Positions 1 to 64,000 of a DNA stretch of 64,000 nucleotides are shown piece by piece. A program made the translations under genes and the position numbers. Numbering within the stretch: the stretch's first letter is position 1; each line of letters begins with the position of its first letter. Source of the DNA: an uncultured Clostridia bacterium (lineage in GTDB: Bacteria > Bacillota > DTU025 > MWDF01); NCBI GenBank assembly GCA_964545975.1, contig CAZJHY010000001.1:24094-88093 (forward strand), written 5' to 3'. A model generated the notes under the pieces. That model saw only the letters and a program-made list of their open reading frames with translations. It searched no databases and was not told where the DNA came from.

Positions 1-328
1 AATCGTTTCCATATTGCGTGCGGCATTACTGATTAATATATTGCCTGCATGTATGGCATATCAATCTTCTTTGTGGCATATAGATGCGAAAATAGATAAT
101 GGAACAATGGGAACGGCTTGTGGTTACAGATTTGTAAAACTTTGTTGTATATCGCATCGCCACATGGCAAAGAACGAATAAAGTGCCATAGTATAAGCCG
201 ATTGCAGAACAATGGGGATTTTTGTGGAGAATGGAAGAGGATTTTCAATAACGATGGGGAATATCAATATTATATGAAATCCTTACCACATATGAGCGCA
301 GGTAAGTCTGTAGAAGGAAGGTGCGGCG

Positions 329-1339
329 ATGGCAACGATATACGAAATTGCCAAAGCGGCGAAGGTGTCACCCTCCACCGTGTCGCGGGCGCTTTCAGGA
401 AACGGTTACGTTAGCAGAGAGAAGAAGGAAAGAATAGAAGCAGTAGCTGCGACGCTATATTACAGGCCGAACGCGCTTGCAAGGGCCTTGGTTACGAAGA
501 GGAGCAATACGATTGCATTCGTTGTAGCTGATATCGGAAATCCTTTCTTCCCGGCGATTGCCCGCGGGGTGGAGGACGAGGCAAGCTCCAGCAACTACAA
601 CGTCATACTATGCAACACAGATTCGAACAGGATAAAAGCCGATGAATACATAAGGGCATTGAGCAGCAGGCAGACTGATGGGGTGATATTCTGCACAGCC
701 AGCGTAAATGACAGGCACGTGAAGGAAGTAATCTCCGGGGGCATCCCTGTAGTGCTCGGCTACCCTAGCAAGACTATCAAGTGCGACACTGTGTCCTGCG
801 ACAATCTGCACGGAGGGATGATCGCAACGGAACACCTCATAGGGTTGGGACATACGACTATCGGCATAATCAGCGCCCTTGTCAAAAGGGTTACAGGAGG
901 AGACAGGCTCAGAGGATATAAGAAGGCGCTTTCAAAACACGGACTGCCGCTTCGCAAGGAACTCATAGTTGAGGGCGATTACAGCATGGAAAGCGGCTAT
1001 GAGAAGGCCAGGCTTCTTCTCAGGCTTAAAGACCGGCCTACGGCGATTTTCGCTACGAACGACCTAATGGCGATAGGCGCCATGAATGCGATAGAGGAGA
1101 TCGGGCTAAGGGTGCCAGATGACATCGCGATTATCGGATACGACGACATACCGATGGCATCCATAGTGAAACCCAAGCTTACCACGGTCGCTCAGCCGAA
1201 ATATGAGATAGGGCAGCTTGCCTGCAAGGCGATCCTTGAAAGGATGGGCAACCCCAATAAACCATGGGAGAATACTGTCCTTAAGCCAAAGCTGATTGTT
1301 AGGAACTCAAGCGTGGTTATGGATACCGGCAGGTCCTAG
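329..1339 (+). CDS. LacI-family transcriptional regulator
   Basis: The N-terminus has a LacI-type helix-turn-helix (MATIYEIAKAAKVSPSTVSRALSG). The C-terminal part looks like a periplasmic-binding-protein-like sugar-binding core (FATNDLMAIGA, IIGYDD). Confidence 0.9.
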   Translation: MATIYEIAKAAKVSPSTVSRALSGNGYVSREKKERIEAVAATLYYRPNALARALVTKRSNTIAFVVADIGNPFFPAIARGVEDEASSSNYNVILCNTDSNRIKADEYIRALSSRQTDGVIFCTASVNDRHVKEVISGGIPVVLGYPSKTIKCDTVSCDNLHGGMIATEHLIGLGHTTIGIISALVKRVTGGDRLRGYKKALSKHGLPLRKELIVEGDYSMESGYEKARLLLRLKDRPTAIFATNDLMAIGAMNAIEEIGLRVPDDIAIIGYDDIPMASIVKPKLTTVAQPKYEIGQLACKAILERMGNPNKPWENTVLKPKLIVRNSSVVMDTGRS

Positions 1340-1379
1340 GAGCAGGATATGCATGGACACGAAGAATAACAGGAAAGGA

Positions 1380-2579
1380 ATGACCCAGATGTCTGTATTC
1401 GAGCTAAACCCAGCAGAAAGAATGAGGCAGGTTCCGTTCTCCGGGATCCGCCGGATGTTCGAGAAGGCCAAAGCCCTTGAAAGAGAGGGTAAAGACGTAA
1501 TCATGATGGAGACCGGGCGTCCAGACTTCGACACCCCGGCCCACATCAAGCTGGCTGCCATGAAGGCCCTCGAACTGGGTCATGTGCACTACACATCCAA
1601 TTTCGGAATACCGGAGCTAAGGTCCGCCATAGCAGACAAGCTTAGAACTGAAAACGGGCTAAACTATGATTACGAAACGGAAATCATCGTGACCGCCGGA
1701 GCCTCAGAGGCTGTACTTGATGCGTTCCTTGCATTCCTCAACCCGGGCGATGAGGTCCTCTTCCCCGAACCAAGCTGGTTGAACTACGCCGCCGCCGCAA
1801 GATTGACCGGAGCTGTTCCTGTTCCCATGCCTATGAGGGAGAAGGCGAATTTCCAGCTGGACCCCCAAGAGATTGAGAAGCTCATCACGCCAAAGACCAA
1901 GGCTATGGTGCTAGTATCCCCTCATAACCCTACAGGCACAGTCCAGCGTGGAGAAGTGGTGAAAGCGCTTGCTGAAATCGCCGTTAGGCACAACCTTCTT
2001 GTGATATCGGACGAGATATACGAGAGAATCATATTCGGGACAGCCAGACATGTAAGCATTGCATCCTTTCCCGGCTTGAAAGAGAGGACCATTGTCATCA
2101 ATGGTTTCTCCAAGGCCTACTCAATGACAGGCTGGAGGCTCGGATATCTGGCTGCCACGCCTCAACTCATACAGGCGATGAACAGAGTTCACCAGTACAA
2201 TACCGCGTGTGCGAACTCCTTTGCCCAGGAAGGCGCCGTGGCAGCGCTAAGAGGCCCGCAGGACTGCGTAAGGGACATGGTCGCTGAGTTTTCGAGAAGG
2301 CGCGACCTTGTTATAGGAGAGCTTCAGTCCATGAAGGGGATTACCTGCCCTACACCTGAGGGGGCTTTCTATGCGTTCATCAATGTCAGCGGCTTGAACC
2401 TTACCTCAGAGGAGTTCTGCGAAAAGCTTATAGAGGAAACGTACGTATCCTCTGTGCCAGGACCAGTATTCGGGGAGGCGGGGCGCGGCTTTGCCAGATT
2501 TTCCTATGCTACCTCCTACGAGAAGCTCCAGGAGGCAATGCGCAGGATCAGGAAATTCACCGAGAAATATGCCGAATAG
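1380..2579 (+). CDS. Class I/II pyridoxal-phosphate aminotransferase (AspC-like)
   Basis: Motifs seen: SGIRRMFE, NPTG, and the PLP-lysine motif FSKAYSMTGWRLGY. The ORF opens at 1296 but overlaps the LacI gene. The start is more likely ATG 1380 or 1389, downstream of AGGAAAGGA. Confidence 0.85.
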   Translation: MTQMSVFELNPAERMRQVPFSGIRRMFEKAKALEREGKDVIMMETGRPDFDTPAHIKLAAMKALELGHVHYTSNFGIPELRSAIADKLRTENGLNYDYETEIIVTAGASEAVLDAFLAFLNPGDEVLFPEPSWLNYAAAARLTGAVPVPMPMREKANFQLDPQEIEKLITPKTKAMVLVSPHNPTGTVQRGEVVKALAEIAVRHNLLVISDEIYERIIFGTARHVSIASFPGLKERTIVINGFSKAYSMTGWRLGYLAATPQLIQAMNRVHQYNTACANSFAQEGAVAALRGPQDCVRDMVAEFSRRRDLVIGELQSMKGITCPTPEGAFYAFINVSGLNLTSEEFCEKLIEETYVSSVPGPVFGEAGRGFARFSYATSYEKLQEAMRRIRKFTEKYAE

Positions 2580-2605
2580 ATCGGAAGAGGCATCAATCAA
2601 GAACT

Positions 2606-4324
2606 ATGAGAAGCGAGGTGTATCGATTGGCATTTCTGCATTCTAAGGAGGAAAGCGTAGAAAGGTTGTCAGGGCTAAGCCTTAAAGGAACCATGCTCAC
2701 CACGACCCAGTATCACGACAGAAGGCATGTGCTGCCTTTTGTCCTTGAGAAGGGCGGCAAGAGCTATTTCCTGGTAAGGGAGATGGATAGCGGCAATGTA
2801 CAGGGGGCTGGATTCAATGCTCTTCCGCAGGTTCATTTCATGCCGTATTTCCTGCCTGGCGTGAAATCGGAGATTCCGGGCAATATGGCCAAGGTTGTCC
2901 TTTCCATGCTCGGGAAGGAACCTCTTGTTGTTGACGTCGAAATGCCCGTATCGGTATATAGGGAGCTCAAGGCATCAGCCGATGTCTCCATTGAGAAGCT
3001 TCCGACAAAACCGGTAGAGGCTTTCCGGATGACTGCCAAGCAAGTCCTATCAAAGTTCAACCATCACAGGGCGGACGTTGTAAGGGCTGCCAACGAGATT
3101 ACGGCGGGGCACCCGCAGTACAAGAGGCTTAATGCGCTATACAACCAGAAGGGAGATCCTTTCGGGATATTGGATGCCAAGGGCAAAGCAGCAGGGATAG
3201 GGGCTTTTCTTGGCACATGGGTTACTGACTTCCAGGAGCTCAGCGGACTTAAGGGCACCCTTTCAGAGTGCTGCGGTTATGCTGCGCTTTATCTTGCAGA
3301 GAAGGCCGAAACATGGATAATTGTCCCGGCTGGAGATGCCAAGGGGTATTCGAGCTCCTTCAGGTCGTTCGGAAGCTTCGCAGAGGCAGTGAGGGAACTT
3401 TCTGCAGGCGCAGTAGTCGGCATAGAGGAGGACACTCTGGGAGCGGAGCGCTTCGAGACCATGGCAAGACAGGGCGTGGCGATGAAGGACGCAGGGGCGA
3501 TGCTGAAAGAATGGCGCGACGAGAAAGTCAAATTCGACGTGCCATACTTCGTGCTTGCGGCGATGGCGACAAGATATGCAATGGAGGGAGCCTACGACTT
3601 CGCCGACCTTGCCATCAGGGCGAATGTGGCTGTGACTGAAAGGGAAGTGGACAGCGTATACCGCTCAAGGCTGGACGAATTTGCCAAGAAGTACAAGCTG
3701 CAGGTAGAGCTCAAGTTCTTCTTCGTGAACACACACGCAGGTTCACGGACCATCTTCCCTTCAAGGCCGACTGACTACGTAATCCATAAGGGAATCAACT
3801 CACTCAAGCTTGATTCGGGCATATTCGTGTTCGATGACGGCTTGTTCCATGCCTCGAGCGACATAGCTCGGACAGTCACGACAACGGAAGCTGCCGACGA
3901 AGTCGCGGACATCATGGAGAGGGTGCTCGTAGAGCAGACAATACCCGGTATCAAACCGGGAATGACAGGCGATGAGATACATCGTATGGGAGTAAACCAG
4001 ATGGCTGAGCAGGCAGAAGTGTTCCAGAGGAACGGATACATGCCTAGCTCATTCTCATGGAGGGATGGCTATCCCAGGGACATCGGACACTCCATGGATC
4101 GCCAGGAGACTACGCATTTCCATTTCAAACCAGGCGCTGCACTTAAAGTTCTCTCCGGAATGGTCGGTTGCATAGAGTACCATTGCGCTTACGACAATCA
4201 TGCGATAGCGGCAGAGGACACTTTCGTGCTGGATGATCAGGGCGCAATCATAATCAGCAGGGGTGCCGAGGAGTTCGGCCCCGACGGAAAAGTAACGAAG
4301 AGGCGCCGCTTGACTCGTATCTAG
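2606..4324 (+). CDS. M24-fold (creatinase/Xaa-Pro peptidase-like) hydrolase with a long uncharacterised N-terminal region
   Basis: The C-terminal roughly 230 aa shows the pita-bread pattern LDSG, SSDIARTV, GHSMD, CIEYH and AAEDTFVL, which gives five candidate metal ligands (D, D, H, E, E). I do not recognise the N-terminal roughly 330 aa. The start is ambiguous (2606 or ATG 2693). Confidence 0.55.
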   Translation: MRSEVYRLAFLHSKEESVERLSGLSLKGTMLTTTQYHDRRHVLPFVLEKGGKSYFLVREMDSGNVQGAGFNALPQVHFMPYFLPGVKSEIPGNMAKVVLSMLGKEPLVVDVEMPVSVYRELKASADVSIEKLPTKPVEAFRMTAKQVLSKFNHHRADVVRAANEITAGHPQYKRLNALYNQKGDPFGILDAKGKAAGIGAFLGTWVTDFQELSGLKGTLSECCGYAALYLAEKAETWIIVPAGDAKGYSSSFRSFGSFAEAVRELSAGAVVGIEEDTLGAERFETMARQGVAMKDAGAMLKEWRDEKVKFDVPYFVLAAMATRYAMEGAYDFADLAIRANVAVTEREVDSVYRSRLDEFAKKYKLQVELKFFFVNTHAGSRTIFPSRPTDYVIHKGINSLKLDSGIFVFDDGLFHASSDIARTVTTTEAADEVADIMERVLVEQTIPGIKPGMTGDEIHRMGVNQMAEQAEVFQRNGYMPSSFSWRDGYPRDIGHSMDRQETTHFHFKPGAALKVLSGMVGCIEYHCAYDNHAIAAEDTFVLDDQGAIIISRGAEEFGPDGKVTKRRRLTRI

Positions 4325-4355
4325 TGGACCAAGCCAAATTAAGGAGGACAGAACA

Positions 4356-5480
4356 ATGAAGCGTCTAATGGCAATGATGACACTAATGCTTGCGCTGCTC
4401 ATGGTTTCGGCGATGGTCGGGGCTGCCGCAGTGCCGTTCAAGGTCGGTTGCATAGTGCCCCTGACCGGCGGATCTGCAGCAAACGGCATGTACATCAAGA
4501 GGGGTTCTGAACTGGCGATTGCGGAAATCAACGCAAACGGTGGATTGGGCGGACGTCCCATAGAGCTCATAATGGCCGACGACGCAGGTGTACCGGCGAC
4601 TTCGGTCTCTGCCATGAACAAGCTCGTCTACCAGGACAAGGTCGACTTCCTCATCGGCGGCAACATCAGCTCGACAGTGCTTGCTCACATGCAAATCTCC
4701 GAGAAGGAAGGAATACCTTACATAGTGACCACAGCTTCCAATGCACAGATCACCACCAAAGCAAACAAATGGACAGTAAGGCTTCACCAGAATGACCTTA
4801 CTCAGGCAGTCCAACTTGCCGACTTCGTCGTGAACGTAATCAAGAAGACGAAGGTCGCTGTGATGTTTGACACAGGAGACTATGGCACCGGATGCAAGAA
4901 CGCCTTCAACGAGCAGCTCATTAAGCTGGGCTACCAGCCTCTTATCACAGTAGGCTTCAATACCGGCGACAAAGACTTCATGTCGCAGGTAATCCAGGTC
5001 AAGGGCAAGAACCCTGACGCGGTGATGGTGTTCGCAGTTCAGGCGGAGGCTGCCATAGTGACCAACCAGCTCAGGCAGATGGGCGTCAATGGAACCATCT
5101 GTGGCACCGGCGGCTACATTGTGCCTAAGTATATCGAGCTTGCTCCCGGATCCTCAGAAGGCGCGGTCGGAATGACAACCTACAGCCCGTTCGATCTGAC
5201 TCCCGAAATAAAGAAGTTCACTGATGCTTATCAGAAGACTTACGGCGAAGTTGCCACGCATCATGCCTGGAATACCTACGAGGCGTACATGTACCTGCTC
5301 AAGCCCATAACCGACAAGGTAGGGACTTCCGACAAGGCTGCTATTATGAACGCCTTGAAGTCATGGAAGTGGACAGTGGGAAGCAACTCCAAGTATTTCG
5401 ACGAGACTGGTCAGGTGATAATGCCCTCGATATTCATCTCGGTGCAGAATGGTCAGTGGAGACCCTTCAAGGCGCAGTAG
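4356..5480 (+). CDS. ABC transporter substrate-binding protein, branched-chain amino acid (LivK/LivJ) family
   Basis: It has a signal peptide, an AAGGAGG ribosome-binding site and the typical Leu/Ile/Val-binding-protein fold sequence (FKVGCIVPLTGGSAANG). Confidence 0.9.
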   Translation: MKRLMAMMTLMLALLMVSAMVGAAAVPFKVGCIVPLTGGSAANGMYIKRGSELAIAEINANGGLGGRPIELIMADDAGVPATSVSAMNKLVYQDKVDFLIGGNISSTVLAHMQISEKEGIPYIVTTASNAQITTKANKWTVRLHQNDLTQAVQLADFVVNVIKKTKVAVMFDTGDYGTGCKNAFNEQLIKLGYQPLITVGFNTGDKDFMSQVIQVKGKNPDAVMVFAVQAEAAIVTNQLRQMGVNGTICGTGGYIVPKYIELAPGSSEGAVGMTTYSPFDLTPEIKKFTDAYQKTYGEVATHHAWNTYEAYMYLLKPITDKVGTSDKAAIMNALKSWKWTVGSNSKYFDETGQVIMPSIFISVQNGQWRPFKAQ

Positions 5481-5491
5481 AGATTTTCCAA

Positions 5492-5524
5492 GGGCCGGGC
5501 CGCAGAATACCCGCGGTTCGGCCC
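5492..5524 (+). promoter_or_regulatory. Intercistronic GC-rich stem-loop after the substrate-binding protein gene
   Basis: GGGCCG(GG)CCGC ... GCGG(TT)CGGCCC forms an imperfect hairpin of about 10 bp. It lies between the stop at 5480 and the permease start at 5549. Confidence 0.5.
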
Positions 5525-5548
5525 ATCTCATGAATCGGGGGGATACGC

Positions 5549-6466
5549 TTGAGTTTTCTTACTCTTATACAGTACATCATTAGCGGACTTGCGATAGGCA
5601 GCATATATGCGTTGATAGCCGTCGGTTATGCTATGATTTGGAAAGCCATGGGTGTCCTGAATTTCTCGCAGGGCCAGGTCTTCATGCTGGGCGGGTTCTT
5701 CGGCCTAACATCCCTCAGGCTTATGGGAACTCCTAGTGCAGGAACCCTTCCGGTAATAATCGGAGTCGCCGTTTTCGTGGGAGGGCTGGCAATCTTGCTT
5801 GCGCTCTTCACTCAGACATTCGTGTTCGCTCCGATACAGAGAAGAACCCCGCCCGAGAGGCTTAAGGTGAATATGCTGGTCTCAACAATGGCCGTGGGCA
5901 TAATACTGGAAAATGCCGCAAGGCTCATATGGGGTACGGAGCCGATATTCTTTCCCAGGATATTCGGTTCAAGGGTATTCATGTTCGCAGACATATTCAT
6001 ACCTGAGCACTATATAAGGATCATCGGGCTTGCCGTGGTGCTGGTCGTGTTTCTTCAGGTACTCCTTTACAAGACAAAAATGGGCCGCGCTATGAGGGCC
6101 ATCGCACAGGACAGAGATACGGCTGCATTAATGGGTGTGAACGTGAAACAGGGTATCTATATAACGCTGTGCGTGACTTATGTCCTAGGAGCCCTGGCAG
6201 GCATGCTGGTTGCACCCCTGCTATATGTATCGTTTGACTACGGTGGGCTATTCGGCCTTAAAGGCTTCACTGCCGCTGTCATCGGCGGCATAGGCACTGT
6301 ACCGGGGGCAATTATAGGAGGGCTTGTCTTGGGCGTTGTAGAGAATGTGGGAGCTGGTCTCATAGATGCCACATACAAAAGCGCAATCGCATTCCTAATC
6401 TTGATCCTTGTGCTGCTGATTAAGCCATCCGGCCTGCTCGGCAAGCGCACGGTTCAGAAAGTGTAG
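5549..6466 (+). CDS. Branched-chain amino acid ABC transporter permease (LivH-like)
   Basis: Polytopic membrane protein with a TTG start, in operon position after the substrate-binding protein. The sequence looks LivH-like. Confidence 0.9.
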   Translation: MSFLTLIQYIISGLAIGSIYALIAVGYAMIWKAMGVLNFSQGQVFMLGGFFGLTSLRLMGTPSAGTLPVIIGVAVFVGGLAILLALFTQTFVFAPIQRRTPPERLKVNMLVSTMAVGIILENAARLIWGTEPIFFPRIFGSRVFMFADIFIPEHYIRIIGLAVVLVVFLQVLLYKTKMGRAMRAIAQDRDTAALMGVNVKQGIYITLCVTYVLGALAGMLVAPLLYVSFDYGGLFGLKGFTAAVIGGIGTVPGAIIGGLVLGVVENVGAGLIDATYKSAIAFLILILVLLIKPSGLLGKRTVQKV

Positions 6467-6473
6467 GGCTGCG

Positions 6474-7451
6474 ATGAGGAAAAAACTGCCTAAGGTGACA
6501 ATCTGGATAGCGGTTGCACTTGCAGCACTCCTTCTGCCGACCGTATCACAGCAGTATACAGTCCATATAATGGTTCTAGCCGGGATATATCTTGTGATGG
6601 CCGTAGGCTTGAGCCTTGTAAGCGGGTTTGCCGGACAGCTGTCGCTGGGGCAGGCTGCCTTCTATGCGGTTGGGGCTTACATATCGGGCCTGCTTGCGGT
6701 CAATACAGGGCTCTCATTCTGGCTTGCGCTTATTGTCGGGACAGCCGCAGCCGGCCTTCTGGGGATAATACTCGGATTGCCGACGCTAAGGCTTTCGGGC
6801 GTCTATCTTACTGTGGCGACGGTAGGCTTCGGCGAGATAGTAAGGCTTGTCCTCCTTAACTGGACACCGGTCACCAGAGGGGCGATGGGAGTGCGCGGAG
6901 TGCCACCTCCATCACTTTTCGGGTTTCTGATAGACGATCCTTACAAATACTACTACCTCGTTCTTGCAGCAGTCGTCGTGAGCCTCTTCATTGCTTCGAG
7001 GATCGTCAACTCAAGGATAGGAAGGGCGTTCATCTCCGTTGCCGACAAAGAGGTGGCGGCAAAATCGGTAGGCATAAACCCTACTTACTATAAGACCTTA
7101 GCCTTTGTGATGGGAGCATGCTTCGCAGGAGCGGCGGGAAGCCTCTATGCGCACTATATTGGCTATATCCACCCTGATGCCTTCACTCAGGCTGAATCGA
7201 TAATGGTGGTCACGATAATGGCAGTGGGCGGTGTCAGGAGTTTTCTGGGTATAACGGTCTCAGCGCTGGTGCTTGTGACGGCCATGGAATACCTGAGGGC
7301 ATTCTCTGAGTTCAGGCTGATAATGTATGCTCTTATGCTGGTGCTTAGCCTGATATTCATGCCTAATGGGGTCGGTGGTTATGTTTCGGCGCTCATGTCC
7401 AAGTCGAGCAGGAAAAAAGCTAAAGCGACCGGAGAAGGGAGGGCATCCTGA
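6474..7451 (+). CDS. Branched-chain amino acid ABC transporter permease (LivM-like)
   Basis: Polytopic membrane protein with the LivM-type motif QLSLGQAAFYAVGAY. Confidence 0.9.
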   Translation: MRKKLPKVTIWIAVALAALLLPTVSQQYTVHIMVLAGIYLVMAVGLSLVSGFAGQLSLGQAAFYAVGAYISGLLAVNTGLSFWLALIVGTAAAGLLGIILGLPTLRLSGVYLTVATVGFGEIVRLVLLNWTPVTRGAMGVRGVPPPSLFGFLIDDPYKYYYLVLAAVVVSLFIASRIVNSRIGRAFISVADKEVAAKSVGINPTYYKTLAFVMGACFAGAAGSLYAHYIGYIHPDAFTQAESIMVVTIMAVGGVRSFLGITVSALVLVTAMEYLRAFSEFRLIMYALMLVLSLIFMPNGVGGYVSALMSKSSRKKAKATGEGRAS

Positions 7452-8227
7452 TGGCTGACATGCTAAGAGTGGACAACCTCACAATGATGTTCGGCGGACT
7501 TGCTGCCCTTAAGGATGTGTCGCTGAATGTAGAGCAGGGAGAGCTCCTCTCAGTAATCGGGCCCAACGGTTCGGGAAAGACAACCCTGTTCAATGTGATT
7601 ACCGGAATCTATGTACCAACATCCGGGAAAGTAGGCTTTGACGGGCAGGACATCACGCGCTTGAGTGCATATGGTATATCAGCGCGGGGATTGGCGAGGA
7701 CCTTTCAGAACATCAACCTCTTTGATTCAATGACAGTCCTGGATAACGTTAAGGTGGGGCAGCACAGCTCTACCAAATCTGGTGTTGTCGATGCTGTACT
7801 GCGCAGCAGGCGCTACAAGCAGGAGGAGATGGAAACTGAAGCAAGGGCTAAGGAGCTCGTGGATTTCGTGGGCCTCTCGAAAGTATCCGGCGAGCTTGCC
7901 AAGAACCTTCCTTACGGAGAACAAAAAAGGCTGGAGATAGCAAGATCGCTTGCATCGAGCCCTAAGATGCTTCTTCTGGACGAACCTACCGCAGGTTTGA
8001 ACACGAGCGAGAAGGCAATGGTCGCGGACCTGATAAAAGCCGTACATGCTAAGGGGATAACCATAGTTCTCATAGAGCATGATATGCGCGTTGTTATGGG
8101 TATTTCCAGGAGGATCATAGTGCTTGACCATGGTGAGAAGATCGCTTCGGGCAACCCGATGGAGGTCAAGACCGACAAGAGGGTTATTGAGGCATACTTG
8201 GGAAAGCAGACAGCTGCAAATTGCTGA
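7451..8227 (+). CDS. ABC transporter ATP-binding protein (LivG-like)
   Basis: Walker A GPNGSGKTT, signature-like YGEQKRLEIAR and Walker B LLLDEP. The start overlaps the upstream stop. Confidence 0.9.
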   Translation: MADMLRVDNLTMMFGGLAALKDVSLNVEQGELLSVIGPNGSGKTTLFNVITGIYVPTSGKVGFDGQDITRLSAYGISARGLARTFQNINLFDSMTVLDNVKVGQHSSTKSGVVDAVLRSRRYKQEEMETEARAKELVDFVGLSKVSGELAKNLPYGEQKRLEIARSLASSPKMLLLDEPTAGLNTSEKAMVADLIKAVHAKGITIVLIEHDMRVVMGISRRIIVLDHGEKIASGNPMEVKTDKRVIEAYLGKQTAANC

Positions 8228-8952
8228 GTCTGGAGGGAACGCCGTTGCTTAGAATTAAGGGACTGAATGTATATTATGGTGCCATCCACGCCCTTAAGGG
8301 CATATCCCTTGAAGTCAACGAGGGCGAGATAGTAACCCTGATAGGATCGAACGGAGCAGGGAAAAGCACCACGATTAAAACCATAAGCGGGCTGATCGCT
8401 CCACACTCAGGAAGCGTGGAATTCCTTAACAAGCAGATAGGTGGCTTCCCTGCCCATCAGATCAATGCAATGGGTATCATCCAGATCCCCGAGGGAAGGA
8501 GGGTATTCCCTGAGATGACCGTCGGGGAGAACCTTCTGATAGGGGCATTCCTAAGAAAGGACACGAAAGGAATCAAGGATGATCTTGATAAGGTCTACGA
8601 CAGGTTTCCAAGGATGAAGGAAAGAGAAAGACAGGTAGCAGCAACTCTCAGCGGAGGAGAGCAGCAGATGCTGGCCGTCGGTAGGGCGCTAATGGCGCGC
8701 CCGAAGCTCCTGCTCCTAGATGAGCCGTCGATGGGCTTGGCTCCGATACTCGTAGACGAAGTGTTCGAGATAGTACAGGAGATCAACAGGCAGGGAACGA
8801 CGATACTTCTCGTCGAGCAGAACGCCAAGATGGCTTTAAGCGTTGCCAACAGGGGTTATGTGCTGCAGACGGGTGAGGTTGCGCTTTCGGGCACCGCCTG
8901 TGAACTGCTTCAGACTGAGGAGGTTAGAAAAGTATACCTAGGAGAGAGCTAG
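8221..8952 (+). CDS. ABC transporter ATP-binding protein (LivF-like)
   Basis: Walker A GSNGAGKST, signature LSGGEQQML and Walker B LLLDEPS. Confidence 0.9.
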   Translation: MLSLEGTPLLRIKGLNVYYGAIHALKGISLEVNEGEIVTLIGSNGAGKSTTIKTISGLIAPHSGSVEFLNKQIGGFPAHQINAMGIIQIPEGRRVFPEMTVGENLLIGAFLRKDTKGIKDDLDKVYDRFPRMKERERQVAATLSGGEQQMLAVGRALMARPKLLLLDEPSMGLAPILVDEVFEIVQEINRQGTTILLVEQNAKMALSVANRGYVLQTGEVALSGTACELLQTEEVRKVYLGES

Positions 8953-8980
8953 CGACATAACATTAACGGAGGTGCAACCA

Positions 8981-9868
8981 ATGTCTCTTAAGGTCAGAGG
9001 AATCATCCCTGCAATGGTCACGCCATTCGACAAAGACGGCAAGTTAAATCTGCCAGCGCTAAGGAAGCTTACGGATCACCTGATAGATGCAGGAGTCCAT
9101 GGGCTCTTCGCAGTAGGAGGCCAGGGCGAGTTCTGGGCTTTGGATGCTGAGGAGAAGAAGAAGGTAATTGAGACCGTCGTCGATGAGACCCGTGGCCGTG
9201 TGCCGGTATATGCAGGCACGGGAGCTGAGACCACCTGGGAAACCATCAAGCTGACCCAGATGGCCGAAGCGGCAGGCGCTGATGCCGTGTCGATAATAAC
9301 CCCTTACTATGTTGCCCCATCACAGGACGAGATGCTAGAGCACTACAAGATGGTGGCCAAGGCTACAAAGCTGCCAGTACTCATATATAACAATCCTCCA
9401 AGAACTGGGAATAACGTTTCGCCTGCCACCATGGAGAAGGCTTCCAAAGTGGAGAATATTGTTGGGGTGAAGGATTCGGGTGGCGACATGACGCAGGCTT
9501 GTGAATACATCAGGCGTACAAACAAGGATTTTGCAGTCCTGATGGGTCGCGATACGATGATTTTCGCCGGGCTATGTGTCGGCGCTAAGGGATCGATAAC
9601 CGCAACAGCAAACGTTGCTCCGAGGCTCGTCGTGGAGATTTTTGAAGCCTTCGTTGCCGGAGATATGGCAAGGGCGATTAAGGGCCAAGAGCAGCTAGCT
9701 CCTTTACGCTTAGCTTTTGAGCTAGGAACATTCCCTGTGGTAATCAAGGAAGGCCTTGAGCTGATAGGAATCGAGGCAGGGCCAACAAGAATGCCGGTGG
9801 GACCTATGAAGCCTGACAAGCGGGAAGAGCTGAAGAAGGTCCTCATAGATATGGGTCTTGTCAATTAA
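8981..9868 (+). CDS. DapA-family (dihydrodipicolinate synthase / N-acetylneuraminate lyase family) class I aldolase-lyase
   Basis: The N-terminal motif PAMVTPF...DG..N and GLFAVGGQGEF fit the family. ATG 8981 follows GGAGGTG with good spacing, whereas the GTG at 8972 lies inside that ribosome-binding site. Confidence 0.85.
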   Translation: MSLKVRGIIPAMVTPFDKDGKLNLPALRKLTDHLIDAGVHGLFAVGGQGEFWALDAEEKKKVIETVVDETRGRVPVYAGTGAETTWETIKLTQMAEAAGADAVSIITPYYVAPSQDEMLEHYKMVAKATKLPVLIYNNPPRTGNNVSPATMEKASKVENIVGVKDSGGDMTQACEYIRRTNKDFAVLMGRDTMIFAGLCVGAKGSITATANVAPRLVVEIFEAFVAGDMARAIKGQEQLAPLRLAFELGTFPVVIKEGLELIGIEAGPTRMPVGPMKPDKREELKKVLIDMGLVN

Positions 9869-9901
9869 CCGGGCAATAGAAACAGGCAGACAGTCAATAA
9901 T

Positions 9902-9940
9902 AGCCCCCTTGCCAGAGAGTTTATGGTAGGGGGCTTCTTG
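9902..9940. terminator. Hairpin between convergent genes (probable bidirectional terminator)
   Basis: AGCCCCCT (9902-9909) pairs with AGGGGGCT (9928-9935) and is followed by TCTTG. It sits between the DapA-like (+) and MarR (-) gene ends. Confidence 0.5.
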
Positions 9941-9991
9941 ATATTATGAGTATGCTCTGTAGCATGGATATCGAGTTTCTGGCAAAGGTCA

Positions 9992-10414
9992 TTACATTCG
10001 CAATATCCTATAGGCACCTTTATAAAGTGCTGAGAACTCCTCTTCAGTCAAATTCAGGCACTCTGCCATCTTGTCGGGAATGCCCTTGGCCTTGGCCTTC
10101 AAATCCTTGCCTTCCTTCGTAAGGTTGATTATGACGCTTCTCTCATCCCTGGGATCTCTCGCCCTGGTTATAAGCCTCTGCCCTTCAAGCGATTTAAGAA
10201 GGGGAGTGAGAGTCCCCGAGTCGAGGAAGAGCCTCTCTCCGATGTCCTTGAGCCCTATCCCGTCCTCCTCCCACAGCACAAGCATCACGATGTATTTTGT
10301 ATAAGTGAGTTGTAAAGGCTCAAGGAAGGGCCTGTATCTTTTTATTATCTCCCTGGAGCAAGCATATAGAGGGAAACACAACTGAGCGTCCAGCTTCAAT
10401 AGGTCCTTTTCCAT
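9992..10414 (-). CDS. ohrR: MarR-family regulator, OhrR-like (organic hydroperoxide sensor type)
   Basis: It has a winged-helix MarR core and the N-terminal LDAQLCFPLY motif, which carries the conserved sensing Cys typical of OhrR. Confidence 0.8.
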   Translation of the reverse strand: MEKDLLKLDAQLCFPLYACSREIIKRYRPFLEPLQLTYTKYIVMLVLWEEDGIGLKDIGERLFLDSGTLTPLLKSLEGQRLITRARDPRDERSVIINLTKEGKDLKAKAKGIPDKMAECLNLTEEEFSALYKGAYRILRM

Positions 10415-10437
10415 ACGCAGCCCTCCCTGTATGCTGC

Positions 10438-10971
10438 CTATAGCAGCTCCGCTATCTTACCGTCAAGGTCTTCGGGCTTTACCGTGGGTGAGAACCTTCC
10501 AACGACCTTGCCGTTTCTATCCACGAGGAATTTCGTGAAGTTCCATCGGATGTCGTCTCCCAGCACTGTCTGCTTGAGCTCCTCTAGCCGTTTTTTGAAC
10601 CTAGGCATATCCTCGTTCTCAAGTTCCGCCCTCGCCTCTTTCTTGAGGAAGGTTATCAATGGTTCGGCATTTTGCCCGTTAACATCTATCTTGGAGAAAG
10701 TCCTGAACTTGGTGCCGAAATTGAGCTGGCAGAACTCAACTATCTCGTCATTTGTCCCCGGAGCCTGGTTCAGGAATTGGTTGCTGGGGAAGTCGAGCAC
10801 CTCAAAGCCCCTGTCGCGGTATTTCTCATACAGGGCTTCAAGCCCCTTATATTGAGGTGTGAAGCCGCATTTGGTTGCGGTGTTAACTATTAGAAGAACT
10901 TTTCCCTTGTAATCGGACATGGACAAATCGTTGTACTTTGCGTCCTTGACCTTGAAATCATATATCGTCAT
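10438..10971 (-). CDS. Glutathione peroxidase family protein (Cys-type)
   Basis: Motifs VNTATKCGFTPQY, LDFPSNQF and WNFTKFLV. The active-site residue is encoded by TGC (Cys), not TGA. Confidence 0.92.
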   Translation of the reverse strand: MTIYDFKVKDAKYNDLSMSDYKGKVLLIVNTATKCGFTPQYKGLEALYEKYRDRGFEVLDFPSNQFLNQAPGTNDEIVEFCQLNFGTKFRTFSKIDVNGQNAEPLITFLKKEARAELENEDMPRFKKRLEELKQTVLGDDIRWNFTKFLVDRNGKVVGRFSPTVKPEDLDGKIAELL

Positions 10972-11008
10972 GGGATAACCTCCTCGATGTTAACATGTTA
11001 GACGATTA

Positions 11009-11036
11009 AATTGTATCAAATACAAACGGCATGTCA
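11009..11036 (-). promoter_or_regulatory. Sigma-70-type promoter of the gpx-ohrR operon
   Basis: The minus strand reads TTGACA (11036-11031), a 16-nt spacer, then TACAAT (11014-11009). The gpx start codon at 10971 is about 38 nt downstream and has a GAGGAGG ribosome-binding site. Confidence 0.6.
11010..11024. promoter_or_regulatory. Candidate OhrR operator palindrome
   Basis: TTGTAT-CAA-ATACAA is a perfect 6-3-6 inverted repeat overlapping the spacer and -10 element. It is flanked by the near-identical 10-mers ATGTTAACAT (10986-10995) and ATGTCAACAT (11030-11039). Confidence 0.5.
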
Positions 11037-11065
11037 ACATCATCCAAGGGGCTCTCCTTGATTTT

Positions 11066-11713
11066 CTACTTGTTCTGCCCGTAAGTCCTGCCGAGGGTGG
11101 AGACCAATGCCTTCACCTGTTCGTCAGTTAGTGAGGATGCCCTGCCTATTTGCGAGGCGTGTATATAGCACGAGCACATCTTCTCCAGAAGCTCGCACCT
11201 TTCAAGGGCCTTCTCAGGCGTGTCAGCGACGCAGACTGACCCGTGATTGGACATTATTGCTGCATTCTTGCTTCCTAGCGCCTTCGCGACGTTCTTTGCT
11301 AGGTCGTCGCTTCCAGACATAGCATAATCCGCTACCTCTACAGCGCCTCCGAAGCTGAAAGCGCATATATCAGTTATGACCGGAAGAGGCATCCTTGCTA
11401 CGCCAAGGGCTATCGCCATGGGTGAATGAACATGAACGACGGCTTTAACCTCAGGCCTGGCAATGTAGATCTCCCTGTGCAGCATGCTTTCTACCGAGGG
11501 CTTAAGCTTTGATGAGGAATACAGTGTCGCCAGATCCAGCTCTACTATCTGCTCAGGGGAAAGCGCCTCATAAGGTATGCCGCTGGGGGTTATCAGCATC
11601 CCGGTTCCTGATTCATTCCTGCAGCTGACATTCCCTCCGGTGCCTATAGTAAGCCCCATTTCCATCATCTTGATGCCGGTCTGGATAATTCTTCTGTTAA
11701 GCTGCTCGTTCAT
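11066..11713 (-). CDS. Class II aldolase/adducin-domain protein (FucA/AraD-like)
   Basis: Motifs GTGGNVSCR and VVHVHSP. It is transcribed divergently from the sugar operon. Confidence 0.85.
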   Translation of the reverse strand: MNEQLNRRIIQTGIKMMEMGLTIGTGGNVSCRNESGTGMLITPSGIPYEALSPEQIVELDLATLYSSSKLKPSVESMLHREIYIARPEVKAVVHVHSPMAIALGVARMPLPVITDICAFSFGGAVEVADYAMSGSDDLAKNVAKALGSKNAAIMSNHGSVCVADTPEKALERCELLEKMCSCYIHASQIGRASSLTDEQVKALVSTLGRTYGQNK

Positions 11714-12002
11714 CTTTCTCCTCCATCTGTGGCTGTTGTATTGCCAGTACGAAATTATACAGTCAATTGCATATTAATATAGCACAATAACCTAACCAGG
11801 TGCGAAGGAGCACGCTGTTTTTAATGTGAGTCAAATACATTGCAAAAGCACAGCATAAAAGCGGTATTGCTTGCATCAGCAGGACACTGCTTCCTGAATA
11901 CTGGATTCAGCTTCCTGACGCTTGTCTAGGCAGTTTGATGTATATTTTCCTCCACATAAATGATATTCTATATTAAAGCGTTTCCGGATAGTTGTATATT
12001 AT

Positions 12003-12011
12003 TGGTACAAT
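12003..12011 (+). promoter_or_regulatory. Candidate extended -10 promoter element for the sugar/RLP operon
   Basis: TGGTACAAT matches the TGn-TAnAAT pattern. It lies about 140 nt upstream of the GTG start at 12152. I see no good -35 element. Confidence 0.3.
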
Positions 12012-12151
12012 CTCCATTAGTATACAATCCAGAAAGGGGTGTTCGGCAGGCAGCTAACCACGGTAGTACCAAAATTACTAGCGACCAATCGCAAGTGGGA
12101 CAAGAAATCAATCTCCAGCGAGAAGTATAAGCAATTAGGGGAGGGAATCTT

Positions 12152-13162
12152 GTGAAGAGAACATTGTTAATCGCGGTTGTACTAGTCATGGCACTAACCA
12201 TCGTAACCGGCACTTTCGCAGCGACTACGCCTCTGTTGGTATCGGGCGGCGGTCTTAAGACGACCACTACCGTCAAGGCCAACTCGAAGTATCTCATCGC
12301 TTGCATCGTTAAGAACTCCACCAATCCTTACATGATCAAGCAGCTTGACGGCTTCAAAGCCGCCGGCGCATTCATGGGCTTCGACGCCGTCGCACTGGCT
12401 CCCGCCAAGGCCGACAACATCGAAGAGCAGGTCAAGATAATCGAAGACCTCATCCAGAAGGGCGTCAAGGGCCTCGTCATCCATCCTTCCGACTCCAACG
12501 GCATAGTCCCGATAGTCGAGAAGGCCATGTCGCTCGGCATCCCCGTGGTCGTAATAGGTACCCCGGCGAATACCGACAAGATATTCTTCCGCACCGGCAT
12601 GGACTATACCGACTCTGGCCGCAAGATCACCGAAGCTGCCATCCAGAAGATGGGCGGCAAGGGCAACGTCATAATACTTGAGGGCCCGCCCCAGGCGATC
12701 AACGCCAAGGAAAGGCTCAACGGCATGCTCGAAACTATAGCCAAGTACCCCGGCGTAAAGGTGCTTGACTCCCAGACCGCAAACTTCAACAGGCTCAACG
12801 CCCTCCAGGTCATGGAGAACCTCCTTCAGAAGCACAAGGACGTGCAGGGAGTCTTCGCGGCCAACGACGAGATGGCCCTCGGCGCGATCCAGGCTCTTGA
12901 AGCCGCCGGCAGGAAGAACGTGGTAGTCTCCGGCGTCGACGGAAGCAAGGACGCCTCGCAGGCGGTCCTCGAAGGCAGGCTCACAGTGACCTCGAATGCA
13001 GACCCCTATTCCAGCTCCTGGTGCGCCGCAGCATACATCGTGAAGTACTTGAACGACGGCACCATGCCGCCCTCCAAGTTCATCCCGTATCCCGCTGAAG
13101 TCGCCATCATCGACAAGAGCAACGTTCAGAACTACATCAACAACGACGCGTGGTGGAAGTAG
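12152..13162 (+). CDS. Sugar ABC transporter substrate-binding protein (RbsB-like, Peripla_BP_4)
   Basis: Signal peptide, GTG start after GGGGAGGG, and RbsB-like core sequences (VKNSTNPYM, AANDEMALGA, VSGVDGS). Confidence 0.88.
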   Translation: MKRTLLIAVVLVMALTIVTGTFAATTPLLVSGGGLKTTTTVKANSKYLIACIVKNSTNPYMIKQLDGFKAAGAFMGFDAVALAPAKADNIEEQVKIIEDLIQKGVKGLVIHPSDSNGIVPIVEKAMSLGIPVVVIGTPANTDKIFFRTGMDYTDSGRKITEAAIQKMGGKGNVIILEGPPQAINAKERLNGMLETIAKYPGVKVLDSQTANFNRLNALQVMENLLQKHKDVQGVFAANDEMALGAIQALEAAGRKNVVVSGVDGSKDASQAVLEGRLTVTSNADPYSSSWCAAAYIVKYLNDGTMPPSKFIPYPAEVAIIDKSNVQNYINNDAWWK

Positions 13163-13180
13163 TCTCATAGAAGTCCTGCT

Positions 13181-13210
13181 ATGGAGCCCTGTCGCAAGAC
13201 GGGGCTCCAT
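13181..13210 (+). promoter_or_regulatory. Intercistronic stem-loop after the substrate-binding protein gene
   Basis: ATGGAGCCC (13181-13189) pairs with GGGCTCCAT (13202-13210), a 9-bp stem. The ATG at 13181 is part of the stem, so it is unlikely to be the ATPase start. Confidence 0.55.
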
Positions 13211-13231
13211 GCACCCAAGGGGGCGTTATTT

Positions 13232-14752
13232 TTGGAGATAGTACCTATCCTCGAAGCGAGGAACATCAGCAAGGAGTTCCCGGGCGTAAAGGCGTTGGAT
13301 GAAGTATCCATACAGGTAAGGCCCGGCGAGGTCCATGTACTGATAGGAGAGAACGGGGCCGGAAAGAGCACGCTGTCCAAGATACTCATGGGAGTGTATA
13401 CCAGCGACAAGGGCGAGATCCTGTTCGATGGTAAGCCCGCCCACATTAGGAACCCTCATGACGCAAGGGCATTAGGCATATGCGGTGTCCATCAGGAGTT
13501 CATGCTTGTACCCTGGATGAACGTCGCACAGAACATCTTCATCAACAGAGAGCCCAGGATTTGGCCGGGGCTTCCCTTCATAGACCACAAGAAGATGCAC
13601 GAGGACAGCAGGAAGCTGCTTTCCTCCTTCAACGTGAACATCAACACCAAGCAGCCGGTGAAATACCTGGACACCGCGCTCCAGCAGATGGTGGAGATAG
13701 TAAAGGCGCTATCTACGAACCCCAAGGTCCTGATACTTGACGAACCGACTGCAGTCCTCACGGACAGGGAGGTCAACAGCCTCTTCGCCCATATAGAGGA
13801 GCTGAGAAGCCGAGGGGTTGCGATCATATACATATCGCACAGGCTTCCTGAGATCAGAAGGATAGGCGACAGGGTCACGGTCCTAAGAGACGGGAAGTAT
13901 GTAGCAACGGTTGACATCAAGGACACCCCCGACGAGGAGCTCATCAAGATGATGGTGGGCAGGAGCGTTTCGCAGCTTTATACCAGAAACCGCCAGGTTC
14001 CCGGGAAAGAGGCCCTGAGGCTTGAGAATTTCAGCGTGAAGGGCGGACCGCAGAATGTCGACCTGGTGCTGCACTACGGAGAGATCATTGGGCTTGCGGG
14101 CCTGATTGGTTCAGGGCGCACCGAGCTTGTCAGGGGCATCATGGGAATTGACCAGCAGACAGGCGGTTCCCTTTACATCGATGGCAACAAAGTCACGGTC
14201 GGAAGCCCTGACAAGGCGATAGGACTGGGGCTGGGGCTTCTGCCTGAGGACCGCAAGAGGTATGGCCTCGCCCTTAAGACGAACATCGCCTGGAATACCA
14301 TAATGGCGAGCCTCAAGCGGGAGTTCCCCAAGGGAGTAGTAAGGGAGCGCAAGGTGCGCGACATCGCCCAGGGCTATGTTAAGCAGCTGAAAATCGCCAC
14401 AGACTCGGTATCTAAGGTGGTGGGCTTCCTAAGCGGAGGCAACCAGCAGAAGGTTGTCGTCGCCAAGTGGATCAACACCAAGGCCAAGATCCTCATCTTC
14501 GACGAACCTACAAGGGGCATCGACGTGGGGGCCAAGGCAGAGGTGCACGCCCTCATGGACAAACTGGTGGCCGAAGGAAACGCGATCATAATGATTTCCT
14601 CCGACCTGCCGGAAGTCCTCGGGATGAGCGACCGCGTCTACACGATATTCCAGTGCCGTTCCATGGGGGACTGCTGCTTCCAGGAGGCGAACCAGCAGAG
14701 AATCGGCTCCCTTATGCTGGGAGTGGGGGTGAAGACAGATGCAAACCAGTAA
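13232..14752 (+). CDS. Sugar ABC transporter ATP-binding protein, duplicated ATPase (RbsA-like)
   Basis: Two nucleotide-binding domains are present (GENGAGKST; LSGGNQQKV; ILIFDEPTRGID). The preferred start is TTG 13232, 9 nt after AAGGGGG. The ORF itself opens at 13181. Confidence 0.88.
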   Translation: MEIVPILEARNISKEFPGVKALDEVSIQVRPGEVHVLIGENGAGKSTLSKILMGVYTSDKGEILFDGKPAHIRNPHDARALGICGVHQEFMLVPWMNVAQNIFINREPRIWPGLPFIDHKKMHEDSRKLLSSFNVNINTKQPVKYLDTALQQMVEIVKALSTNPKVLILDEPTAVLTDREVNSLFAHIEELRSRGVAIIYISHRLPEIRRIGDRVTVLRDGKYVATVDIKDTPDEELIKMMVGRSVSQLYTRNRQVPGKEALRLENFSVKGGPQNVDLVLHYGEIIGLAGLIGSGRTELVRGIMGIDQQTGGSLYIDGNKVTVGSPDKAIGLGLGLLPEDRKRYGLALKTNIAWNTIMASLKREFPKGVVRERKVRDIAQGYVKQLKIATDSVSKVVGFLSGGNQQKVVVAKWINTKAKILIFDEPTRGIDVGAKAEVHALMDKLVAEGNAIIMISSDLPEVLGMSDRVYTIFQCRSMGDCCFQEANQQRIGSLMLGVGVKTDANQ

Positions 14753-15704
14753 GCTCATGGGCTTTTTGAGGAAGGTCCCGCCGGCGACATACATCATACT
14801 GCTCATGATAGCCATATACGGCATCGCCGCGCCCGGCTTCTTCACCCTTGGAAACCTCGAGAACGTCGGAAACCAGGCGGCCCCCCTTCTCATCGTCGCC
14901 ATAGGTGTGACCATGGTCATCATGACGGAGGGTACAGACCTTTCGATCGGTTATGTGATGGGCATGGTCGGAGTCGTTGTATCGATTATGCTTAGGGCGA
15001 AAATCTGGATAGGCTGGGCGTTCCTTGCCGGCATCGCGGTAGGGGTGTTCTGCGGCTTCATAAACGGCGTCGCAGTCGCAAAGCTCAAGCTTCCTCCGTT
15101 CATTGCTACGCTTGGTACCGGAAACGTCATATTCGGAATAGGCCTCGTCATAACCGAAGGATACTCCATACAGGCACTTGATCCTGCGCTGCTTTTTCTG
15201 GCAAGCGGCAAGGTGTTCGGAATAAGCATGCCGATACTGATTGCCACGGTGGTCTTCGGGTTATGCTGGGTACTCATGAACTACACGCCGTTCGGGCGCA
15301 ACATAGTCTCTCTCGGAGGCAACTCCGAGGCGCTTAGAGGCGTTGGCCTTAACGTCGGGAAAGCCTCCATATCGGTATACATGATGTGTGGCTTCCTTGC
15401 GGCAATAGGAGGCCTCATAGTGGCGTCAAGGACAGGCTCAGGCTATTCGGCGGCTGCCATGGGATGGGAGTTCGACGCCATCGGAGCCAGTATAATCGGC
15501 GGTACATCCTTCGAGGAGGGCAATGGATCCATAAGCAGGACCGTAATTGGTGTCGCGCTCATATCGATACTCAGAAACGGCCTTAATGTCGTGGGCGTGC
15601 CGAACATGTACCAGTACGCGCTCATCGGCGCCATAGTGCTGACGGCCATAATCCTGGACGTTCGCTTCAGGCAGGCCGCGAAGGGAGGCGTCAAGAGAGT
15701 ATGA
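14739..15704 (+). CDS. Sugar ABC transporter permease (RbsC-like)
   Basis: Polytopic protein with the RbsC-type motif TGGIDLS/GTDLSIG. Confidence 0.9.
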   Translation: MQTSKLMGFLRKVPPATYIILLMIAIYGIAAPGFFTLGNLENVGNQAAPLLIVAIGVTMVIMTEGTDLSIGYVMGMVGVVVSIMLRAKIWIGWAFLAGIAVGVFCGFINGVAVAKLKLPPFIATLGTGNVIFGIGLVITEGYSIQALDPALLFLASGKVFGISMPILIATVVFGLCWVLMNYTPFGRNIVSLGGNSEALRGVGLNVGKASISVYMMCGFLAAIGGLIVASRTGSGYSAAAMGWEFDAIGASIIGGTSFEEGNGSISRTVIGVALISILRNGLNVVGVPNMYQYALIGAIVLTAIILDVRFRQAAKGGVKRV

Positions 15705-16696
15705 ACGAAGGTTCAAGGATGAAGGACACCCCCAAGGCGGTCGCAATCGTAAACGACAGGCTCAAGGCAAGGGAGGCCATAGCTCCCCTCTTCAGGCTCA
15801 CGTTCCTGATAGTCCTCATGATCGCACTTTCCATACTCAGCGAGGACTTCTTCACATGGAGCAACCTAATTAACGTTCTCAGGCAGTCGACTTTCCTGAT
15901 AGTAATCGGCCTCGGGCTCACAGGGGTGCTGCTTACCGGAGGCATCGACCTGTCCGTAGGCGGTGTGCTCGCATTCGTGGGCTGCGCGACTGGACAGATG
16001 ATGAGATCCGGCGTTCCGCTTTATCTTGCAGTGCCAATCGGTCTTCTAATCGGAGCGGGAGTCGGATGCTTCAACGGTTTCATGGTGGGGTACATCAAGC
16101 TTCCTCCGTTTGTGGCCACTTACGGTTCCAAGTGGATATCCGAGGGCATGGCGCTGCTTCTTATGCAGGGGCAGGTCATCTACGGCTTCCCGAGGGTGTA
16201 CCGCTGGATCGGCATCGGCTACATAGGACCCATACCAGTGCCCATCATAATTGCTGCCATCCTTGCGGTAATAATGAACTTCCTGTTCGTGAAGACCGTA
16301 TTCGGCAGGCAGGTATATGCACTGGGCGCCAACAAGGAAGCAGCATTCTACTCGGGCATCAAAGTCAAGAAGAACATCATGGTGGTATACACCCTTGCTG
16401 GCCTCATGGCGGGCATTGCCGGCCTTCTGATGCTTGCAAGGCTTGACGCCGCCGAGGTGAACATGGGAGAGGCCCTGCAGCTGCAGTCCCTCGCCGCGGT
16501 CATCATCGGGGGTGCATCCCTTCGCGGAGGCGAGGGCAGCATATTCGGCACGATAATTGGCGCCATAACCCTTACGCTGGTCGTAAACGGGCTTAACCTG
16601 CTTGGCGTGCGCTCTTTGTGGCACTCAGTGGTGCTCGGCGGCGTCATCCTGGCATCCGTGATAATGGACCTGCGCATGAAGAAGCTGGCGCAATAA
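15701..16696 (+). CDS. Sugar ABC transporter permease (RbsC-like, second copy)
   Basis: Polytopic protein with LTGGIDLSVGG. Its start forms an ATGA overlap with the upstream permease gene. Confidence 0.9.
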   Translation: MNEGSRMKDTPKAVAIVNDRLKAREAIAPLFRLTFLIVLMIALSILSEDFFTWSNLINVLRQSTFLIVIGLGLTGVLLTGGIDLSVGGVLAFVGCATGQMMRSGVPLYLAVPIGLLIGAGVGCFNGFMVGYIKLPPFVATYGSKWISEGMALLLMQGQVIYGFPRVYRWIGIGYIGPIPVPIIIAAILAVIMNFLFVKTVFGRQVYALGANKEAAFYSGIKVKKNIMVVYTLAGLMAGIAGLLMLARLDAAEVNMGEALQLQSLAAVIIGGASLRGGEGSIFGTIIGAITLTLVVNGLNLLGVRSLWHSVVLGGVILASVIMDLRMKKLAQ

Positions 16697-16727
16697 GGAT
16701 TAGCAGAAAGAAAAAGGAGGAACACCA

Positions 16728-17537
16728 ATGGCCAACCTTACGATCAGACCCATAAACACCGGTTACGCGGAAACCTACAAGAAGCAGTACCAGTACCATC
16801 ATTCTACCCACAAGTACCACAACGTCGACGACGGAAAGCTTCTTCTGCCCTGCATGGCATTCCTTATCGAGGGCGGAGACAAGCTCGTGCTGGTAGACAC
16901 CGGCATGTCCAACACCGAGATAGCCAACAAGTATCATCATCCGGGTTCGTACCAGCCTGACGGCTTTGCGATACATGAGCAGCTGGCGAAGCTGGGCATC
17001 AAGTGCGAGGACATCGACATTGTCATCTTCACGCACATGCACTGGGACCACATGCACAACATGGAGAAGTTCGTAAACGCCAGGTTCATCGCCCACAAGA
17101 AGGAATGGGAGTTCTGCCAGAACCCCATCCCGCTGTACTACAAATCATACGAGCATCCCAAGCTCGGCATAAAGGCTCCCTTCACTGGCCTTAAGATCGA
17201 GACCGTAGAGGGCGAGCAGGAGATAGTCCCCGGCATAAGGGTGTTCGAGAGCTTCGGGCATTCGCCGGGCCACATGTCCGTGGAAGTCGACTGCGAGGAC
17301 GGATCCTACATCCTCTGCGGCGATGCGGTATTCATCTACGACAACCTTAAGCCCGTGCCGGACATGTTCTATGAGATTACTCCCCCGGCCAGGTATGCCA
17401 ACATCGTCGAGTGCTGGAACAGCATAGTCGAGATGAAGCATAGGGCCAAGGAGCAGCGCTTCATACTGCCCTCCCATGAGCCTGAGATAGAGGAGCTCGC
17501 GAAGAAGTACGGAACTTTCCCGATACCCAAGAAGTAA
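16728..17537 (+). CDS. Metallo-beta-lactamase-fold hydrolase, lactonase-like (AiiA/UlaG-type fold)
   Basis: The HxHxDH motif appears as THMHWDHMHN. GHSPGH, CGD and SHEP follow, in the order expected for the zinc ligands. Confidence 0.8.
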   Translation: MANLTIRPINTGYAETYKKQYQYHHSTHKYHNVDDGKLLLPCMAFLIEGGDKLVLVDTGMSNTEIANKYHHPGSYQPDGFAIHEQLAKLGIKCEDIDIVIFTHMHWDHMHNMEKFVNARFIAHKKEWEFCQNPIPLYYKSYEHPKLGIKAPFTGLKIETVEGEQEIVPGIRVFESFGHSPGHMSVEVDCEDGSYILCGDAVFIYDNLKPVPDMFYEITPPARYANIVECWNSIVEMKHRAKEQRFILPSHEPEIEELAKKYGTFPIPKK

Positions 17538-17619
17538 CATCACACCGATTGGGGGTGCGGCCGGGAGGCAGGTCCAAGGGGGCGCGGGCCTCCGAAGACA
17601 GCCAACCCGGCCTTGTCAT

Positions 17620-18843
17620 ATGAAGACTATCGCAGTGATAACCTCGCTGGACACGAAGGGGAAAGAGACCCTCTATATAAAGGATGCGATCGAGAGGTTC
17701 GGCTCGAAGGCTCTCATCATAGACGTAGGGGTCAAGGAGCCGCCATATTTCACGCCTGATATCGCAAGGCACGAGGTGGCCGCCGCCGCCGGCATCGACT
17801 GGGATACGGTGAAGGACAAGGAGAAAAGGGTGAGGATAAGCACCATGACCTCAGGCCTTGAGGTGCTTATACCCAAGCTATATGCCGAGGGGAAGCTTTC
17901 GGCCGTGTTCTCGATGGGAGGCCTTCAGAACACAACGATGGGAACATCGGCGATGAAGACCCTGCCGCTCGGGGTGCCTAAGCTCATGCTTTCCACGATG
18001 GCGTCCAGCAACAGGCCTTTCGGTCCGTTCGTGGGAACCAAGGACATGACCCTCATGCACTCGGTGGGCGACATCCTAGGGGTAAACCCCGTCACCAAGG
18101 CCGTGATGGATAACGCCGTCGGAGCCATCGTGGGGATGGCGGAGCACGCCGGAAACAGGGTGCAGAAAACTGACAGGATCCTTGTGGGTGCCACTATGCT
18201 CGGCGTAACGAACGACGGAGTGAGCCGCGCGGTATCCTACCTCGAGGAGGCAGGCTACGACGTGGTCACCTTCCATGCGAACGGTGCGGGAGGACCGGCC
18301 ATGGAGGAGCTCATAGGACAGGACACGATAGACGCCGCGATGGATCTTACGCTGCATGAGATAGACGCTGAATTCTTCGGGGGGCACTGTTCGGGGGCGA
18401 CCAACAGGCTCCTTATGGCCGCCGAGAAGGGGATACCCCAGGTTGTTTCGCTTGGTGCCTCCGACGTCATAGACTATGAGGTCGTGGACCTCGACAAGGT
18501 AAGGGAGTATGGAAGGCGCAAGTTCGTCTATCAGCACCCCACCATCCAGCACATAAAGCTCATAGAGGAAGAGGCGCACAAGGTCGGGACGGTAATCGGG
18601 GAGAGGCTCTCAAAGGCCAAGGGTCCCCTAACCCTCGTCATACCTAGGGGAGGCTTCCACCAGAGCAGCTACAAAGGCGGTCCCATATGGGATCCTGCCA
18701 TCGACGAGATAATCATAGGACACATACTAAGCAGGATTGCGCCTTCCACAAGGGTGGTAGAGACCGCAGCCCATATCAACGAGCCCGCCTTCAGCAGGGT
18801 GGCGGCCGATGAGATGATTAAGCTTCTGAAGGCCATGCGCTAA
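17620..18843 (+). CDS. UPF0261 / Tm-1-like ATP-binding domain protein
   Basis: The N-terminus MKTIAVITSLDTKGKE matches my memory of the UPF0261 family. The length is about 400 aa. This call rests on recollection, not a search. Confidence 0.7.
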   Translation: MKTIAVITSLDTKGKETLYIKDAIERFGSKALIIDVGVKEPPYFTPDIARHEVAAAAGIDWDTVKDKEKRVRISTMTSGLEVLIPKLYAEGKLSAVFSMGGLQNTTMGTSAMKTLPLGVPKLMLSTMASSNRPFGPFVGTKDMTLMHSVGDILGVNPVTKAVMDNAVGAIVGMAEHAGNRVQKTDRILVGATMLGVTNDGVSRAVSYLEEAGYDVVTFHANGAGGPAMEELIGQDTIDAAMDLTLHEIDAEFFGGHCSGATNRLLMAAEKGIPQVVSLGASDVIDYEVVDLDKVREYGRRKFVYQHPTIQHIKLIEEEAHKVGTVIGERLSKAKGPLTLVIPRGGFHQSSYKGGPIWDPAIDEIIIGHILSRIAPSTRVVETAAHINEPAFSRVAADEMIKLLKAMR

Positions 18844-18875
18844 GCAGGGCCAGAAGCCTCACAAGGAGGATTCCG

Positions 18876-20132
18876 ATGTTCTACGGACTGCCTTTCGACA
18901 ACCCCGAGTCCATTTATGGCAGGGATTACGTTCTGGGCACCTATTTCGTGACCGGCGTCACAGGAGACGATGCGCTTAATAAGCTGGGCATGTTTGCAGT
19001 CGGCCAGTCCACCGGCACGTGGATGCCGGTGCCCGGCATAACCAGGCAGATGGTGGAGGATCATCAGGGAAGAGTCGTCGGATGCTATCCGGTGCCCGCC
19101 CAGGAGCCCGGCGCCTACGTTCTTAGGGTGGCGTTTCCCTACAGCAACATAGGCGGGTCCATCTCGATGCTGCTTACCACGCTTGCGGGAAACGACGCTT
19201 CGACTGCGCTGTGCGCGAAGCTCATAGACGTGGAGCTTGTCGGCAAGGCGAAGTCGGCCTTCCACGGTCCGCACTTCGGAATAGACGGGGTGAGGAAGCT
19301 CACGGGAGTCTACGACAGGCCCATAGTCATGAATATGATCAAGCCTTGCACGGGCTTTCCGGCTACGGCAGGGGCGGAGTTCTTCTACGCGTCCGGATCA
19401 GGCGGCGTAGACATAATAAAAGATGACGAGCTTATGGGCAACACCAGCTTCAATTCCGTCGCCGACAGGGTGAGGGAGTATGGTAAGGCTCAAGCGAGAA
19501 TCGGAGGAGAGAGGGGCAAGGCCCCTATATACCTTCCCAATGTGACCGACAGGCACGATAAAATGCGCGACAACATCAAGGCGGCGATAGACGGCGGAGC
19601 GAAGGGCGTCATGGTCAACTTCGTCTTCACCGGACTCGACAGCCTTGCCGCGCTTACATCGGAGTTCGGCGACAAGGTGATGTTCCTCGCTCATGCGGCA
19701 GGAGTTGGCGTCATGACCGGTTATCCGCAGGGCTTAAGCACCTCGCTTCTTCTAGGAAGGCTCGGAAGGCTGGCAGGCGCGGACGCGGTGGTCACCCTTT
19801 ATCCTCTCGGCATGGGAGGAGACGGCTTCCAGGAGCTTCAGATGACGGTGCAGAAGCACAGGCTGCCTCTGGGAGATGTCAAGCAAGCCTTGACCGTGGT
19901 CGGAGGAGGCGTCACGCCGCTTACCGTACCGTTTGCGGTGAAGAGCTTCGGCAAGGACATAATCATCGCCGTTGGCGGTGGCATCCAGGGCCACCCGGAC
20001 GGGGCGACGGCAGGCGCAAAGGCCATGATGGCTGCGGTGGATGCGACCATGAAGGGCGTAAGCCTGGAAGACGCGGTTAAGGACAGCCCGGAGCTCGGAA
20101 GGGCGATAACCAGATGGGGCAAGAAGGCTTAA
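18876..20132 (+). CDS. RuBisCO-like protein (form IV RLP)
   Basis: Three blocks align without gaps, by eye, to RbcL: RPIVMNMIKPCTG...GGVDIIKDDE, TVVGGGV and AVGGGIQGHPDG. The protein is only 418 aa. No small subunit, phosphoribulokinase or cbb genes are nearby. Confidence 0.85.
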   Translation: MFYGLPFDNPESIYGRDYVLGTYFVTGVTGDDALNKLGMFAVGQSTGTWMPVPGITRQMVEDHQGRVVGCYPVPAQEPGAYVLRVAFPYSNIGGSISMLLTTLAGNDASTALCAKLIDVELVGKAKSAFHGPHFGIDGVRKLTGVYDRPIVMNMIKPCTGFPATAGAEFFYASGSGGVDIIKDDELMGNTSFNSVADRVREYGKAQARIGGERGKAPIYLPNVTDRHDKMRDNIKAAIDGGAKGVMVNFVFTGLDSLAALTSEFGDKVMFLAHAAGVGVMTGYPQGLSTSLLLGRLGRLAGADAVVTLYPLGMGGDGFQELQMTVQKHRLPLGDVKQALTVVGGGVTPLTVPFAVKSFGKDIIIAVGGGIQGHPDGATAGAKAMMAAVDATMKGVSLEDAVKDSPELGRAITRWGKKA

Positions 20133-20154
20133 GGGCCGCCCGAATGATGACCGT

Positions 20155-20793
20155 ATGGAGGTAAAGCAGATGGAAGATCTTATCATGAGCATAAAAAGGG
20201 ACGTGGAGCTCGCCTGCAGGAGGGCGTACACGAGGGGAATACAGACCGGAAGCGGCGGAAACGTCAGCGCAAGGATACCGGGCACGGACCATATGATAGT
20301 GAAGCCAAGCAAGGTGTCGCTCATCGAATGCGACCCCGAGACGCTTATCATAACCGACTTCGACGGAAACTTGGTGCAGGGCTCTCTTCCTCCTACGAGG
20401 GAGGCGGTGCTTCACGGCTGGCTGTATAAGAAGTTCGGCAAGATCGGAGCGGTGGTTCACACCCATTCGCCCTGGGCTATATCCTGGTCCTTCACCAGGA
20501 GGGACCTTCCCAATATTACCATGCATACTCAGCTTAAGCTGGGATGCCCCATCCCGGTCAGGTTCTTCTCCAGCCCCAAGGGGGTTCTGAAGGAGGAGAT
20601 GCCAGAAGTCTACGGCCTTTTCGAGAAGGAACCGAACCTCGCCGCCTTCATACTCGGTGCGCACGGTGTGGTCGCAGTCGGCGACAATATCATAGAGGCC
20701 GAGCACACGGCGGAGCTCATAGAGGAGACGGCACAGATAGCATACCTGCACGAGATGGGATTGAAGCTCGGGATGTTCCCCGAGGGCAGATAA
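20155..20793 (+). CDS. Class II aldolase/adducin-domain protein
   Basis: Motifs GSGGNVSAR and VVHTHSP. Confidence 0.85.
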   Translation: MEVKQMEDLIMSIKRDVELACRRAYTRGIQTGSGGNVSARIPGTDHMIVKPSKVSLIECDPETLIITDFDGNLVQGSLPPTREAVLHGWLYKKFGKIGAVVHTHSPWAISWSFTRRDLPNITMHTQLKLGCPIPVRFFSSPKGVLKEEMPEVYGLFEKEPNLAAFILGAHGVVAVGDNIIEAEHTAELIEETAQIAYLHEMGLKLGMFPEGR

Positions 20794-20822
20794 GACGAAG
20801 ACAATCCGAACGGAGTGATCAT

Positions 20823-21284
20823 ATGTACAGGAAGATGGTAATAGGCTGCGACGAGGCGGCCTGTGAGCTGAAAAACGCCCTTATCGAGGTCCTTAAGAAG
20901 AAGGGAATTGAGTATGAGGACGTCGGAGTGCCGGATGCAAGCGACAAGACCTATTATCCCCTGGTGGCAGAGAAGGTGGCCGAGGCGATAATAGAAAGCG
21001 GCTATGAGAAGCACGGGATGCTCCTCTGCGGAACGGGCATCGGCATGGCCATATCCGCGAACAAGCACCCCGGGGTATTTGCCGCTGTATGCCACGACCA
21101 GTATTCTACCGAGAGGGCGAAGCTGAGCAACAACTGCAACGTCATCTGCATGGGGGCAAGGGTCATAGGGCCAGAGCTTGCCAAGAAGAACCTGGAGCAA
21201 TGGCTTGAGCTGACGTTCAAGGACGGCTCCTCGACCCCTAAGGTGGAGGCTGTGAAGGATATCGAGAAGAGGCATATGAAATGA
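20823..21284 (+). CDS. RpiB/LacA/LacB-family sugar-phosphate isomerase
   Basis: MVIGCDEAA, and LLCGTGIGMAISANK containing the catalytic Cys. The start is ATG 20823. The longer ORF from 20544 overlaps the aldolase gene and is rejected. Confidence 0.88.
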   Translation: MYRKMVIGCDEAACELKNALIEVLKKKGIEYEDVGVPDASDKTYYPLVAEKVAEAIIESGYEKHGMLLCGTGIGMAISANKHPGVFAAVCHDQYSTERAKLSNNCNVICMGARVIGPELAKKNLEQWLELTFKDGSSTPKVEAVKDIEKRHMK

Positions 21285-22075
21285 GGAGCCCGCTTCTTGT
21301 CGGCACGAACCTCAAGATGTACAAGGGCGTGAAGGAGACGCTGGAGTTCCTTTCGCGCCTTGCGGGAAACGTCAGCCACATAGGCAGCGAAGACATGACG
21401 CTCTTCGTCATACCCTCCTACCTTGCCCTTCATGCGGCATGCGGGTCTGATGCGCACAGCAGGATACTCCTTGGCGCGCAGAATCTGCACTGGGAGGACT
21501 CCGGGCAGTTCACCGGTGAGATATCCCCCATGATGCTCAAGGAGATAGGCATAGATATCGCTGAGATCGGCCACTCGGAACGAAGGCAGCTTTTCGGTGA
21601 GACGGACGTGACAGTGGGGCTTAAGGCCAAGGCAGCGCTCAGGCACGGCATGAGGGCCCTGGTATGCATAGGGGAGACCGCAGACGACAAGGCGTCGGGC
21701 ATTACCTATGAGAAGCTGAGGATGCAGGTGAAGGTGGCCTTAAAGGGGATTTCTGCGGATGAGCTCGAGGGGCTTTGGGTAGCATACGAGCCGGTATGGG
21801 CCATCGGGATCCACGGGGTCCCGGCTGAGCCCGGATACGCCGAGAAGAGCCACAGGATGATAAAAGACGTGCTGGAAGAGCTTTACCCTAATAAGGGCGC
21901 AGGCGTTCCCGTGCTGTACGGCGGAAGCGTCAACATGGAAAACGCCATGGAGCTCATCGTCCAGCCGAGCATAGACGGCTTGTTCATAGGAAGGACCGCT
22001 TGGGACGCGGACAGGTTCGCGTCGCTGATCAAGGATGTCCTCCCCTTGTGGAAGGCCAAGGCTGAGAGAGAATAG
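21281..22075 (+). CDS. Triosephosphate-isomerase-family protein (TpiA/EryH/LerI-like)
   Basis: Motifs NLKMY, GHSERR, AYEPVWAIG and YGGSVN. Its start forms an ATGA overlap with the RpiB-like gene. Confidence 0.88.
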   Translation: MRSPLLVGTNLKMYKGVKETLEFLSRLAGNVSHIGSEDMTLFVIPSYLALHAACGSDAHSRILLGAQNLHWEDSGQFTGEISPMMLKEIGIDIAEIGHSERRQLFGETDVTVGLKAKAALRHGMRALVCIGETADDKASGITYEKLRMQVKVALKGISADELEGLWVAYEPVWAIGIHGVPAEPGYAEKSHRMIKDVLEELYPNKGAGVPVLYGGSVNMENAMELIVQPSIDGLFIGRTAWDADRFASLIKDVLPLWKAKAERE

Positions 22076-22104
22076 GGCAAGGCTTACGAAGGCGGTGTGA
22101 TGCA

Positions 22105-22776
22105 ATGGCGGACATGGTCATGGAGGCGAAAAGGCAGTTAATAGAGATCGGAAGGCAGATAGCTGCCAAGGGACTTGTGATAGGACCCGGCGGAAATACC
22201 AGCTTAAGGGCAGGCGCCCTCATGGTGATATCCGCCAGCGGCTCTTCATTCGAGTGCTCCGACGAGAGCGACTACGTCGCGATAGACATAGAGACAGGAA
22301 AACAGGCCGACGGCGGCAAGAGGCCGTCTTCCGAAGTGCTGATGCACCTTGAGTGCTACAGGAGGCGCCCGGATGTAAACGCTGTAGTCCATACCCATCC
22401 GACGTGGTCGACATCTGTAGCAAGCTCGGGCACCAAGATGCCCCCGATGTTCCCGGATTACGTCGTGTTCGTGGGCAAGCCCGCGACCCTGGATTACGTG
22501 ATACCGACGACGAAGCTTCTGGCCGATGCCGTGGCCGAAGTCATAGGGGAGCATAATGTGGTGCTCATGAGCAATCACGGGGTGCTTGCCGTCGCAGGCG
22601 ACCTCAAGATGGCGCTATTAAGGGTGGAGCTGGCAGAGGAGAACGCAAGGATGCTCGTGATAGCAAACTCCCTCGGCAAGCCGCGATCCCTTACGGATGC
22701 CGAAGTCCAGGCGATATTTGACCTGGAGAGCGAGAAGTACAGGCAGAGGCTTCTGAAAAACGAGGGCGGGAAGTAG
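22105..22776 (+). CDS. Class II aldolase/adducin-domain protein
   Basis: Motifs GPGGNTSLR and VVHTHP. Confidence 0.85.
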   Translation: MADMVMEAKRQLIEIGRQIAAKGLVIGPGGNTSLRAGALMVISASGSSFECSDESDYVAIDIETGKQADGGKRPSSEVLMHLECYRRRPDVNAVVHTHPTWSTSVASSGTKMPPMFPDYVVFVGKPATLDYVIPTTKLLADAVAEVIGEHNVVLMSNHGVLAVAGDLKMALLRVELAEENARMLVIANSLGKPRSLTDAEVQAIFDLESEKYRQRLLKNEGGK

Positions 22777-22798
22777 TCCTAAAAAGGAGGACGCACCA

Positions 22799-24271
22799 TT
22801 GTCCGACAGGCTTTTCATGGGGATAGACGTGGGCACGGGCGGAGCCAGGGTCATAGTCTGCGACGAGTACGGGTTGCCCCTGGCGGAAAGCTCGAGGCCG
22901 TTTGCCGCAGGTGCCGGCGCATCTGACATGCCCCAGGGCTGGCATCAGCAGTCGCCCGCAGCCTGGTGGGACGCGACTTCCGCATGTATAAGGCAGGTCA
23001 TGGGCTCACCCGGACTCGGCGGAAATCCTGGCAGGGTGTTCTCTGTTTCCGTCACATCCACATCAGGTACTGTGATCCCGCTTAGGGAGGATTGCGAACC
23101 GCTCTGGGATGCGGTCATGTACAACGACAGCAGGTCGTCCGCGCAGGCGGAAAGGGCGAACGAGGCGCTTAAGGAATTATGCGGGAAGCTCGCCTACAGG
23201 TTCGACACATCCTTCGGGCTTCCGAAGATGCTATGGTTCATGGACAGCAAGCCTGAGCTGTTCAGAAGGACCAGATTCTTCGTCCACGCTGGCGATTATA
23301 TTATCGGGAAGCTCTGCGGCTGCTTCGGTTTCACCGACTATTCCAACTCGCTGAAGTCTGGATACGACATCGATGAGCTGATATGGCCGAAGGAGATAGA
23401 GGAGAAACTGGGCGTCCCGGCGTCCAAACTGCCGGAAGTGCTCGCCCCGGGCACGGTAGTCGGGAAGGTCTGCGCCGCCTGCTCCGCAGAGACGGGCCTT
23501 CCGGAAAGCACCAACGTCGCGCTGGGCATGACGGACGGCTGCGCCTCGCAGATTGCATCGGGTGCCGCGTCCTTAGGCGACTGGAACACCACGATCGGCA
23601 CAACGCTTGTAATCAAGGGGGTCACCGAGAGGCTCCTCTTCGACCCGAAGGGAAGGATATACAGCCACAGGCATCCCGACGGGCACTGGATGCCAGGCGG
23701 GGCCAGCAACGTCGGCGGCGACTGCATAAGAAGCAACTTCCGCGACGATGAGCTGGATACGCTGAACGCGTCCGTGCGCCCTGAGAAGCCGACAGGCATG
23801 CTGGTGTACCCTCTGGAGAAGAAGGGCGAGAGGTTCCCGAACAGAGATCCTTTGGCAGAGGGGTTCATAATGGGAAGCCCATCAGGAAGGCCCGAGCTCT
23901 ATCAGGCCTACCTTGAGGGTGTTGCGCTGGTGGAGAAGATGTCATACGAGATGCTTCAGAGCTTGGGGGCGGCAATCGGTGACACGATCTTTGCGGCGGG
24001 AGGCGCCACGAAAAGCGAGCCATGGCTCAAGGTAAGGTCGAATATGCTCGACCGGCGCATTGCAGTCCCGGAGATTGCAGGAGGATTCATGGGAGCCGCC
24101 ATACTAGCAGCTTCCCTCTCCCATTGGGGCTCGCTCGGTGAGGCTGCCAAAAACATGGTAAAAATTTCCAAGACGATATGCCCGGACCCTGCCGCTGTCG
24201 ATGCCTATAAGGATAAGTACGGGCAGTTCATAAGAGAGATGGGAAGCAGGGGATATACCCTGGAGGGATGA
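22799..24271 (+). CDS. FGGY-family carbohydrate kinase
   Basis: N-terminal MGIDVGTGGARV and C-terminal FAAGGATKS, typical of xylulokinase/ribulokinase-type kinases. TTG start after AAGGAGG. Confidence 0.85.
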   Translation: MSDRLFMGIDVGTGGARVIVCDEYGLPLAESSRPFAAGAGASDMPQGWHQQSPAAWWDATSACIRQVMGSPGLGGNPGRVFSVSVTSTSGTVIPLREDCEPLWDAVMYNDSRSSAQAERANEALKELCGKLAYRFDTSFGLPKMLWFMDSKPELFRRTRFFVHAGDYIIGKLCGCFGFTDYSNSLKSGYDIDELIWPKEIEEKLGVPASKLPEVLAPGTVVGKVCAACSAETGLPESTNVALGMTDGCASQIASGAASLGDWNTTIGTTLVIKGVTERLLFDPKGRIYSHRHPDGHWMPGGASNVGGDCIRSNFRDDELDTLNASVRPEKPTGMLVYPLEKKGERFPNRDPLAEGFIMGSPSGRPELYQAYLEGVALVEKMSYEMLQSLGAAIGDTIFAAGGATKSEPWLKVRSNMLDRRIAVPEIAGGFMGAAILAASLSHWGSLGEAAKNMVKISKTICPDPAAVDAYKDKYGQFIREMGSRGYTLEG

Positions 24272-24275
24272 TGAT

Positions 24276-25673
24276 ATGAGCATTTACAAGGCCTGCGACA
24301 TAAGGGGAGTCTACCCTTCGTCGCTCGACGAGAAGACGTCATACGATATAGGAGCGGCTTTGGGGGAGATGCTCGGCCCTGTAAGCATGCTCGTCGCAGG
24401 CGACGTGAGGGTCAGCACGCCGCCTTTGAAGCAAAGCCTTATAAACGGCCTTGTGGACGCCGGATGCGAAGTAGTGGACATCGGCATGGCCCCGACCCCG
24501 GCCTTCTACTACGCGCTTCATAAGCTGGGCACCGAGTCGGGCGTGACGGTGACGGCATCCCATAATCCGGCCAAGTACAACGGCTTCAAGATAGCGCCGC
24601 ACGGGCAGCCCATGACTGAAGACGTGATGGACGACCTGAGGAAGATGGTCGAAGCTGGAGGATTCAAGCCATATGGGCAAGGGAGCGTAAGGAAGGCTGA
24701 GGTCATCGAGGATTACAAGAGATTCGTGCTTGATAAGATAGGAGAGCTAACGGGAACGAAGTGCAGCGCTCATGGTTCGAGTAATGCCCTCAAAGCCGTG
24801 GTGGACTGCGGCAACGGCTGCTACAGCACGATAGCCCCTGAAGTTCTAAGGCAAGCTGGCATCGCGGTTGAGGAGCTCTATTGCTGGGAGGATGGAACTT
24901 TCCCTAACAGGGAGCCAAACCCAGCTGTAGCTGAGAATCTCGAGGCTTTATGCGGCAAGGTCAGAGATACGGGGGCAGACCTTGGCATTGCCTTCGACGG
25001 GGACGGTGACAGGGTGGTCTTCGTGGACGAGCTGGGCAAAGTGGTCCCTAGCGACAATGCGATAGCACTTTTCGCCGGCTTCCTCCTTAAGAATCACCCC
25101 GGCTCGAAGGTGGTTTTCGACATCAAGTGCTCAAGCCTTGTGTCGGATTCGATCAAGGCGGCGGGCGGCATTCCAGTGATGGAGAAGTCAGGCCACGCTT
25201 ACATCAAGAACAACCTGCTGAGAAACGGCGCGGTTTTCGCAGGCGAGATCAGCGGGCACTTCTTCTTCCAGGTGCTCAAGGGGGATGACGGGCTGTTCGC
25301 GGCTCTTCTGATGGCCGAGATCATGATGTCGGAGGGCAGAAGCCTGGGGAAGATGGTGGAGTCGCAGCCGAAGTACTTCACTACAAGAGACTTCAGGATA
25401 CCGTTCTCGGGGAGCACGGCCGAGCTGTTCGGAAGGCTCAAAGCGCGCCTTGAGGCAAGCGGAGGCGCAAACCTGTCGTACCTGGACGGCATAAGGGCGG
25501 AGTTTTCTGAAGGCTGGGGGCTTATAAGGGCATCAGTCACTGAGCCACTGGTTACGCTGAGGTTCGAGGGGAAGTCGTTGGAGAGCCTTGATAGGATAAG
25601 GGATAGCTTCCTTGCTGCAGATGAGGACTTGCTTGATGCCGTAAGGGAGGTTTGGGCAAACCATCTTCCTTAG
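24276..25673 (+). CDS. Phosphomannomutase/phosphoglucomutase-family phosphosugar mutase
   Basis: Active-site loop TASHNPAKYNGFK, metal loop FDGDGDR and GEISGH. Confidence 0.9.
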   Translation: MSIYKACDIRGVYPSSLDEKTSYDIGAALGEMLGPVSMLVAGDVRVSTPPLKQSLINGLVDAGCEVVDIGMAPTPAFYYALHKLGTESGVTVTASHNPAKYNGFKIAPHGQPMTEDVMDDLRKMVEAGGFKPYGQGSVRKAEVIEDYKRFVLDKIGELTGTKCSAHGSSNALKAVVDCGNGCYSTIAPEVLRQAGIAVEELYCWEDGTFPNREPNPAVAENLEALCGKVRDTGADLGIAFDGDGDRVVFVDELGKVVPSDNAIALFAGFLLKNHPGSKVVFDIKCSSLVSDSIKAAGGIPVMEKSGHAYIKNNLLRNGAVFAGEISGHFFFQVLKGDDGLFAALLMAEIMMSEGRSLGKMVESQPKYFTTRDFRIPFSGSTAELFGRLKARLEASGGANLSYLDGIRAEFSEGWGLIRASVTEPLVTLRFEGKSLESLDRIRDSFLAADEDLLDAVREVWANHLP

Positions 25674-25685
25674 CCGAATGGACGT

Positions 25686-26372
25686 CTACTTCTCGGTGAA
25701 CTCCCTCATATAGCACTCGTATTTGCTGCAGTTCACCTGTATTCTCCTGTTTACGCTCCGGATGAATCCTTCGTTGGCAAGCTCGTTCATTAGCTTGCTT
25801 ACGGTCACCCTTGCAGCTCCTACGATGACTCCCAGCTCATAGTGCGTGTATCTCACCTTGAGCTCATACCAGCCGGGGTCGGCCTCGGCTTCCCTGTCGA
25901 CAGAGGAGCAGAGAAGCCTTGCTATCCTGTCCTTGCATGAGTTGAAGGTCAGGTTTTCAATCTCGAACCTGGTAATCAGGAGCTTCGTCGCCAGGCAACG
26001 GATGAATGCGTCCCTGAAGACAGCGCTGCTGTCCAGAAGCTGCCTCACCTTGTCCGGCGGTATCTTGCAAAGGACGACATCGGTCTCGGCTTGGGAGTAA
26101 AGTCCGGTCTTCCTTCCCAGGTAGAAGCCCATCTCACCGAAGAGCCAGCCCGGAGTGAGAGCATAGAGGACCTTTTCAAGCCCGTCCTCGTTCGCCATGA
26201 AATGCTTGGTCCTGCCCGACTTGATGTACAAGACGCCGCCGAAATCGCTCCCGGGCACAGAGAAGAGCGTCTTGGCAGGATAGGTAACCCTAATCGAGTT
26301 CTGCTCGATTATCTTCTCCAGTGCCTCGTTGTATGCATCGGGCATTAAGAGCCCCGTCTCCTCAAGGCGCAA
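25686..26372 (-). CDS. Crp/Fnr-family transcriptional regulator
   Basis: It has a cNMP-binding-like beta-barrel (GWLFGEMGF) and a C-terminal helix-turn-helix (THYELGVIVGAARVTVSKLMNEL). Confidence 0.85.
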   Translation of the reverse strand: MRLEETGLLMPDAYNEALEKIIEQNSIRVTYPAKTLFSVPGSDFGGVLYIKSGRTKHFMANEDGLEKVLYALTPGWLFGEMGFYLGRKTGLYSQAETDVVLCKIPPDKVRQLLDSSAVFRDAFIRCLATKLLITRFEIENLTFNSCKDRIARLLCSSVDREAEADPGWYELKVRYTHYELGVIVGAARVTVSKLMNELANEGFIRSVNRRIQVNCSKYECYMREFTEK

Positions 26373-26598
26373 AATGAACCACCTCCTGCAACTTTCATTC
26401 TACCATCACTGGAGATCCTTTTCCCTCTGCCTTGAGTTGAGGTGAAAAAGGTTTCATTAGCAGCAATGATGCAGAGCTGTTCCGTATTGCCGCAATTGTA
26501 ACAAAGTATACAAATCCTATTCATATACTGAAATACTTTGAGCTTCGTCCTATATTTGAATCGGAGGCCATTAATCTTCCCGCATAAGGAGGGATATC

Positions 26599-27513
26599 TT
26601 GATAAAACCTACCGGCTCATGGGTGGCGATGCCGACCCCTTTCAATCAGGATGAAACCATCGACTTCGGTGGATTCAAGACGCTCATCGACAGGCAGATA
26701 GAGTACGGGACCTCTTTATTGTTCGTGCTCGGATCGTGCGGAGAGACCACGCTTCTTACGATTGATGAGAAGAAGCAGATAGTCAAGCAGGTCGTAGCGA
26801 TGACCAAGGGGCGCATTCCGGTGTTCTTCAACGCATCCGCCCCCACTACGGCCCAGAGCGTAGAGTTTGCCAAGTTCTGCGAGGCGGAGCACGCCGACGG
26901 TGTGATATTCACCGTGCCGCCATATGTGCTCATACCGCAGAATGCGGTATATGAGCACCTCAACACGTGCATGTCAGCGACCGGCCTTCCCTGCGGAATC
27001 TACAACAACCCTTCCAGGGTGGGCGTGCACATCGAACCTGAGACGATAGCGAAGCTTTCGGCCAACAATCCCAACTTCATAGTGGACAAGGAAGCCATGC
27101 CCAGCGTAAAGCAGCTTGTGGAAGTCAAGCGCAAGTGCGGCGACAACATCAACATACTCTGCTGCGACTTCCCTAACTACTCCATAGTGCTTCCAACACT
27201 AGCAATAGGTGGAAACGGAACCGCGAACATAGGAGGAAACGTCATACCTGAGGAGATGGCCGCAATCTCCAGGCCGTGGGACAGCATCGAGAAGATGTTT
27301 GAGGCGCGCGAGCTGTACTTCAAGTATTTCCCCGTCCTTCAGGGCCTGTATATGTTCTCGAACCCCATCGTGGTCAAGGCGGCCATGAAGATGCTCGGCC
27401 TTCCCGGCGGGCCGCTCAGGAAGCCCTACCTAGAGCTCTCAGGGCAGAAGTACGACGAGTTCGAGGCGCTCCTCAAGGAAATGGGCATAGTCGAGAAATA
27501 TGGCGTCAAGTAA
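26599..27513 (+). CDS. DapA-family class I aldolase-lyase (second paralog)
   Basis: Motifs VAMPTPF, VLGSCGE and GIYNNP. TTG start 5 nt after AAGGAGGG. Confidence 0.85.
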   Translation: MIKPTGSWVAMPTPFNQDETIDFGGFKTLIDRQIEYGTSLLFVLGSCGETTLLTIDEKKQIVKQVVAMTKGRIPVFFNASAPTTAQSVEFAKFCEAEHADGVIFTVPPYVLIPQNAVYEHLNTCMSATGLPCGIYNNPSRVGVHIEPETIAKLSANNPNFIVDKEAMPSVKQLVEVKRKCGDNINILCCDFPNYSIVLPTLAIGGNGTANIGGNVIPEEMAAISRPWDSIEKMFEARELYFKYFPVLQGLYMFSNPIVVKAAMKMLGLPGGPLRKPYLELSGQKYDEFEALLKEMGIVEKYGVK

Positions 27514-27602
27514 GCTCGAAAGACCTGATCGAATAGAATTGGCAAGTTGCTTCGAAGCATAGTGGGAAGCAGATAAAAAGAAACGAAGGAGGAAGACCTG
27601 TC

Positions 27603-28577
27603 ATGAAGAAGACTTCCATGCGCCTGATGCTGGCAGCAGCCCTCGTGATCTCGATCATGTTCTCGTCCGTGGCAGCCGCACCTAAGTTCCTTACCATATC
27701 CACCGGCCCTGTGGGCGGGGAATGGTACATACTTGGCGGAATACTCTCCGAGCTCCTGAAACCGGTGCTTCCTGACACCAAGGTAACCGCAACAACCGGC
27801 GGCGGCGTCGCAAACCTCAGCACAGTGGCCTCCGGCAAGAGCGACATAGGCACCACGCAGGATCAGCTCCTGTATGATGCCCGCAATGGCACGACTGACT
27901 TCACCTCAGGAAAGCTCACCAACGTCGTCGCCATCGGATACCTGGCAGACATCTACATGAGCGTATTCCTCGTGCGCGAGGACTACAACATAACATCTCT
28001 TGATGACCTTGCAGCCAGGAAGATCGGCATGCGCATACTAACCGCCCCCACGGGCTCGACGCCTTCAAGGGCCGCGGTCAGGATGCTTGAGGAATACGGA
28101 GTGACCCCCGATCTCCTTAAGTCATGGGGGGGAAGCTTGAGCTACGTCGCCTATGCGGACGCAAGCTCGATGATCAGGGACGGCCATGCCGACGCCTATG
28201 TGGGCCCCATCATGCCCGCCATCATAGAGCTCACCGTCTCCCGCAAGATGAAGATGCTGCCGGTGAAAGAGACCGTCCTTAAGGCCATGACTGCCAAGTA
28301 CGCATATGGCAGGGCCACAATACCCGCTGGAGCATATGACTTCGTGAAGGCCAACACGCCCGTCATGACCGAGTCGCCCGTCCTCATCGTCAGGGATGAC
28401 GTCGACGAGCAGACCGTATACCTCATAACCAAGGCGATAGCCGAGAACCCTGCGAAGATCCAGGGCGCCGGCGCGACCTATGCAAAGTTCGACCCCAAGA
28501 TGATGCCCAACATATCGGGCGGTCCCATACATCCCGGAGCCCTCAGGTACTATAAGGAGAAGGGCTGGGTCAAGTAG
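27603..28577 (+). CDS. TAXI-family TRAP transporter solute receptor
   Basis: A signal peptide is followed by LTISTGPVGGEWYILGG, which is characteristic of TAXI receptors. Confidence 0.85.
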   Translation: MKKTSMRLMLAAALVISIMFSSVAAAPKFLTISTGPVGGEWYILGGILSELLKPVLPDTKVTATTGGGVANLSTVASGKSDIGTTQDQLLYDARNGTTDFTSGKLTNVVAIGYLADIYMSVFLVREDYNITSLDDLAARKIGMRILTAPTGSTPSRAAVRMLEEYGVTPDLLKSWGGSLSYVAYADASSMIRDGHADAYVGPIMPAIIELTVSRKMKMLPVKETVLKAMTAKYAYGRATIPAGAYDFVKANTPVMTESPVLIVRDDVDEQTVYLITKAIAENPAKIQGAGATYAKFDPKMMPNISGGPIHPGALRYYKEKGWVK

Positions 28578-28594
28578 GCTTCCTTAAAGCAGCA

Positions 28595-28617
28595 GAGGGG
28601 CCGGAAACCGGCCCCTC
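28595..28617 (+). promoter_or_regulatory. Intercistronic perfect 10-bp GC hairpin after the solute-receptor gene
   Basis: GAGGGGCCGG-AAA-CCGGCCCCTC, located between the stop at 28577 and the permease start at 28626. Confidence 0.55.
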
Positions 28618-28625
28618 CAAGACTT

Positions 28626-30506
28626 ATGGGGGTATATGCCATGAAGGACAACAAGATACTTAAGTCGGTCCTGGCGGTGCTTTCGCTCGCCTTTCTGTGC
28701 TTTCATCTCTATACAGCGGTCTACGGCACTTTCATCCCTCAGCTTCAGCGGCCGCTCCACCTGGCGTTCGCCGTCGTAATCGGCTTCCTGGCATATCCCA
28801 TGTTCCAGAAGAGGGACTACAAGTGGCTCGACATAATCCTTGCTCTGATATCGGCAGGGGCTTACGGGTACATTGCCGTGAAAGCCCAGGAGATATCGAT
28901 GAGGCAGACAATGGTGAGCCCCCTTTCGGCTCTTGACCTTATAGTAGGCGCAGTGATCATTGTGCTGCTTCTGGAGCTTACGAGAAGGGCCGTCGGCTGG
29001 ATAATGAGCTTCGTTGCCATAGTATTCCTCATCTATGCCGTGGCGGGCCCTTACTTGCCGGATCTTATCTCCCACAGGGGATTTCCCATCGCGGACCTCA
29101 TCGACTATCAGGTATTCGGCCTGGACGGCATCTATTCCATACCGCTTAGCATCTCTGCGACATACATCGTCCTGTTCATCATCCTGGGCACCTTGATGGA
29201 GTATACCGGGGCGGGCGATGTGATAATGGACATCGGCAAGGCAGTGGCGGGAGGATTCAGAGGCGGCCCCGCAAAGGTCGCGACTATATCCTCAGCCCTG
29301 TTCGGATCGATTTCAGGAAGCGCCGCTGCCAATGTATATGCAACAGGCACCTTCACCATCCCTATGATGAAGAAGATAGGATACAGCCCAGCGTTCTCTG
29401 GGGCCGTCGAGGCTGTCGCATCGACAGGAGGCCAAATAATGCCCCCCGTAATGGGCGCTGCGGCCTTCCTCATGGCTGAGCTTCTGGGAATGCCCTACAT
29501 CGAGATATGCAAAGTGGCCCTCATCCCGGCCATACTCTACTATGTATCCCTGTTCATAGTCCTGGATTTCGAGGCGGCAAGGATAGGAATCAAGGGGCTT
29601 GACAGGAAGGACCTGCCTAAGTGGAAGGACATCCTTCCCAGGCTCTACCTGATGCTTCCCCTGATAGTCCTGGTAGCGATACTTATGATGGGCTATACGC
29701 CGTTCCGCTCCGCTTATTATGCGATAGTGCTCACCTTCGCGCTCAGCTTCTTCAGCAAGAAGACGCGGTTTACAGTAGCGACCTTCATCGACGCAATGGT
29801 AGTGTCGGCGAAGCGCACAGTGATGATAGCGGCAGCCTGCGGGGCGGCGGGCATCGTAATAGGGGTGATAACGCTGACCGGAGTGGGGCTGTCCCTCTCC
29901 AGCGTGATAATCTCCCTGTCAGGCGGAGTGAAGATACTGGCGCTTATCATGGTGATGATATCTGCGATAATCATGGGGATGGGAACCCCCACAACAGTCG
30001 CCTACATCGTTGTATCGACCCTTGCTGTGCCTATCATGAAGGACCTGGGGTACGCAGCCCTTCCCTCGCACCTTTTCGTATTCTACTTTGCTGTGCTCTC
30101 AATGATAACCCCGCCTGTTGCGCTTGCTGCCTATGCGGCGGCTGACATCGCCAAGGAGAGCTCCATGAAAATCGGCTTCACCGCGATGAGGATAGGGGCA
30201 ATCGTGTTCACCATACCGTTCATCTTCCTTCTGGACCCGCCACTTCTCATGCAGGGTTCATGGGGGATGATAGCCTTCAGGTTCGTGATGACGGTGTTCT
30301 CGGCTGTGGCCTTCGCCGGAGCGGCGACAGGATGGTTCGGTAAGAGCATCAATATCATAGGAAGGCTGCTCATGCTAGCGATATTCGGACTGATAATCTC
30401 GCCTGAGACGGTGACTACATTCATCGGTCTGGGCCTTCTCTGTGGGATGTGGTTTCTTAAGGGTCTGTTTGAAGTAAAGCGCGTGGCTAATGCGGGACGC
30501 GCTTAA
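28626..30506 (+). CDS. TRAP transporter fused permease (TAXI-associated 4TM/12TM fusion)
   Basis: A 626-aa polytopic protein directly after the TAXI receptor gene. Confidence 0.85.
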   Translation: MGVYAMKDNKILKSVLAVLSLAFLCFHLYTAVYGTFIPQLQRPLHLAFAVVIGFLAYPMFQKRDYKWLDIILALISAGAYGYIAVKAQEISMRQTMVSPLSALDLIVGAVIIVLLLELTRRAVGWIMSFVAIVFLIYAVAGPYLPDLISHRGFPIADLIDYQVFGLDGIYSIPLSISATYIVLFIILGTLMEYTGAGDVIMDIGKAVAGGFRGGPAKVATISSALFGSISGSAAANVYATGTFTIPMMKKIGYSPAFSGAVEAVASTGGQIMPPVMGAAAFLMAELLGMPYIEICKVALIPAILYYVSLFIVLDFEAARIGIKGLDRKDLPKWKDILPRLYLMLPLIVLVAILMMGYTPFRSAYYAIVLTFALSFFSKKTRFTVATFIDAMVVSAKRTVMIAAACGAAGIVIGVITLTGVGLSLSSVIISLSGGVKILALIMVMISAIIMGMGTPTTVAYIVVSTLAVPIMKDLGYAALPSHLFVFYFAVLSMITPPVALAAYAAADIAKESSMKIGFTAMRIGAIVFTIPFIFLLDPPLLMQGSWGMIAFRFVMTVFSAVAFAGAATGWFGKSINIIGRLLMLAIFGLIISPETVTTFIGLGLLCGMWFLKGLFEVKRVANAGRA

Positions 30507-30520
30507 GACGGAGGTTACAT

Positions 30521-30907
30521 ATGCCTGATCTTAGAATGCTTGACGGGGCCATTGCAGGTGTCCTTCATCTGGAGGAGCACTCGGACCTCTTCTCTGAGCT
30601 GAGGGAGTTCCTCACCGAAGGAGGATGGACCGAGGTGGTCATCACAGGATGCGCCGGTTCCCTTGAGAAAGCGGTGGCAAATTACCCCAGGGACATGACG
30701 CTTCCTCCCATAGTGGAGCATGTGGTCATGGAAGGGGCATACGAGGTGTGCACCCTGAACGGGAACGTAACCTGGTACGAGGGGAAACCCAAGGTGCACA
30801 TACACGGATCGTTTGCGGAGAAGGGCACCAAGGTCTACGGAGGGGCCATCGGGGACGGCACCAGGATATTCAAGTCTGCGGACCTGTTCGTCCTCTGCCA
30901 TAAGTAG
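30521..30907 (+). CDS. PPC (DUF296)-domain protein
   Basis: About 128 aa. The pattern G.AGSL....Y.....EG.YEV..L.G......GKPKVHIHGSF......YGG resembles the PPC/DUF296 domain. Confidence 0.5.
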   Translation: MPDLRMLDGAIAGVLHLEEHSDLFSELREFLTEGGWTEVVITGCAGSLEKAVANYPRDMTLPPIVEHVVMEGAYEVCTLNGNVTWYEGKPKVHIHGSFAEKGTKVYGGAIGDGTRIFKSADLFVLCHK

Positions 30908-30912
30908 TCGCA

Positions 30913-30941
30913 GCAGCCCGCCTCGACCAGAGGCGGGCTGC
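30913..30941 (+). terminator. Strong 12-bp GC hairpin after the TRAP/PPC operon (terminator-like, no U-tract)
   Basis: GCAGCCCGCCTC-GACCA-GAGGCGGGCTGC, beginning 6 nt after the stop at 30907. Confidence 0.5.
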
Positions 30942-31249
30942 CTCACTGGCAAAACTTTACATAGTGCAATATATATGTTTTAATACTGTTGTCGGTCCGC
31001 CCTCAGGACCGAATTCCATCCTATTGTCATCGATTTGCCGCCAAGGCTTTGTTTACGTAGTTTGAGGGGTGTATACGAAATGACGATTATTACCTGTTGG
31101 CACAGATAACTGAATAGGGTTCATGAAGGCGGCGAGGCTCCTGTTCATTCATGTGGGCCTTTCGGTCCTTCGCTTTCCCGCGGAGGGGGCTTAACCTCCC
31201 CGCTTCAAGATAGAACCGGTGCTGTTTACTAAGAAAGGGGTGTCTACAA

Positions 31250-31618
31250 ATGGCTTCAGTAAGGGATCTGACTTCATTCATCAGAAGACCGGGCGCGTTC
31301 GAGAGCATAAGGTGTGGAGTATGCGGAAGCATATGTGATGTGGAGAGGGGCGCGATGGGGCCTACGTGCTTCGTGGAGGCCATGGCCGGCAGGTCAAGAG
31401 AACATGACAGGTTCGAGTGCCCTCACACAGGCGAGGCTTGGCACGACAGGTGCCTCATATTCCACTCTGCATGGAGGCACATCGACGACTGGGAGCTGAC
31501 AGAAGTCGCCCGCGAGGAGCTTCTGGCGGCAGTGAGGGAGAATGCCGGGGGCGACAATGCTGAATGGGTGGAATCCGCCTCCGAATGCGAAGGCGGCGCG
31601 GTCAGGTGGCGGGAATAA
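31250..31618 (+). CDS. Hypothetical small Cys/His-rich protein (possible zinc-ribbon)
   Basis: An AAAGGGG ribosome-binding site lies 8 nt upstream, and the gene has its own terminator. CGVCGS ... ECPH could form a zinc-binding knuckle pair. I recognise no family. Confidence 0.45.
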   Translation: MASVRDLTSFIRRPGAFESIRCGVCGSICDVERGAMGPTCFVEAMAGRSREHDRFECPHTGEAWHDRCLIFHSAWRHIDDWELTEVAREELLAAVRENAGGDNAEWVESASECEGGAVRWRE

Positions 31619-31637
31619 GGGTACTGCTTGAACAGTT

Positions 31638-31665
31638 AGGAGGGCGCAAGCCCTCCTTTATTCTT
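31638..31665 (+). terminator. Rho-independent terminator
   Basis: AGGAGGGC-GCAA-GCCCTCCT followed by TTATTCTT. Confidence 0.8.
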
Positions 31666-31772
31666 ATGGTATATTCCTGCGCTTTTTGGTATTAATTATT
31701 TCATATGGATATCGGGAAAAGGTAGCGTCCTTCGGCAGGAACTAGCCTCGGTTATCTTCAGGGAGGGAACAT

Positions 31773-32711
31773 ATGCCGTTCAGCAGGAACGAAAAGATGG
31801 GATATGCAGCGTTTTTAGGAGCCTCGCTCATCTGGGGCTTCTCTTTCATGTTCACCAAGAGGGCGCTTGACCACTTGGACGGGAGGCTGTTCGACCTTCT
31901 GACATACAGGTTTGTAATCAGCTCCGCAGTCATGCTAATCCTGTGGGCGGCAAAGGCAATAAAGATAGACTTCAGGGGCAAGGACATGAAGGGCCTAATG
32001 GTGATGGCTATACTTCAACCCGGCGCCTACTTCATCTTCGAGACCATGGGCATCGACAGGGTGGCGACCTCTGAAGTGGGCCTCATCCTAGCGATGTTCC
32101 CCATAGTCACGACCGTCTTCGGCGTAGCCTTCCTGAAAGAGAAGGTCACGTCGAAGCACTGGGGATTCATCATCTTCTCCGTGATAGGCGTGGTAATAAT
32201 AAACGGGTTCGGATACAAACCGGGAAGCAGCACCAACCTGGGAAGGCTACTTCTGATGATGGCGGTGCTAATCGGCACTATTTACAACATGCTTTCAAGG
32301 AAGCTGTCCACTCAGTTCACAGCCGAGGAGAGGACGCTTGCGATGATGGTCCTCGGTGCGGTATTCTTCGGGGCCATCTCCCTGACAAACCACATCAAGG
32401 CGGGAACGCTTGGCATGCTAGTGACCAGCCTCATTGATCCAAGCTTCACTTTCTCTATCGCCTACCTATCTATAGGCTGCTCGCTGTTGGCCTTCTTCTT
32501 CGTCAGCTTTTCGGCAACGCACCTTGAGCTTTCCAGGGCTTCCGTGCTGGGTAACACCAACACGCTTGTGTCGGTTCTGGCCGGAGTTCTGATTCTGAAG
32601 GAGCCCTTCTATTGGTACCACGTCCTGGGGGGCCTGGTGATAGTATCAGGCGTCATAGGTGCGGCGCTTGCATCAAGGGCTATGGTGAGCGATACAAGGA
32701 AGCTGACCTAA
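31773..32711 (+). CDS. EamA/DMT-family transporter
   Basis: About 10 transmembrane segments with a duplicated EamA architecture. Confidence 0.85.
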   Translation: MPFSRNEKMGYAAFLGASLIWGFSFMFTKRALDHLDGRLFDLLTYRFVISSAVMLILWAAKAIKIDFRGKDMKGLMVMAILQPGAYFIFETMGIDRVATSEVGLILAMFPIVTTVFGVAFLKEKVTSKHWGFIIFSVIGVVIINGFGYKPGSSTNLGRLLLMMAVLIGTIYNMLSRKLSTQFTAEERTLAMMVLGAVFFGAISLTNHIKAGTLGMLVTSLIDPSFTFSIAYLSIGCSLLAFFFVSFSATHLELSRASVLGNTNTLVSVLAGVLILKEPFYWYHVLGGLVIVSGVIGAALASRAMVSDTRKLT

Positions 32712-32895
32712 GGTCGGTAAGGCTGACATTGCCGTCCGCCTGATGCATCATTTTGCCTGGGGAAACCTGCACCCCTGGCGTTCTATCTTTCTGCGCCAGA
32801 TTCATAATATTATAAGGTTATCAGGGGAAATGTAAACAAGTGCTTCAGTAGTAAGGTCCAGTTGCAAGCCTTGAAGAAGGAAAGCGGTGGAGACG

Positions 32896-34758
32896 ATGAG
32901 AGAAACCATTGTTATCGGTGCAGGGCTGTCGGGTCTGGCAGCAGCAAGCCTTTTAGCCAAAAGGGGACTTAAGGTTACCGTCGTGGAGCACGCATTCAAG
33001 CCGGGCGGCTCATGCGGCATCTTCAAAAGGGACGGAGCGATATTCGACCAAGGCGCCGCGATGATGTACGGTTTCGGCAAAAGGGGCTTCAACTCCCATC
33101 GCTTCATATTCAACTGCCTTGAAGAACCTATAGACGTGATTAGAAACGAAGCGCTCTACGACGTCCATTACCAAGGGCACAGGATCAGGTTCCATAGGGA
33201 CATCGACAGGTACATCGATGAGCTGACAAAGGTGTTTCCGAACGAGAAGGAGAACCTCAGGCGCTTCTACGCAGACATGAAGGTGCTCTACAATGACGTT
33301 ATAGCAAACGAACCCAACTTCACGACTCCGGACAGGACCGACCGTATAGGGGCTATAAAGCAGGTGCTTAAGCACCCGGTCTCCTTCATCAAGTTCCTTA
33401 CATACCTGAACAGGAGCACTGAGAGCGTCCTCAGGAGCTACTTCAAGGATGGGGCGATACTGGCCTACTTCAACAAGCTCACTTCGACATACTGCTATAC
33501 TGATGTATCCGAGACACCTGCTGTAATGGCCGCTGTGATGTTCGTTGACAACCATATGGGCGGAAGCTTCTACCCCAAAGGCTCCACCATATTCGTTCCA
33601 GGTAAGCTAGAGAAGTCGATAGAGGAGCATGGGGGCACCATGCTTTACGAGAAGACTGTAGAGAGGATATTGGTGGAGAACAACAGGGCTACGGGCGTCC
33701 TGCTTGATGACGGCACCCGGCTAATGGCCGACGCAGTCATTTACTCAGGCACTGTATGGAACCTCTATGGCAAGCTTCTTGAGGATGCGCCGGTACCTGA
33801 TACCAGGAGGAAGTGGGCGCAGGGCCTCAAAGCCTCTTATCCGAGCGTTCTTCTGTACACCATCGTGAAAAAGGATGCCATCCCGGAAGGCACCGGCCCC
33901 ATCACTCTTTTCTCGAACGACTCGGACCGCCTCGACGATAACGAGGTCACTACCTATATCTTCAGCATCGACGACCCTTCCATATGCCCTCCGGACTGCC
34001 ATGCGGTGACTGTCATAGGGCCTACCTACAAGAAGTGGCCCGAATTCACCGAGCGCTATCAGTCCTCAGAAGAGTACAGGAGGCTCAAGTCCGAGGAGGA
34101 AGAAAGGCTTCTTGCCCTTCTTGAAAGCAAGTTCCCCGGCTTCAGCTCGAAGGTGGTGCACAAGGAGGTGGCAACGCCCCTTAGCATAGAAAGGTATACC
34201 ATGAAGAACCGCGGAAGCGTGGCAGGCCCGCTGCAGTCCATGGGGCAGCACATGTTCAGGAGGCTTCATATCAATTCTGAGTTCACAGGGCTGTACTATT
34301 GCGGGGAATCGACGATCATGGGCACCGGGACTCCGACTGTCACAGTCTCTGGGATCAGCGCGGCGAACGCCCTTCTTAAGGAGCTTGGCATGGAGGAGTT
34401 CAAATATCGCGAGGGGATGAAGGATTACGTGCGCGAGCATGCTCCCGGAGCAGTCGTCGTACAGGACGAAGAGCCGAAGGGCGATATAACCGAGCTGGCT
34501 AGGCTTGCGTGGAGATGCGAATTCTGCGAGCATCCGGCCTGTATGGCTGGCATCGGGCTTGATATCCGCGGCATCAACAGGAGGCTTGCTGTAGGCAACG
34601 TCTGCGGAGCAAACAAGCTGGCAAAAGCCTCCCCGCAAGCAGATGACGCCCTTGAAGCTGCCGAGAGAAGGTGCGTGCTCGGCAGGAGGGGCGAGCCGGT
34701 CGCAATCAAGAGGATCATAGGCATGCTTACGAGAACAGAAGACCCGGATTGTATGTGA
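32896..34758 (+). CDS. FAD-dependent oxidoreductase (phytoene-desaturase/CrtI-like) with a Cys-containing C-terminal tail
   Basis: Rossmann dinucleotide-binding motif VIGAGLSGLAAASLLAKRGLKVTVVE...GG, and a CrtI-like C-terminus (YYCGESTIMGTGTP). An extra tail of about 110 aa starts RCEFCEHPAC. Start is ATG 32896 (or GTG 32887). Confidence 0.78.
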   Translation: MRETIVIGAGLSGLAAASLLAKRGLKVTVVEHAFKPGGSCGIFKRDGAIFDQGAAMMYGFGKRGFNSHRFIFNCLEEPIDVIRNEALYDVHYQGHRIRFHRDIDRYIDELTKVFPNEKENLRRFYADMKVLYNDVIANEPNFTTPDRTDRIGAIKQVLKHPVSFIKFLTYLNRSTESVLRSYFKDGAILAYFNKLTSTYCYTDVSETPAVMAAVMFVDNHMGGSFYPKGSTIFVPGKLEKSIEEHGGTMLYEKTVERILVENNRATGVLLDDGTRLMADAVIYSGTVWNLYGKLLEDAPVPDTRRKWAQGLKASYPSVLLYTIVKKDAIPEGTGPITLFSNDSDRLDDNEVTTYIFSIDDPSICPPDCHAVTVIGPTYKKWPEFTERYQSSEEYRRLKSEEEERLLALLESKFPGFSSKVVHKEVATPLSIERYTMKNRGSVAGPLQSMGQHMFRRLHINSEFTGLYYCGESTIMGTGTPTVTVSGISAANALLKELGMEEFKYREGMKDYVREHAPGAVVVQDEEPKGDITELARLAWRCEFCEHPACMAGIGLDIRGINRRLAVGNVCGANKLAKASPQADDALEAAERRCVLGRRGEPVAIKRIIGMLTRTEDPDCM

Positions 34759-35010
34759 AAATATTCACAGCTAAGCGAAGGAATCCGCCCAAGAGCCATA
34801 CAAGCAAATAAGAGTCACAATACTGCCTGAGGCCTTTCCTTAGCTCGAACAAGGACGGAACGGGCATACTACGCTCCGTATATGGCGATTTCACTGCTAC
34901 TGCAACTATCATTGCTAAGTAGACCTGGAAACAGCGGCAACCGGAGAGGCGACCAATCAGTAAGCCATGGCTTACCGGAACCGCCGGAGCCAACTGCCCC
35001 AATTTGAAAA

Positions 35011-35019
35011 TGGTATAAT
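35011..35019 (+). promoter_or_regulatory. Candidate extended -10 promoter element
   Basis: TGGTATAAT lies about 83 nt upstream of ATG 35102. Confidence 0.35.
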
Positions 35020-35101
35020 CCTCAGTAATGATGCGACCTGGCGGGATGCCGGGTCGTTCGGGCGCCGAGGGCAGAAAAGCTTCGCGCCCGGGAGGGATAC
35101 C

Positions 35102-35758
35102 ATGGCAGCGGACCCAAGGCAGGAGATAGTTTCGACAGGGCAGTACCTTCTTTCCCATCAGCTCGCATGGGGAAGCACCGGCAACATCAGCGCGCGCTTC
35201 GACGACAGCTCATTTTTCATAAGCGCATCAGGTGCGAGCCTCGGGACCCTTACGACCGAGAGCCTCTCTTTGTGCAAGGTCAACGGCGAGATGGTCACCC
35301 ACAACGTAACCCCGTCGAAAGAGCATAGGGTGCACGCCGCAGTCTATATAAACGATCCGAAGGCGCGGGCCGTGATACACACTTCGCCTCCTTATGTGTC
35401 GCTGATAGCGGCAGCCAGGAATTTCGGGGATTTCACCGTGGAGCATTTCATCGAAGCGGCTGTCATGCTGCAGAAGGTAGCATGGATAACGTTCATGCTG
35501 CCCGGAAGCGCTGAGATAATTGAGGCTGTTGGTAAAGCAGCAAAGGAATCCGATGTGCTCATGATGCAGAACCACGGCATCATGGTGACAGGCGAGAGCA
35601 TGAGGAAGGCGCTCAACAAGGTGGACACTATGGAGTTCCTTTGCCGCATGGTTATAACCGCCAGGTCCGCCGGGATAGACCTCAGGGCGCTTTCTAGGGA
35701 AGAGCTGGAGATGCTTCTAAGCGATTCGCGAGCAAGGAACCTAAACTACGGCTCCTGA
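35102..35758 (+). CDS. Class II aldolase/adducin-domain protein (fourth paralog)
   Basis: Motifs GSTGNISAR and VIHTSPP. Start is ATG 35102 after GGGAGGG. The ORF extension from 34967 has no supporting signal. Confidence 0.8.
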   Translation: MAADPRQEIVSTGQYLLSHQLAWGSTGNISARFDDSSFFISASGASLGTLTTESLSLCKVNGEMVTHNVTPSKEHRVHAAVYINDPKARAVIHTSPPYVSLIAAARNFGDFTVEHFIEAAVMLQKVAWITFMLPGSAEIIEAVGKAAKESDVLMMQNHGIMVTGESMRKALNKVDTMEFLCRMVITARSAGIDLRALSREELEMLLSDSRARNLNYGS

Positions 35759-35856
35759 TTTGTTAGAATCCATAGCAGGGAAAGCCTGTTCCCGACCATC
35801 TAAAGTAGGGATTAACTATCATCACCACTGCACTGGTCTGCTAGAGAGATTCGGCA

Positions 35857-37152
35857 GTGGCGGATTTCTGCTCGGAGGATATGGCAATGAACAAGATGAA
35901 ACAAGAGCATATTAGGGCTGGTAAAGGCGAAGTCCTTTTCTTCATTGTCCTCCTTGCCGCTTATTTTCTTACATACTTTTTCAGAGTGTCAGCCTCTGTG
36001 GTTATGCCCATGATTGCTTCTCAGTGGGGGCTTACTGCCACCATTACAGGGCTTCTTTCATCAATGTACTTCTATACATATGCCTTGATGCAACCGATAA
36101 GTGGCGTGCTTAACGACAGCTTCGGACCCTCCAGGGTAGTGTCGGCAGGACTGCTTGTCGCAGGATCGGGGGCTCTGCTGATGGCTTTCGCAAGAGGGGC
36201 TTTTATAATGGGACTGGGACGCCTTCTGACAGGGCTCGGTCTTGCGCCGATGCTGTCCGGAGCCCTTGTTTTCCAGGGCGCTGCCTTTAACCCGGAAAGG
36301 TATTCGACATATTCAGGACTAATTCTGTTCATCGGAAACTTGGGAGCGGTAAGCTCTGTGGTGCCTCTTCAGAAGGCGTTGGACGCATGGGGAAGAGAGA
36401 GCGTTTTCACTGGCATATTCCTTATCACGTTATTAATCGCAGCCTTGCTCATCATAGGAAGAGGGTTTGACAAGGTTGCAATTCGGAGCACAGGCAGAAA
36501 AACATCATTATTAGTTGCCATCAAAGGCCTTGGTCCAGCTTTTAAGGTAGTTTTCTCTTCGAGGCCACTAATTGCGATTACTTTCATATGGTGCGGTTCG
36601 ATGAGCGCGCTTATGTCCTTGCAAGGCTTATGGGCAGTGACATGGAGCAGGCAGATCTATGGATCGGGAGAAGGAGTTGCCGGTCTATGGGCAACCTTGA
36701 TAGGAGTAGGTGTAATGGCAGGAAGTCTTGCGGGTGCATCGGTTCTTATGAACAGGAAGCGACGCAGAATGGCTGTGGTGCAACTACAGGTTCTACTCCT
36801 GGCTTCATGGGCGGTTCTTCTTGCTGGCATGCACTATGTATTGCCATTCTGGTTCACTGCGGGAGTATGCTTTCTAATCGGAGCGATTGTTGGGTTCTTG
36901 CATACGCATCTTACCGCGGCAGTGAACGAGCTTGCTCCTGTAGGGCAGGGAGGTTCTGTGTTCGGGGCAGCTAACATGCTCATCTTCGGCTCTGTGATAA
37001 TCATGCAGTCATTAACCGGGGTAATCATAACGAGGATATCAGGAGGAAGCGGATACAGCTCTGAAGCATTCCTGGGAGCCTTTGGCATGGTAGGGTTAGT
37101 GTTGCTGCTAGGAATGCTTGCAGTACCAGCATTATTAAGTGAAGATAGATGA
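35857..37152 (+). CDS. MFS transporter
   Basis: Twelve-transmembrane-like hydrophobic profile with a G..LGRL loop. The start is ambiguous (GTG 35857, or an ATG at 35881 or 35887). Confidence 0.8.
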   Translation: MADFCSEDMAMNKMKQEHIRAGKGEVLFFIVLLAAYFLTYFFRVSASVVMPMIASQWGLTATITGLLSSMYFYTYALMQPISGVLNDSFGPSRVVSAGLLVAGSGALLMAFARGAFIMGLGRLLTGLGLAPMLSGALVFQGAAFNPERYSTYSGLILFIGNLGAVSSVVPLQKALDAWGRESVFTGIFLITLLIAALLIIGRGFDKVAIRSTGRKTSLLVAIKGLGPAFKVVFSSRPLIAITFIWCGSMSALMSLQGLWAVTWSRQIYGSGEGVAGLWATLIGVGVMAGSLAGASVLMNRKRRRMAVVQLQVLLLASWAVLLAGMHYVLPFWFTAGVCFLIGAIVGFLHTHLTAAVNELAPVGQGGSVFGAANMLIFGSVIIMQSLTGVIITRISGGSGYSSEAFLGAFGMVGLVLLLGMLAVPALLSEDR

Positions 37153-37651
37153 ATCTGCACAAGCGCTCCGCGTAAAGCAGCAACCATGATGCTAGTCAAT
37201 AATAGTGGAGTAATCGGCGATAAAATGGCTATCTGAGGGAGCAGAGACATGAAGAGGAGCATGAACTTCCGTGCTCAAGAAGTTCAGCTGGGTTCACCAG
37301 TCGAGGAAATATTCTAAAAATGCTAACCAGAGAGCATTTCTTAGGCGGAGACTGTGTTCGTAGGGATTCCTCCGGAAGGCATTTGTCCTGAAGTAATATT
37401 AATCAGGAAAACTCTAAGTTCAGGGAGGCACTTGAGGAGCCAGGCATGGATAGGGTCATGTTGCAGGATTCGTAATCCTATCAGAAGAATTCTGTAACCT
37501 ACCCGCCACTGCAAGATAATCCGCATGTATCGCTCTAAGGCAATAGAAGCAAGTGCAGGCTTCCTAGGAAAAAAGGCTAGCAATCACATGCGCATTCGTG
37601 GCGCCATTTAAGAGAAGAGGTCTTTGTGTGGCAGGGGAGAAAGGGAAGATC

Positions 37652-38182
37652 ATGGACAAAAACATTGAAGCTAAGTTAATTAAAAGGGCATTTGAAACAG
37701 GGTTCAATTATGAGAAGACTTATCGCGGGTGCGCACAGTGCACATTGGCAACTTTCTTCGACATTTCCGGGCACACGGATCCTGCACTTTTCAAAGCTGC
37801 AAGCGGTTTATCGGCCGGAATCGGAATCAATGGAGACGGTTCCTGTGGCGGATACACAGGAGGGGTGCTCTTCATGAGTTCGCTCGTTGGGCGCAGGCTT
37901 GATCGCATACCTATCGATAGAGACAGGGCAGCCCAGCTGAAATCCTATGAGATGGCGCAAAAGCTCCATGACAAGTTCATTGAGACTTATGGCAGCGTCA
38001 CTTGTGCTGAGATTCATAAGAGCATCTTCGGTAAGTCCTATTGCTTAAGGGAACCTGGAGTACTGGAAGCATTCGAAGAGGCGGGCGCCCATGTTGATAA
38101 GTGCACAACCGTTGTAGGGAATGCATGTGCCTGGGTGGCGAAAATTCTAATAGACGAAGGATTGCTCAATATCGAAGAATGA
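37652..38182 (+). CDS. C_GCAxxG_C_C-family putative redox-active protein
   Basis: The conserved Cys spacing of that family is present: YRGCAQCTL ... DGSCGGYTGG ... VTCAEI ... KCTTVVGNAC. Start is ATG 37652 after GGGGAGAAAGGGAAG. Confidence 0.55.
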   Translation: MDKNIEAKLIKRAFETGFNYEKTYRGCAQCTLATFFDISGHTDPALFKAASGLSAGIGINGDGSCGGYTGGVLFMSSLVGRRLDRIPIDRDRAAQLKSYEMAQKLHDKFIETYGSVTCAEIHKSIFGKSYCLREPGVLEAFEEAGAHVDKCTTVVGNACAWVAKILIDEGLLNIEE

Positions 38183-38567
38183 TGCCCTGGGTGTTCCAAT
38201 TTACCTCGAGCAATACTGGCTTCGTCATTCTGAATTGCCCTCATGCGAGAATTCCCATTTATGAGGTTTGAGGTGGATTTCCATTTGGTGAGGCTCGGGC
38301 ATATCTTCAGTGGCAGAGTGCAGAAGGCAAAGCGCCTTATTGTTGTTGTCCTGCTAGGCGCGGACGATGACCATCTTTCTGCTGATTGGCCAACTAAAGG
38401 TAAGGGGAACGCAGGTCATATTGTTGAATGCAGAAATGCACGGAAATCTCTGTGCCGTTTAGCTAACAATGGAAACCGGTTCATTAGCAATACCTGTATA
38501 AAGGGAATGGCTATGATGACGTAGAAGATACCCACATATGAAGGATGATAGCTAAGGAGATGTTTAT

Positions 38568-39245
38568 ATGAAGCTTTTGAGAGCGTCTAAGATCCTACTT
38601 GTGATGATAATACTAGTTATGCTTTCCGGGTGTTTAAATGCCAGCTACTATTTCAATTTTGCAGATGAGCAGTCTGTTTCGAATGCCGAGGGCGAATGGT
38701 TGCTGCAGGGGGAGGGCCTCACCGGGTTCAATGCTTTCGGGATTTATGTAAACGGAGTGTGTCTAACATCCCCTTTGAAATTCGCAGGAGACTTCTCGGT
38801 AACAGCCAACTTCTGGCTTGGAGTTACTGCCGAGTATCCGGGTTATGTTGGGGTCGTGCTCTCTGATTTGCCCTTCGAGGGATTACCCGGAAATTGGTTG
38901 GACATCGAATTCTTAGACTTAGCCACAGATAACGAGACGCTCAGGATAACAGACAGCGACGGTACTGAGTTATTCACCCATGCGGATGCATTAGGCGAGA
39001 TAAAGGCATTGAACAAAGGTCATTGGAACAAGCTGGAGGTCAGTAAGAAAGGCAATAGGATCACCCTGAGCGTGAACTCGAGAAGGCTTTCTGCGTTCGA
39101 CATTGTTTATTGCTCGGCTGACTACCTGTACTTAAATATCGTATCTGAGTCAAGTTCCGTAGAGGATCCAACCGACCCATCGCTTGGCTTCATACTAAAA
39201 GATGTGAAGGTCGATTACATGGAAGGACAGGCCGCAACTTTGTAA
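38568..39245 (+). CDS. Predicted lipoprotein of unknown function (possibly a concanavalin/LamG-like fold)
   Basis: The signal peptide carries a lipobox (VMLSGC), and the gene has an AAGGAG ribosome-binding site. The fold guess comes from ...HWNKLEVSKKGNRITLSVN... and is weak. Confidence 0.55.
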   Translation: MKLLRASKILLVMIILVMLSGCLNASYYFNFADEQSVSNAEGEWLLQGEGLTGFNAFGIYVNGVCLTSPLKFAGDFSVTANFWLGVTAEYPGYVGVVLSDLPFEGLPGNWLDIEFLDLATDNETLRITDSDGTELFTHADALGEIKALNKGHWNKLEVSKKGNRITLSVNSRRLSAFDIVYCSADYLYLNIVSESSSVEDPTDPSLGFILKDVKVDYMEGQAATL

Positions 39246-39278
39246 GAGCCCCGTTCAAGATACTGAGAACGAAAGCTT

Positions 39279-39311
39279 ACCGGCCCTCCTAAGCAGGGCC
39301 GGTTTCTTGTT
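39279..39311 (+). terminator. Rho-independent terminator
   Basis: ACCGGCCCT-CCTAAGC-AGGGCCGGT followed by TTCTTGTT. Confidence 0.8.
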
Positions 39312-39590
39312 AAGATCGCACAAGATTTTCCCTTGGTAGGACCAAGGCGGGAAGCTTTCTGCGATCAAGCAGTCAAATGATTGTTGTAATCGCCAGCGCG
39401 CGGCCTTCAGGCTATTTAAGTGCAGATATATGAAGTTGACTGAAATGAGTCTGGAATAATTGTTTGCTGATATGAGTATGTGAAATAAATATTTATGTTT
39501 GAGAAGCGCGAAATATGGTGTAGGATTTAGTTGGTTGTCATACCATCATACAAAGCAAGCCTAAATGCTAATGAAGGTTATGGTGGAACG

Positions 39591-40286
39591 ATGAGGATAC
39601 AGCCAATAGAACGTAGTACCCTGCCGGATGCCATTATCGAGCGGATTAAAGGAATGATCATCGACGGGAATCTCAAACCCGGCGACAAGCTCCCTCCCGA
39701 AAGGGATCTGGCTGCCAGCATGCAAGTAGGGAGAGCCACTGTAAGGGAGGCTCTAAAGGCGTTATCTTCAATCGGTCTCCTGCAAAGAAGCACCGAAGGG
39801 ACATATATAAAAGAGAAGATCGAGTACTTCCAGCAACCTCTTACATACAGCCTAATAATGGACCACATAACGCTCAAGGAGCTAATCGAGGCTAGAAGGA
39901 TACTTGAAGTCAAGATTTCTGAATTGGCAGCATTAAGGGCTACTGACGAAGAAATCGCTGGCATAGAAGATGCTGTTATGATACAGAAGATGCACCCGAG
40001 AGATACAGATTACCTCTTCTATGAGGCCGACTTGAAGTTTCATCTGACATTAGCAGCTGCTGCAAAGAATAGGGTTCTCAGCGAGACCATTGTCTGTACA
40101 AGGCATTTGTTGTTTAAGGCGCAGCAGGCAGTGGGTAAACTCCCGGGAATGACAGATAAAGCCCTAGTTAGTCATTCAGCCCTCTTGGAAGCAATCAAGA
40201 GCAAAGATGCCGAGAAGGCCAGAAGCGTAATGGAAGATCATATAGATGACGTGGAAGAAGGCTTCAGGAAGCTCAACTTGATTTAG
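39591..40286 (+). CDS. GntR-family regulator, FadR subfamily (FCD domain)
   Basis: Winged-helix motif KLPPERDLAASMQVGRATVREALKAL, followed by an all-helical C-terminal domain. Start is ATG 39591. Confidence 0.88.
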   Translation: MRIQPIERSTLPDAIIERIKGMIIDGNLKPGDKLPPERDLAASMQVGRATVREALKALSSIGLLQRSTEGTYIKEKIEYFQQPLTYSLIMDHITLKELIEARRILEVKISELAALRATDEEIAGIEDAVMIQKMHPRDTDYLFYEADLKFHLTLAAAAKNRVLSETIVCTRHLLFKAQQAVGKLPGMTDKALVSHSALLEAIKSKDAEKARSVMEDHIDDVEEGFRKLNLI

Positions 40287-40321
40287 TTGGCGATTGGCCT
40301 TCTTTTCTATTTGGGTTCATC

Positions 40322-40335
40322 ATTGGTAGGACAAT
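40322..40335. promoter_or_regulatory. Candidate FadR-subfamily (PdhR/LldR-type) operator
   Basis: ATTGGT-AGG-ACAAT resembles the ATTGGTnnnACCAAT box with one base missing. A second ATTGG occurs 14 nt downstream. The site is about 150 nt upstream of the operon start. Confidence 0.3.
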
Positions 40336-40482
40336 GCGACCATTGGCAATCGCTACAAAAAAGCCATGACTGATGCTGAAGCATAATGAAAATGCTAAGA
40401 CTATTGCGAGTAGCGAGATACCATTAATAGCAATAGATAGGGGCAAGAACCGAACATTCCATCTTGTTAGGAGGAATATCAG

Positions 40483-41451
40483 ATGAGTGGGATCAAGAAA
40501 GTGCTCGTTACAGACTACGTATTCCCCAACTTAGATCCGGAGAAGGCGATCATTGGAGCTGCTGGCGGAGAAGTCATATTCGCCGGAAAAGACGCCGATG
40601 ATGCCAAGATCTTGGAGCTTGCCAAGGACGCGGATGCAATCCTCAACTGCTACAAGAAGATACCTGCCGAGCTTTACTCAACTGCAAGTAAGTGCAAGCT
40701 CATCGTAAGATACGGCATCGGCACAGACACCATAGACATCCCAGAGGCCACGAAGCACCATATTGCGGTGAGCAATATGCCCGACTATTGCATAGACGAG
40801 GTTTCAGACCACGCTTTGACACTCATACTAAGCAGCATAAGGAAGATCACCACTGCCAACAAGCTTATCAAGAGCGGAACTTGGAGCCTCGGTCCTTTGA
40901 AGCCGATAAGAAGACTTAAGACCCTCACGCTTGGTTTGCACGGCTTCGGCCGCATCCCGAGGATGGTAGCTGAGAAGGCGAAGTCATTCGGGTTTAAGAT
41001 CATCGCCTGCGATCCGTACATTAGCAAGGAGTTGGCCGATAAGATGGGAGTCCAGACGGTAAGCTTCGATGAGCTTTGCGCAATGTCGGACGTCATATCG
41101 ATACATGCCCCCCTTACGAAGGAGACCAGCGAGATATTCAACGGAGAAGCTTTTGCAAAGATGAAAGACGGTGTAGTGATAGTTAACACAGCAAGAGGCG
41201 GGCTTATAAAAGAAGCCGACCTGGTTGAGGCACTTAAGTCTGGCAAAGTCGGGGCTGCTGGCTTAGACGTAACCAATCCCGAGCCACCGGCAAAGAACAA
41301 TCCGCTATTCGACTTCGATAATGTGACCTTCACACCGCATGAGGCATGGTATAGCGAGGAAGCGTTGGTAGAGCTACAGAACAAGGCAGCTGGCGAAATT
41401 GCCCGCTCACTTAAGGGAGAACCTCTCAAGTACCAACTCAATAAGCTCTAG
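40483..41451 (+). CDS. D-isomer-specific 2-hydroxyacid dehydrogenase family (NAD-binding)
   Basis: Motifs GLHGFGRIPRMVAEKA and IHAPLT, plus the catalytic R/E/H context (NTARGGLI, TPHEAW). Confidence 0.88.
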   Translation: MSGIKKVLVTDYVFPNLDPEKAIIGAAGGEVIFAGKDADDAKILELAKDADAILNCYKKIPAELYSTASKCKLIVRYGIGTDTIDIPEATKHHIAVSNMPDYCIDEVSDHALTLILSSIRKITTANKLIKSGTWSLGPLKPIRRLKTLTLGLHGFGRIPRMVAEKAKSFGFKIIACDPYISKELADKMGVQTVSFDELCAMSDVISIHAPLTKETSEIFNGEAFAKMKDGVVIVNTARGGLIKEADLVEALKSGKVGAAGLDVTNPEPPAKNNPLFDFDNVTFTPHEAWYSEEALVELQNKAAGEIARSLKGEPLKYQLNKL

Positions 41452-41462
41452 GAAGGGTGCAG

Positions 41463-42677
41463 ATGTATAAGACTGCCTGGAGAATTGCGCCTAGGGAGTA
41501 TCCCGGGGTGCCCAATATTAGAGAGGCCGTCAAAGAAGCTCTAAGGAAGCCTTTGGGGATTGGCCTTGCTGAACTGGTCAAGCCTGGCAACAAAGTAGCG
41601 ATTGCCGTGGATGATCTTACCAGGCCTACACCACAGGCGGAGCTTCTACCCGTCATCCTAGATGAGCTGGCAATGCTGGGCATCGACGAAAAGGACATAA
41701 CAATTATCATCGGGCTCGGTGCGCACAGGCGCATGAGCAAGGCAGAGATCGAGACCCGTTTCGGGGCTGCAGCGCAGAGGGTAGGCGCAATAATCAACCA
41801 CGATGTGGAAGACTGTATAGCGATAGGAAGGACCTCAACGGGTGGCGATATTGCCGTTAATAGGATTTTCTGTGAGGCTGATGCCAAAATTGCGGTTGGT
41901 TGCATTCTGCCCCACATATATGCGGGGTGGAGCGGCGGCGCAAAAATGATTCAACCTGGAATATCCAGCGTGAAGACCACAACGCACGTACACAGAATTG
42001 CCAATTTGCACCTTTACGAGATACTCGGCAATACCGAGAACCTCGTGAGAATTGAAATGGAACAGATAGCAGCACTTGCTGGTCTGAAATTCATTATCAA
42101 TGTCGTGCTCAATGACAAAAACGAAGTTATCGCCGTCGTCGCTGGGGACACAGTGGAGGCTCACAGGAAGGGCGTCGGCAAAGCCGAGAAGGTTTACGGT
42201 TGGAACGGCTTGAAACCCGTGGACGTAGCGGTAGCGTACGCACCTGGTGTAGCAACAGACCTCTGGCAAAGCGCAAAGAGCCTTACGGTCGGTGCGATGG
42301 CAATCAAGCAGGGTGGAACTGTGGTGCTAGTCGCAGCCTGCCCCGAGGGGATTGCGCCTGGGCACCCGATAATAAAGGAATTGGGAACAGCCTCTTTCGA
42401 AGAGGTGCTGTACAAGGTAGATAATGGGCTCTTGGAAGATACGGTAGGGGCGTTGGTCCATATGACCATAGCCAAATGCCGGGAAAAAGGCAGGGTGATA
42501 CTAGTGTCATCCGGCATATCAAAACAAGAGGCAACCTGTCTGGGAATGGAGTCAGCAGCCGATGTGGAAGAGGCATTGAGAATGGCCGTCAGCCGTTACA
42601 ATGTTGCGCCTGAGGTCGGCTTCATAGAGTGCGCTGGCGAGTTGTCTATTTCAATTAAGGAGGAATACTGCAAATGA
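41463..42677 (+). CDS. LarA-like nickel-pincer-cofactor-dependent 2-hydroxyacid racemase/epimerase homolog (DUF2088)
   Basis: Motifs VDDLTRPTP, GLGAHRRM and LPHIYAGWSGGAK. These carry His and Lys at the positions recalled for the LarA catalytic His residues and the cofactor-tethering Lys. Start is ATG 41463 or GTG 41457. Confidence 0.8.
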   Translation: MYKTAWRIAPREYPGVPNIREAVKEALRKPLGIGLAELVKPGNKVAIAVDDLTRPTPQAELLPVILDELAMLGIDEKDITIIIGLGAHRRMSKAEIETRFGAAAQRVGAIINHDVEDCIAIGRTSTGGDIAVNRIFCEADAKIAVGCILPHIYAGWSGGAKMIQPGISSVKTTTHVHRIANLHLYEILGNTENLVRIEMEQIAALAGLKFIINVVLNDKNEVIAVVAGDTVEAHRKGVGKAEKVYGWNGLKPVDVAVAYAPGVATDLWQSAKSLTVGAMAIKQGGTVVLVAACPEGIAPGHPIIKELGTASFEEVLYKVDNGLLEDTVGALVHMTIAKCREKGRVILVSSGISKQEATCLGMESAADVEEALRMAVSRYNVAPEVGFIECAGELSISIKEEYCK

Positions 42678-43924
42678 GCGAATGGAAAAAGGAAGAGCTA
42701 AACGGCAAACCTTGGTTCGACAATGAGAAATTCTGGGGATCCCCGCATAACTACTCGCCCAGTATCACGAAGCTTCTACCTAAGAGCGTCTATATCCATG
42801 ACGTGACTCTCCGGGACGGCGAGCAGACCCCGGGAGTGGCATTCAAAGCTGACGAAAGAATAGTTATCGCCGAAGCCCTTAACGAATTGGGAGTGGCGAG
42901 AATCGAAGCCGGGATGCCCATAGTCTCCAAGGATATCGCCAACGGCATAAAGAAGCTCGTCAATATGAACCTCAAGTCGCAGGTAGTCGCCTTCGCCAGA
43001 GCACATAAGGACGACATCAATGCCTCTCTCGACTGTGGTGTTAAGGCAATCGTAGTAGAGCATACAGTAAACCCGTACCTTTGCAGATGGGGCTATGACC
43101 TCACAGAGGACAAGGTAATCGAGAGGCTCATCACCAGCGTCAGGATGGCTAAGGACAATGGTCTGCATACAACGTTCATGGGTTGGGACTTCTTCAGAGC
43201 CCCGCTCGATTTCTCCAAGAAGATCTACACAGAAGTAGTCAAGAACGCACATCCCGACGCCCTTACATTAGTAGACACCCTCGGCGTTGCCACACCGGCA
43301 GCAGTCCAGGAGACCTTCGTCGAGTTCAGGAAGATGTTCCCCGATATGGTGCTTGAGTTCCACGTGCATAACGACTATGGTATGGCAGTAGGCGCAGTCC
43401 TCGCAGCAGTGATTGGCGGCGCAAACGGCATCCACACCGCAATGAACGGCATAGGCGAGAGGACCGGCAACGTTGCGACAGAGGAAGTCTGTATGGCCCT
43501 TGAAATGCTCTGGGGCATAAAGACCGGCGTAGACACCACCAAGTTCATGTATGTCAGCAAGATAGTGGAGGAGATCTCCAAGTTCAAGCTCGCCAAGAAC
43601 AAGCCCATAGTCGGCGAACACCTCTTCGATATCGAATCCGGCGTTGTTACCCATATCGTCAACGAGATGAATAAGCAGGGCTTCAAGCCTGTTATGACAC
43701 CGTTCACACCCGAAATGGTTAATCAGAAGCCCGTCCGTTTCGTCCTTGGCAAGGGATCAGGAAAGGTCACCATTCTACAGCATTTGGACAAGCTTGGTAT
43801 CAAGTGCACTGATGAGCAGGCAGACGAGATAACCGAAGAAGTCAAGGCCTACGGAAGAGTCATGAAGGCTCTACTCAGCGATGACGACCTCGTAAGAATA
43901 ACTAAGCGCATCCTGGCAAAGTAA
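42674..43924 (+). CDS. HMGL-like / 2-isopropylmalate-homocitrate-citramalate synthase family (DRE-TIM metallolyase) protein
   Basis: Motifs HDVTLRDGEQTPG and HVHNDYGMAV...NGIGERTGN. It has no LeuA-type C-terminal regulatory domain. Its start forms an ATGA overlap with the LarA-like gene. Confidence 0.85.
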   Translation: MSEWKKEELNGKPWFDNEKFWGSPHNYSPSITKLLPKSVYIHDVTLRDGEQTPGVAFKADERIVIAEALNELGVARIEAGMPIVSKDIANGIKKLVNMNLKSQVVAFARAHKDDINASLDCGVKAIVVEHTVNPYLCRWGYDLTEDKVIERLITSVRMAKDNGLHTTFMGWDFFRAPLDFSKKIYTEVVKNAHPDALTLVDTLGVATPAAVQETFVEFRKMFPDMVLEFHVHNDYGMAVGAVLAAVIGGANGIHTAMNGIGERTGNVATEEVCMALEMLWGIKTGVDTTKFMYVSKIVEEISKFKLAKNKPIVGEHLFDIESGVVTHIVNEMNKQGFKPVMTPFTPEMVNQKPVRFVLGKGSGKVTILQHLDKLGIKCTDEQADEITEEVKAYGRVMKALLSDDDLVRITKRILAK

Positions 43925-43959
43925 GGGTCCAGCTAAAAAAGAAAGGAGTCTAAAAAAGA

Positions 43960-45099
43960 ATGAAGCTGAACAGAATTCTAGTTGCATTCTCAATCCTGGC
44001 GCTAATGATGGTAGCGACAGTAGGAGCAGCAGCTCCGAAGACTTACAAAATCGCCCATCTATCGCCACTGACCGGCTCCGCATCATCCTACGGCTACTAC
44101 ATGGTAAACGCCGCCAAGATGGCCGTTGAGGAAATCAACGCCAAAGGTGGAGTCAACGGAGTAATGCTGGAGTACATGGAAATCGATGAGACTTCCAACT
44201 CGGCTCAAGCCATTGACGCAGCTTACAAGGCAGTCGCATGGGATCCGCTAGTAATACTAGGCCCCAACCGCTCCGGCGGTGTACTTGCCGCAGAGTTCGT
44301 ATGGAAAGAGGCCAAGATCCCCACAATAACCGACGGAACGAGCGCTGAGACAACTAGGAAGGGCAACCCCTATACTTTCAGGATGCAGATCTCCTCTGAG
44401 TATTGGATCCCGTTGCTCGTCCGTACGGCCGTTGAAGTATACAAGTCGAAGAAGATTGCCGTCATGTACGGCCTCAATGACTATTCCAAGGCCAACTGGG
44501 TTGCCACTGAACCCGCGATGAAGAAGTACGGCATCACCCCAGTAACGGTTCAGACGTTCAACGACGGCGACCAGGACTTCACAGCCCAGCTGCTGAAGGT
44601 AAAGGCCTCCGGCGCCGATGCTCTGTTCGTATACTCCTACACGCCTGAAATCGGCATGATCCTCAAGCAGAGGGCCGAGCTTGGTATGCCTAACCTGCTC
44701 GTATTCAGCGAGCGCGCGGCAAGCGTCCCCTCAGTTGAGGACCTCGCTGGCACCAAGAACTATGAGGGTCTCGTCTGCACAACCACCCTGTCCCCCGGAG
44801 ACCCAAGGCCAGGCGTGCAGAAGTTCATTAAGGACTACGAAGCCAAGTATAAGCACATCGTATCCTCGACGCATATCAATCACTACGACTCCGTATACAT
44901 CGTAGCTGACATTATCAAGAGGGTCGGTCCCGACCGTGAGAAGATCAGGCAGGAACTCGCCAAGCTGGATTACGTAGGCGTACTAGGCCACTATGTAGCC
45001 GATAAGGAAGGCAACTTCGTACACACCATGTACACCCAGGTCCGCGAGAACGGCAAGTGGAAGCTGCTCTTGACGGAGGAGTATCCGGTAGTAAGGTAG
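43960..45099 (+). CDS. ABC transporter substrate-binding protein (Leu/Ile/Val-binding family, second system)
   Basis: Signal peptide followed by YKIAHLSPLTGSASSYG. Confidence 0.9.
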   Translation: MKLNRILVAFSILALMMVATVGAAAPKTYKIAHLSPLTGSASSYGYYMVNAAKMAVEEINAKGGVNGVMLEYMEIDETSNSAQAIDAAYKAVAWDPLVILGPNRSGGVLAAEFVWKEAKIPTITDGTSAETTRKGNPYTFRMQISSEYWIPLLVRTAVEVYKSKKIAVMYGLNDYSKANWVATEPAMKKYGITPVTVQTFNDGDQDFTAQLLKVKASGADALFVYSYTPEIGMILKQRAELGMPNLLVFSERAASVPSVEDLAGTKNYEGLVCTTTLSPGDPRPGVQKFIKDYEAKYKHIVSSTHINHYDSVYIVADIIKRVGPDREKIRQELAKLDYVGVLGHYVADKEGNFVHTMYTQVRENGKWKLLLTEEYPVVR

Positions 45100-45113
45100 T
45101 CTAGTAACAGTCG

Positions 45114-45137
45114 CCCGGCGCGGGTAACCGCGCCGGG
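45114..45137 (+). promoter_or_regulatory. Intercistronic perfect 10-bp GC hairpin with a GTAA tetraloop after the substrate-binding protein gene
   Basis: CCCGGCGCGG-GTAA-CCGCGCCGGG, located between the stop at 45099 and the permease ribosome-binding site AAGGAGG (45154-45160). Confidence 0.6.
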
Positions 45138-45169
45138 TAACCTTGCTTATCGTAAGGAGGCTTAAGCCC

Positions 45170-46057
45170 TTGAACCTCACAACTTTGATTCAATTGGTTA
45201 TCAACGGACTGGCCATGGGCCTTCTCTATGCGCTTCCCGCGCTGGGCATCTCCCTTATCTGGAACGCCTCCGGGCTTTTCAACTTCGCTCAAGGGGACCT
45301 GCTTACATTTGGGGCATACATCATGCTATCGCTCTTCAGCAAAGTGGGCCTGCCTTACGTGCTGTCCTTCCTGCTCACATTTCTGCTTTTGGGTTCGATA
45401 GGCTACATACTCAGCTCAATCTACTTCTACCCGATGTTCCGGGCTAGGATAAACCCCCAGATCATACTAATAGGCACGGTCGCCCTTTCTGTATTCATAA
45501 GGAATGCGATCCTTCTAATCTGGGGCCCCCATGCTCAGTCCTACCAGAACCCGTTCGGCTCGTCCGCCATCCAGTTTGGCGAGGTATATGTCATGCCGCA
45601 CATTTTCGGCATATTCATAATAGTCACCCTGCTGTTGGGCGCTTTACAGCTGTTCCTCAGGGGCACGATCACAGGCATCGGCATGAGGGCGGTCGCCCAA
45701 AGGCCCGTAGCCTCGTCTCTGATGGGAATAAAGAACAACAGGATGGTGGCCCTCACATTCTTCATGTCGACAGGCATAGCTGCTGTGTCAGGCATATTGA
45801 TCGCCCCAATACTTCCTCTGACGCCTGAAACCGGCGGCATGATAGCCATCAAGGCCTTCGCTGCGGTACTTATCGGAGGCCTGGGAAGCTTCTCAGGAGC
45901 GCTCGTAGGAGGCATAGCCGTCGGCATAACCGAGATGGTTTTTGCCACCTTGCTGGCTCCGACCTACAAGGACGTCTTCATATTCATAGTCCTTGCGATA
46001 TTCCTGGTATTAAGGCCCGGCGGCATATTCAGGGCCCAGATATCAGAGAAAGTGTAG
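45170..46057 (+). CDS. ABC transporter permease (LivH-like)
   Basis: Polytopic membrane protein. The preferred start is TTG 45170, 9 nt after AAGGAGG. The ORF opens at TTG 45143. Confidence 0.85.
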   Translation: MNLTTLIQLVINGLAMGLLYALPALGISLIWNASGLFNFAQGDLLTFGAYIMLSLFSKVGLPYVLSFLLTFLLLGSIGYILSSIYFYPMFRARINPQIILIGTVALSVFIRNAILLIWGPHAQSYQNPFGSSAIQFGEVYVMPHIFGIFIIVTLLLGALQLFLRGTITGIGMRAVAQRPVASSLMGIKNNRMVALTFFMSTGIAAVSGILIAPILPLTPETGGMIAIKAFAAVLIGGLGSFSGALVGGIAVGITEMVFATLLAPTYKDVFIFIVLAIFLVLRPGGIFRAQISEKV

Positions 46058-46067
46058 GAGGGGTCAC

Positions 46068-47021
46068 ATGCGTGCAGTGTTAAAGTTTTTGAAGGACAAA
46101 GCATTCTTCGCCCTGGCGCTGTTCCTTGTGATCGCACCTTATGTGATGCAGCGCTACCAGTTCTACATCCTGCAGCGCGGGGTGCAGAACTCGATACATG
46201 TGCTGGGCTTGGTCATACTAGTAGGCTTCACGGGCCTTCTGTCATTGGGTCATGCGGGCTTCGTGGCGCTGGGGGCCTACGCCTACGGGATTGCAATGGT
46301 GAAGCTGGGGCTTCCTGTATGGGCGGCGCTCATTATAGCGCCCCTATTCTCTATGCTCATCAGCATGTTGCTGGCATATCCTTCCTTCAAGCTATCGGGC
46401 CCGTTCCTAGTGGTTATCACGATAGCCTTCGGCGAGATAGTGAGGATATTGATACTTAACCTGCAGGGCATCACAGGAGGTCCTTACGGACTGACGGGGT
46501 ACAAAGTGCTCTTCACAAACTCCAAGGTGCTCTACTACGTCATGCTCGGAACATTGTTCCTGCTTGCCCTGTTTGTTCGGAGGCTCGGCAACTCCAGAAT
46601 CGGACTTGCTTTCAAGGCAATCAAGGAGGACGAGGTCGCAGCAGACGTCATGGGCGTAAACGTCAGGAAGCACAAGCTCATGGCATTCATGCTAAGCTCG
46701 GCGCTGGCCGGCCTTTCAGGCGTGTTCCTTGCGAGCCTTACAAGGTACATCAACCCAGACTCGTTCACGTTCGCGGAGAGCTCGACCTACCTTCTGATGG
46801 TGGTCATGGGCGGTATGCAGAATGTGTTCGGCGCGATAACCTCGACCATAGTCATCACAGCGCTCCCTGAGGTGTTGAGGTTCCTTGCGCGCAGCAGGCT
46901 GCTTATATACTCACTAACGCTTCTGGTATATCTCAGGATGTACGGCAACAAGGGCGGCCTACTGCAGATGTTCGGCATTAAGCCCAAGAAGGCGAATATA
47001 AATACAGGTTCGAGGAGCTGA
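46068..47021 (+). CDS. ABC transporter permease (LivM-like)
   Basis: Polytopic membrane protein with LLSLGHAGFVALGAY. Confidence 0.88.
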   Translation: MRAVLKFLKDKAFFALALFLVIAPYVMQRYQFYILQRGVQNSIHVLGLVILVGFTGLLSLGHAGFVALGAYAYGIAMVKLGLPVWAALIIAPLFSMLISMLLAYPSFKLSGPFLVVITIAFGEIVRILILNLQGITGGPYGLTGYKVLFTNSKVLYYVMLGTLFLLALFVRRLGNSRIGLAFKAIKEDEVAADVMGVNVRKHKLMAFMLSSALAGLSGVFLASLTRYINPDSFTFAESSTYLLMVVMGGMQNVFGAITSTIVITALPEVLRFLARSRLLIYSLTLLVYLRMYGNKGGLLQMFGIKPKKANINTGSRS

Positions 47022-47025
47022 GACT

Positions 47026-47808
47026 ATGGAACTACTAAGGACTGAGGGCATAGTCAGGAAGTTCGGCGGCCTTGTGGCTGTCAGCGAACTTTGCGTGAAC
47101 GTCAACGAGGGCGAGATAGTGGCACTTATCGGTCCCAACGGTTCAGGAAAGACCACAGCCCTGAACCTCATCACGGGCATCTACTCATGCGATGAGGGAA
47201 AGATACTGCTGAAGGGCCAGGAGATCCAGAGCGCGGCCCCCTTCTCGATAACGCAGAAGGGAATAGCCAGGACCTTCCAGAACATAAGGATACTCGAGTC
47301 CCTCTCCGTTTTCGACAACGCGAGGCTTGGAACCATATTCTCCACGAAGTCCAACCTGCTGGACATCGCCCTTGAGACGCCAAGGTTCAGAAGGGAGAAG
47401 AAGGCGGTGACAGAGGAGGTCAACAAGGTCCTGGATTTCGTGGGACTTCTGGACCAGGCGAATGAGATTGCCGCCAACTTGCCTTACGGCAAGAAGAGGG
47501 CGCTTGAGATCGCAAGGGCGCTTGTAACGAAGCCCAACCTGCTTCTTCTGGACGAGCCCGCGGCTGGTCTGAATACGCAGGAAGTCTACAACCTAATGGA
47601 GCTCATTAAGAAGATAAGAGGCCTTGGCATCACCATATTCCTGGTAGAGCATAGGATGGAGCTAGTCGGCGGCCTCGCTGACAGGGTCTACGTGCTCAAC
47701 TACGGCAAAAAGATCTGCGAGGGCCCGTTCTGCGACATCAAAGAGGACACCTCCGTCATCGAGGCGTATCTCGGCAAGAGGAGGCAGGTCGATGCTAAAG
47801 GTAGATAA
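47026..47808 (+). CDS. ABC transporter ATP-binding protein (LivG-like)
   Basis: Motifs GPNGSGKTT, YGKKRALEIAR and LLLDEPAAG. Confidence 0.9.
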   Translation: MELLRTEGIVRKFGGLVAVSELCVNVNEGEIVALIGPNGSGKTTALNLITGIYSCDEGKILLKGQEIQSAAPFSITQKGIARTFQNIRILESLSVFDNARLGTIFSTKSNLLDIALETPRFRREKKAVTEEVNKVLDFVGLLDQANEIAANLPYGKKRALEIARALVTKPNLLLLDEPAAGLNTQEVYNLMELIKKIRGLGITIFLVEHRMELVGGLADRVYVLNYGKKICEGPFCDIKEDTSVIEAYLGKRRQVDAKGR

Positions 47809-48517
47809 GGTCGTAGTCGCCTACGGCGTAGCCCCGGTAATCCATGAAGTCTCGCTTACCGTCCCCGACGGCAAGATCGTAACGCTCCTCGGTGCCAACG
47901 GCGCCGGCAAGTCTACGATACTGAAGACCATATCCGGCCTCTTGAAGCCCATAAGCGGAGAGGTAACATTCGACGGAGCGGTAATATCAAAGGAGCCGCC
48001 CGAAGCGATAGTAAAAAGAGGTATAGCTCACGTTCCGGAGGGAAGGCTCGTGTTCCCCGGGCTCACTGTGCTTGAGAACCTGAAGATGGGATCCTACGTG
48101 ATAAGGCACAAGCGGAAGAACCTCAAAGAGAACTTAGAAAAGGTGTATGAGCTGTTCCCCAGGCTACTTGAGAGGAAGAACCAGACCGCCGGTACGCTAT
48201 CAGGCGGAGAGCAGCAGATGCTCGCCATCGGCAGGGGCCTCATGAGCGAGCCTAAGCTTCTTATGCTTGACGAGCCGTCGCTGGGGCTTGCTCCCGTAAT
48301 CATCGACAGCATCATCGACAAGATAATCGAGATCAACAAGCAGGGGATGACCATCCTCCTGATAGAGCAGAACGCGCATCTGGCCCTTGAAGTCTGCGAC
48401 TATGGTTACTTGCTTTCTGTCGGCAACATAATGATGCACGGCGAGAAGCAGAAGCTGGTGAGCGAAGAGGGCATGATTAATGCCTATCTGGGCGGAGGCA
48501 AGCAGGAGGCCGTCTGA
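47792..48517 (+). CDS. ABC transporter ATP-binding protein (LivF-like)
   Basis: Motifs GANGAGKST, LSGGEQQML and LMLDEPS. Confidence 0.9.
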   Translation: MLKVDKVVVAYGVAPVIHEVSLTVPDGKIVTLLGANGAGKSTILKTISGLLKPISGEVTFDGAVISKEPPEAIVKRGIAHVPEGRLVFPGLTVLENLKMGSYVIRHKRKNLKENLEKVYELFPRLLERKNQTAGTLSGGEQQMLAIGRGLMSEPKLLMLDEPSLGLAPVIIDSIIDKIIEINKQGMTILLIEQNAHLALEVCDYGYLLSVGNIMMHGEKQKLVSEEGMINAYLGGGKQEAV

Positions 48518-49704
48518 TGAAGATCCTTATATGCAATGTGGGTAGCACTTCATTGAAGTACCGCCTGTTCGAGGACACTGCATGGGAATGCATATCAAAG
48601 GGCAAGGTGGAGAGGATCGGCAGCGATAGCTCCACCTTCCAGTTTTCATTGCTCAATGGGGCAGTCCAAAGCGGCACAGTCGCGATAACGGACTATGAGT
48701 CCGCGATATCCCTGATGCTAGAGCACCTGGTGGGGGCTGCAGCTCCGCTAAAAAGCCTGGAAGAGCTGTCTGCCGTAGGCTTCAAGGTAGTGCACGCTAA
48801 GGGCATAACTGGCGTGCAGCTGCTGGATGAGCGGGTCATAAAGGCCATGGAGGACTACAACTCCATAGCGCCTGCGCATAATCCCCCCTATATAAAGGCC
48901 ATTAAGATATTCTCCAAACTTCTTCCCGGAGTGCCGATGGTGGGAAGCTTCGAGACCGGCTTTCATTCCAGGATGCCGAGATGCGCATATCTCTACGGCA
49001 TACCCTATGAGTGGTATGAGAAGTACGGTATAAGAAGGTACGGATTTCACGGGGCATCGCACCAGTACGTATCGGAGAGGATCACGGCGCTTCTCGGTCA
49101 CAGGCCAAAGAGGCTTATTACATGCCACCTTGGCGGAAGCTCATCGCTTTGCGCCATCAAGGACGGCGTATCTATAGATACTAGCCTTGGCTTCTCTCTT
49201 CAAAGCGGCGTCGAGCACCAATACAGGTGCGGGGACATCGATTCATTTATCATGCCGTTTCTTATGAAAAGCGCAGGTATGAGCGAGGAAGATATCGAGA
49301 TTGGCATGACGAAGAAGGGCGGCTTAGCCGGAATCTCCGGGCTGTCGGGAGACATAAGGGACCTTGAGGAGGCTTCGGGGGCCGGCAACGACCGCGCCCT
49401 TGCGGCGCTCGAAGTGTTCGCCTATGAGGTGAAGAAATACATAGGGGCATATGCCGCGGCTTTAGGAGGCGCCGATGCCATCTGCTTTGCAGGCGGAATC
49501 GGTGAAAACGGTTCAAAGATGCGCGCAAGGATTCTGAAAGGTATGGAATACCTGGGTATCGAGATAGACGAAACAAAAAATTACGAGCTCAAGGGCGAAG
49601 GGGAGATTTCTGCGCCTGAATCCAAAGTGAAGGTCTTCATAATCCCGACCGATGAAGAGCAGATAGTAGCTAAGCTAACAATAAACCTTGTAAAAGGGGC
49701 ATAG
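48517..49704 (+). CDS. Acetate/propionate/butyrate kinase family (ASKHA) acyl-phosphate kinase
   Basis: N-terminal ILICNVGSTSLKY, plus GFHGASH and the family length of about 395 aa. Its start codon shares one base with the ATPase stop codon (TGATG). Confidence 0.85.
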   Translation: MKILICNVGSTSLKYRLFEDTAWECISKGKVERIGSDSSTFQFSLLNGAVQSGTVAITDYESAISLMLEHLVGAAAPLKSLEELSAVGFKVVHAKGITGVQLLDERVIKAMEDYNSIAPAHNPPYIKAIKIFSKLLPGVPMVGSFETGFHSRMPRCAYLYGIPYEWYEKYGIRRYGFHGASHQYVSERITALLGHRPKRLITCHLGGSSSLCAIKDGVSIDTSLGFSLQSGVEHQYRCGDIDSFIMPFLMKSAGMSEEDIEIGMTKKGGLAGISGLSGDIRDLEEASGAGNDRALAALEVFAYEVKKYIGAYAAALGGADAICFAGGIGENGSKMRARILKGMEYLGIEIDETKNYELKGEGEISAPESKVKVFIIPTDEEQIVAKLTINLVKGA

Positions 49705-49732
49705 TTGCCGGTTGTCCGGTAGAGGAGCAAAA

Positions 49733-50020
49733 ATGGACAAGCGTACATTGATGATTAATGAGGAAGACAACGTTGCGACTGCTATGCAAAAGATCATGCC
49801 AGGAGACAAGCTGGACGGTTACGTCGCCCTTCAGGTGATACCGTTCGGGCACAAGGTTTCGGTAGTCCCGATTATGAAGGGAGAGCACATTATCAAATAT
49901 GGCGAAGTGATAGGGGTCGCCAGCGTCGATATAAGAGCTGGTGAACACGTGCATATTCACAACATGGATGGGATCAGGGGAAGAGGGGATGTTTACTCAG
50001 AACCGGGTCATAAGGAGTAG
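49733..50020 (+). CDS. SAF-domain small subunit of a split UxaA/GarD/SuyAB-family dehydratase/lyase
   Basis: The sequence INEEDNVATA ... IPFGHKV ... GEHIIKYGEVIG ... AGEHVHIHN matches the altronate-dehydratase N-terminal (SAF) module. Start is ATG 49733 after GAGGAG. Confidence 0.8.
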   Translation: MDKRTLMINEEDNVATAMQKIMPGDKLDGYVALQVIPFGHKVSVVPIMKGEHIIKYGEVIGVASVDIRAGEHVHIHNMDGIRGRGDVYSEPGHKE

Positions 50021-50023
50021 ACA

Positions 50024-51196
50024 ATGAATCAAAATACAAACCAGTTCATGGGGTACCTCAGGGAGAACGGCACAGTCGGCGTTAGGAACTACGTTTTAAT
50101 CCTACCTACCGTAGTTTGCGCCAATGCCACTGCAAGATCGATTGCTTCCATGGTGCCGGGCAGCACCGTTGTAACTCACCAGCACGGTTGTGCCCAGCTA
50201 GGAGCGGATTTTGCGCAGACACAAAGGACGCTTATTGGCTTAGGAAAGAACCCTAATGTCAGATCTGTACTTGTTGTGGGGCTCGGCTGCGAGAACATGG
50301 AAGGTGAGGTTGTCGCGGTTTCAATTGCAACAACTGGCAAGAAAGTAGAGCTCATCACCATACAGAAGCTTGGCGGCACATTGAAGGCAACCGAGCTGGG
50401 AGTTCGCATCGCATCTGAGATGATGCGATCAAAGTCAACCGACTTAAGGGTCCCAGTAGGAATAGAGAAGCTTACGCTCGCACTCGAGTGCGGGGCCTCT
50501 GATTCGACTTCGGGAATAACAGCTAACCCCGCAACCGGGATTGCTGTGGATATGCTTGTCGAAAAGGGAGGCTCAGCCATACTCTCAGAGACTCCGGAAA
50601 TGATAGGAGCGGAACACATTCTGGCCAAGAGATGCTTCTCGATAGTAGTTAAAGACGCCTTGTACGGTATTATCGGAGATGCTGAGAGGGGCATAAGTGG
50701 CATGGGCGTAGACGTTAGAGGCTCGAATCCGACACCTGGGAATATTGCAGGTGGCTTAAGCAGCATAGAGGAGAAGTCCCTTGGTTGCATCTACAAGGCT
50801 GGGTCTGGCAAGATAATGCAGGTAGTCAGATATGCCGAGACACCCACCGAGAAGGGTCTTGTTATAATGGACACACCAGGTCATGATGTAGAATCGATGA
50901 CAGGGATGGCTGCAGGTGGTGCTCAGGTTTGCGTTTTCACGACCGGCCTTGGCGCAGTAACAGGATTTCCTATAATGCCTGTCATCAAGGTATGCGGCAA
51001 TCCTAGGACAAGCGCCTTCATAAGCGATAACATTGATATCGACGCGGGCCAAGTGCTAGATGGCAAGGCTAGCCTCCAGCAGGTGGCGGAGCAGATTTTA
51101 TGCGAGGTCATGGAAGTCTCGTCGGGCAAAGCCACCAAGGCTGAGAGCCTCGGATATGCAGACATCGCGATTAACAGAATCGGCCCTACTACATGA
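50024..51196 (+). CDS. UxaA-family large subunit (altronate/galactarate dehydratase C-terminal or SuyB-like)
   Basis: Motifs GYLRENGTVGVRNYVLILPTV.CAN, HQHGC and GLGCE, typical of the UxaA C-terminal domain. It begins 3 nt after the small-subunit stop. Confidence 0.85.
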   Translation: MNQNTNQFMGYLRENGTVGVRNYVLILPTVVCANATARSIASMVPGSTVVTHQHGCAQLGADFAQTQRTLIGLGKNPNVRSVLVVGLGCENMEGEVVAVSIATTGKKVELITIQKLGGTLKATELGVRIASEMMRSKSTDLRVPVGIEKLTLALECGASDSTSGITANPATGIAVDMLVEKGGSAILSETPEMIGAEHILAKRCFSIVVKDALYGIIGDAERGISGMGVDVRGSNPTPGNIAGGLSSIEEKSLGCIYKAGSGKIMQVVRYAETPTEKGLVIMDTPGHDVESMTGMAAGGAQVCVFTTGLGAVTGFPIMPVIKVCGNPRTSAFISDNIDIDAGQVLDGKASLQQVAEQILCEVMEVSSGKATKAESLGYADIAINRIGPTT

Positions 51197-52215
51197 TTGT
51201 AGATAAGGAAATGAGGGATTCTTCGGAAAGGTACAGAATGCAGAAGTTCAAGAAATGGGTCGAAGAGAACGGCTTGAGGTTCGCTTTCTTCAGAAGCTGC
51301 GATATCGACATGGCGGTGTCTAGGGTACGCAACCTTGCTCCTGCCATAGACCAGGTGATCTTCAATAGGTATTTCGAAAGCTTCAAGACGTCTGGCGAGC
51401 TTGGGCTTTCAGCGGAAGAGCTGGCTCTCATTATCTACATCCCCAAGGAAGTCCGCACTGTTCAGTTCGAACTCTGCGATAAACGATATGAGGCGAGCAT
51501 CCCACCGCCCATATACTGCGATGAACCTTCCGATATCGATGAGTTCGACAAGGCGGTGAACGATAGGCTCGACGGTAAAGCAAGACCAGTAAGATTGCCC
51601 ATGAAATCATTGAGCGTGCTGCTTGGCATCTCACGCTATGGCAGGAACAACATCACCTATATCGATGGATTAGGAAGCCTTTTCATCATGCGATCTTATG
51701 CGGTGAAGGGGCTTGATGAGAACGATATCGAAATCAGCAAGCCGCTGGGTGGGTTCATCGATGAGGACTTGCAATGCCCGGAGTGCGATGGCTGTTTCGC
51801 ATGTATTGCCTCATGCCCTACAGGCGCTATCTCAAACGATCGTTTCCTATTGCATGCTGAGAGGTGTATGACCTACCATAACAAGAATGACAAGGAATTT
51901 CCAGCATGGATTGACGGAAGCTCTCACAATTGCATCTTCGGATGCCTTCAATGCCAAGTCTGCTGCCCGATGGATTTTGGCAAGCTAATCAAGAAGCCAT
52001 CGGGAGTAGTTTTCGATGAAGATGAGACCAGGTACCTTGTAGGAATCCACGAGACTTCTGAAGTCAAGGCCATCGAGGCAGGAATTGAAAGTAAGCTCGC
52101 AAAACTGGGCATAGCATATCTGAGAGAGTTGATGCCAAGAAACCTAAGAGCCCTCTTCGCAAGCGGGAATCTTATAAACACGGAGCCAAAGTTGGAGGAA
52201 ACTGATGCCAAGTAA
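51193..52215 (+). CDS. QueG/reductive-dehalogenase-like 4Fe-4S dicluster protein
   Basis: Two ferredoxin-type Cys motifs are present (CPECDGCFACIASCPTGAI and CIFGCLQCQVCCP). The upstream LPMKSLSVLLGISRYGRNN resembles the epoxyqueuosine-reductase core. Its start forms an ATGA overlap with the UxaA-like gene. Confidence 0.55.
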   Translation: MIVDKEMRDSSERYRMQKFKKWVEENGLRFAFFRSCDIDMAVSRVRNLAPAIDQVIFNRYFESFKTSGELGLSAEELALIIYIPKEVRTVQFELCDKRYEASIPPPIYCDEPSDIDEFDKAVNDRLDGKARPVRLPMKSLSVLLGISRYGRNNITYIDGLGSLFIMRSYAVKGLDENDIEISKPLGGFIDEDLQCPECDGCFACIASCPTGAISNDRFLLHAERCMTYHNKNDKEFPAWIDGSSHNCIFGCLQCQVCCPMDFGKLIKKPSGVVFDEDETRYLVGIHETSEVKAIEAGIESKLAKLGIAYLRELMPRNLRALFASGNLINTEPKLEETDAK

Positions 52216-53095
52216 AAGAAGTCAACAACTTCTAGGCTACCTTTTCATAATGTTCACTGGGGTGATGTTCGGCTCGTTGGAAGTCGCTTCCAAGCTTGTG
52301 CCCCATATAAACCCATTCCAGATGAACTTCGTTCGTTTTTTGATCGGAGGGCTAGTCATCATACCGTTCGCATTGTACGAAGTTAGATCCAGGAAGCTCA
52401 AAGTAAGCTTCGGAGATATCGTCTATTCAGGGTTCCTGGGGTTGATCTTGGTCGGTTTCTCCATGACGCTCATGCAGGTAGGAATATCGAAAGTGCCTGC
52501 ACCTCAGGTAGCTTTTATATTCGCCTCTAACCCGATAATCATCGCTGTGCTCGCGGCCTTCATATTAAAGGAGAAGCCGGGGTTGTTCACCTTCATATTC
52601 ATAGCACTGGGCATGACAGGCATAGTGTTCATTGTCGACCCCTTCCAGAAATCATTCAACCTGGACGTGTTATACCCTATAGCGGCTGTGACCCTTATGG
52701 GGACCTATATAGTGCTTGCTAGGAAGCTGTCCATGAGGCTTGGAAGCCTATATGTAACTGGTACGGCGATAATCCTGGGAACAATAGGATTAGGCATATT
52801 CAACCTGATTATCGGAAAGGGGTTATTCTCTGACATAAGGCCTGCGGATGTTCCTATCGTTTTCTTCATGGGGGCGTTCATCTCAGGGCTTGCGTACGTT
52901 ACCTATTTCAAGGGTATGGAGTTCATTAACACGAGCACGGGCAGCATTACATTCTTTTTAAAGGCCATAACTGCGACTGTACTATCCATATTGGTACTGA
53001 AGGATACCCCTGCGTTGTCCACGTACATAGGTGCAGCTTTCATCTTGGCCGGTACCGTGGTCCTAATAATCTCAAACAACCGTGCAGTTCGGTAA
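52205..53095 (+). CDS. EamA/DMT-family transporter
   Basis: Ten-transmembrane-like protein whose start overlaps the upstream gene by 11 nt. Confidence 0.8.
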   Translation: MPSKRSQQLLGYLFIMFTGVMFGSLEVASKLVPHINPFQMNFVRFLIGGLVIIPFALYEVRSRKLKVSFGDIVYSGFLGLILVGFSMTLMQVGISKVPAPQVAFIFASNPIIIAVLAAFILKEKPGLFTFIFIALGMTGIVFIVDPFQKSFNLDVLYPIAAVTLMGTYIVLARKLSMRLGSLYVTGTAIILGTIGLGIFNLIIGKGLFSDIRPADVPIVFFMGAFISGLAYVTYFKGMEFINTSTGSITFFLKAITATVLSILVLKDTPALSTYIGAAFILAGTVVLIISNNRAVR

Positions 53096-53145
53096 AGAAG
53101 TAGCGTAAAGACGTCACTACAATACTAAGAATGGAGGTAATCTGA

Positions 53146-53331
53146 ATGCCAATCATCGAGGTTAAGGTGCTTGAAGGTAAGTCCATCGAGCAGAAGCGCA
53201 AGGTGGCGGAAGGAATTACTCAGGTGTGCATAAACGAGTTCGGTGTAGCTCCAGATGCGGTAAGGGTAATCTTCACGATTATGAGGAAGGAAGACTTTGC
53301 GGTCGCTGGAAAGCTTAGAAGCGACAGCTAG
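53146..53331 (+). CDS. 4-oxalocrotonate tautomerase family protein
   Basis: A 61-aa protein starting MPIIEVKVLEG with the catalytic Pro1. The gene has a GGAGG ribosome-binding site. Confidence 0.8.
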   Translation: MPIIEVKVLEGKSIEQKRKVAEGITQVCINEFGVAPDAVRVIFTIMRKEDFAVAGKLRSDS

Positions 53332-53482
53332 TAGCATCAAATAGCTGGGAGCAAGAGAAGGTGCGACCCCAAAGCCCTCTTTTTCATACTATATGCTTCA
53401 CATCTTGAGAGGCAGTCGGAGAGAGGGTTGCTTATGGTGGTTCTTGGACCTTAGAACGTACGAGGGAGAATTCTCCATAATG

Positions 53483-53526
53483 GTGACCTGCCCCCGAAGC
53501 TAGTGGCATCCAAGGGGGAAGGTCAC
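53483..53526. other. Long imperfect hairpin between convergent genes
   Basis: GTGACCTGCCCCC (53483-53495) pairs with GGGGGAAGGTCAC (53514-53526). The stem is 13 bp with one mismatch and the loop is 18 nt. Confidence 0.5.
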
Positions 53527-53608
53527 TTCGCTTATGCAGACGCTGCCTCCTTTGCATATTCTGAGTGCGCCTCTATGTCCACTTAGGGGGGATCATATCA
53601 ACCCGCCC

Positions 53609-54442
53609 CTACCTTTCCTGTTTTACTTGTTCATAACGCACTTCCACCTGATAATAGGACCTTATGTGCCGAAAGCCGCAGGCGATTGCGGTCCTGAAAG
53701 AAGGGGTGTTATCGGAGTAGCAGTTCCAGCCAACTTTCTGCATGCCATGGTCGCTGCACTCCACGAGGAACCTGTCTGTAAGGGCTTTGGCTATGCCGCG
53801 CCCTCTGTGATCTTCCAGGACTTCTATCCCTATCTCGCATCCGACCGAACACATATACTCGCTCAGGCACCATCCGGCCAGAGCGTTTCCGTGAATCGCA
53901 GCAACTCCCAGGAAACCGTCGGATTTCTTTGTCATGCTGTCGAAGCGGTAAGCGCATTCAGATCTGAGAAGGTCAATATCCGATATCGTGTCGTCTCTCA
54001 ATAGGTCATTTTCGACATCTGCGAAGCGGTAGCCCTCGATTAGAGGGTGAGGCATCGATTCGAAAGGCAGGGAAGCCTCAAGATACTCCCTGCCCCGTGC
54101 AGTATGCGCAATTCCCTTCAGCATCCCCGACAGGGCGTCACCGATGGTTCGGTCGAATGCCCGCACGATCGCCCTGTCATGGGCGTGCCCCTCGAGCTTT
54201 CGCAAGGACACCTCTTTTCTGACGAACTTTCCGAGGAAATCTGCGTCCTGCTGTGTGTTTATTGATCCGGCCAGGTAGAGCTTGTTCTCAAACCTTATCG
54301 CCCCGAAACGAGGGTTCTCTTCGTCGTCCACCCAGGCATCGCAATCTTTTATCCCCTCAAGCACCGCAACAAGGCGGACTATCCGGGAGCTGTCCCCGAG
54401 CAGTTCGATTACCTGCCTTATAGTTTTCCTTCGGAAATGCAT
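53609..54442 (-). CDS. GNAT-family N-acetyltransferase with an extra N-terminal domain
   Basis: The C-terminal region has the acetyl-CoA-binding pattern EDHRGRGIAKAL. Start is ATG 54442 after GGAGGCAGAAG. The ORF opens at 54487. Confidence 0.7.
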   Translation of the reverse strand: MHFRRKTIRQVIELLGDSSRIVRLVAVLEGIKDCDAWVDDEENPRFGAIRFENKLYLAGSINTQQDADFLGKFVRKEVSLRKLEGHAHDRAIVRAFDRTIGDALSGMLKGIAHTARGREYLEASLPFESMPHPLIEGYRFADVENDLLRDDTISDIDLLRSECAYRFDSMTKKSDGFLGVAAIHGNALAGWCLSEYMCSVGCEIGIEVLEDHRGRGIAKALTDRFLVECSDHGMQKVGWNCYSDNTPSFRTAIACGFRHIRSYYQVEVRYEQVKQER

Positions 54443-54590
54443 CTTCTGCCTCCGCGCCTGAAAAGGGCTTTGGCAACCACGCCCCATAGGCGCTTTTTGC
54501 CATTATGAACCGGACTGGGGCTTTTTTCAACTGCCAGACAGGGCGACGGGCTGCGTTAATTGCAGCCCGTCACTGCATTTACCCTTCTTG

Positions 54591-55016
54591 CTACTTGGCA
54601 GGCATATCGGGCCTCTCAAGCTCACCATAGGCCTTAAGAAGGATGCCTATCTGACCTGAGAGCCTCTCCATGCGCCTCATCCAGGAAGCTAGCTGGACCA
54701 TGCCCTCTTCGCTAAGCATGTAGACCCGCCTTGCCGGACCTGTGCCGCTTGTGTCCCACTCGGAGTAGGTGAAACCCATCATGTCCATCCTTCTGAGGGT
54801 GCGATAGACAGCTGCCTGATCCATCTCAGTGTCTGCAACAGATAGCCTGGATGCCTCCTGGGCTATCTGGTACCCGTGCGCCTTTCCCAGCTTTGCAAGG
54901 GCTATGGCGACTACAGGCACCATGAACCTGAACATCTTGCCGAGCCCGTGTCCCTCCATGCCCCCCTCAATGCCGCGCATCCTGCCCAACCCGAAACCGC
55001 CTCTTGCTCCGTGCAT
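54591..55016 (-). CDS. PadR-family transcriptional regulator
   Basis: Motifs HGYQIAQE and VYRTLRRMDMMGF...RRVYMLSEEG. The protein has an unusual Gly/Met-rich N-terminal extension. Confidence 0.8.
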   Translation of the reverse strand: MHGARGGFGLGRMRGIEGGMEGHGLGKMFRFMVPVVAIALAKLGKAHGYQIAQEASRLSVADTEMDQAAVYRTLRRMDMMGFTYSEWDTSGTGPARRVYMLSEEGMVQLASWMRRMERLSGQIGILLKAYGELERPDMPAK

Positions 55017-55143
55017 GATATCACTCCTTTAAGTGTCATTAACATCTATATACATTAAGCATAATGATGTGTCAATAGAGAAAGTAAAGCGATGGCGTTG
55101 ACACGGAAGCTTTGCTGTGCGATTTTCATATTGAGGTGATCGA

Positions 55144-55362
55144 ATGATTGAGATAAGGGGCAGGGTTCCCCTCGAGAAGTACTCCGGTTTCTTACCAGTC
55201 TCTTCTGACACAAAGGTAAGGCAGCTCTTCGACATCCTCGGCATCCCCGAGGATCTCAGAGGTTACATACTTGCCATAAGAAACGGCAAGATAATCCAGC
55301 ACAGCGACATTGTTGCGGACGGAAGCGCAATCGATCTGATTATTATCCCCGAGGGCGGTTGA
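55144..55362 (+). CDS. ThiS/MoaD-like beta-grasp small protein ending in Gly-Gly
   Basis: 72 aa with a GAGGTGA ribosome-binding site. The C-terminus is ...ADGSAIDLIIIPEGG followed directly by the stop codon, which is the classic sulfur-carrier/ubiquitin-like terminus. Confidence 0.55.
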   Translation: MIEIRGRVPLEKYSGFLPVSSDTKVRQLFDILGIPEDLRGYILAIRNGKIIQHSDIVADGSAIDLIIIPEGG

Positions 55363-55496
55363 TCCTCGAAGGCATCCGAAAAACATGTGAAATGTGCCGC
55401 TGAAAAGGCGGCACATCTCTTATACCTGAAGGAATATGTCAACAGATGAAGAAACATACTCCGACGGGCCGACAGCCCGTAAAAGGAGTGAGGCAT

Positions 55497-57107
55497 ATGG
55501 CAATGAGGATGATCAAATTCCTCGCGGCGGCTATCCTTCTATCAATGCTAACCGGCGCAGCCGCCGGAGCGCCTGTTCCTGTGACGCCCCTGATAAACCT
55601 TCCGCCTTCTGTCCTTACTACGAAGATAACCAGCCTTGCCCTCTCAAACCTCATAACCATGGGCGATGTCGAGGGGACCACCTTCGGGGCATCAAGAAAC
55701 CAGATGGTGGCTCTTGACGCTGAGGGCAAGGTGACAAGGACCATAGCGATACCGATAGAGCAGCCCGCAGGCATATCGGCATATACGGCGGGCAAGGCGA
55801 TAGTGGGCGACGCTGGGACCGGCTCGGTTTTCTCGGTGGACGTCAGGTCAGGCCAGGCGATTAAGCTGCTGGACTTAAGGTCCACCCAAGCCGGAAGCCT
55901 GATTGCAGGCGATATCCTGAAAAGCGGCAGGCTTTCGAGCGTGGCATTCGACGGCAAATATGTATACGTGGCGATATCGGCAGGATACTCAAGCTCCATT
56001 TTCGCGGTCGACCCTGCGACCAACAGGGCGCTCATGCAGGCATGGTCGCCTGGAGACGAACCGACCGCCATGCAGTTCACGGCAGGAAACCTCTATGTGC
56101 TGGACGGGGCGAACGGACAGCTGAGGCTCTATGATTCCGCGTTCAAGCTAAGCATGCAGTCCATCGACCTTGCAGTACCCGATGCGAAAGGCATAGTCAT
56201 AAGGGGCAACGAAGTAAGGGTGCTCTCGCCTACGGAAAGGAGCATCACCCTTCTTAAGCCGGACCTGAACCTTCTCAAGATACAGCTGATAGAACCGGTC
56301 TGGCGGCCGATAGATGTGGTGATCGGCCCCATACTCACACTTGCGAGGCACTATGCCCTCCTTATCTGCGGCGATGTCGCCGAGAGCGGGTACGATGAGT
56401 TCTGGAACGACACCGTATGGATGTACAAGACGCTTCTTGACGCAGGGTACAAGGAGGACAATATTTATGTCCTCTATGGCTGGGGAAACGATTACATCTC
56501 AGCCAATCCAAACTACAAGCACGCCAGCAAGGTCACCGACTTCCCGGCTACAGTCGCATGGGTGAACAAAGTCCTGAACGGCTTGAAGAACGGAGACTCC
56601 TCCATAGGGGTCAACAAGCTGACGGCGAATGACAGCCTGTTCATTTGGGTGTTCGACCATGGAGGAGGGGGAAACCCCGCATACTTCTGCCTTAGAGACG
56701 GAGTGTATTACGATTCGGATTTCGCCAACAGCCTGAACCCCCTTCCTTACAGCAAGAGGGCGATTTTCATGCAGCAGTGCAGAAGCGGAGGCTTCCTGGA
56801 CAACATGCAGAATGACAGGAGCTTCGTGTCTACAGCCTGCCTTTGGAGCGAGAATGCGCACAGGTCAGATTCGGAGAATGAAACCTACGGAGGGAAAATA
56901 TACCATCACGGCGAGTACAATTACTATGTAATAAGCGCTTTGGCAGGCAAGACCGCGACTGGCGCCTCCGTGAACGCGGACAGCAACGGAGACGGCAAGA
57001 TAAGCGCCAGGGAGATGCACCAGTTCATGAGCGCCAGGGAGAATCAGCCCGAGACCCCGCAGATATGGGACAGCTTCGGAATAGGTAGCAGCTTCGCGGT
57101 GAAGTAA
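55497..57107 (+). CDS. Secreted beta-propeller-like domain fused to a legumain-like (peptidase C13, caspase-fold) cysteine peptidase
   Basis: It has a signal peptide (MAMRMIKFLAAAILLSMLTGAAAGA). The C-terminal half aligns by eye with legumain: RHYALLICGD, IWVFDHGG (catalytic His) and IFMQQCRSGGF (catalytic Cys). Near the C-terminus is an EF-hand/dockerin-like loop, DSNGDGKISAREM. The ORF opens at 55446. Confidence 0.75.
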   Translation: MAMRMIKFLAAAILLSMLTGAAAGAPVPVTPLINLPPSVLTTKITSLALSNLITMGDVEGTTFGASRNQMVALDAEGKVTRTIAIPIEQPAGISAYTAGKAIVGDAGTGSVFSVDVRSGQAIKLLDLRSTQAGSLIAGDILKSGRLSSVAFDGKYVYVAISAGYSSSIFAVDPATNRALMQAWSPGDEPTAMQFTAGNLYVLDGANGQLRLYDSAFKLSMQSIDLAVPDAKGIVIRGNEVRVLSPTERSITLLKPDLNLLKIQLIEPVWRPIDVVIGPILTLARHYALLICGDVAESGYDEFWNDTVWMYKTLLDAGYKEDNIYVLYGWGNDYISANPNYKHASKVTDFPATVAWVNKVLNGLKNGDSSIGVNKLTANDSLFIWVFDHGGGGNPAYFCLRDGVYYDSDFANSLNPLPYSKRAIFMQQCRSGGFLDNMQNDRSFVSTACLWSENAHRSDSENETYGGKIYHHGEYNYYVISALAGKTATGASVNADSNGDGKISAREMHQFMSARENQPETPQIWDSFGIGSSFAVK

Positions 57108-57151
57108 TGCAACAGAAAACCGAGCCACAGGAACCCGGCTGAGCATCAGGA

Positions 57152-57190
57152 AGCGGCAGGTCAGGACCTGCCGCTTTCCTTCTTGTTCTT
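57152..57190 (+). terminator. Rho-independent terminator (its 3' arm overlaps the last codons of the convergent GGDEF gene)
   Basis: AGCGGCAGGTC-AG-GACCTGCCGCT followed by TTCCTTCTTGTTCTT. Confidence 0.7.
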
Positions 57191-58297
57191 GTACATAAGC
57201 TCGTCAATCCTTCTTAGGAACTGCTCCGCCGTCATCTTCGACTCCGGCATGTATATCGACCAGCCGTAGCTAAGGACCAGAGGGAAAGGAAACCTTTCAA
57301 GCCTGTTGAAGTCGTTGAAGCTCTCCCTTATCCTTTCAACGGTCCTTGTCAGGGCCTCATCCGAGCTCATCTTGGGAGCTATGACCAGGAATTCATCGCC
57401 GCCGTACCTGGCGATGAAGTCGTCTGACCTGAGGCTTCTTTTCAGTATGTCCGCGGTGACTCTAAGCGCCTCATCGCCGGTGCTGTGGCCGTACTTGTCA
57501 TTTATCTCCTTGAAACCGTCTATATCCATGAATATTCCGCTGAAGCCTCCATCCTTGGAGGCGGATCTGATCTGGGAGTTGAGGAAGGAATCTATGTCCC
57601 GCCTGTTAGACACCCCCGTCAGATAATCGGAACCCAGCTCAGTCTCCTGAAGGTTCATATAGGTGAATAGGAGCATAAGCGTCACTCCTGCCCACATCGA
57701 CGGCATGCCGTAAAGGAAAGCCTGCAGTATGCCGCCTGCAGTTGGAGGAACATTGAAAAGCAGGAGGGTATAAAAAGCCCTTTTAGAAAATCTCCGCCTG
57801 TTCAGATAGGTTATGCAAAGTGAGTAGAAGATATAAAGGGTATACATGGCGGCAATCAGCGCGAAACCAGGCCCTCTTTCATATACATTTGCGCTGTCTA
57901 CGCTGAACATGAAACCCGTGTAAGCCGTAGCGAGAGTCGGGATCACCTGCACAAGCCCCGGGATGATGAGGATTGCATTGAGAGTTCTGTTCCATACCGT
58001 GTCCCCGAATATCTTGGAATGCAGGTAGACTATCCATAGATAGAAGGCCAGAGCCCCCGATGTATAATAAGCGATGTTGAAAGCGTAGTTCAGAAGGATG
58101 CAATAAGGATGTGGCCTCTTGTCTACCGCCCAGGCAAGGGCTTCGAAGGCGATGACAAGGATGGTGGCATAGATAAGCCGTATAAATGGCCTCTGCTTAT
58201 GCGACCTCAGCTCGTTCTGATTCCTTATGCCGGTGAGTATAGCCCCCAGAATCATCATTGAGAAGAGGCTCATGCTCACCTGAAGAATCGTATACAT
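57161..58297 (-). CDS. Membrane-anchored diguanylate cyclase (GGDEF domain)
   Basis: The N-terminal part has multiple transmembrane segments. The C-terminal part carries RYGGDEFLVIA and DIDGFKEINDKYGH. Confidence 0.88.
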   Translation of the reverse strand: MYTILQVSMSLFSMMILGAILTGIRNQNELRSHKQRPFIRLIYATILVIAFEALAWAVDKRPHPYCILLNYAFNIAYYTSGALAFYLWIVYLHSKIFGDTVWNRTLNAILIIPGLVQVIPTLATAYTGFMFSVDSANVYERGPGFALIAAMYTLYIFYSLCITYLNRRRFSKRAFYTLLLFNVPPTAGGILQAFLYGMPSMWAGVTLMLLFTYMNLQETELGSDYLTGVSNRRDIDSFLNSQIRSASKDGGFSGIFMDIDGFKEINDKYGHSTGDEALRVTADILKRSLRSDDFIARYGGDEFLVIAPKMSSDEALTRTVERIRESFNDFNRLERFPFPLVLSYGWSIYMPESKMTAEQFLRRIDELMYKNKKESGRS

Positions 58298-58421
58298 GGG
58301 ATCCTCCGGTGATACGATTGTTTGACTTTACAAATACTTTACTACATCCTGCGTTTGAATACCTGCACATACTGATGCTGCCCATGGATTATAATACGAG
58401 TATCGTCAGTGAGGTGATCTG

Positions 58422-60044
58422 ATGGAAAACCCGGCGAGGGATGCTTCGAAGGCGAAGCTATTCAAAGGAGCTGCCATACTTGCGGCTGCCAGCCTGTTTG
58501 CAAGGGTCCTGGGGGCAGTGTACCGCATACCTCTGGCCAACATGCTTGGAGACGAGGGCATGGGTCTGTTCGAGATGGCAAACCCCATATACTTCTTCCT
58601 GCTTTCGATATCCGTATCGGGCATACCACTTGCCATATCGAAGCTCATAGCTGAGAAGAAGGCAAAAGAGGACGGCCTGGGGGCAAGCAGGGTAGTGAAG
58701 GTCGCAGTGGCAATGATGGCAGCGGCAGGGCTTGCCGCGAGCCTCTCGCTTTTCATCCTTGCTCCCTATATTGCAGAGAGGGTCTTCCACGATCCAAGGT
58801 CGGTTCTTCCCCTGCGGGCGATTTCACCTGCGCTTGCGTTCATGACGGTCATGTCTGCGATGAGGGGCTACTTCCAGGGGATGCAAAGAATGGGTCCATC
58901 GGCTGTCTCCCAGATGATCGAGCAGGTGGCTAGGGTGGCCTTCATGCTGCTTATGGCGATGCTGCTTCTCCCGAAGGGCATCGAATACGGCGCGGCTGGC
59001 GCTGCAAGCGGTGCTGCAGTTGGCGCCTTCATGGGGATGGGCTTCCTGCTTATGGCCTACTACCTTCTCAGGAAAAGGACTGACTACCACATACCACGCG
59101 GGAATGCCGCTCAAGAATCCGGCAAGGGCATAGCCTACAGGATACTGAGGCTTGCCGTGCCGGTGTCGATAACAGGATCCCTGGCATCGATAAAAAGCGT
59201 CATAGATGCGGCTATCGTGCCTGGAAGGCTCGCTCGCGCCGGGTTTGCCCAAAGCGAGGCCACCGCGCTCTACGGCCAGTTCAACGGCATGGCCTATCCT
59301 ATAGTGTACTTCCCCACTTCAATAACAGCCGGCATAGCATCTGCCGCCGTGCCTTCAATTGCGGAATGCCACGCCAGGGGGGATGCAGCAGGAATCCGCG
59401 AAAGGTCGATATATGTCCTGAAGCTGACCAGCATAATCGCCATACCGGCAACAGCGGGGCTGCTGGTCCTGGCCTCCCCTATTACCTCCCTGCTGTACGG
59501 AAGGCCGGATGTAGGCCCGATTCTCGCAACGCTTTCGGCGGCGAGCGCCCTTCTGTGCCTGCAGCAGACCAGCGCGTCCATATTAAGCGGAATGGGGTTC
59601 GTTGCAGACCCTCTAATAAGCGCGCTCATAGGGGTGCTGGCGAAAATCGCCCTTGAGTTCTGGCTGACGTCCATGCCCGGGCTCAATGTGAAGGGGGCTG
59701 CCATCAGCACGGTGGTCGGATCGCTTATTACAGTTGTGATTAACCTCATGAGGGTTGAGAAGAGGCTTGGCATAAAGGTGGGCTATGCCAAAGCATTCTC
59801 GGGTCCGATGGTAGCCTCACTGATCATGGGTGCCGCAGTATTCGCGTTCAGGGCGCTTGCTTTGCGGCTCTTGCCCGAAGGCAGGCTCATAACAGTTGCA
59901 GCGGTGGGAGTAGGAGGCGCGGTCTATGCCGCAGCAGTGCTTCTCATGGGCATAATGACTGCAGAGGAGCTGGAGGCTATACCGCTTATGGGAAGGCATG
60001 CGGCAAGGCTTTCGTCCAAATTGGGGGCAAGGAGGGGCAGATGA
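58422..60044 (+). CDS. MOP-superfamily flippase (SpoVB/MurJ/polysaccharide-biosynthesis-protein-like)
   Basis: About 14 transmembrane segments. The N-terminus is FKGAAILAAASLFARVLGAVYRIPLANMLGDEGMG. Confidence 0.8.
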   Translation: MENPARDASKAKLFKGAAILAAASLFARVLGAVYRIPLANMLGDEGMGLFEMANPIYFFLLSISVSGIPLAISKLIAEKKAKEDGLGASRVVKVAVAMMAAAGLAASLSLFILAPYIAERVFHDPRSVLPLRAISPALAFMTVMSAMRGYFQGMQRMGPSAVSQMIEQVARVAFMLLMAMLLLPKGIEYGAAGAASGAAVGAFMGMGFLLMAYYLLRKRTDYHIPRGNAAQESGKGIAYRILRLAVPVSITGSLASIKSVIDAAIVPGRLARAGFAQSEATALYGQFNGMAYPIVYFPTSITAGIASAAVPSIAECHARGDAAGIRERSIYVLKLTSIIAIPATAGLLVLASPITSLLYGRPDVGPILATLSAASALLCLQQTSASILSGMGFVADPLISALIGVLAKIALEFWLTSMPGLNVKGAAISTVVGSLITVVINLMRVEKRLGIKVGYAKAFSGPMVASLIMGAAVFAFRALALRLLPEGRLITVAAVGVGGAVYAAAVLLMGIMTAEELEAIPLMGRHAARLSSKLGARRGR

Positions 60045-60367
60045 TGCTAAACGAGCTGGCAGCAAGGCTCAATGACACCGCCGTAAGGCACGGATGGTGG
60101 GATGAGGACAAGCCTTTTCCGGAGGTGATAGCCCTTTGCCATAGCGAGCTGTCTGAAGCCCTGGAGGAGTACCGGGCGCACAGAAGGCTGGATGAGGTCT
60201 ATTTGAACGGCGGCAAACCGGAGGGGATACCGGTAGAGCTGGCTGACTGCATGATAAGGATACTTGATTTCTGCGGAAGGCATGGCATCGACATAGATGC
60301 AGCCCTGGAGGCTAAGGCTGCCTATAACGAATCAAGGCCATTCAGGCACGGCGGAAAGAGGATCTGA
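60041..60367 (+). CDS. MazG-like nucleotide pyrophosphohydrolase domain protein
   Basis: CHSELSEALEEY and ELADCMIRILD match the EExxE/ExxD helix pair of the all-alpha NTP pyrophosphatases. Its start forms an ATGA overlap with the flippase gene. Confidence 0.55.
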   Translation: MMLNELAARLNDTAVRHGWWDEDKPFPEVIALCHSELSEALEEYRAHRRLDEVYLNGGKPEGIPVELADCMIRILDFCGRHGIDIDAALEAKAAYNESRPFRHGGKRI

Positions 60368-60395
60368 TAGGCAAGGCATAATGGCGAAGGACTCA

Positions 60396-60438
60396 TTAAG
60401 GCGCTGCGGCGTAGGATGGGTTGCCTGCGGCGCCTTAA
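60396..60438. terminator. Hairpin between convergent genes
   Basis: TTAAGGCGC (60396-60404) pairs with GCGCCTTAA (60430-60438). The 3' arm includes the MFS stop codon. Confidence 0.45.
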
Positions 60439-61646
60439 AGCTGCTTGAAACCCCTGACCTTAAGAAGAAACAGCGAGGCTGACATTATTAGAAGCCCTGT
60501 CACGGCGGGGAAGTAGAACACGAGGTCCATATTCGCACGCGCCACAAGGCTGAAAAGTGCAAGGCTTATTGGAGACAGAAGCGATGTAATGAAATGTGTG
60601 AAAGCGGTCATCTTTCCCCTCATGTTGTCAGGGGTATGCGAAAGCAGGAGCACACCGGCGTTTATCGTTATGATGACCATCATGAAGCCAGAGACCACGC
60701 TAATAGCGTAGAACCACCAAAGTGTGGGGATCATTATCCAGGAGATAAGCGCTAATCCTATGCCTATGCCCGCAAGGACTATCATGGGCGAGCGCCTTCT
60801 GGGGTTCTTCATCGTACCCATCATCACAGACCCGGTAATGCTCCCGATGCTAAGAAACGTCATCACGAGCCCAAGCTCGGTAGCCGTCTTTCCCAGCCTG
60901 TCCTTAATGATGTACGGGACGGTCACGCTTGAAAGCGGCGCGAGGGCGAAGTTCATCAGGCCGAACACGAGCAGAATCCCGATTATGGTGGGAGTGCCGA
61001 AAGTGAAGTCCACGGCTTTCTTGAGGGCCTTCCAGCCATCTGCCTCGTTGTCTAAGGGCATGTATCCGCACCTTATGAACACCTCGGAGATTCCTGACAG
61101 CATCAGGGCGATAGCGTTCACCAGGAAAGCCGTCGCATAACCGAAGCTTGATACAAGCAGGCCACCGATGACAGGACCGAAGATGCCGACCATGCCGCCG
61201 AAGGCCTGCGTAACGCTTTGGGCTCTTTGCAGGTTCTCCACCCCGACGAGCTGGGGTATCAAGGCCGAGCATGCGGGGCTGAAGAAAGAGGAGATTATCC
61301 CGATCAGCACGCTTGACAGGACGACGTGCCAAATCCGAAGCCTGCCGTAAAAGGCGAGAAGGGCTATGGCTCCTATCACCGCCGCCCGGCAGAAGTCCAT
61401 GCTGTATACTATCCTCCTCCTGTCCAGCCTGTCGGCAAGCACTCCAAGGTAAGGGCCGAGCACGAGGGCGGGTATCATCGCCGCCATTGTCAGCAGCCCT
61501 GTGGTTCCGGGGGAGCCCGTTACGTTATAAAGCCACCAGATGAGGGCAACCTGGTGTATGCTGTCTCCGCAAAGCGAAGTGAAGTAACCTATGGCTAGCA
61601 GAGCGAAGTTCCTGTTGATAAGCGGATTGAAGCGCAAAGCATCCAC
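60435..61646 (-). CDS. MFS transporter (MFS_3/EntS-like)
   Basis: Twelve-transmembrane-like protein with the LADRLDRRRI loop. Confidence 0.85.
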   Translation of the reverse strand: MDALRFNPLINRNFALLAIGYFTSLCGDSIHQVALIWWLYNVTGSPGTTGLLTMAAMIPALVLGPYLGVLADRLDRRRIVYSMDFCRAAVIGAIALLAFYGRLRIWHVVLSSVLIGIISSFFSPACSALIPQLVGVENLQRAQSVTQAFGGMVGIFGPVIGGLLVSSFGYATAFLVNAIALMLSGISEVFIRCGYMPLDNEADGWKALKKAVDFTFGTPTIIGILLVFGLMNFALAPLSSVTVPYIIKDRLGKTATELGLVMTFLSIGSITGSVMMGTMKNPRRRSPMIVLAGIGIGLALISWIMIPTLWWFYAISVVSGFMMVIITINAGVLLLSHTPDNMRGKMTAFTHFITSLLSPISLALFSLVARANMDLVFYFPAVTGLLIMSASLFLLKVRGFKQL

Positions 61647-61726
61647 TCCTTAATAAAGACTGACAGGCCGGCGCCTCCATAAGCTTGCCAGTTATGGCCT
61701 CGATTATTCCTTACTGCATAATTCTA

Positions 61727-62929
61727 TCAAAGCTCCCTGTATCCCTTTATGGCGAGCATGCCCAATGTTATCGATAATATGAGAATCCCGCTTACGACCG
61801 GGTAGTAGAAGATCAGCCCTTCATTGGACTTGGCCGCAAGGCTGAAGAGCGACAGGCCTATTGGTGCCATGAACTGGGTTAACGAGTTCATGAAGGCGCT
61901 AAGTTTTCCCATCATCCGGTCCGGTGTGACCTGCACGAAGATTACTCCGGCGTTGATGTTTATGAGAGATGCGGCGAAACCCACAGCCGCGTTGATTACA
62001 TACAGCCACATGAGCTGCGGAAGAATCACCCATGAGGCTAAGAATCCGCCCATTACGACAGCGCCGGCTGTAATCAGGTTTGAGCGCCTCTTCGGGTTCT
62101 TGAGCACCCCCATAAGAAGCGAGCCTGCGATACCACCGACGCTTATCGCCGTCATTGAGAAGCCCAGCTCCGCTGATCCTGCTGCAAGTCTTGCCTTGAT
62201 GAGATATGGGAGAGTGAGCGAGCCGAGGTGCGAGACAGAGAAGTTCATCATTGCGAAAACGAGGAGGATTCCCATTATAGTGGGCATTCCAAGTGCGAAG
62301 CGCATCGCCTCGGCCATCTCTGCGAAATGGCCCCGCTTGGAAGCATGCACAGCCTGCTTATACTTTATGAACATCTCCGATACGGCAGACAGGACGAAGG
62401 AGATTGCGTTCATAAGGAACACCGCCGAATAGCCTATGGCCGCAACAAGCGCGCCGCCCAGAGCCGGGCCGATTATCCCGACCATACCCATCATCATCTG
62501 AAGCATGCCCTGCGCCTTCTGCAGCTTGTCCATGCCTACCAGGCCCGGGATCATAGCACTCACGGCGGGATTGAACAATGAGGAGCATGCGCTCACAAGC
62601 ACGCTTGATGCCACGAGGTGCCAAGTCCTCAGGCTCCCTGTGAAGGACAGGACCGCTACTGCCGCGATGACAGCCCCTCTTGCATAGTCCATCATGTACA
62701 CTATCTTGCGCCTGTCCCACCTGTCGGCAAGCACCCCCATGTAAGGGGAGAGAAGTATCGATGGTATCATGGATGCAAGGGACAGGAGTCCGGTGGTGGA
62801 GGGCGAACCGGTCACATTGTAGATCCACCAGATAAGGGCCACCCTATGGATGCCGTCGCCGATTGCGGAGACGAACTGCCCTATGGAAAGCAGGGCGAAA
62901 TCCCTATTGATTAGAGGGTTGACCGCCAT
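61727..62929 (-). CDS. MFS transporter (tandem paralog of the previous gene)
   Basis: Collinear with the neighbouring MFS protein over its whole length (NPLINR.FALL, VALIWW.YNVTGSP.TTGLL, LADR.DRR.IVY). Confidence 0.85.
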   Translation of the reverse strand: MAVNPLINRDFALLSIGQFVSAIGDGIHRVALIWWIYNVTGSPSTTGLLSLASMIPSILLSPYMGVLADRWDRRKIVYMMDYARGAVIAAVAVLSFTGSLRTWHLVASSVLVSACSSLFNPAVSAMIPGLVGMDKLQKAQGMLQMMMGMVGIIGPALGGALVAAIGYSAVFLMNAISFVLSAVSEMFIKYKQAVHASKRGHFAEMAEAMRFALGMPTIMGILLVFAMMNFSVSHLGSLTLPYLIKARLAAGSAELGFSMTAISVGGIAGSLLMGVLKNPKRRSNLITAGAVVMGGFLASWVILPQLMWLYVINAAVGFAASLININAGVIFVQVTPDRMMGKLSAFMNSLTQFMAPIGLSLFSLAAKSNEGLIFYYPVVSGILILSITLGMLAIKGYREL

Positions 62930-62953
62930 GGTTATCCTCCTTTGCAGGTATCT

Positions 62954-63754
62954 CTACAGTTTTATTAAGCTTCGTTTCCTTTCGCTGAACGTAGCCGCAC
63001 AGGTGAAACCGGCCGACTTCGCATATTCGGCCAGATCTCCGAAACCATAGGCTACATGCTCCGGGTAGTGCGCATCTGAGGCGAGGCTTATATGGCATCC
63101 GGCTTTGAAGGCGGCTTTCAGGAGCATCCTGCCGGGATAGTATTCGCCCACCGGCTTTCTCAACCCTGCCGAGGAGACCTCAAGGCAGGTATCCGATCCC
63201 GCAGCAGCTTCAGCAAGCGCCCTGTGCCATCCAGCAAGCTCCTCATCGAAGCCTGGTCCGGGCCTAATGCCGAAGACCTTGATAACGTCCGGGTGGGCGA
63301 AGATGTCGAACATCCCGGAAGAGACCGCCTTCACCGCCGTCTTGAAATATGACCTCCAGACATCCTCGACGGACATGCCCTCCCATGCCTCCGATTTCCA
63401 ATCGAAGACCCAGCCTTCCAGCCAGTGCACAGAACCAATGCAGTAGTCGAACGGGTTAGACTCAAGATATGCCCTCAGCTCGTTTTCGGTCTCGGGTATG
63501 TAGTCGGCTTCGATTCCAACCTTTGCGCCGGATGCCTTCACGGCATCTATGTAGGAGGAGGTGGACCAGCCGAGAAGAGGGATTCCTTCCGGCAGAGGCC
63601 TACCTAAAAGCGCGGGCCCCATGTCAAGGTTGTGAAGATGCTCTGATATGCCGTAGTCGCTCAAACCGGCCTTCCTTGCCGCCTCCGCATAAAGCCTAAG
63701 GTATCCGGGTTCTGGAGAACCGTTCTCAATGTGCATGTGATAGTCCGCTGCCAA
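62954..63754 (-). CDS. PHP-family histidinol-phosphatase-like hydrolase
   Basis: N-terminal DYHMHIE, then SEH, GSVHW, FAHPD and ASDAH, which are the metal-binding motifs of the PHP fold. Confidence 0.8.
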   Translation of the reverse strand: MAADYHMHIENGSPEPGYLRLYAEAARKAGLSDYGISEHLHNLDMGPALLGRPLPEGIPLLGWSTSSYIDAVKASGAKVGIEADYIPETENELRAYLESNPFDYCIGSVHWLEGWVFDWKSEAWEGMSVEDVWRSYFKTAVKAVSSGMFDIFAHPDVIKVFGIRPGPGFDEELAGWHRALAEAAAGSDTCLEVSSAGLRKPVGEYYPGRMLLKAAFKAGCHISLASDAHYPEHVAYGFGDLAEYAKSAGFTCAATFSERKRSLIKL

Positions 63755-64000
63755 AACAATGCCCCCTATCGGAGTAGAATCGCCGTCATGCTTCGTTTCA
63801 TATTATGATTAAGATATCATAGCTTGGAGGAGCGCGCCTCCCCGGCACCTTGTTATTTCCCACGGGAGGCGCTTCGCTGGTGATTATTGATTGGCCGAGC
63901 CTCTTAAGGGATTATCCTGTCACCTGCATCTGGCCTTGGGAAACCAAAGGGTCGGGAGAAGGCGGTATGGCAGGAAGGAAGGCGCCGGTAAGCGCAATGG

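Follow-up and report, generated by a model that had tools for sequence, protein, structure and literature searches.

A predicted exported C13 peptidase with an N-terminal five-bladed propeller and a calcium-type loop belongs to a conserved prokaryotic family

The window analyzed here, a stretch of 64,000 nucleotides from an uncultured Clostridia bacterium, contains an uninterrupted open reading frame on the + strand at 55446–57107 (ORF list). We preferred the ATG at 55497 over the one at 55446 because an AAGGAG sequence lies 8 nt upstream of it and because most homologues begin at the same Met; ATG 55497 is likely the true start. On the same two observations we rejected the longer product of 553 aa that begins at 55446, the start called for homologues P0001 and P0002. 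The initial annotation had placed the gene at 55497–57107, and we adopt that extent. The features we assign to the locus are as follows.

55483..55488, + strand: ribosome-binding site AAGGAG, 8 nt 5' of ATG 55497 (direct sequence reading)
55497..57107, + strand: coding sequence of the propeller–C13 peptidase, 536 aa, TAA stop counted in (ORF list)
55497..55571, + strand: predicted Sec-type signal peptide, residues 1–25 (from hydropathy, the model and homologue N termini)
55572..55613, + strand: Pro-rich, low-confidence tether, residues 26–39, PVPVTPLINLPPSV (pLDDT <50 at residues 22–35)
55614..56261, + strand: predicted five-bladed beta-propeller, residues 40–255 (∼20 strands in the model)
55980..56003, + strand: AGYSSSIF, the most conserved motif of the propeller, residues 162–169 (homologue alignment)
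56262..56348, + strand: inter-domain linker, residues 256–284 (pLDDT 55–69; variable alignment)
56349..57104, + strand: clan CD family C13 peptidase domain, residues 285–536, without a C-terminal LSAM-type prodomain (Pfam, model)
56658..56660, + strand: predicted catalytic His388 in D387-H388-G389 (aligned with legumain D147-H148-G149; invariant in 35/35)
56778..56780, + strand: predicted catalytic Cys428 in QQCRSGGF (aligned with legumain Cys189 in EACESGS; invariant in 35/35)
56979..57014, + strand: EF-hand-like, DxDxDG-type putative calcium loop DSNGDGKISARE, residues 495–506 (motif, conservation, model)

Predicting the structure was one of the checks proposed at the outset, and the AlphaFold model of the whole protein was confident (pLDDT 90.1, pTM 0.85), with a propeller followed by a caspase-fold peptidase domain. 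At the N terminus we recognized, by eye and by hydropathy, the parts of a signal peptide: a basic n-region (MAMRMIK), a hydrophobic core (FLAAAILLSMLT) and a c-region of small residues (GAAAGA). Kyte–Doolittle hydropathy peaked at 2.1 to 2.4 across residues 5 to 20, the model placed a helix at residues 2 to 23 followed by disorder and the Pro-rich tether, and an equivalent N terminus was present in all 35 aligned homologues. Inspection of the signal peptide revealed no lipobox Cys, and neither the sequence nor the model contained a hydrophobic segment or membrane anchor past it. In Bacteroidota, relatives from this peptidase subfamily have either CarboxypepD_reg in the place of the propeller or a T9SS sorting domain at the end of the protein, and the latter fits an extracellular role. 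We infer that the protein is exported via Sec.

The C-terminal half had been described as aligning block by block with eukaryotic legumain. In Pfam, Peptidase_C13 (PF01650) matched residues 285 to 470 at 36.2 bits (E 6.4e-9), well over its gathering threshold of 22.8, and the same model matched every one of the 35 aligned homologues (best E 1.9e-13). The HMM searches thus led to C13 and not to C11, C25 or C14, the different caspase-fold families named in the initial annotation: the matches listed for the protein at E ≤ 10 included none of these three, and in the family listings of the 35 aligned homologues C13 was the sole clan CD family. NCBIfam returned no meaningful match for the protein. 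When the single sequence was searched against the PDB, the matches were marginal (a dockerin at E 0.26 was the best, and a legumain followed at E 1.2), and a family profile was therefore needed. The peptidase region of that profile matched only legumains, asparaginyl endopeptidases and peptide asparaginyl ligases among PDB sequences, with FDHGG aligned with TNHGA and QQCRSGGF with EACNAGSM.

Structural comparison of the model pointed in the same direction. Foldseek returned legumain (E 1.2e-10, target TM 0.72) with GPI8 next, and the domain adopts a caspase-like alpha/beta fold whose nearest structural neighbors are C13 enzymes. The values in the structure comparison table were 25.2 for legumain (4aw9_A), 24.7 for OaAEP1, 22.3 for GPI8, 21.2 and 20.4 for metacaspases 9 and 4, respectively, about 16 for caspases and 13.7 for gingipain. 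The possibility that the catalytic domain is truly a metacaspase (C14B) mis-assigned to C13 is highly improbable, given that PF00656 was listed neither for the protein at E ≤ 10 nor in the family listings of the 35 members. The calcium loop is also positioned differently, and the accessory domains are different, in type II metacaspases (C14B; Arabidopsis MC4 and MC9).

We aligned the C-terminal domain of the family with human legumain using hhalign; the legumain sequence was checked against PDB entries. All four of the blocks originally proposed were reproduced by this profile alignment: ARHYALLICGD with GKHWVVIVAGS, LFIWVFDHGG with VFIYFTDHGS, RAIFMQQCRSGGF with KMVFYIEACESGS, and FVSTAC with VYATTA. 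By both HMMER and hhalign, D387-H388-G389 and C428 fell in register with legumain D147-H148-G149 and C189, so that the His and Cys first read from the sequence align exactly with the legumain dyad. His388, Gly389 and Cys428 were invariant in 35 of 35 sequences, as were Q426, Q427, G431, G432 and F433 around the catalytic Cys. On these profile and model data, we assign the C-terminal domain to family C13 of clan CD. It could be argued that the protein is a catalytically dead pseudo-protease with a binding or structural role only, because its divergent S1 pocket (described below) could mean decay and its activity is a prediction from sequence. Against this, the dyad residues, Gly389 and the motifs around them do not vary between phyla in a family whose overall identity is 40 to 45%, which indicates purifying selection on catalysis, and we regard a dead enzyme as extremely unlikely.

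Membership in C13 raised the matter of specificity. Arg44, His45, Ser216 and Asp231 make up the zwitterionic Asn/Asp S1 pocket of legumain, and across clan CD the preference for P1 charge is set by alpha1/L1, L4 and L5 (PMC4357240). In our alignments, Arg44 corresponds to a gap or, by helix register, to E301; His45 to F302 (invariant); Ser216 to A454 (34 of 35); and Asp231 to K467 (variable). Of the neighboring positions, legumain Glu187 corresponds to Q426 (invariant) and Glu190 to R429 (26 of 35). The alignment of the alpha1 loop is ambiguous, with R44 and H45 placed differently by HMMER and hhalign. All four Asn-specific residues of the legumain pocket are replaced. The third catalytic residue of legumain is Asn42. 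It aligned with E301 in hhalign and with G298 or Y299 in other registers of the ambiguous loop, positions at which no Asn is conserved. The C-terminal activation peptide and LSAM prodomain are also absent, since the protein stops at residue 536, directly past the last peptidase-fold elements of the model.

These data bear on whether the protein could be a functional legumain orthologue, cutting or joining peptides after Asn/Asp as asparaginyl endopeptidases and peptide asparaginyl ligases do. Legumains and plant peptide asparaginyl ligases are its best sequence and fold matches, and its D-H-G and Cys motifs coincide with those of legumain in the alignment; however, replacement of the four S1-specificity residues (as defined in PMC4357240), the lack of a conserved Asn42 within the limits of the ambiguous loop alignment, the missing LSAM prodomain and an identity to legumain of only ∼15% make this reading decidedly unlikely. 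Because the residues that define the pocket are replaced, we consider the protein a member of C13 that is not an asparaginyl endopeptidase of the legumain type; its specificity probably differs from the asparagine specificity of legumain. The original term "legumain" therefore holds for family membership, as defined by Pfam C13, but not for function, and with the Asn-specific S1 residues and LSAM both missing, an assay on Asn/Asp-P1 substrates may well be negative.

What the pocket might accept instead is suggested by its charge. Acidic residues predominate around it, the L5 loop is acid-rich with conserved acidic residues at D458, E460, E462 and E473, and the residue at the start of alpha1 is mostly acidic. 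Our best guess, and a weak one, is that the enzyme prefers a basic P1 residue (Arg/Lys), by analogy with metacaspases, paracaspase and gingipain. We hold this guess weakly because R429, beside the catalytic Cys, is itself basic, and because the alpha1 loop is ambiguous and, of the 85 homologues, 45 have Glu and 32 have Cys immediately ahead of the invariant FW.

For the N-terminal half, a YncE/NHL-like beta-propeller had been suggested from its strand-rich repeats. In the model, residues 40 to 255 form ∼20 strands that are arranged as five four-stranded blades, and the N-terminal strand at 41 to 45 appears to close blade 5. No Pfam propeller model was above threshold in the protein and there was no NHL match, while NHL was matched by 8 of the 35 members (best E 7e-4) and some members had sub-threshold NHL and PQQ_2 matches. 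A profile of the propeller domain searched against 1.84 billion representatives retrieved 2004 proteins at E ≤ 0.001, including standalone propellers of ∼228 to 260 aa and giant multi-repeat proteins, and the relatives that were sampled carry NHL, SGL, SdiA-regulated, YNCE-like, DUF6923 and Glu_cyclase_2 signatures. Since the NHL and YNCE matches occur in distant relatives, we place the relationship at the superfamily level only. The initial proposal of a YncE/NHL-like propeller thus holds for the superfamily. The blade count in the model is five, compared with six for NHL propellers and seven for YncE.

Propellers that resemble the domain include the five-bladed ones of bacterial/plant-type glutaminyl cyclase (3MBR, 3NOK) and of the YjiK/SdiA-regulated domain (3QQZ), as well as NHL-repeat propellers; the domain passes none of their Pfam thresholds. 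A bifunctional enzyme can be imagined in which the propeller is an active glutaminyl cyclase of the plant/bacterial type that would form pyroglutamate on N termini made by the peptidase. The likeness to glutaminyl cyclase is at the level of the fold, with no HMM support (the cyclase family model, PF05096, did not match the protein) and no cyclase signature found, and we judge this reading most improbable. The invariant residues of the propeller are mostly Gly, Ala and Ser, as in AGYSSSIF, and do not hint at a further active site. Most likely, the propeller is a domain that binds substrate or ligand, or a regulatory, prodomain-like one.

Near the C terminus, the site initially likened to an EF-hand or dockerin proved to be a calcium-type loop. 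The sequence DSNGDGKISAREM at residues 495 to 507 fits PROSITE PS00018, and the identical 13 residues in homologues P0006–P0008 match the pattern by regular expression. Among the 85 homologues, 22 contain the strict PS00018 pattern and 78 contain a loose version of it in the corresponding position, some of these being relatives made up of the C13 half alone; D495 is kept in 34 of 35 members and E506 in 35 of 35. The 12-residue loop resembles dockerin and DxDxDG loops, with canonical residues at its ligand positions (D1, N3, D5, G6, I8 and E12, or DxNxDGxIxxxE) and an exiting helix (504–513 in the model) that begins at loop position 10 (A504). An entering helix next to the loop is missing, as the preceding helix ends at 483 in the model, 11 residues ahead of the loop; the site is therefore a DxDxDG, F-hand-like or dockerin-type half-site. 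Dockerins have two calcium loops; here there is a single one, with no second loop found, and it lies inside the catalytic domain between the last two helices, where hhalign sets it opposite the acidic EDSDVEDLTKETLH segment of legumain. Among Pfam EF-hand models the best was EF-hand_5, below threshold at 18.6 versus 25.9 bits, and Dockerin_1 did not match the protein and matched just one of the 35 members (E 0.15). By its conservation and its position in the model, the loop belongs to the peptidase subfamily itself rather than being an EF-hand or dockerin module joined to it. It most likely binds Ca2+, which would stabilize or activate the domain.

The two halves are joined by a linker that varies in length and sequence and terminates in a conserved P-[RKQ]-[KRD] right before strand beta1; a Lys or Arg lies ≤3 residues from beta1 in 76 of 78 homologues. 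We found 85 homologues at E ≤ 0.001, with values down to 1.6e-41. The closest was 91% identical within this set and 92% identical in a GTDB scan, the latter from an uncultured Clostridia bacterium. Across GTDB species genomes, the full architecture was present in Bacillota/Clostridia MAGs, Methanothrix/Methanotrichaceae, Armatimonadota, Acidobacteriota/Holophagaceae, Aminicenantes and Bipolaricaulota, and the C13 half alone was matched in Bacteroidales, Cloacimonadota, Methanomassiliicoccales, WOR-3 and others. The propeller–C13 architecture is therefore a conserved trait of a prokaryotic family and not a one-off fusion. The initial annotation is largely borne out, and the domain combination that it singled out is real but not unique, and several homologue records are already named "C13 family peptidase", a label that is probably derived from Pfam.

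We examined gene neighborhoods by contig look-ups for the encoding loci and by an all-against-all comparison of the ORFs flanking 28 loci. Neighbors were shared only within one Bacillota lineage and comprised a ThiS-like ORF, PadR, GNAT, GGDEF and a MurJ/Polysacc_synt flippase; we rejected a functional link to them as ordinary synteny within that lineage. In relatives, a VanZ gene lies between the ThiS-like ORF and the peptidase. Neither the 28 loci nor the contig look-ups revealed an operon partner common to different phyla, and because neighbors are not shared across phyla the gene looks like a standalone unit. This distribution bears on a GPI8-like transamidase or sortase, an enzyme that would cleave exported proteins at a C-terminal sorting signal and link them to a cell-envelope acceptor while the propeller holds the acceptor or substrate. 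We consider such a role very unlikely: no partner or substrate gene is conserved alongside across phyla, no membrane anchor follows the signal peptide, and GPI8 was missing at E ≤ 1 from the profile-to-PDB search in which legumains and ligases were found. GPI8/PIGK, also a C13 enzyme, differs from the present protein in having a C-terminal membrane anchor and multi-subunit partners.

Taken together, we think it probable that the gene encodes a Sec-exported clan CD endopeptidase of family C13 with a five-bladed propeller, a probable Ca2+ loop and a non-asparaginyl P1 specificity. Removal of the signal peptide would leave an NHL-superfamily propeller joined by a flexible linker of ∼30 residues to a catalytic domain of legumain fold, in which the His388/Cys428 dyad would cut peptide bonds. 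Ca2+ bound by the DxNxDGxIxxxE loop would stabilize or activate the catalytic domain, and the propeller would bind a substrate or ligand or act as a regulator. F302, A454 and Q426, together with the acidic start of alpha1, take the place of legumain residues, and P1 might perhaps be Arg/Lys. A more specific possibility, which we regard as doubtful, is that the family represents a calcium-gated prokaryotic branch of C13 resembling metacaspases and gingipain. Acidic residues on alpha1 and L5 would then set a basic P1 specificity, autoprocessing at the conserved basic residue just ahead of beta1 would free the propeller as a prodomain or substrate selector, and gene exchange would have taken place between bacteria and Methanothrix archaea. 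Calcium control is known from metacaspases and clostripain.

Legumain, as represented in MEROPS family C13 by human LGMN (PDB 4AW9) and the plant VPEs and ligases, is eukaryotic, whereas the hosts of this protein are prokaryotes. In addition to its low identity to legumain and its lack of the four S1 residues and of LSAM, the protein adds an N-terminal five-bladed propeller and an embedded EF-hand-like loop. As judged from sequence and model, it differs from the characterized C13 enzymes in its accessory domain, its missing prodomain, its calcium-type loop and its altered S1 pocket. Bacterial C13 enzymes had been described as poorly characterized, and our search of the largely non-subscription literature found no characterized prokaryotic C13 enzyme, only eukaryotic work and general reviews. 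A 2015 review of clan CD notes C13 in Bacteria and Archaea and describes only eukaryotic enzymes (PMC4357240). In the literature searched, C13 biochemistry and structures come from eukaryotic legumains, plant ligases and GPI8, and prokaryotic members exist as database labels. The basic C13 peptidase annotation is already public, and our analysis overturns nothing and touches no major open question. Plant peptide ligases express poorly, and a bacterially expressible C13 scaffold, which this family might offer, would for that reason be of practical interest; if the calcium-gated reading holds true, it could come with a new ligation or cleavage specificity. Characterization of the enzyme could shed light on the evolution of specificity and regulation within clan CD's legumain branch and tell whether calcium control exists in C13.

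Translation of the peptidase could begin at either of two in-frame ATG codons. The upstream one, at 55446, would add 17 residues (55446-55496, + strand; MKKHTPTGRQPVKGVRH), and two cluster representatives, P0001 and P0002, carry this 17-residue N-terminal extension in their gene calls. We disfavored this start relative to 55497 on the basis of the ribosome-binding site and the majority of homologues.

A profile of the N-terminal propeller retrieved standalone single-propeller proteins of ∼226 to 260 aa (P0086, P0103, P0111, and P0118) as well as giant proteins of 2300 to 4400 aa (P0088 and P0095), with up to 24 matching stretches among the giants. Because the profile reaches both kinds of protein, we place the propeller within the NHL/YNCE propeller superfamily, in a branch that is large and for the most part unannotated.

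Two elements, one inside the C13 domain and one just before it, can be set against legumain. In hhalign, the EF-hand-like calcium loop (56979-57020, residues 495-508) lies opposite residues ∼239 to 253 of human legumain, a conserved, acidic segment (EDSDVEDLTKETLH); the acidic segment of the eukaryotic enzyme could be a degenerate remnant of a calcium loop, or vice versa. The second element directly precedes the first strand of the C13 domain (beta1):

56340-56351 (residues 282-285), P-[RKQ]-[KRD] motif, also present in homologues

A Lys or Arg falls within three residues of beta1 in 76 of 78 homologues, and the motif could represent an autoprocessing site, provided that the enzyme favors a basic P1 residue. 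Alternatively, the motif may simply be structural, since legumain too has a Lys-His at the matching position.

Three features of the surrounding window were annotated as follows:

55144-55362, + strand, ThiS-like ORF of 72 aa with a Gly-Gly C terminus
60435-61646 and 61727-62929, − strand, two tandem paralogous MFS_1/MFS_3 transporters of ∼400 aa each, downstream of the peptidase gene
49712-50020 and 50024-51196, + strand, altronate/galactarate dehydratase in two adjoining ORFs

The 72-aa ORF, which ends 134 nt before the peptidase gene, matches the ThiS family below threshold (20 bits versus 22.5 bits), and its product looks like a ubiquitin-like beta-grasp protein of the sulfur-carrier type. 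It is kept at six related Bacillota loci, with a VanZ gene between it and the peptidase gene at several of them; the version at L001 shares 47% identity and is likewise GG-terminated. No partner for it was evident nearby. The tandem transporter pair is also kept in the closest relatives. Of the dehydratase ORFs, the first (102 aa) encodes a SAF domain and the second (390 aa) encodes GD_AH_second and GD_AH_C; the arrangement reflects either an enzyme with split subunits or a gene that is frameshifted or fused. In one Acidobacteriota MAG and three relatives from Bacillota (L001, L009, L010, and L041), the 5 kb preceding the peptidase gene include a large P-type cation ATPase (Cation_ATPase_N, E1-E2_ATPase), which is absent from the 64-kb window; this proximity may be a coincidence involving a common gene family.

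Related C13 domains also occur in other architectures. Bacteroidales genome loci match only in the peptidase half (related loci, L029-L037), and in the metagenome proteins P0083 and P0084 the C13 domain comes first, with the N-terminal propeller replaced by downstream accessory domains (CarboxypepD_reg in one, FlgD_ig and a T9SS C-terminal sorting domain in the other). From these arrangements, the C13 catalytic module seems to pair with varied accessory domains. Full-length homologues (44-46% identity) were found in Methanothrix/Methanotrichaceae MAGs, which represent acetoclastic methanogens (L014, L016, L017, and L023), some of them longer at the C terminus by ∼40 to 60 aa. Because identity between methanogen and bacterial homologues is about the same as among bacterial phyla, the comparison suggests inter-domain transfer of the peptidase gene within anaerobic communities.
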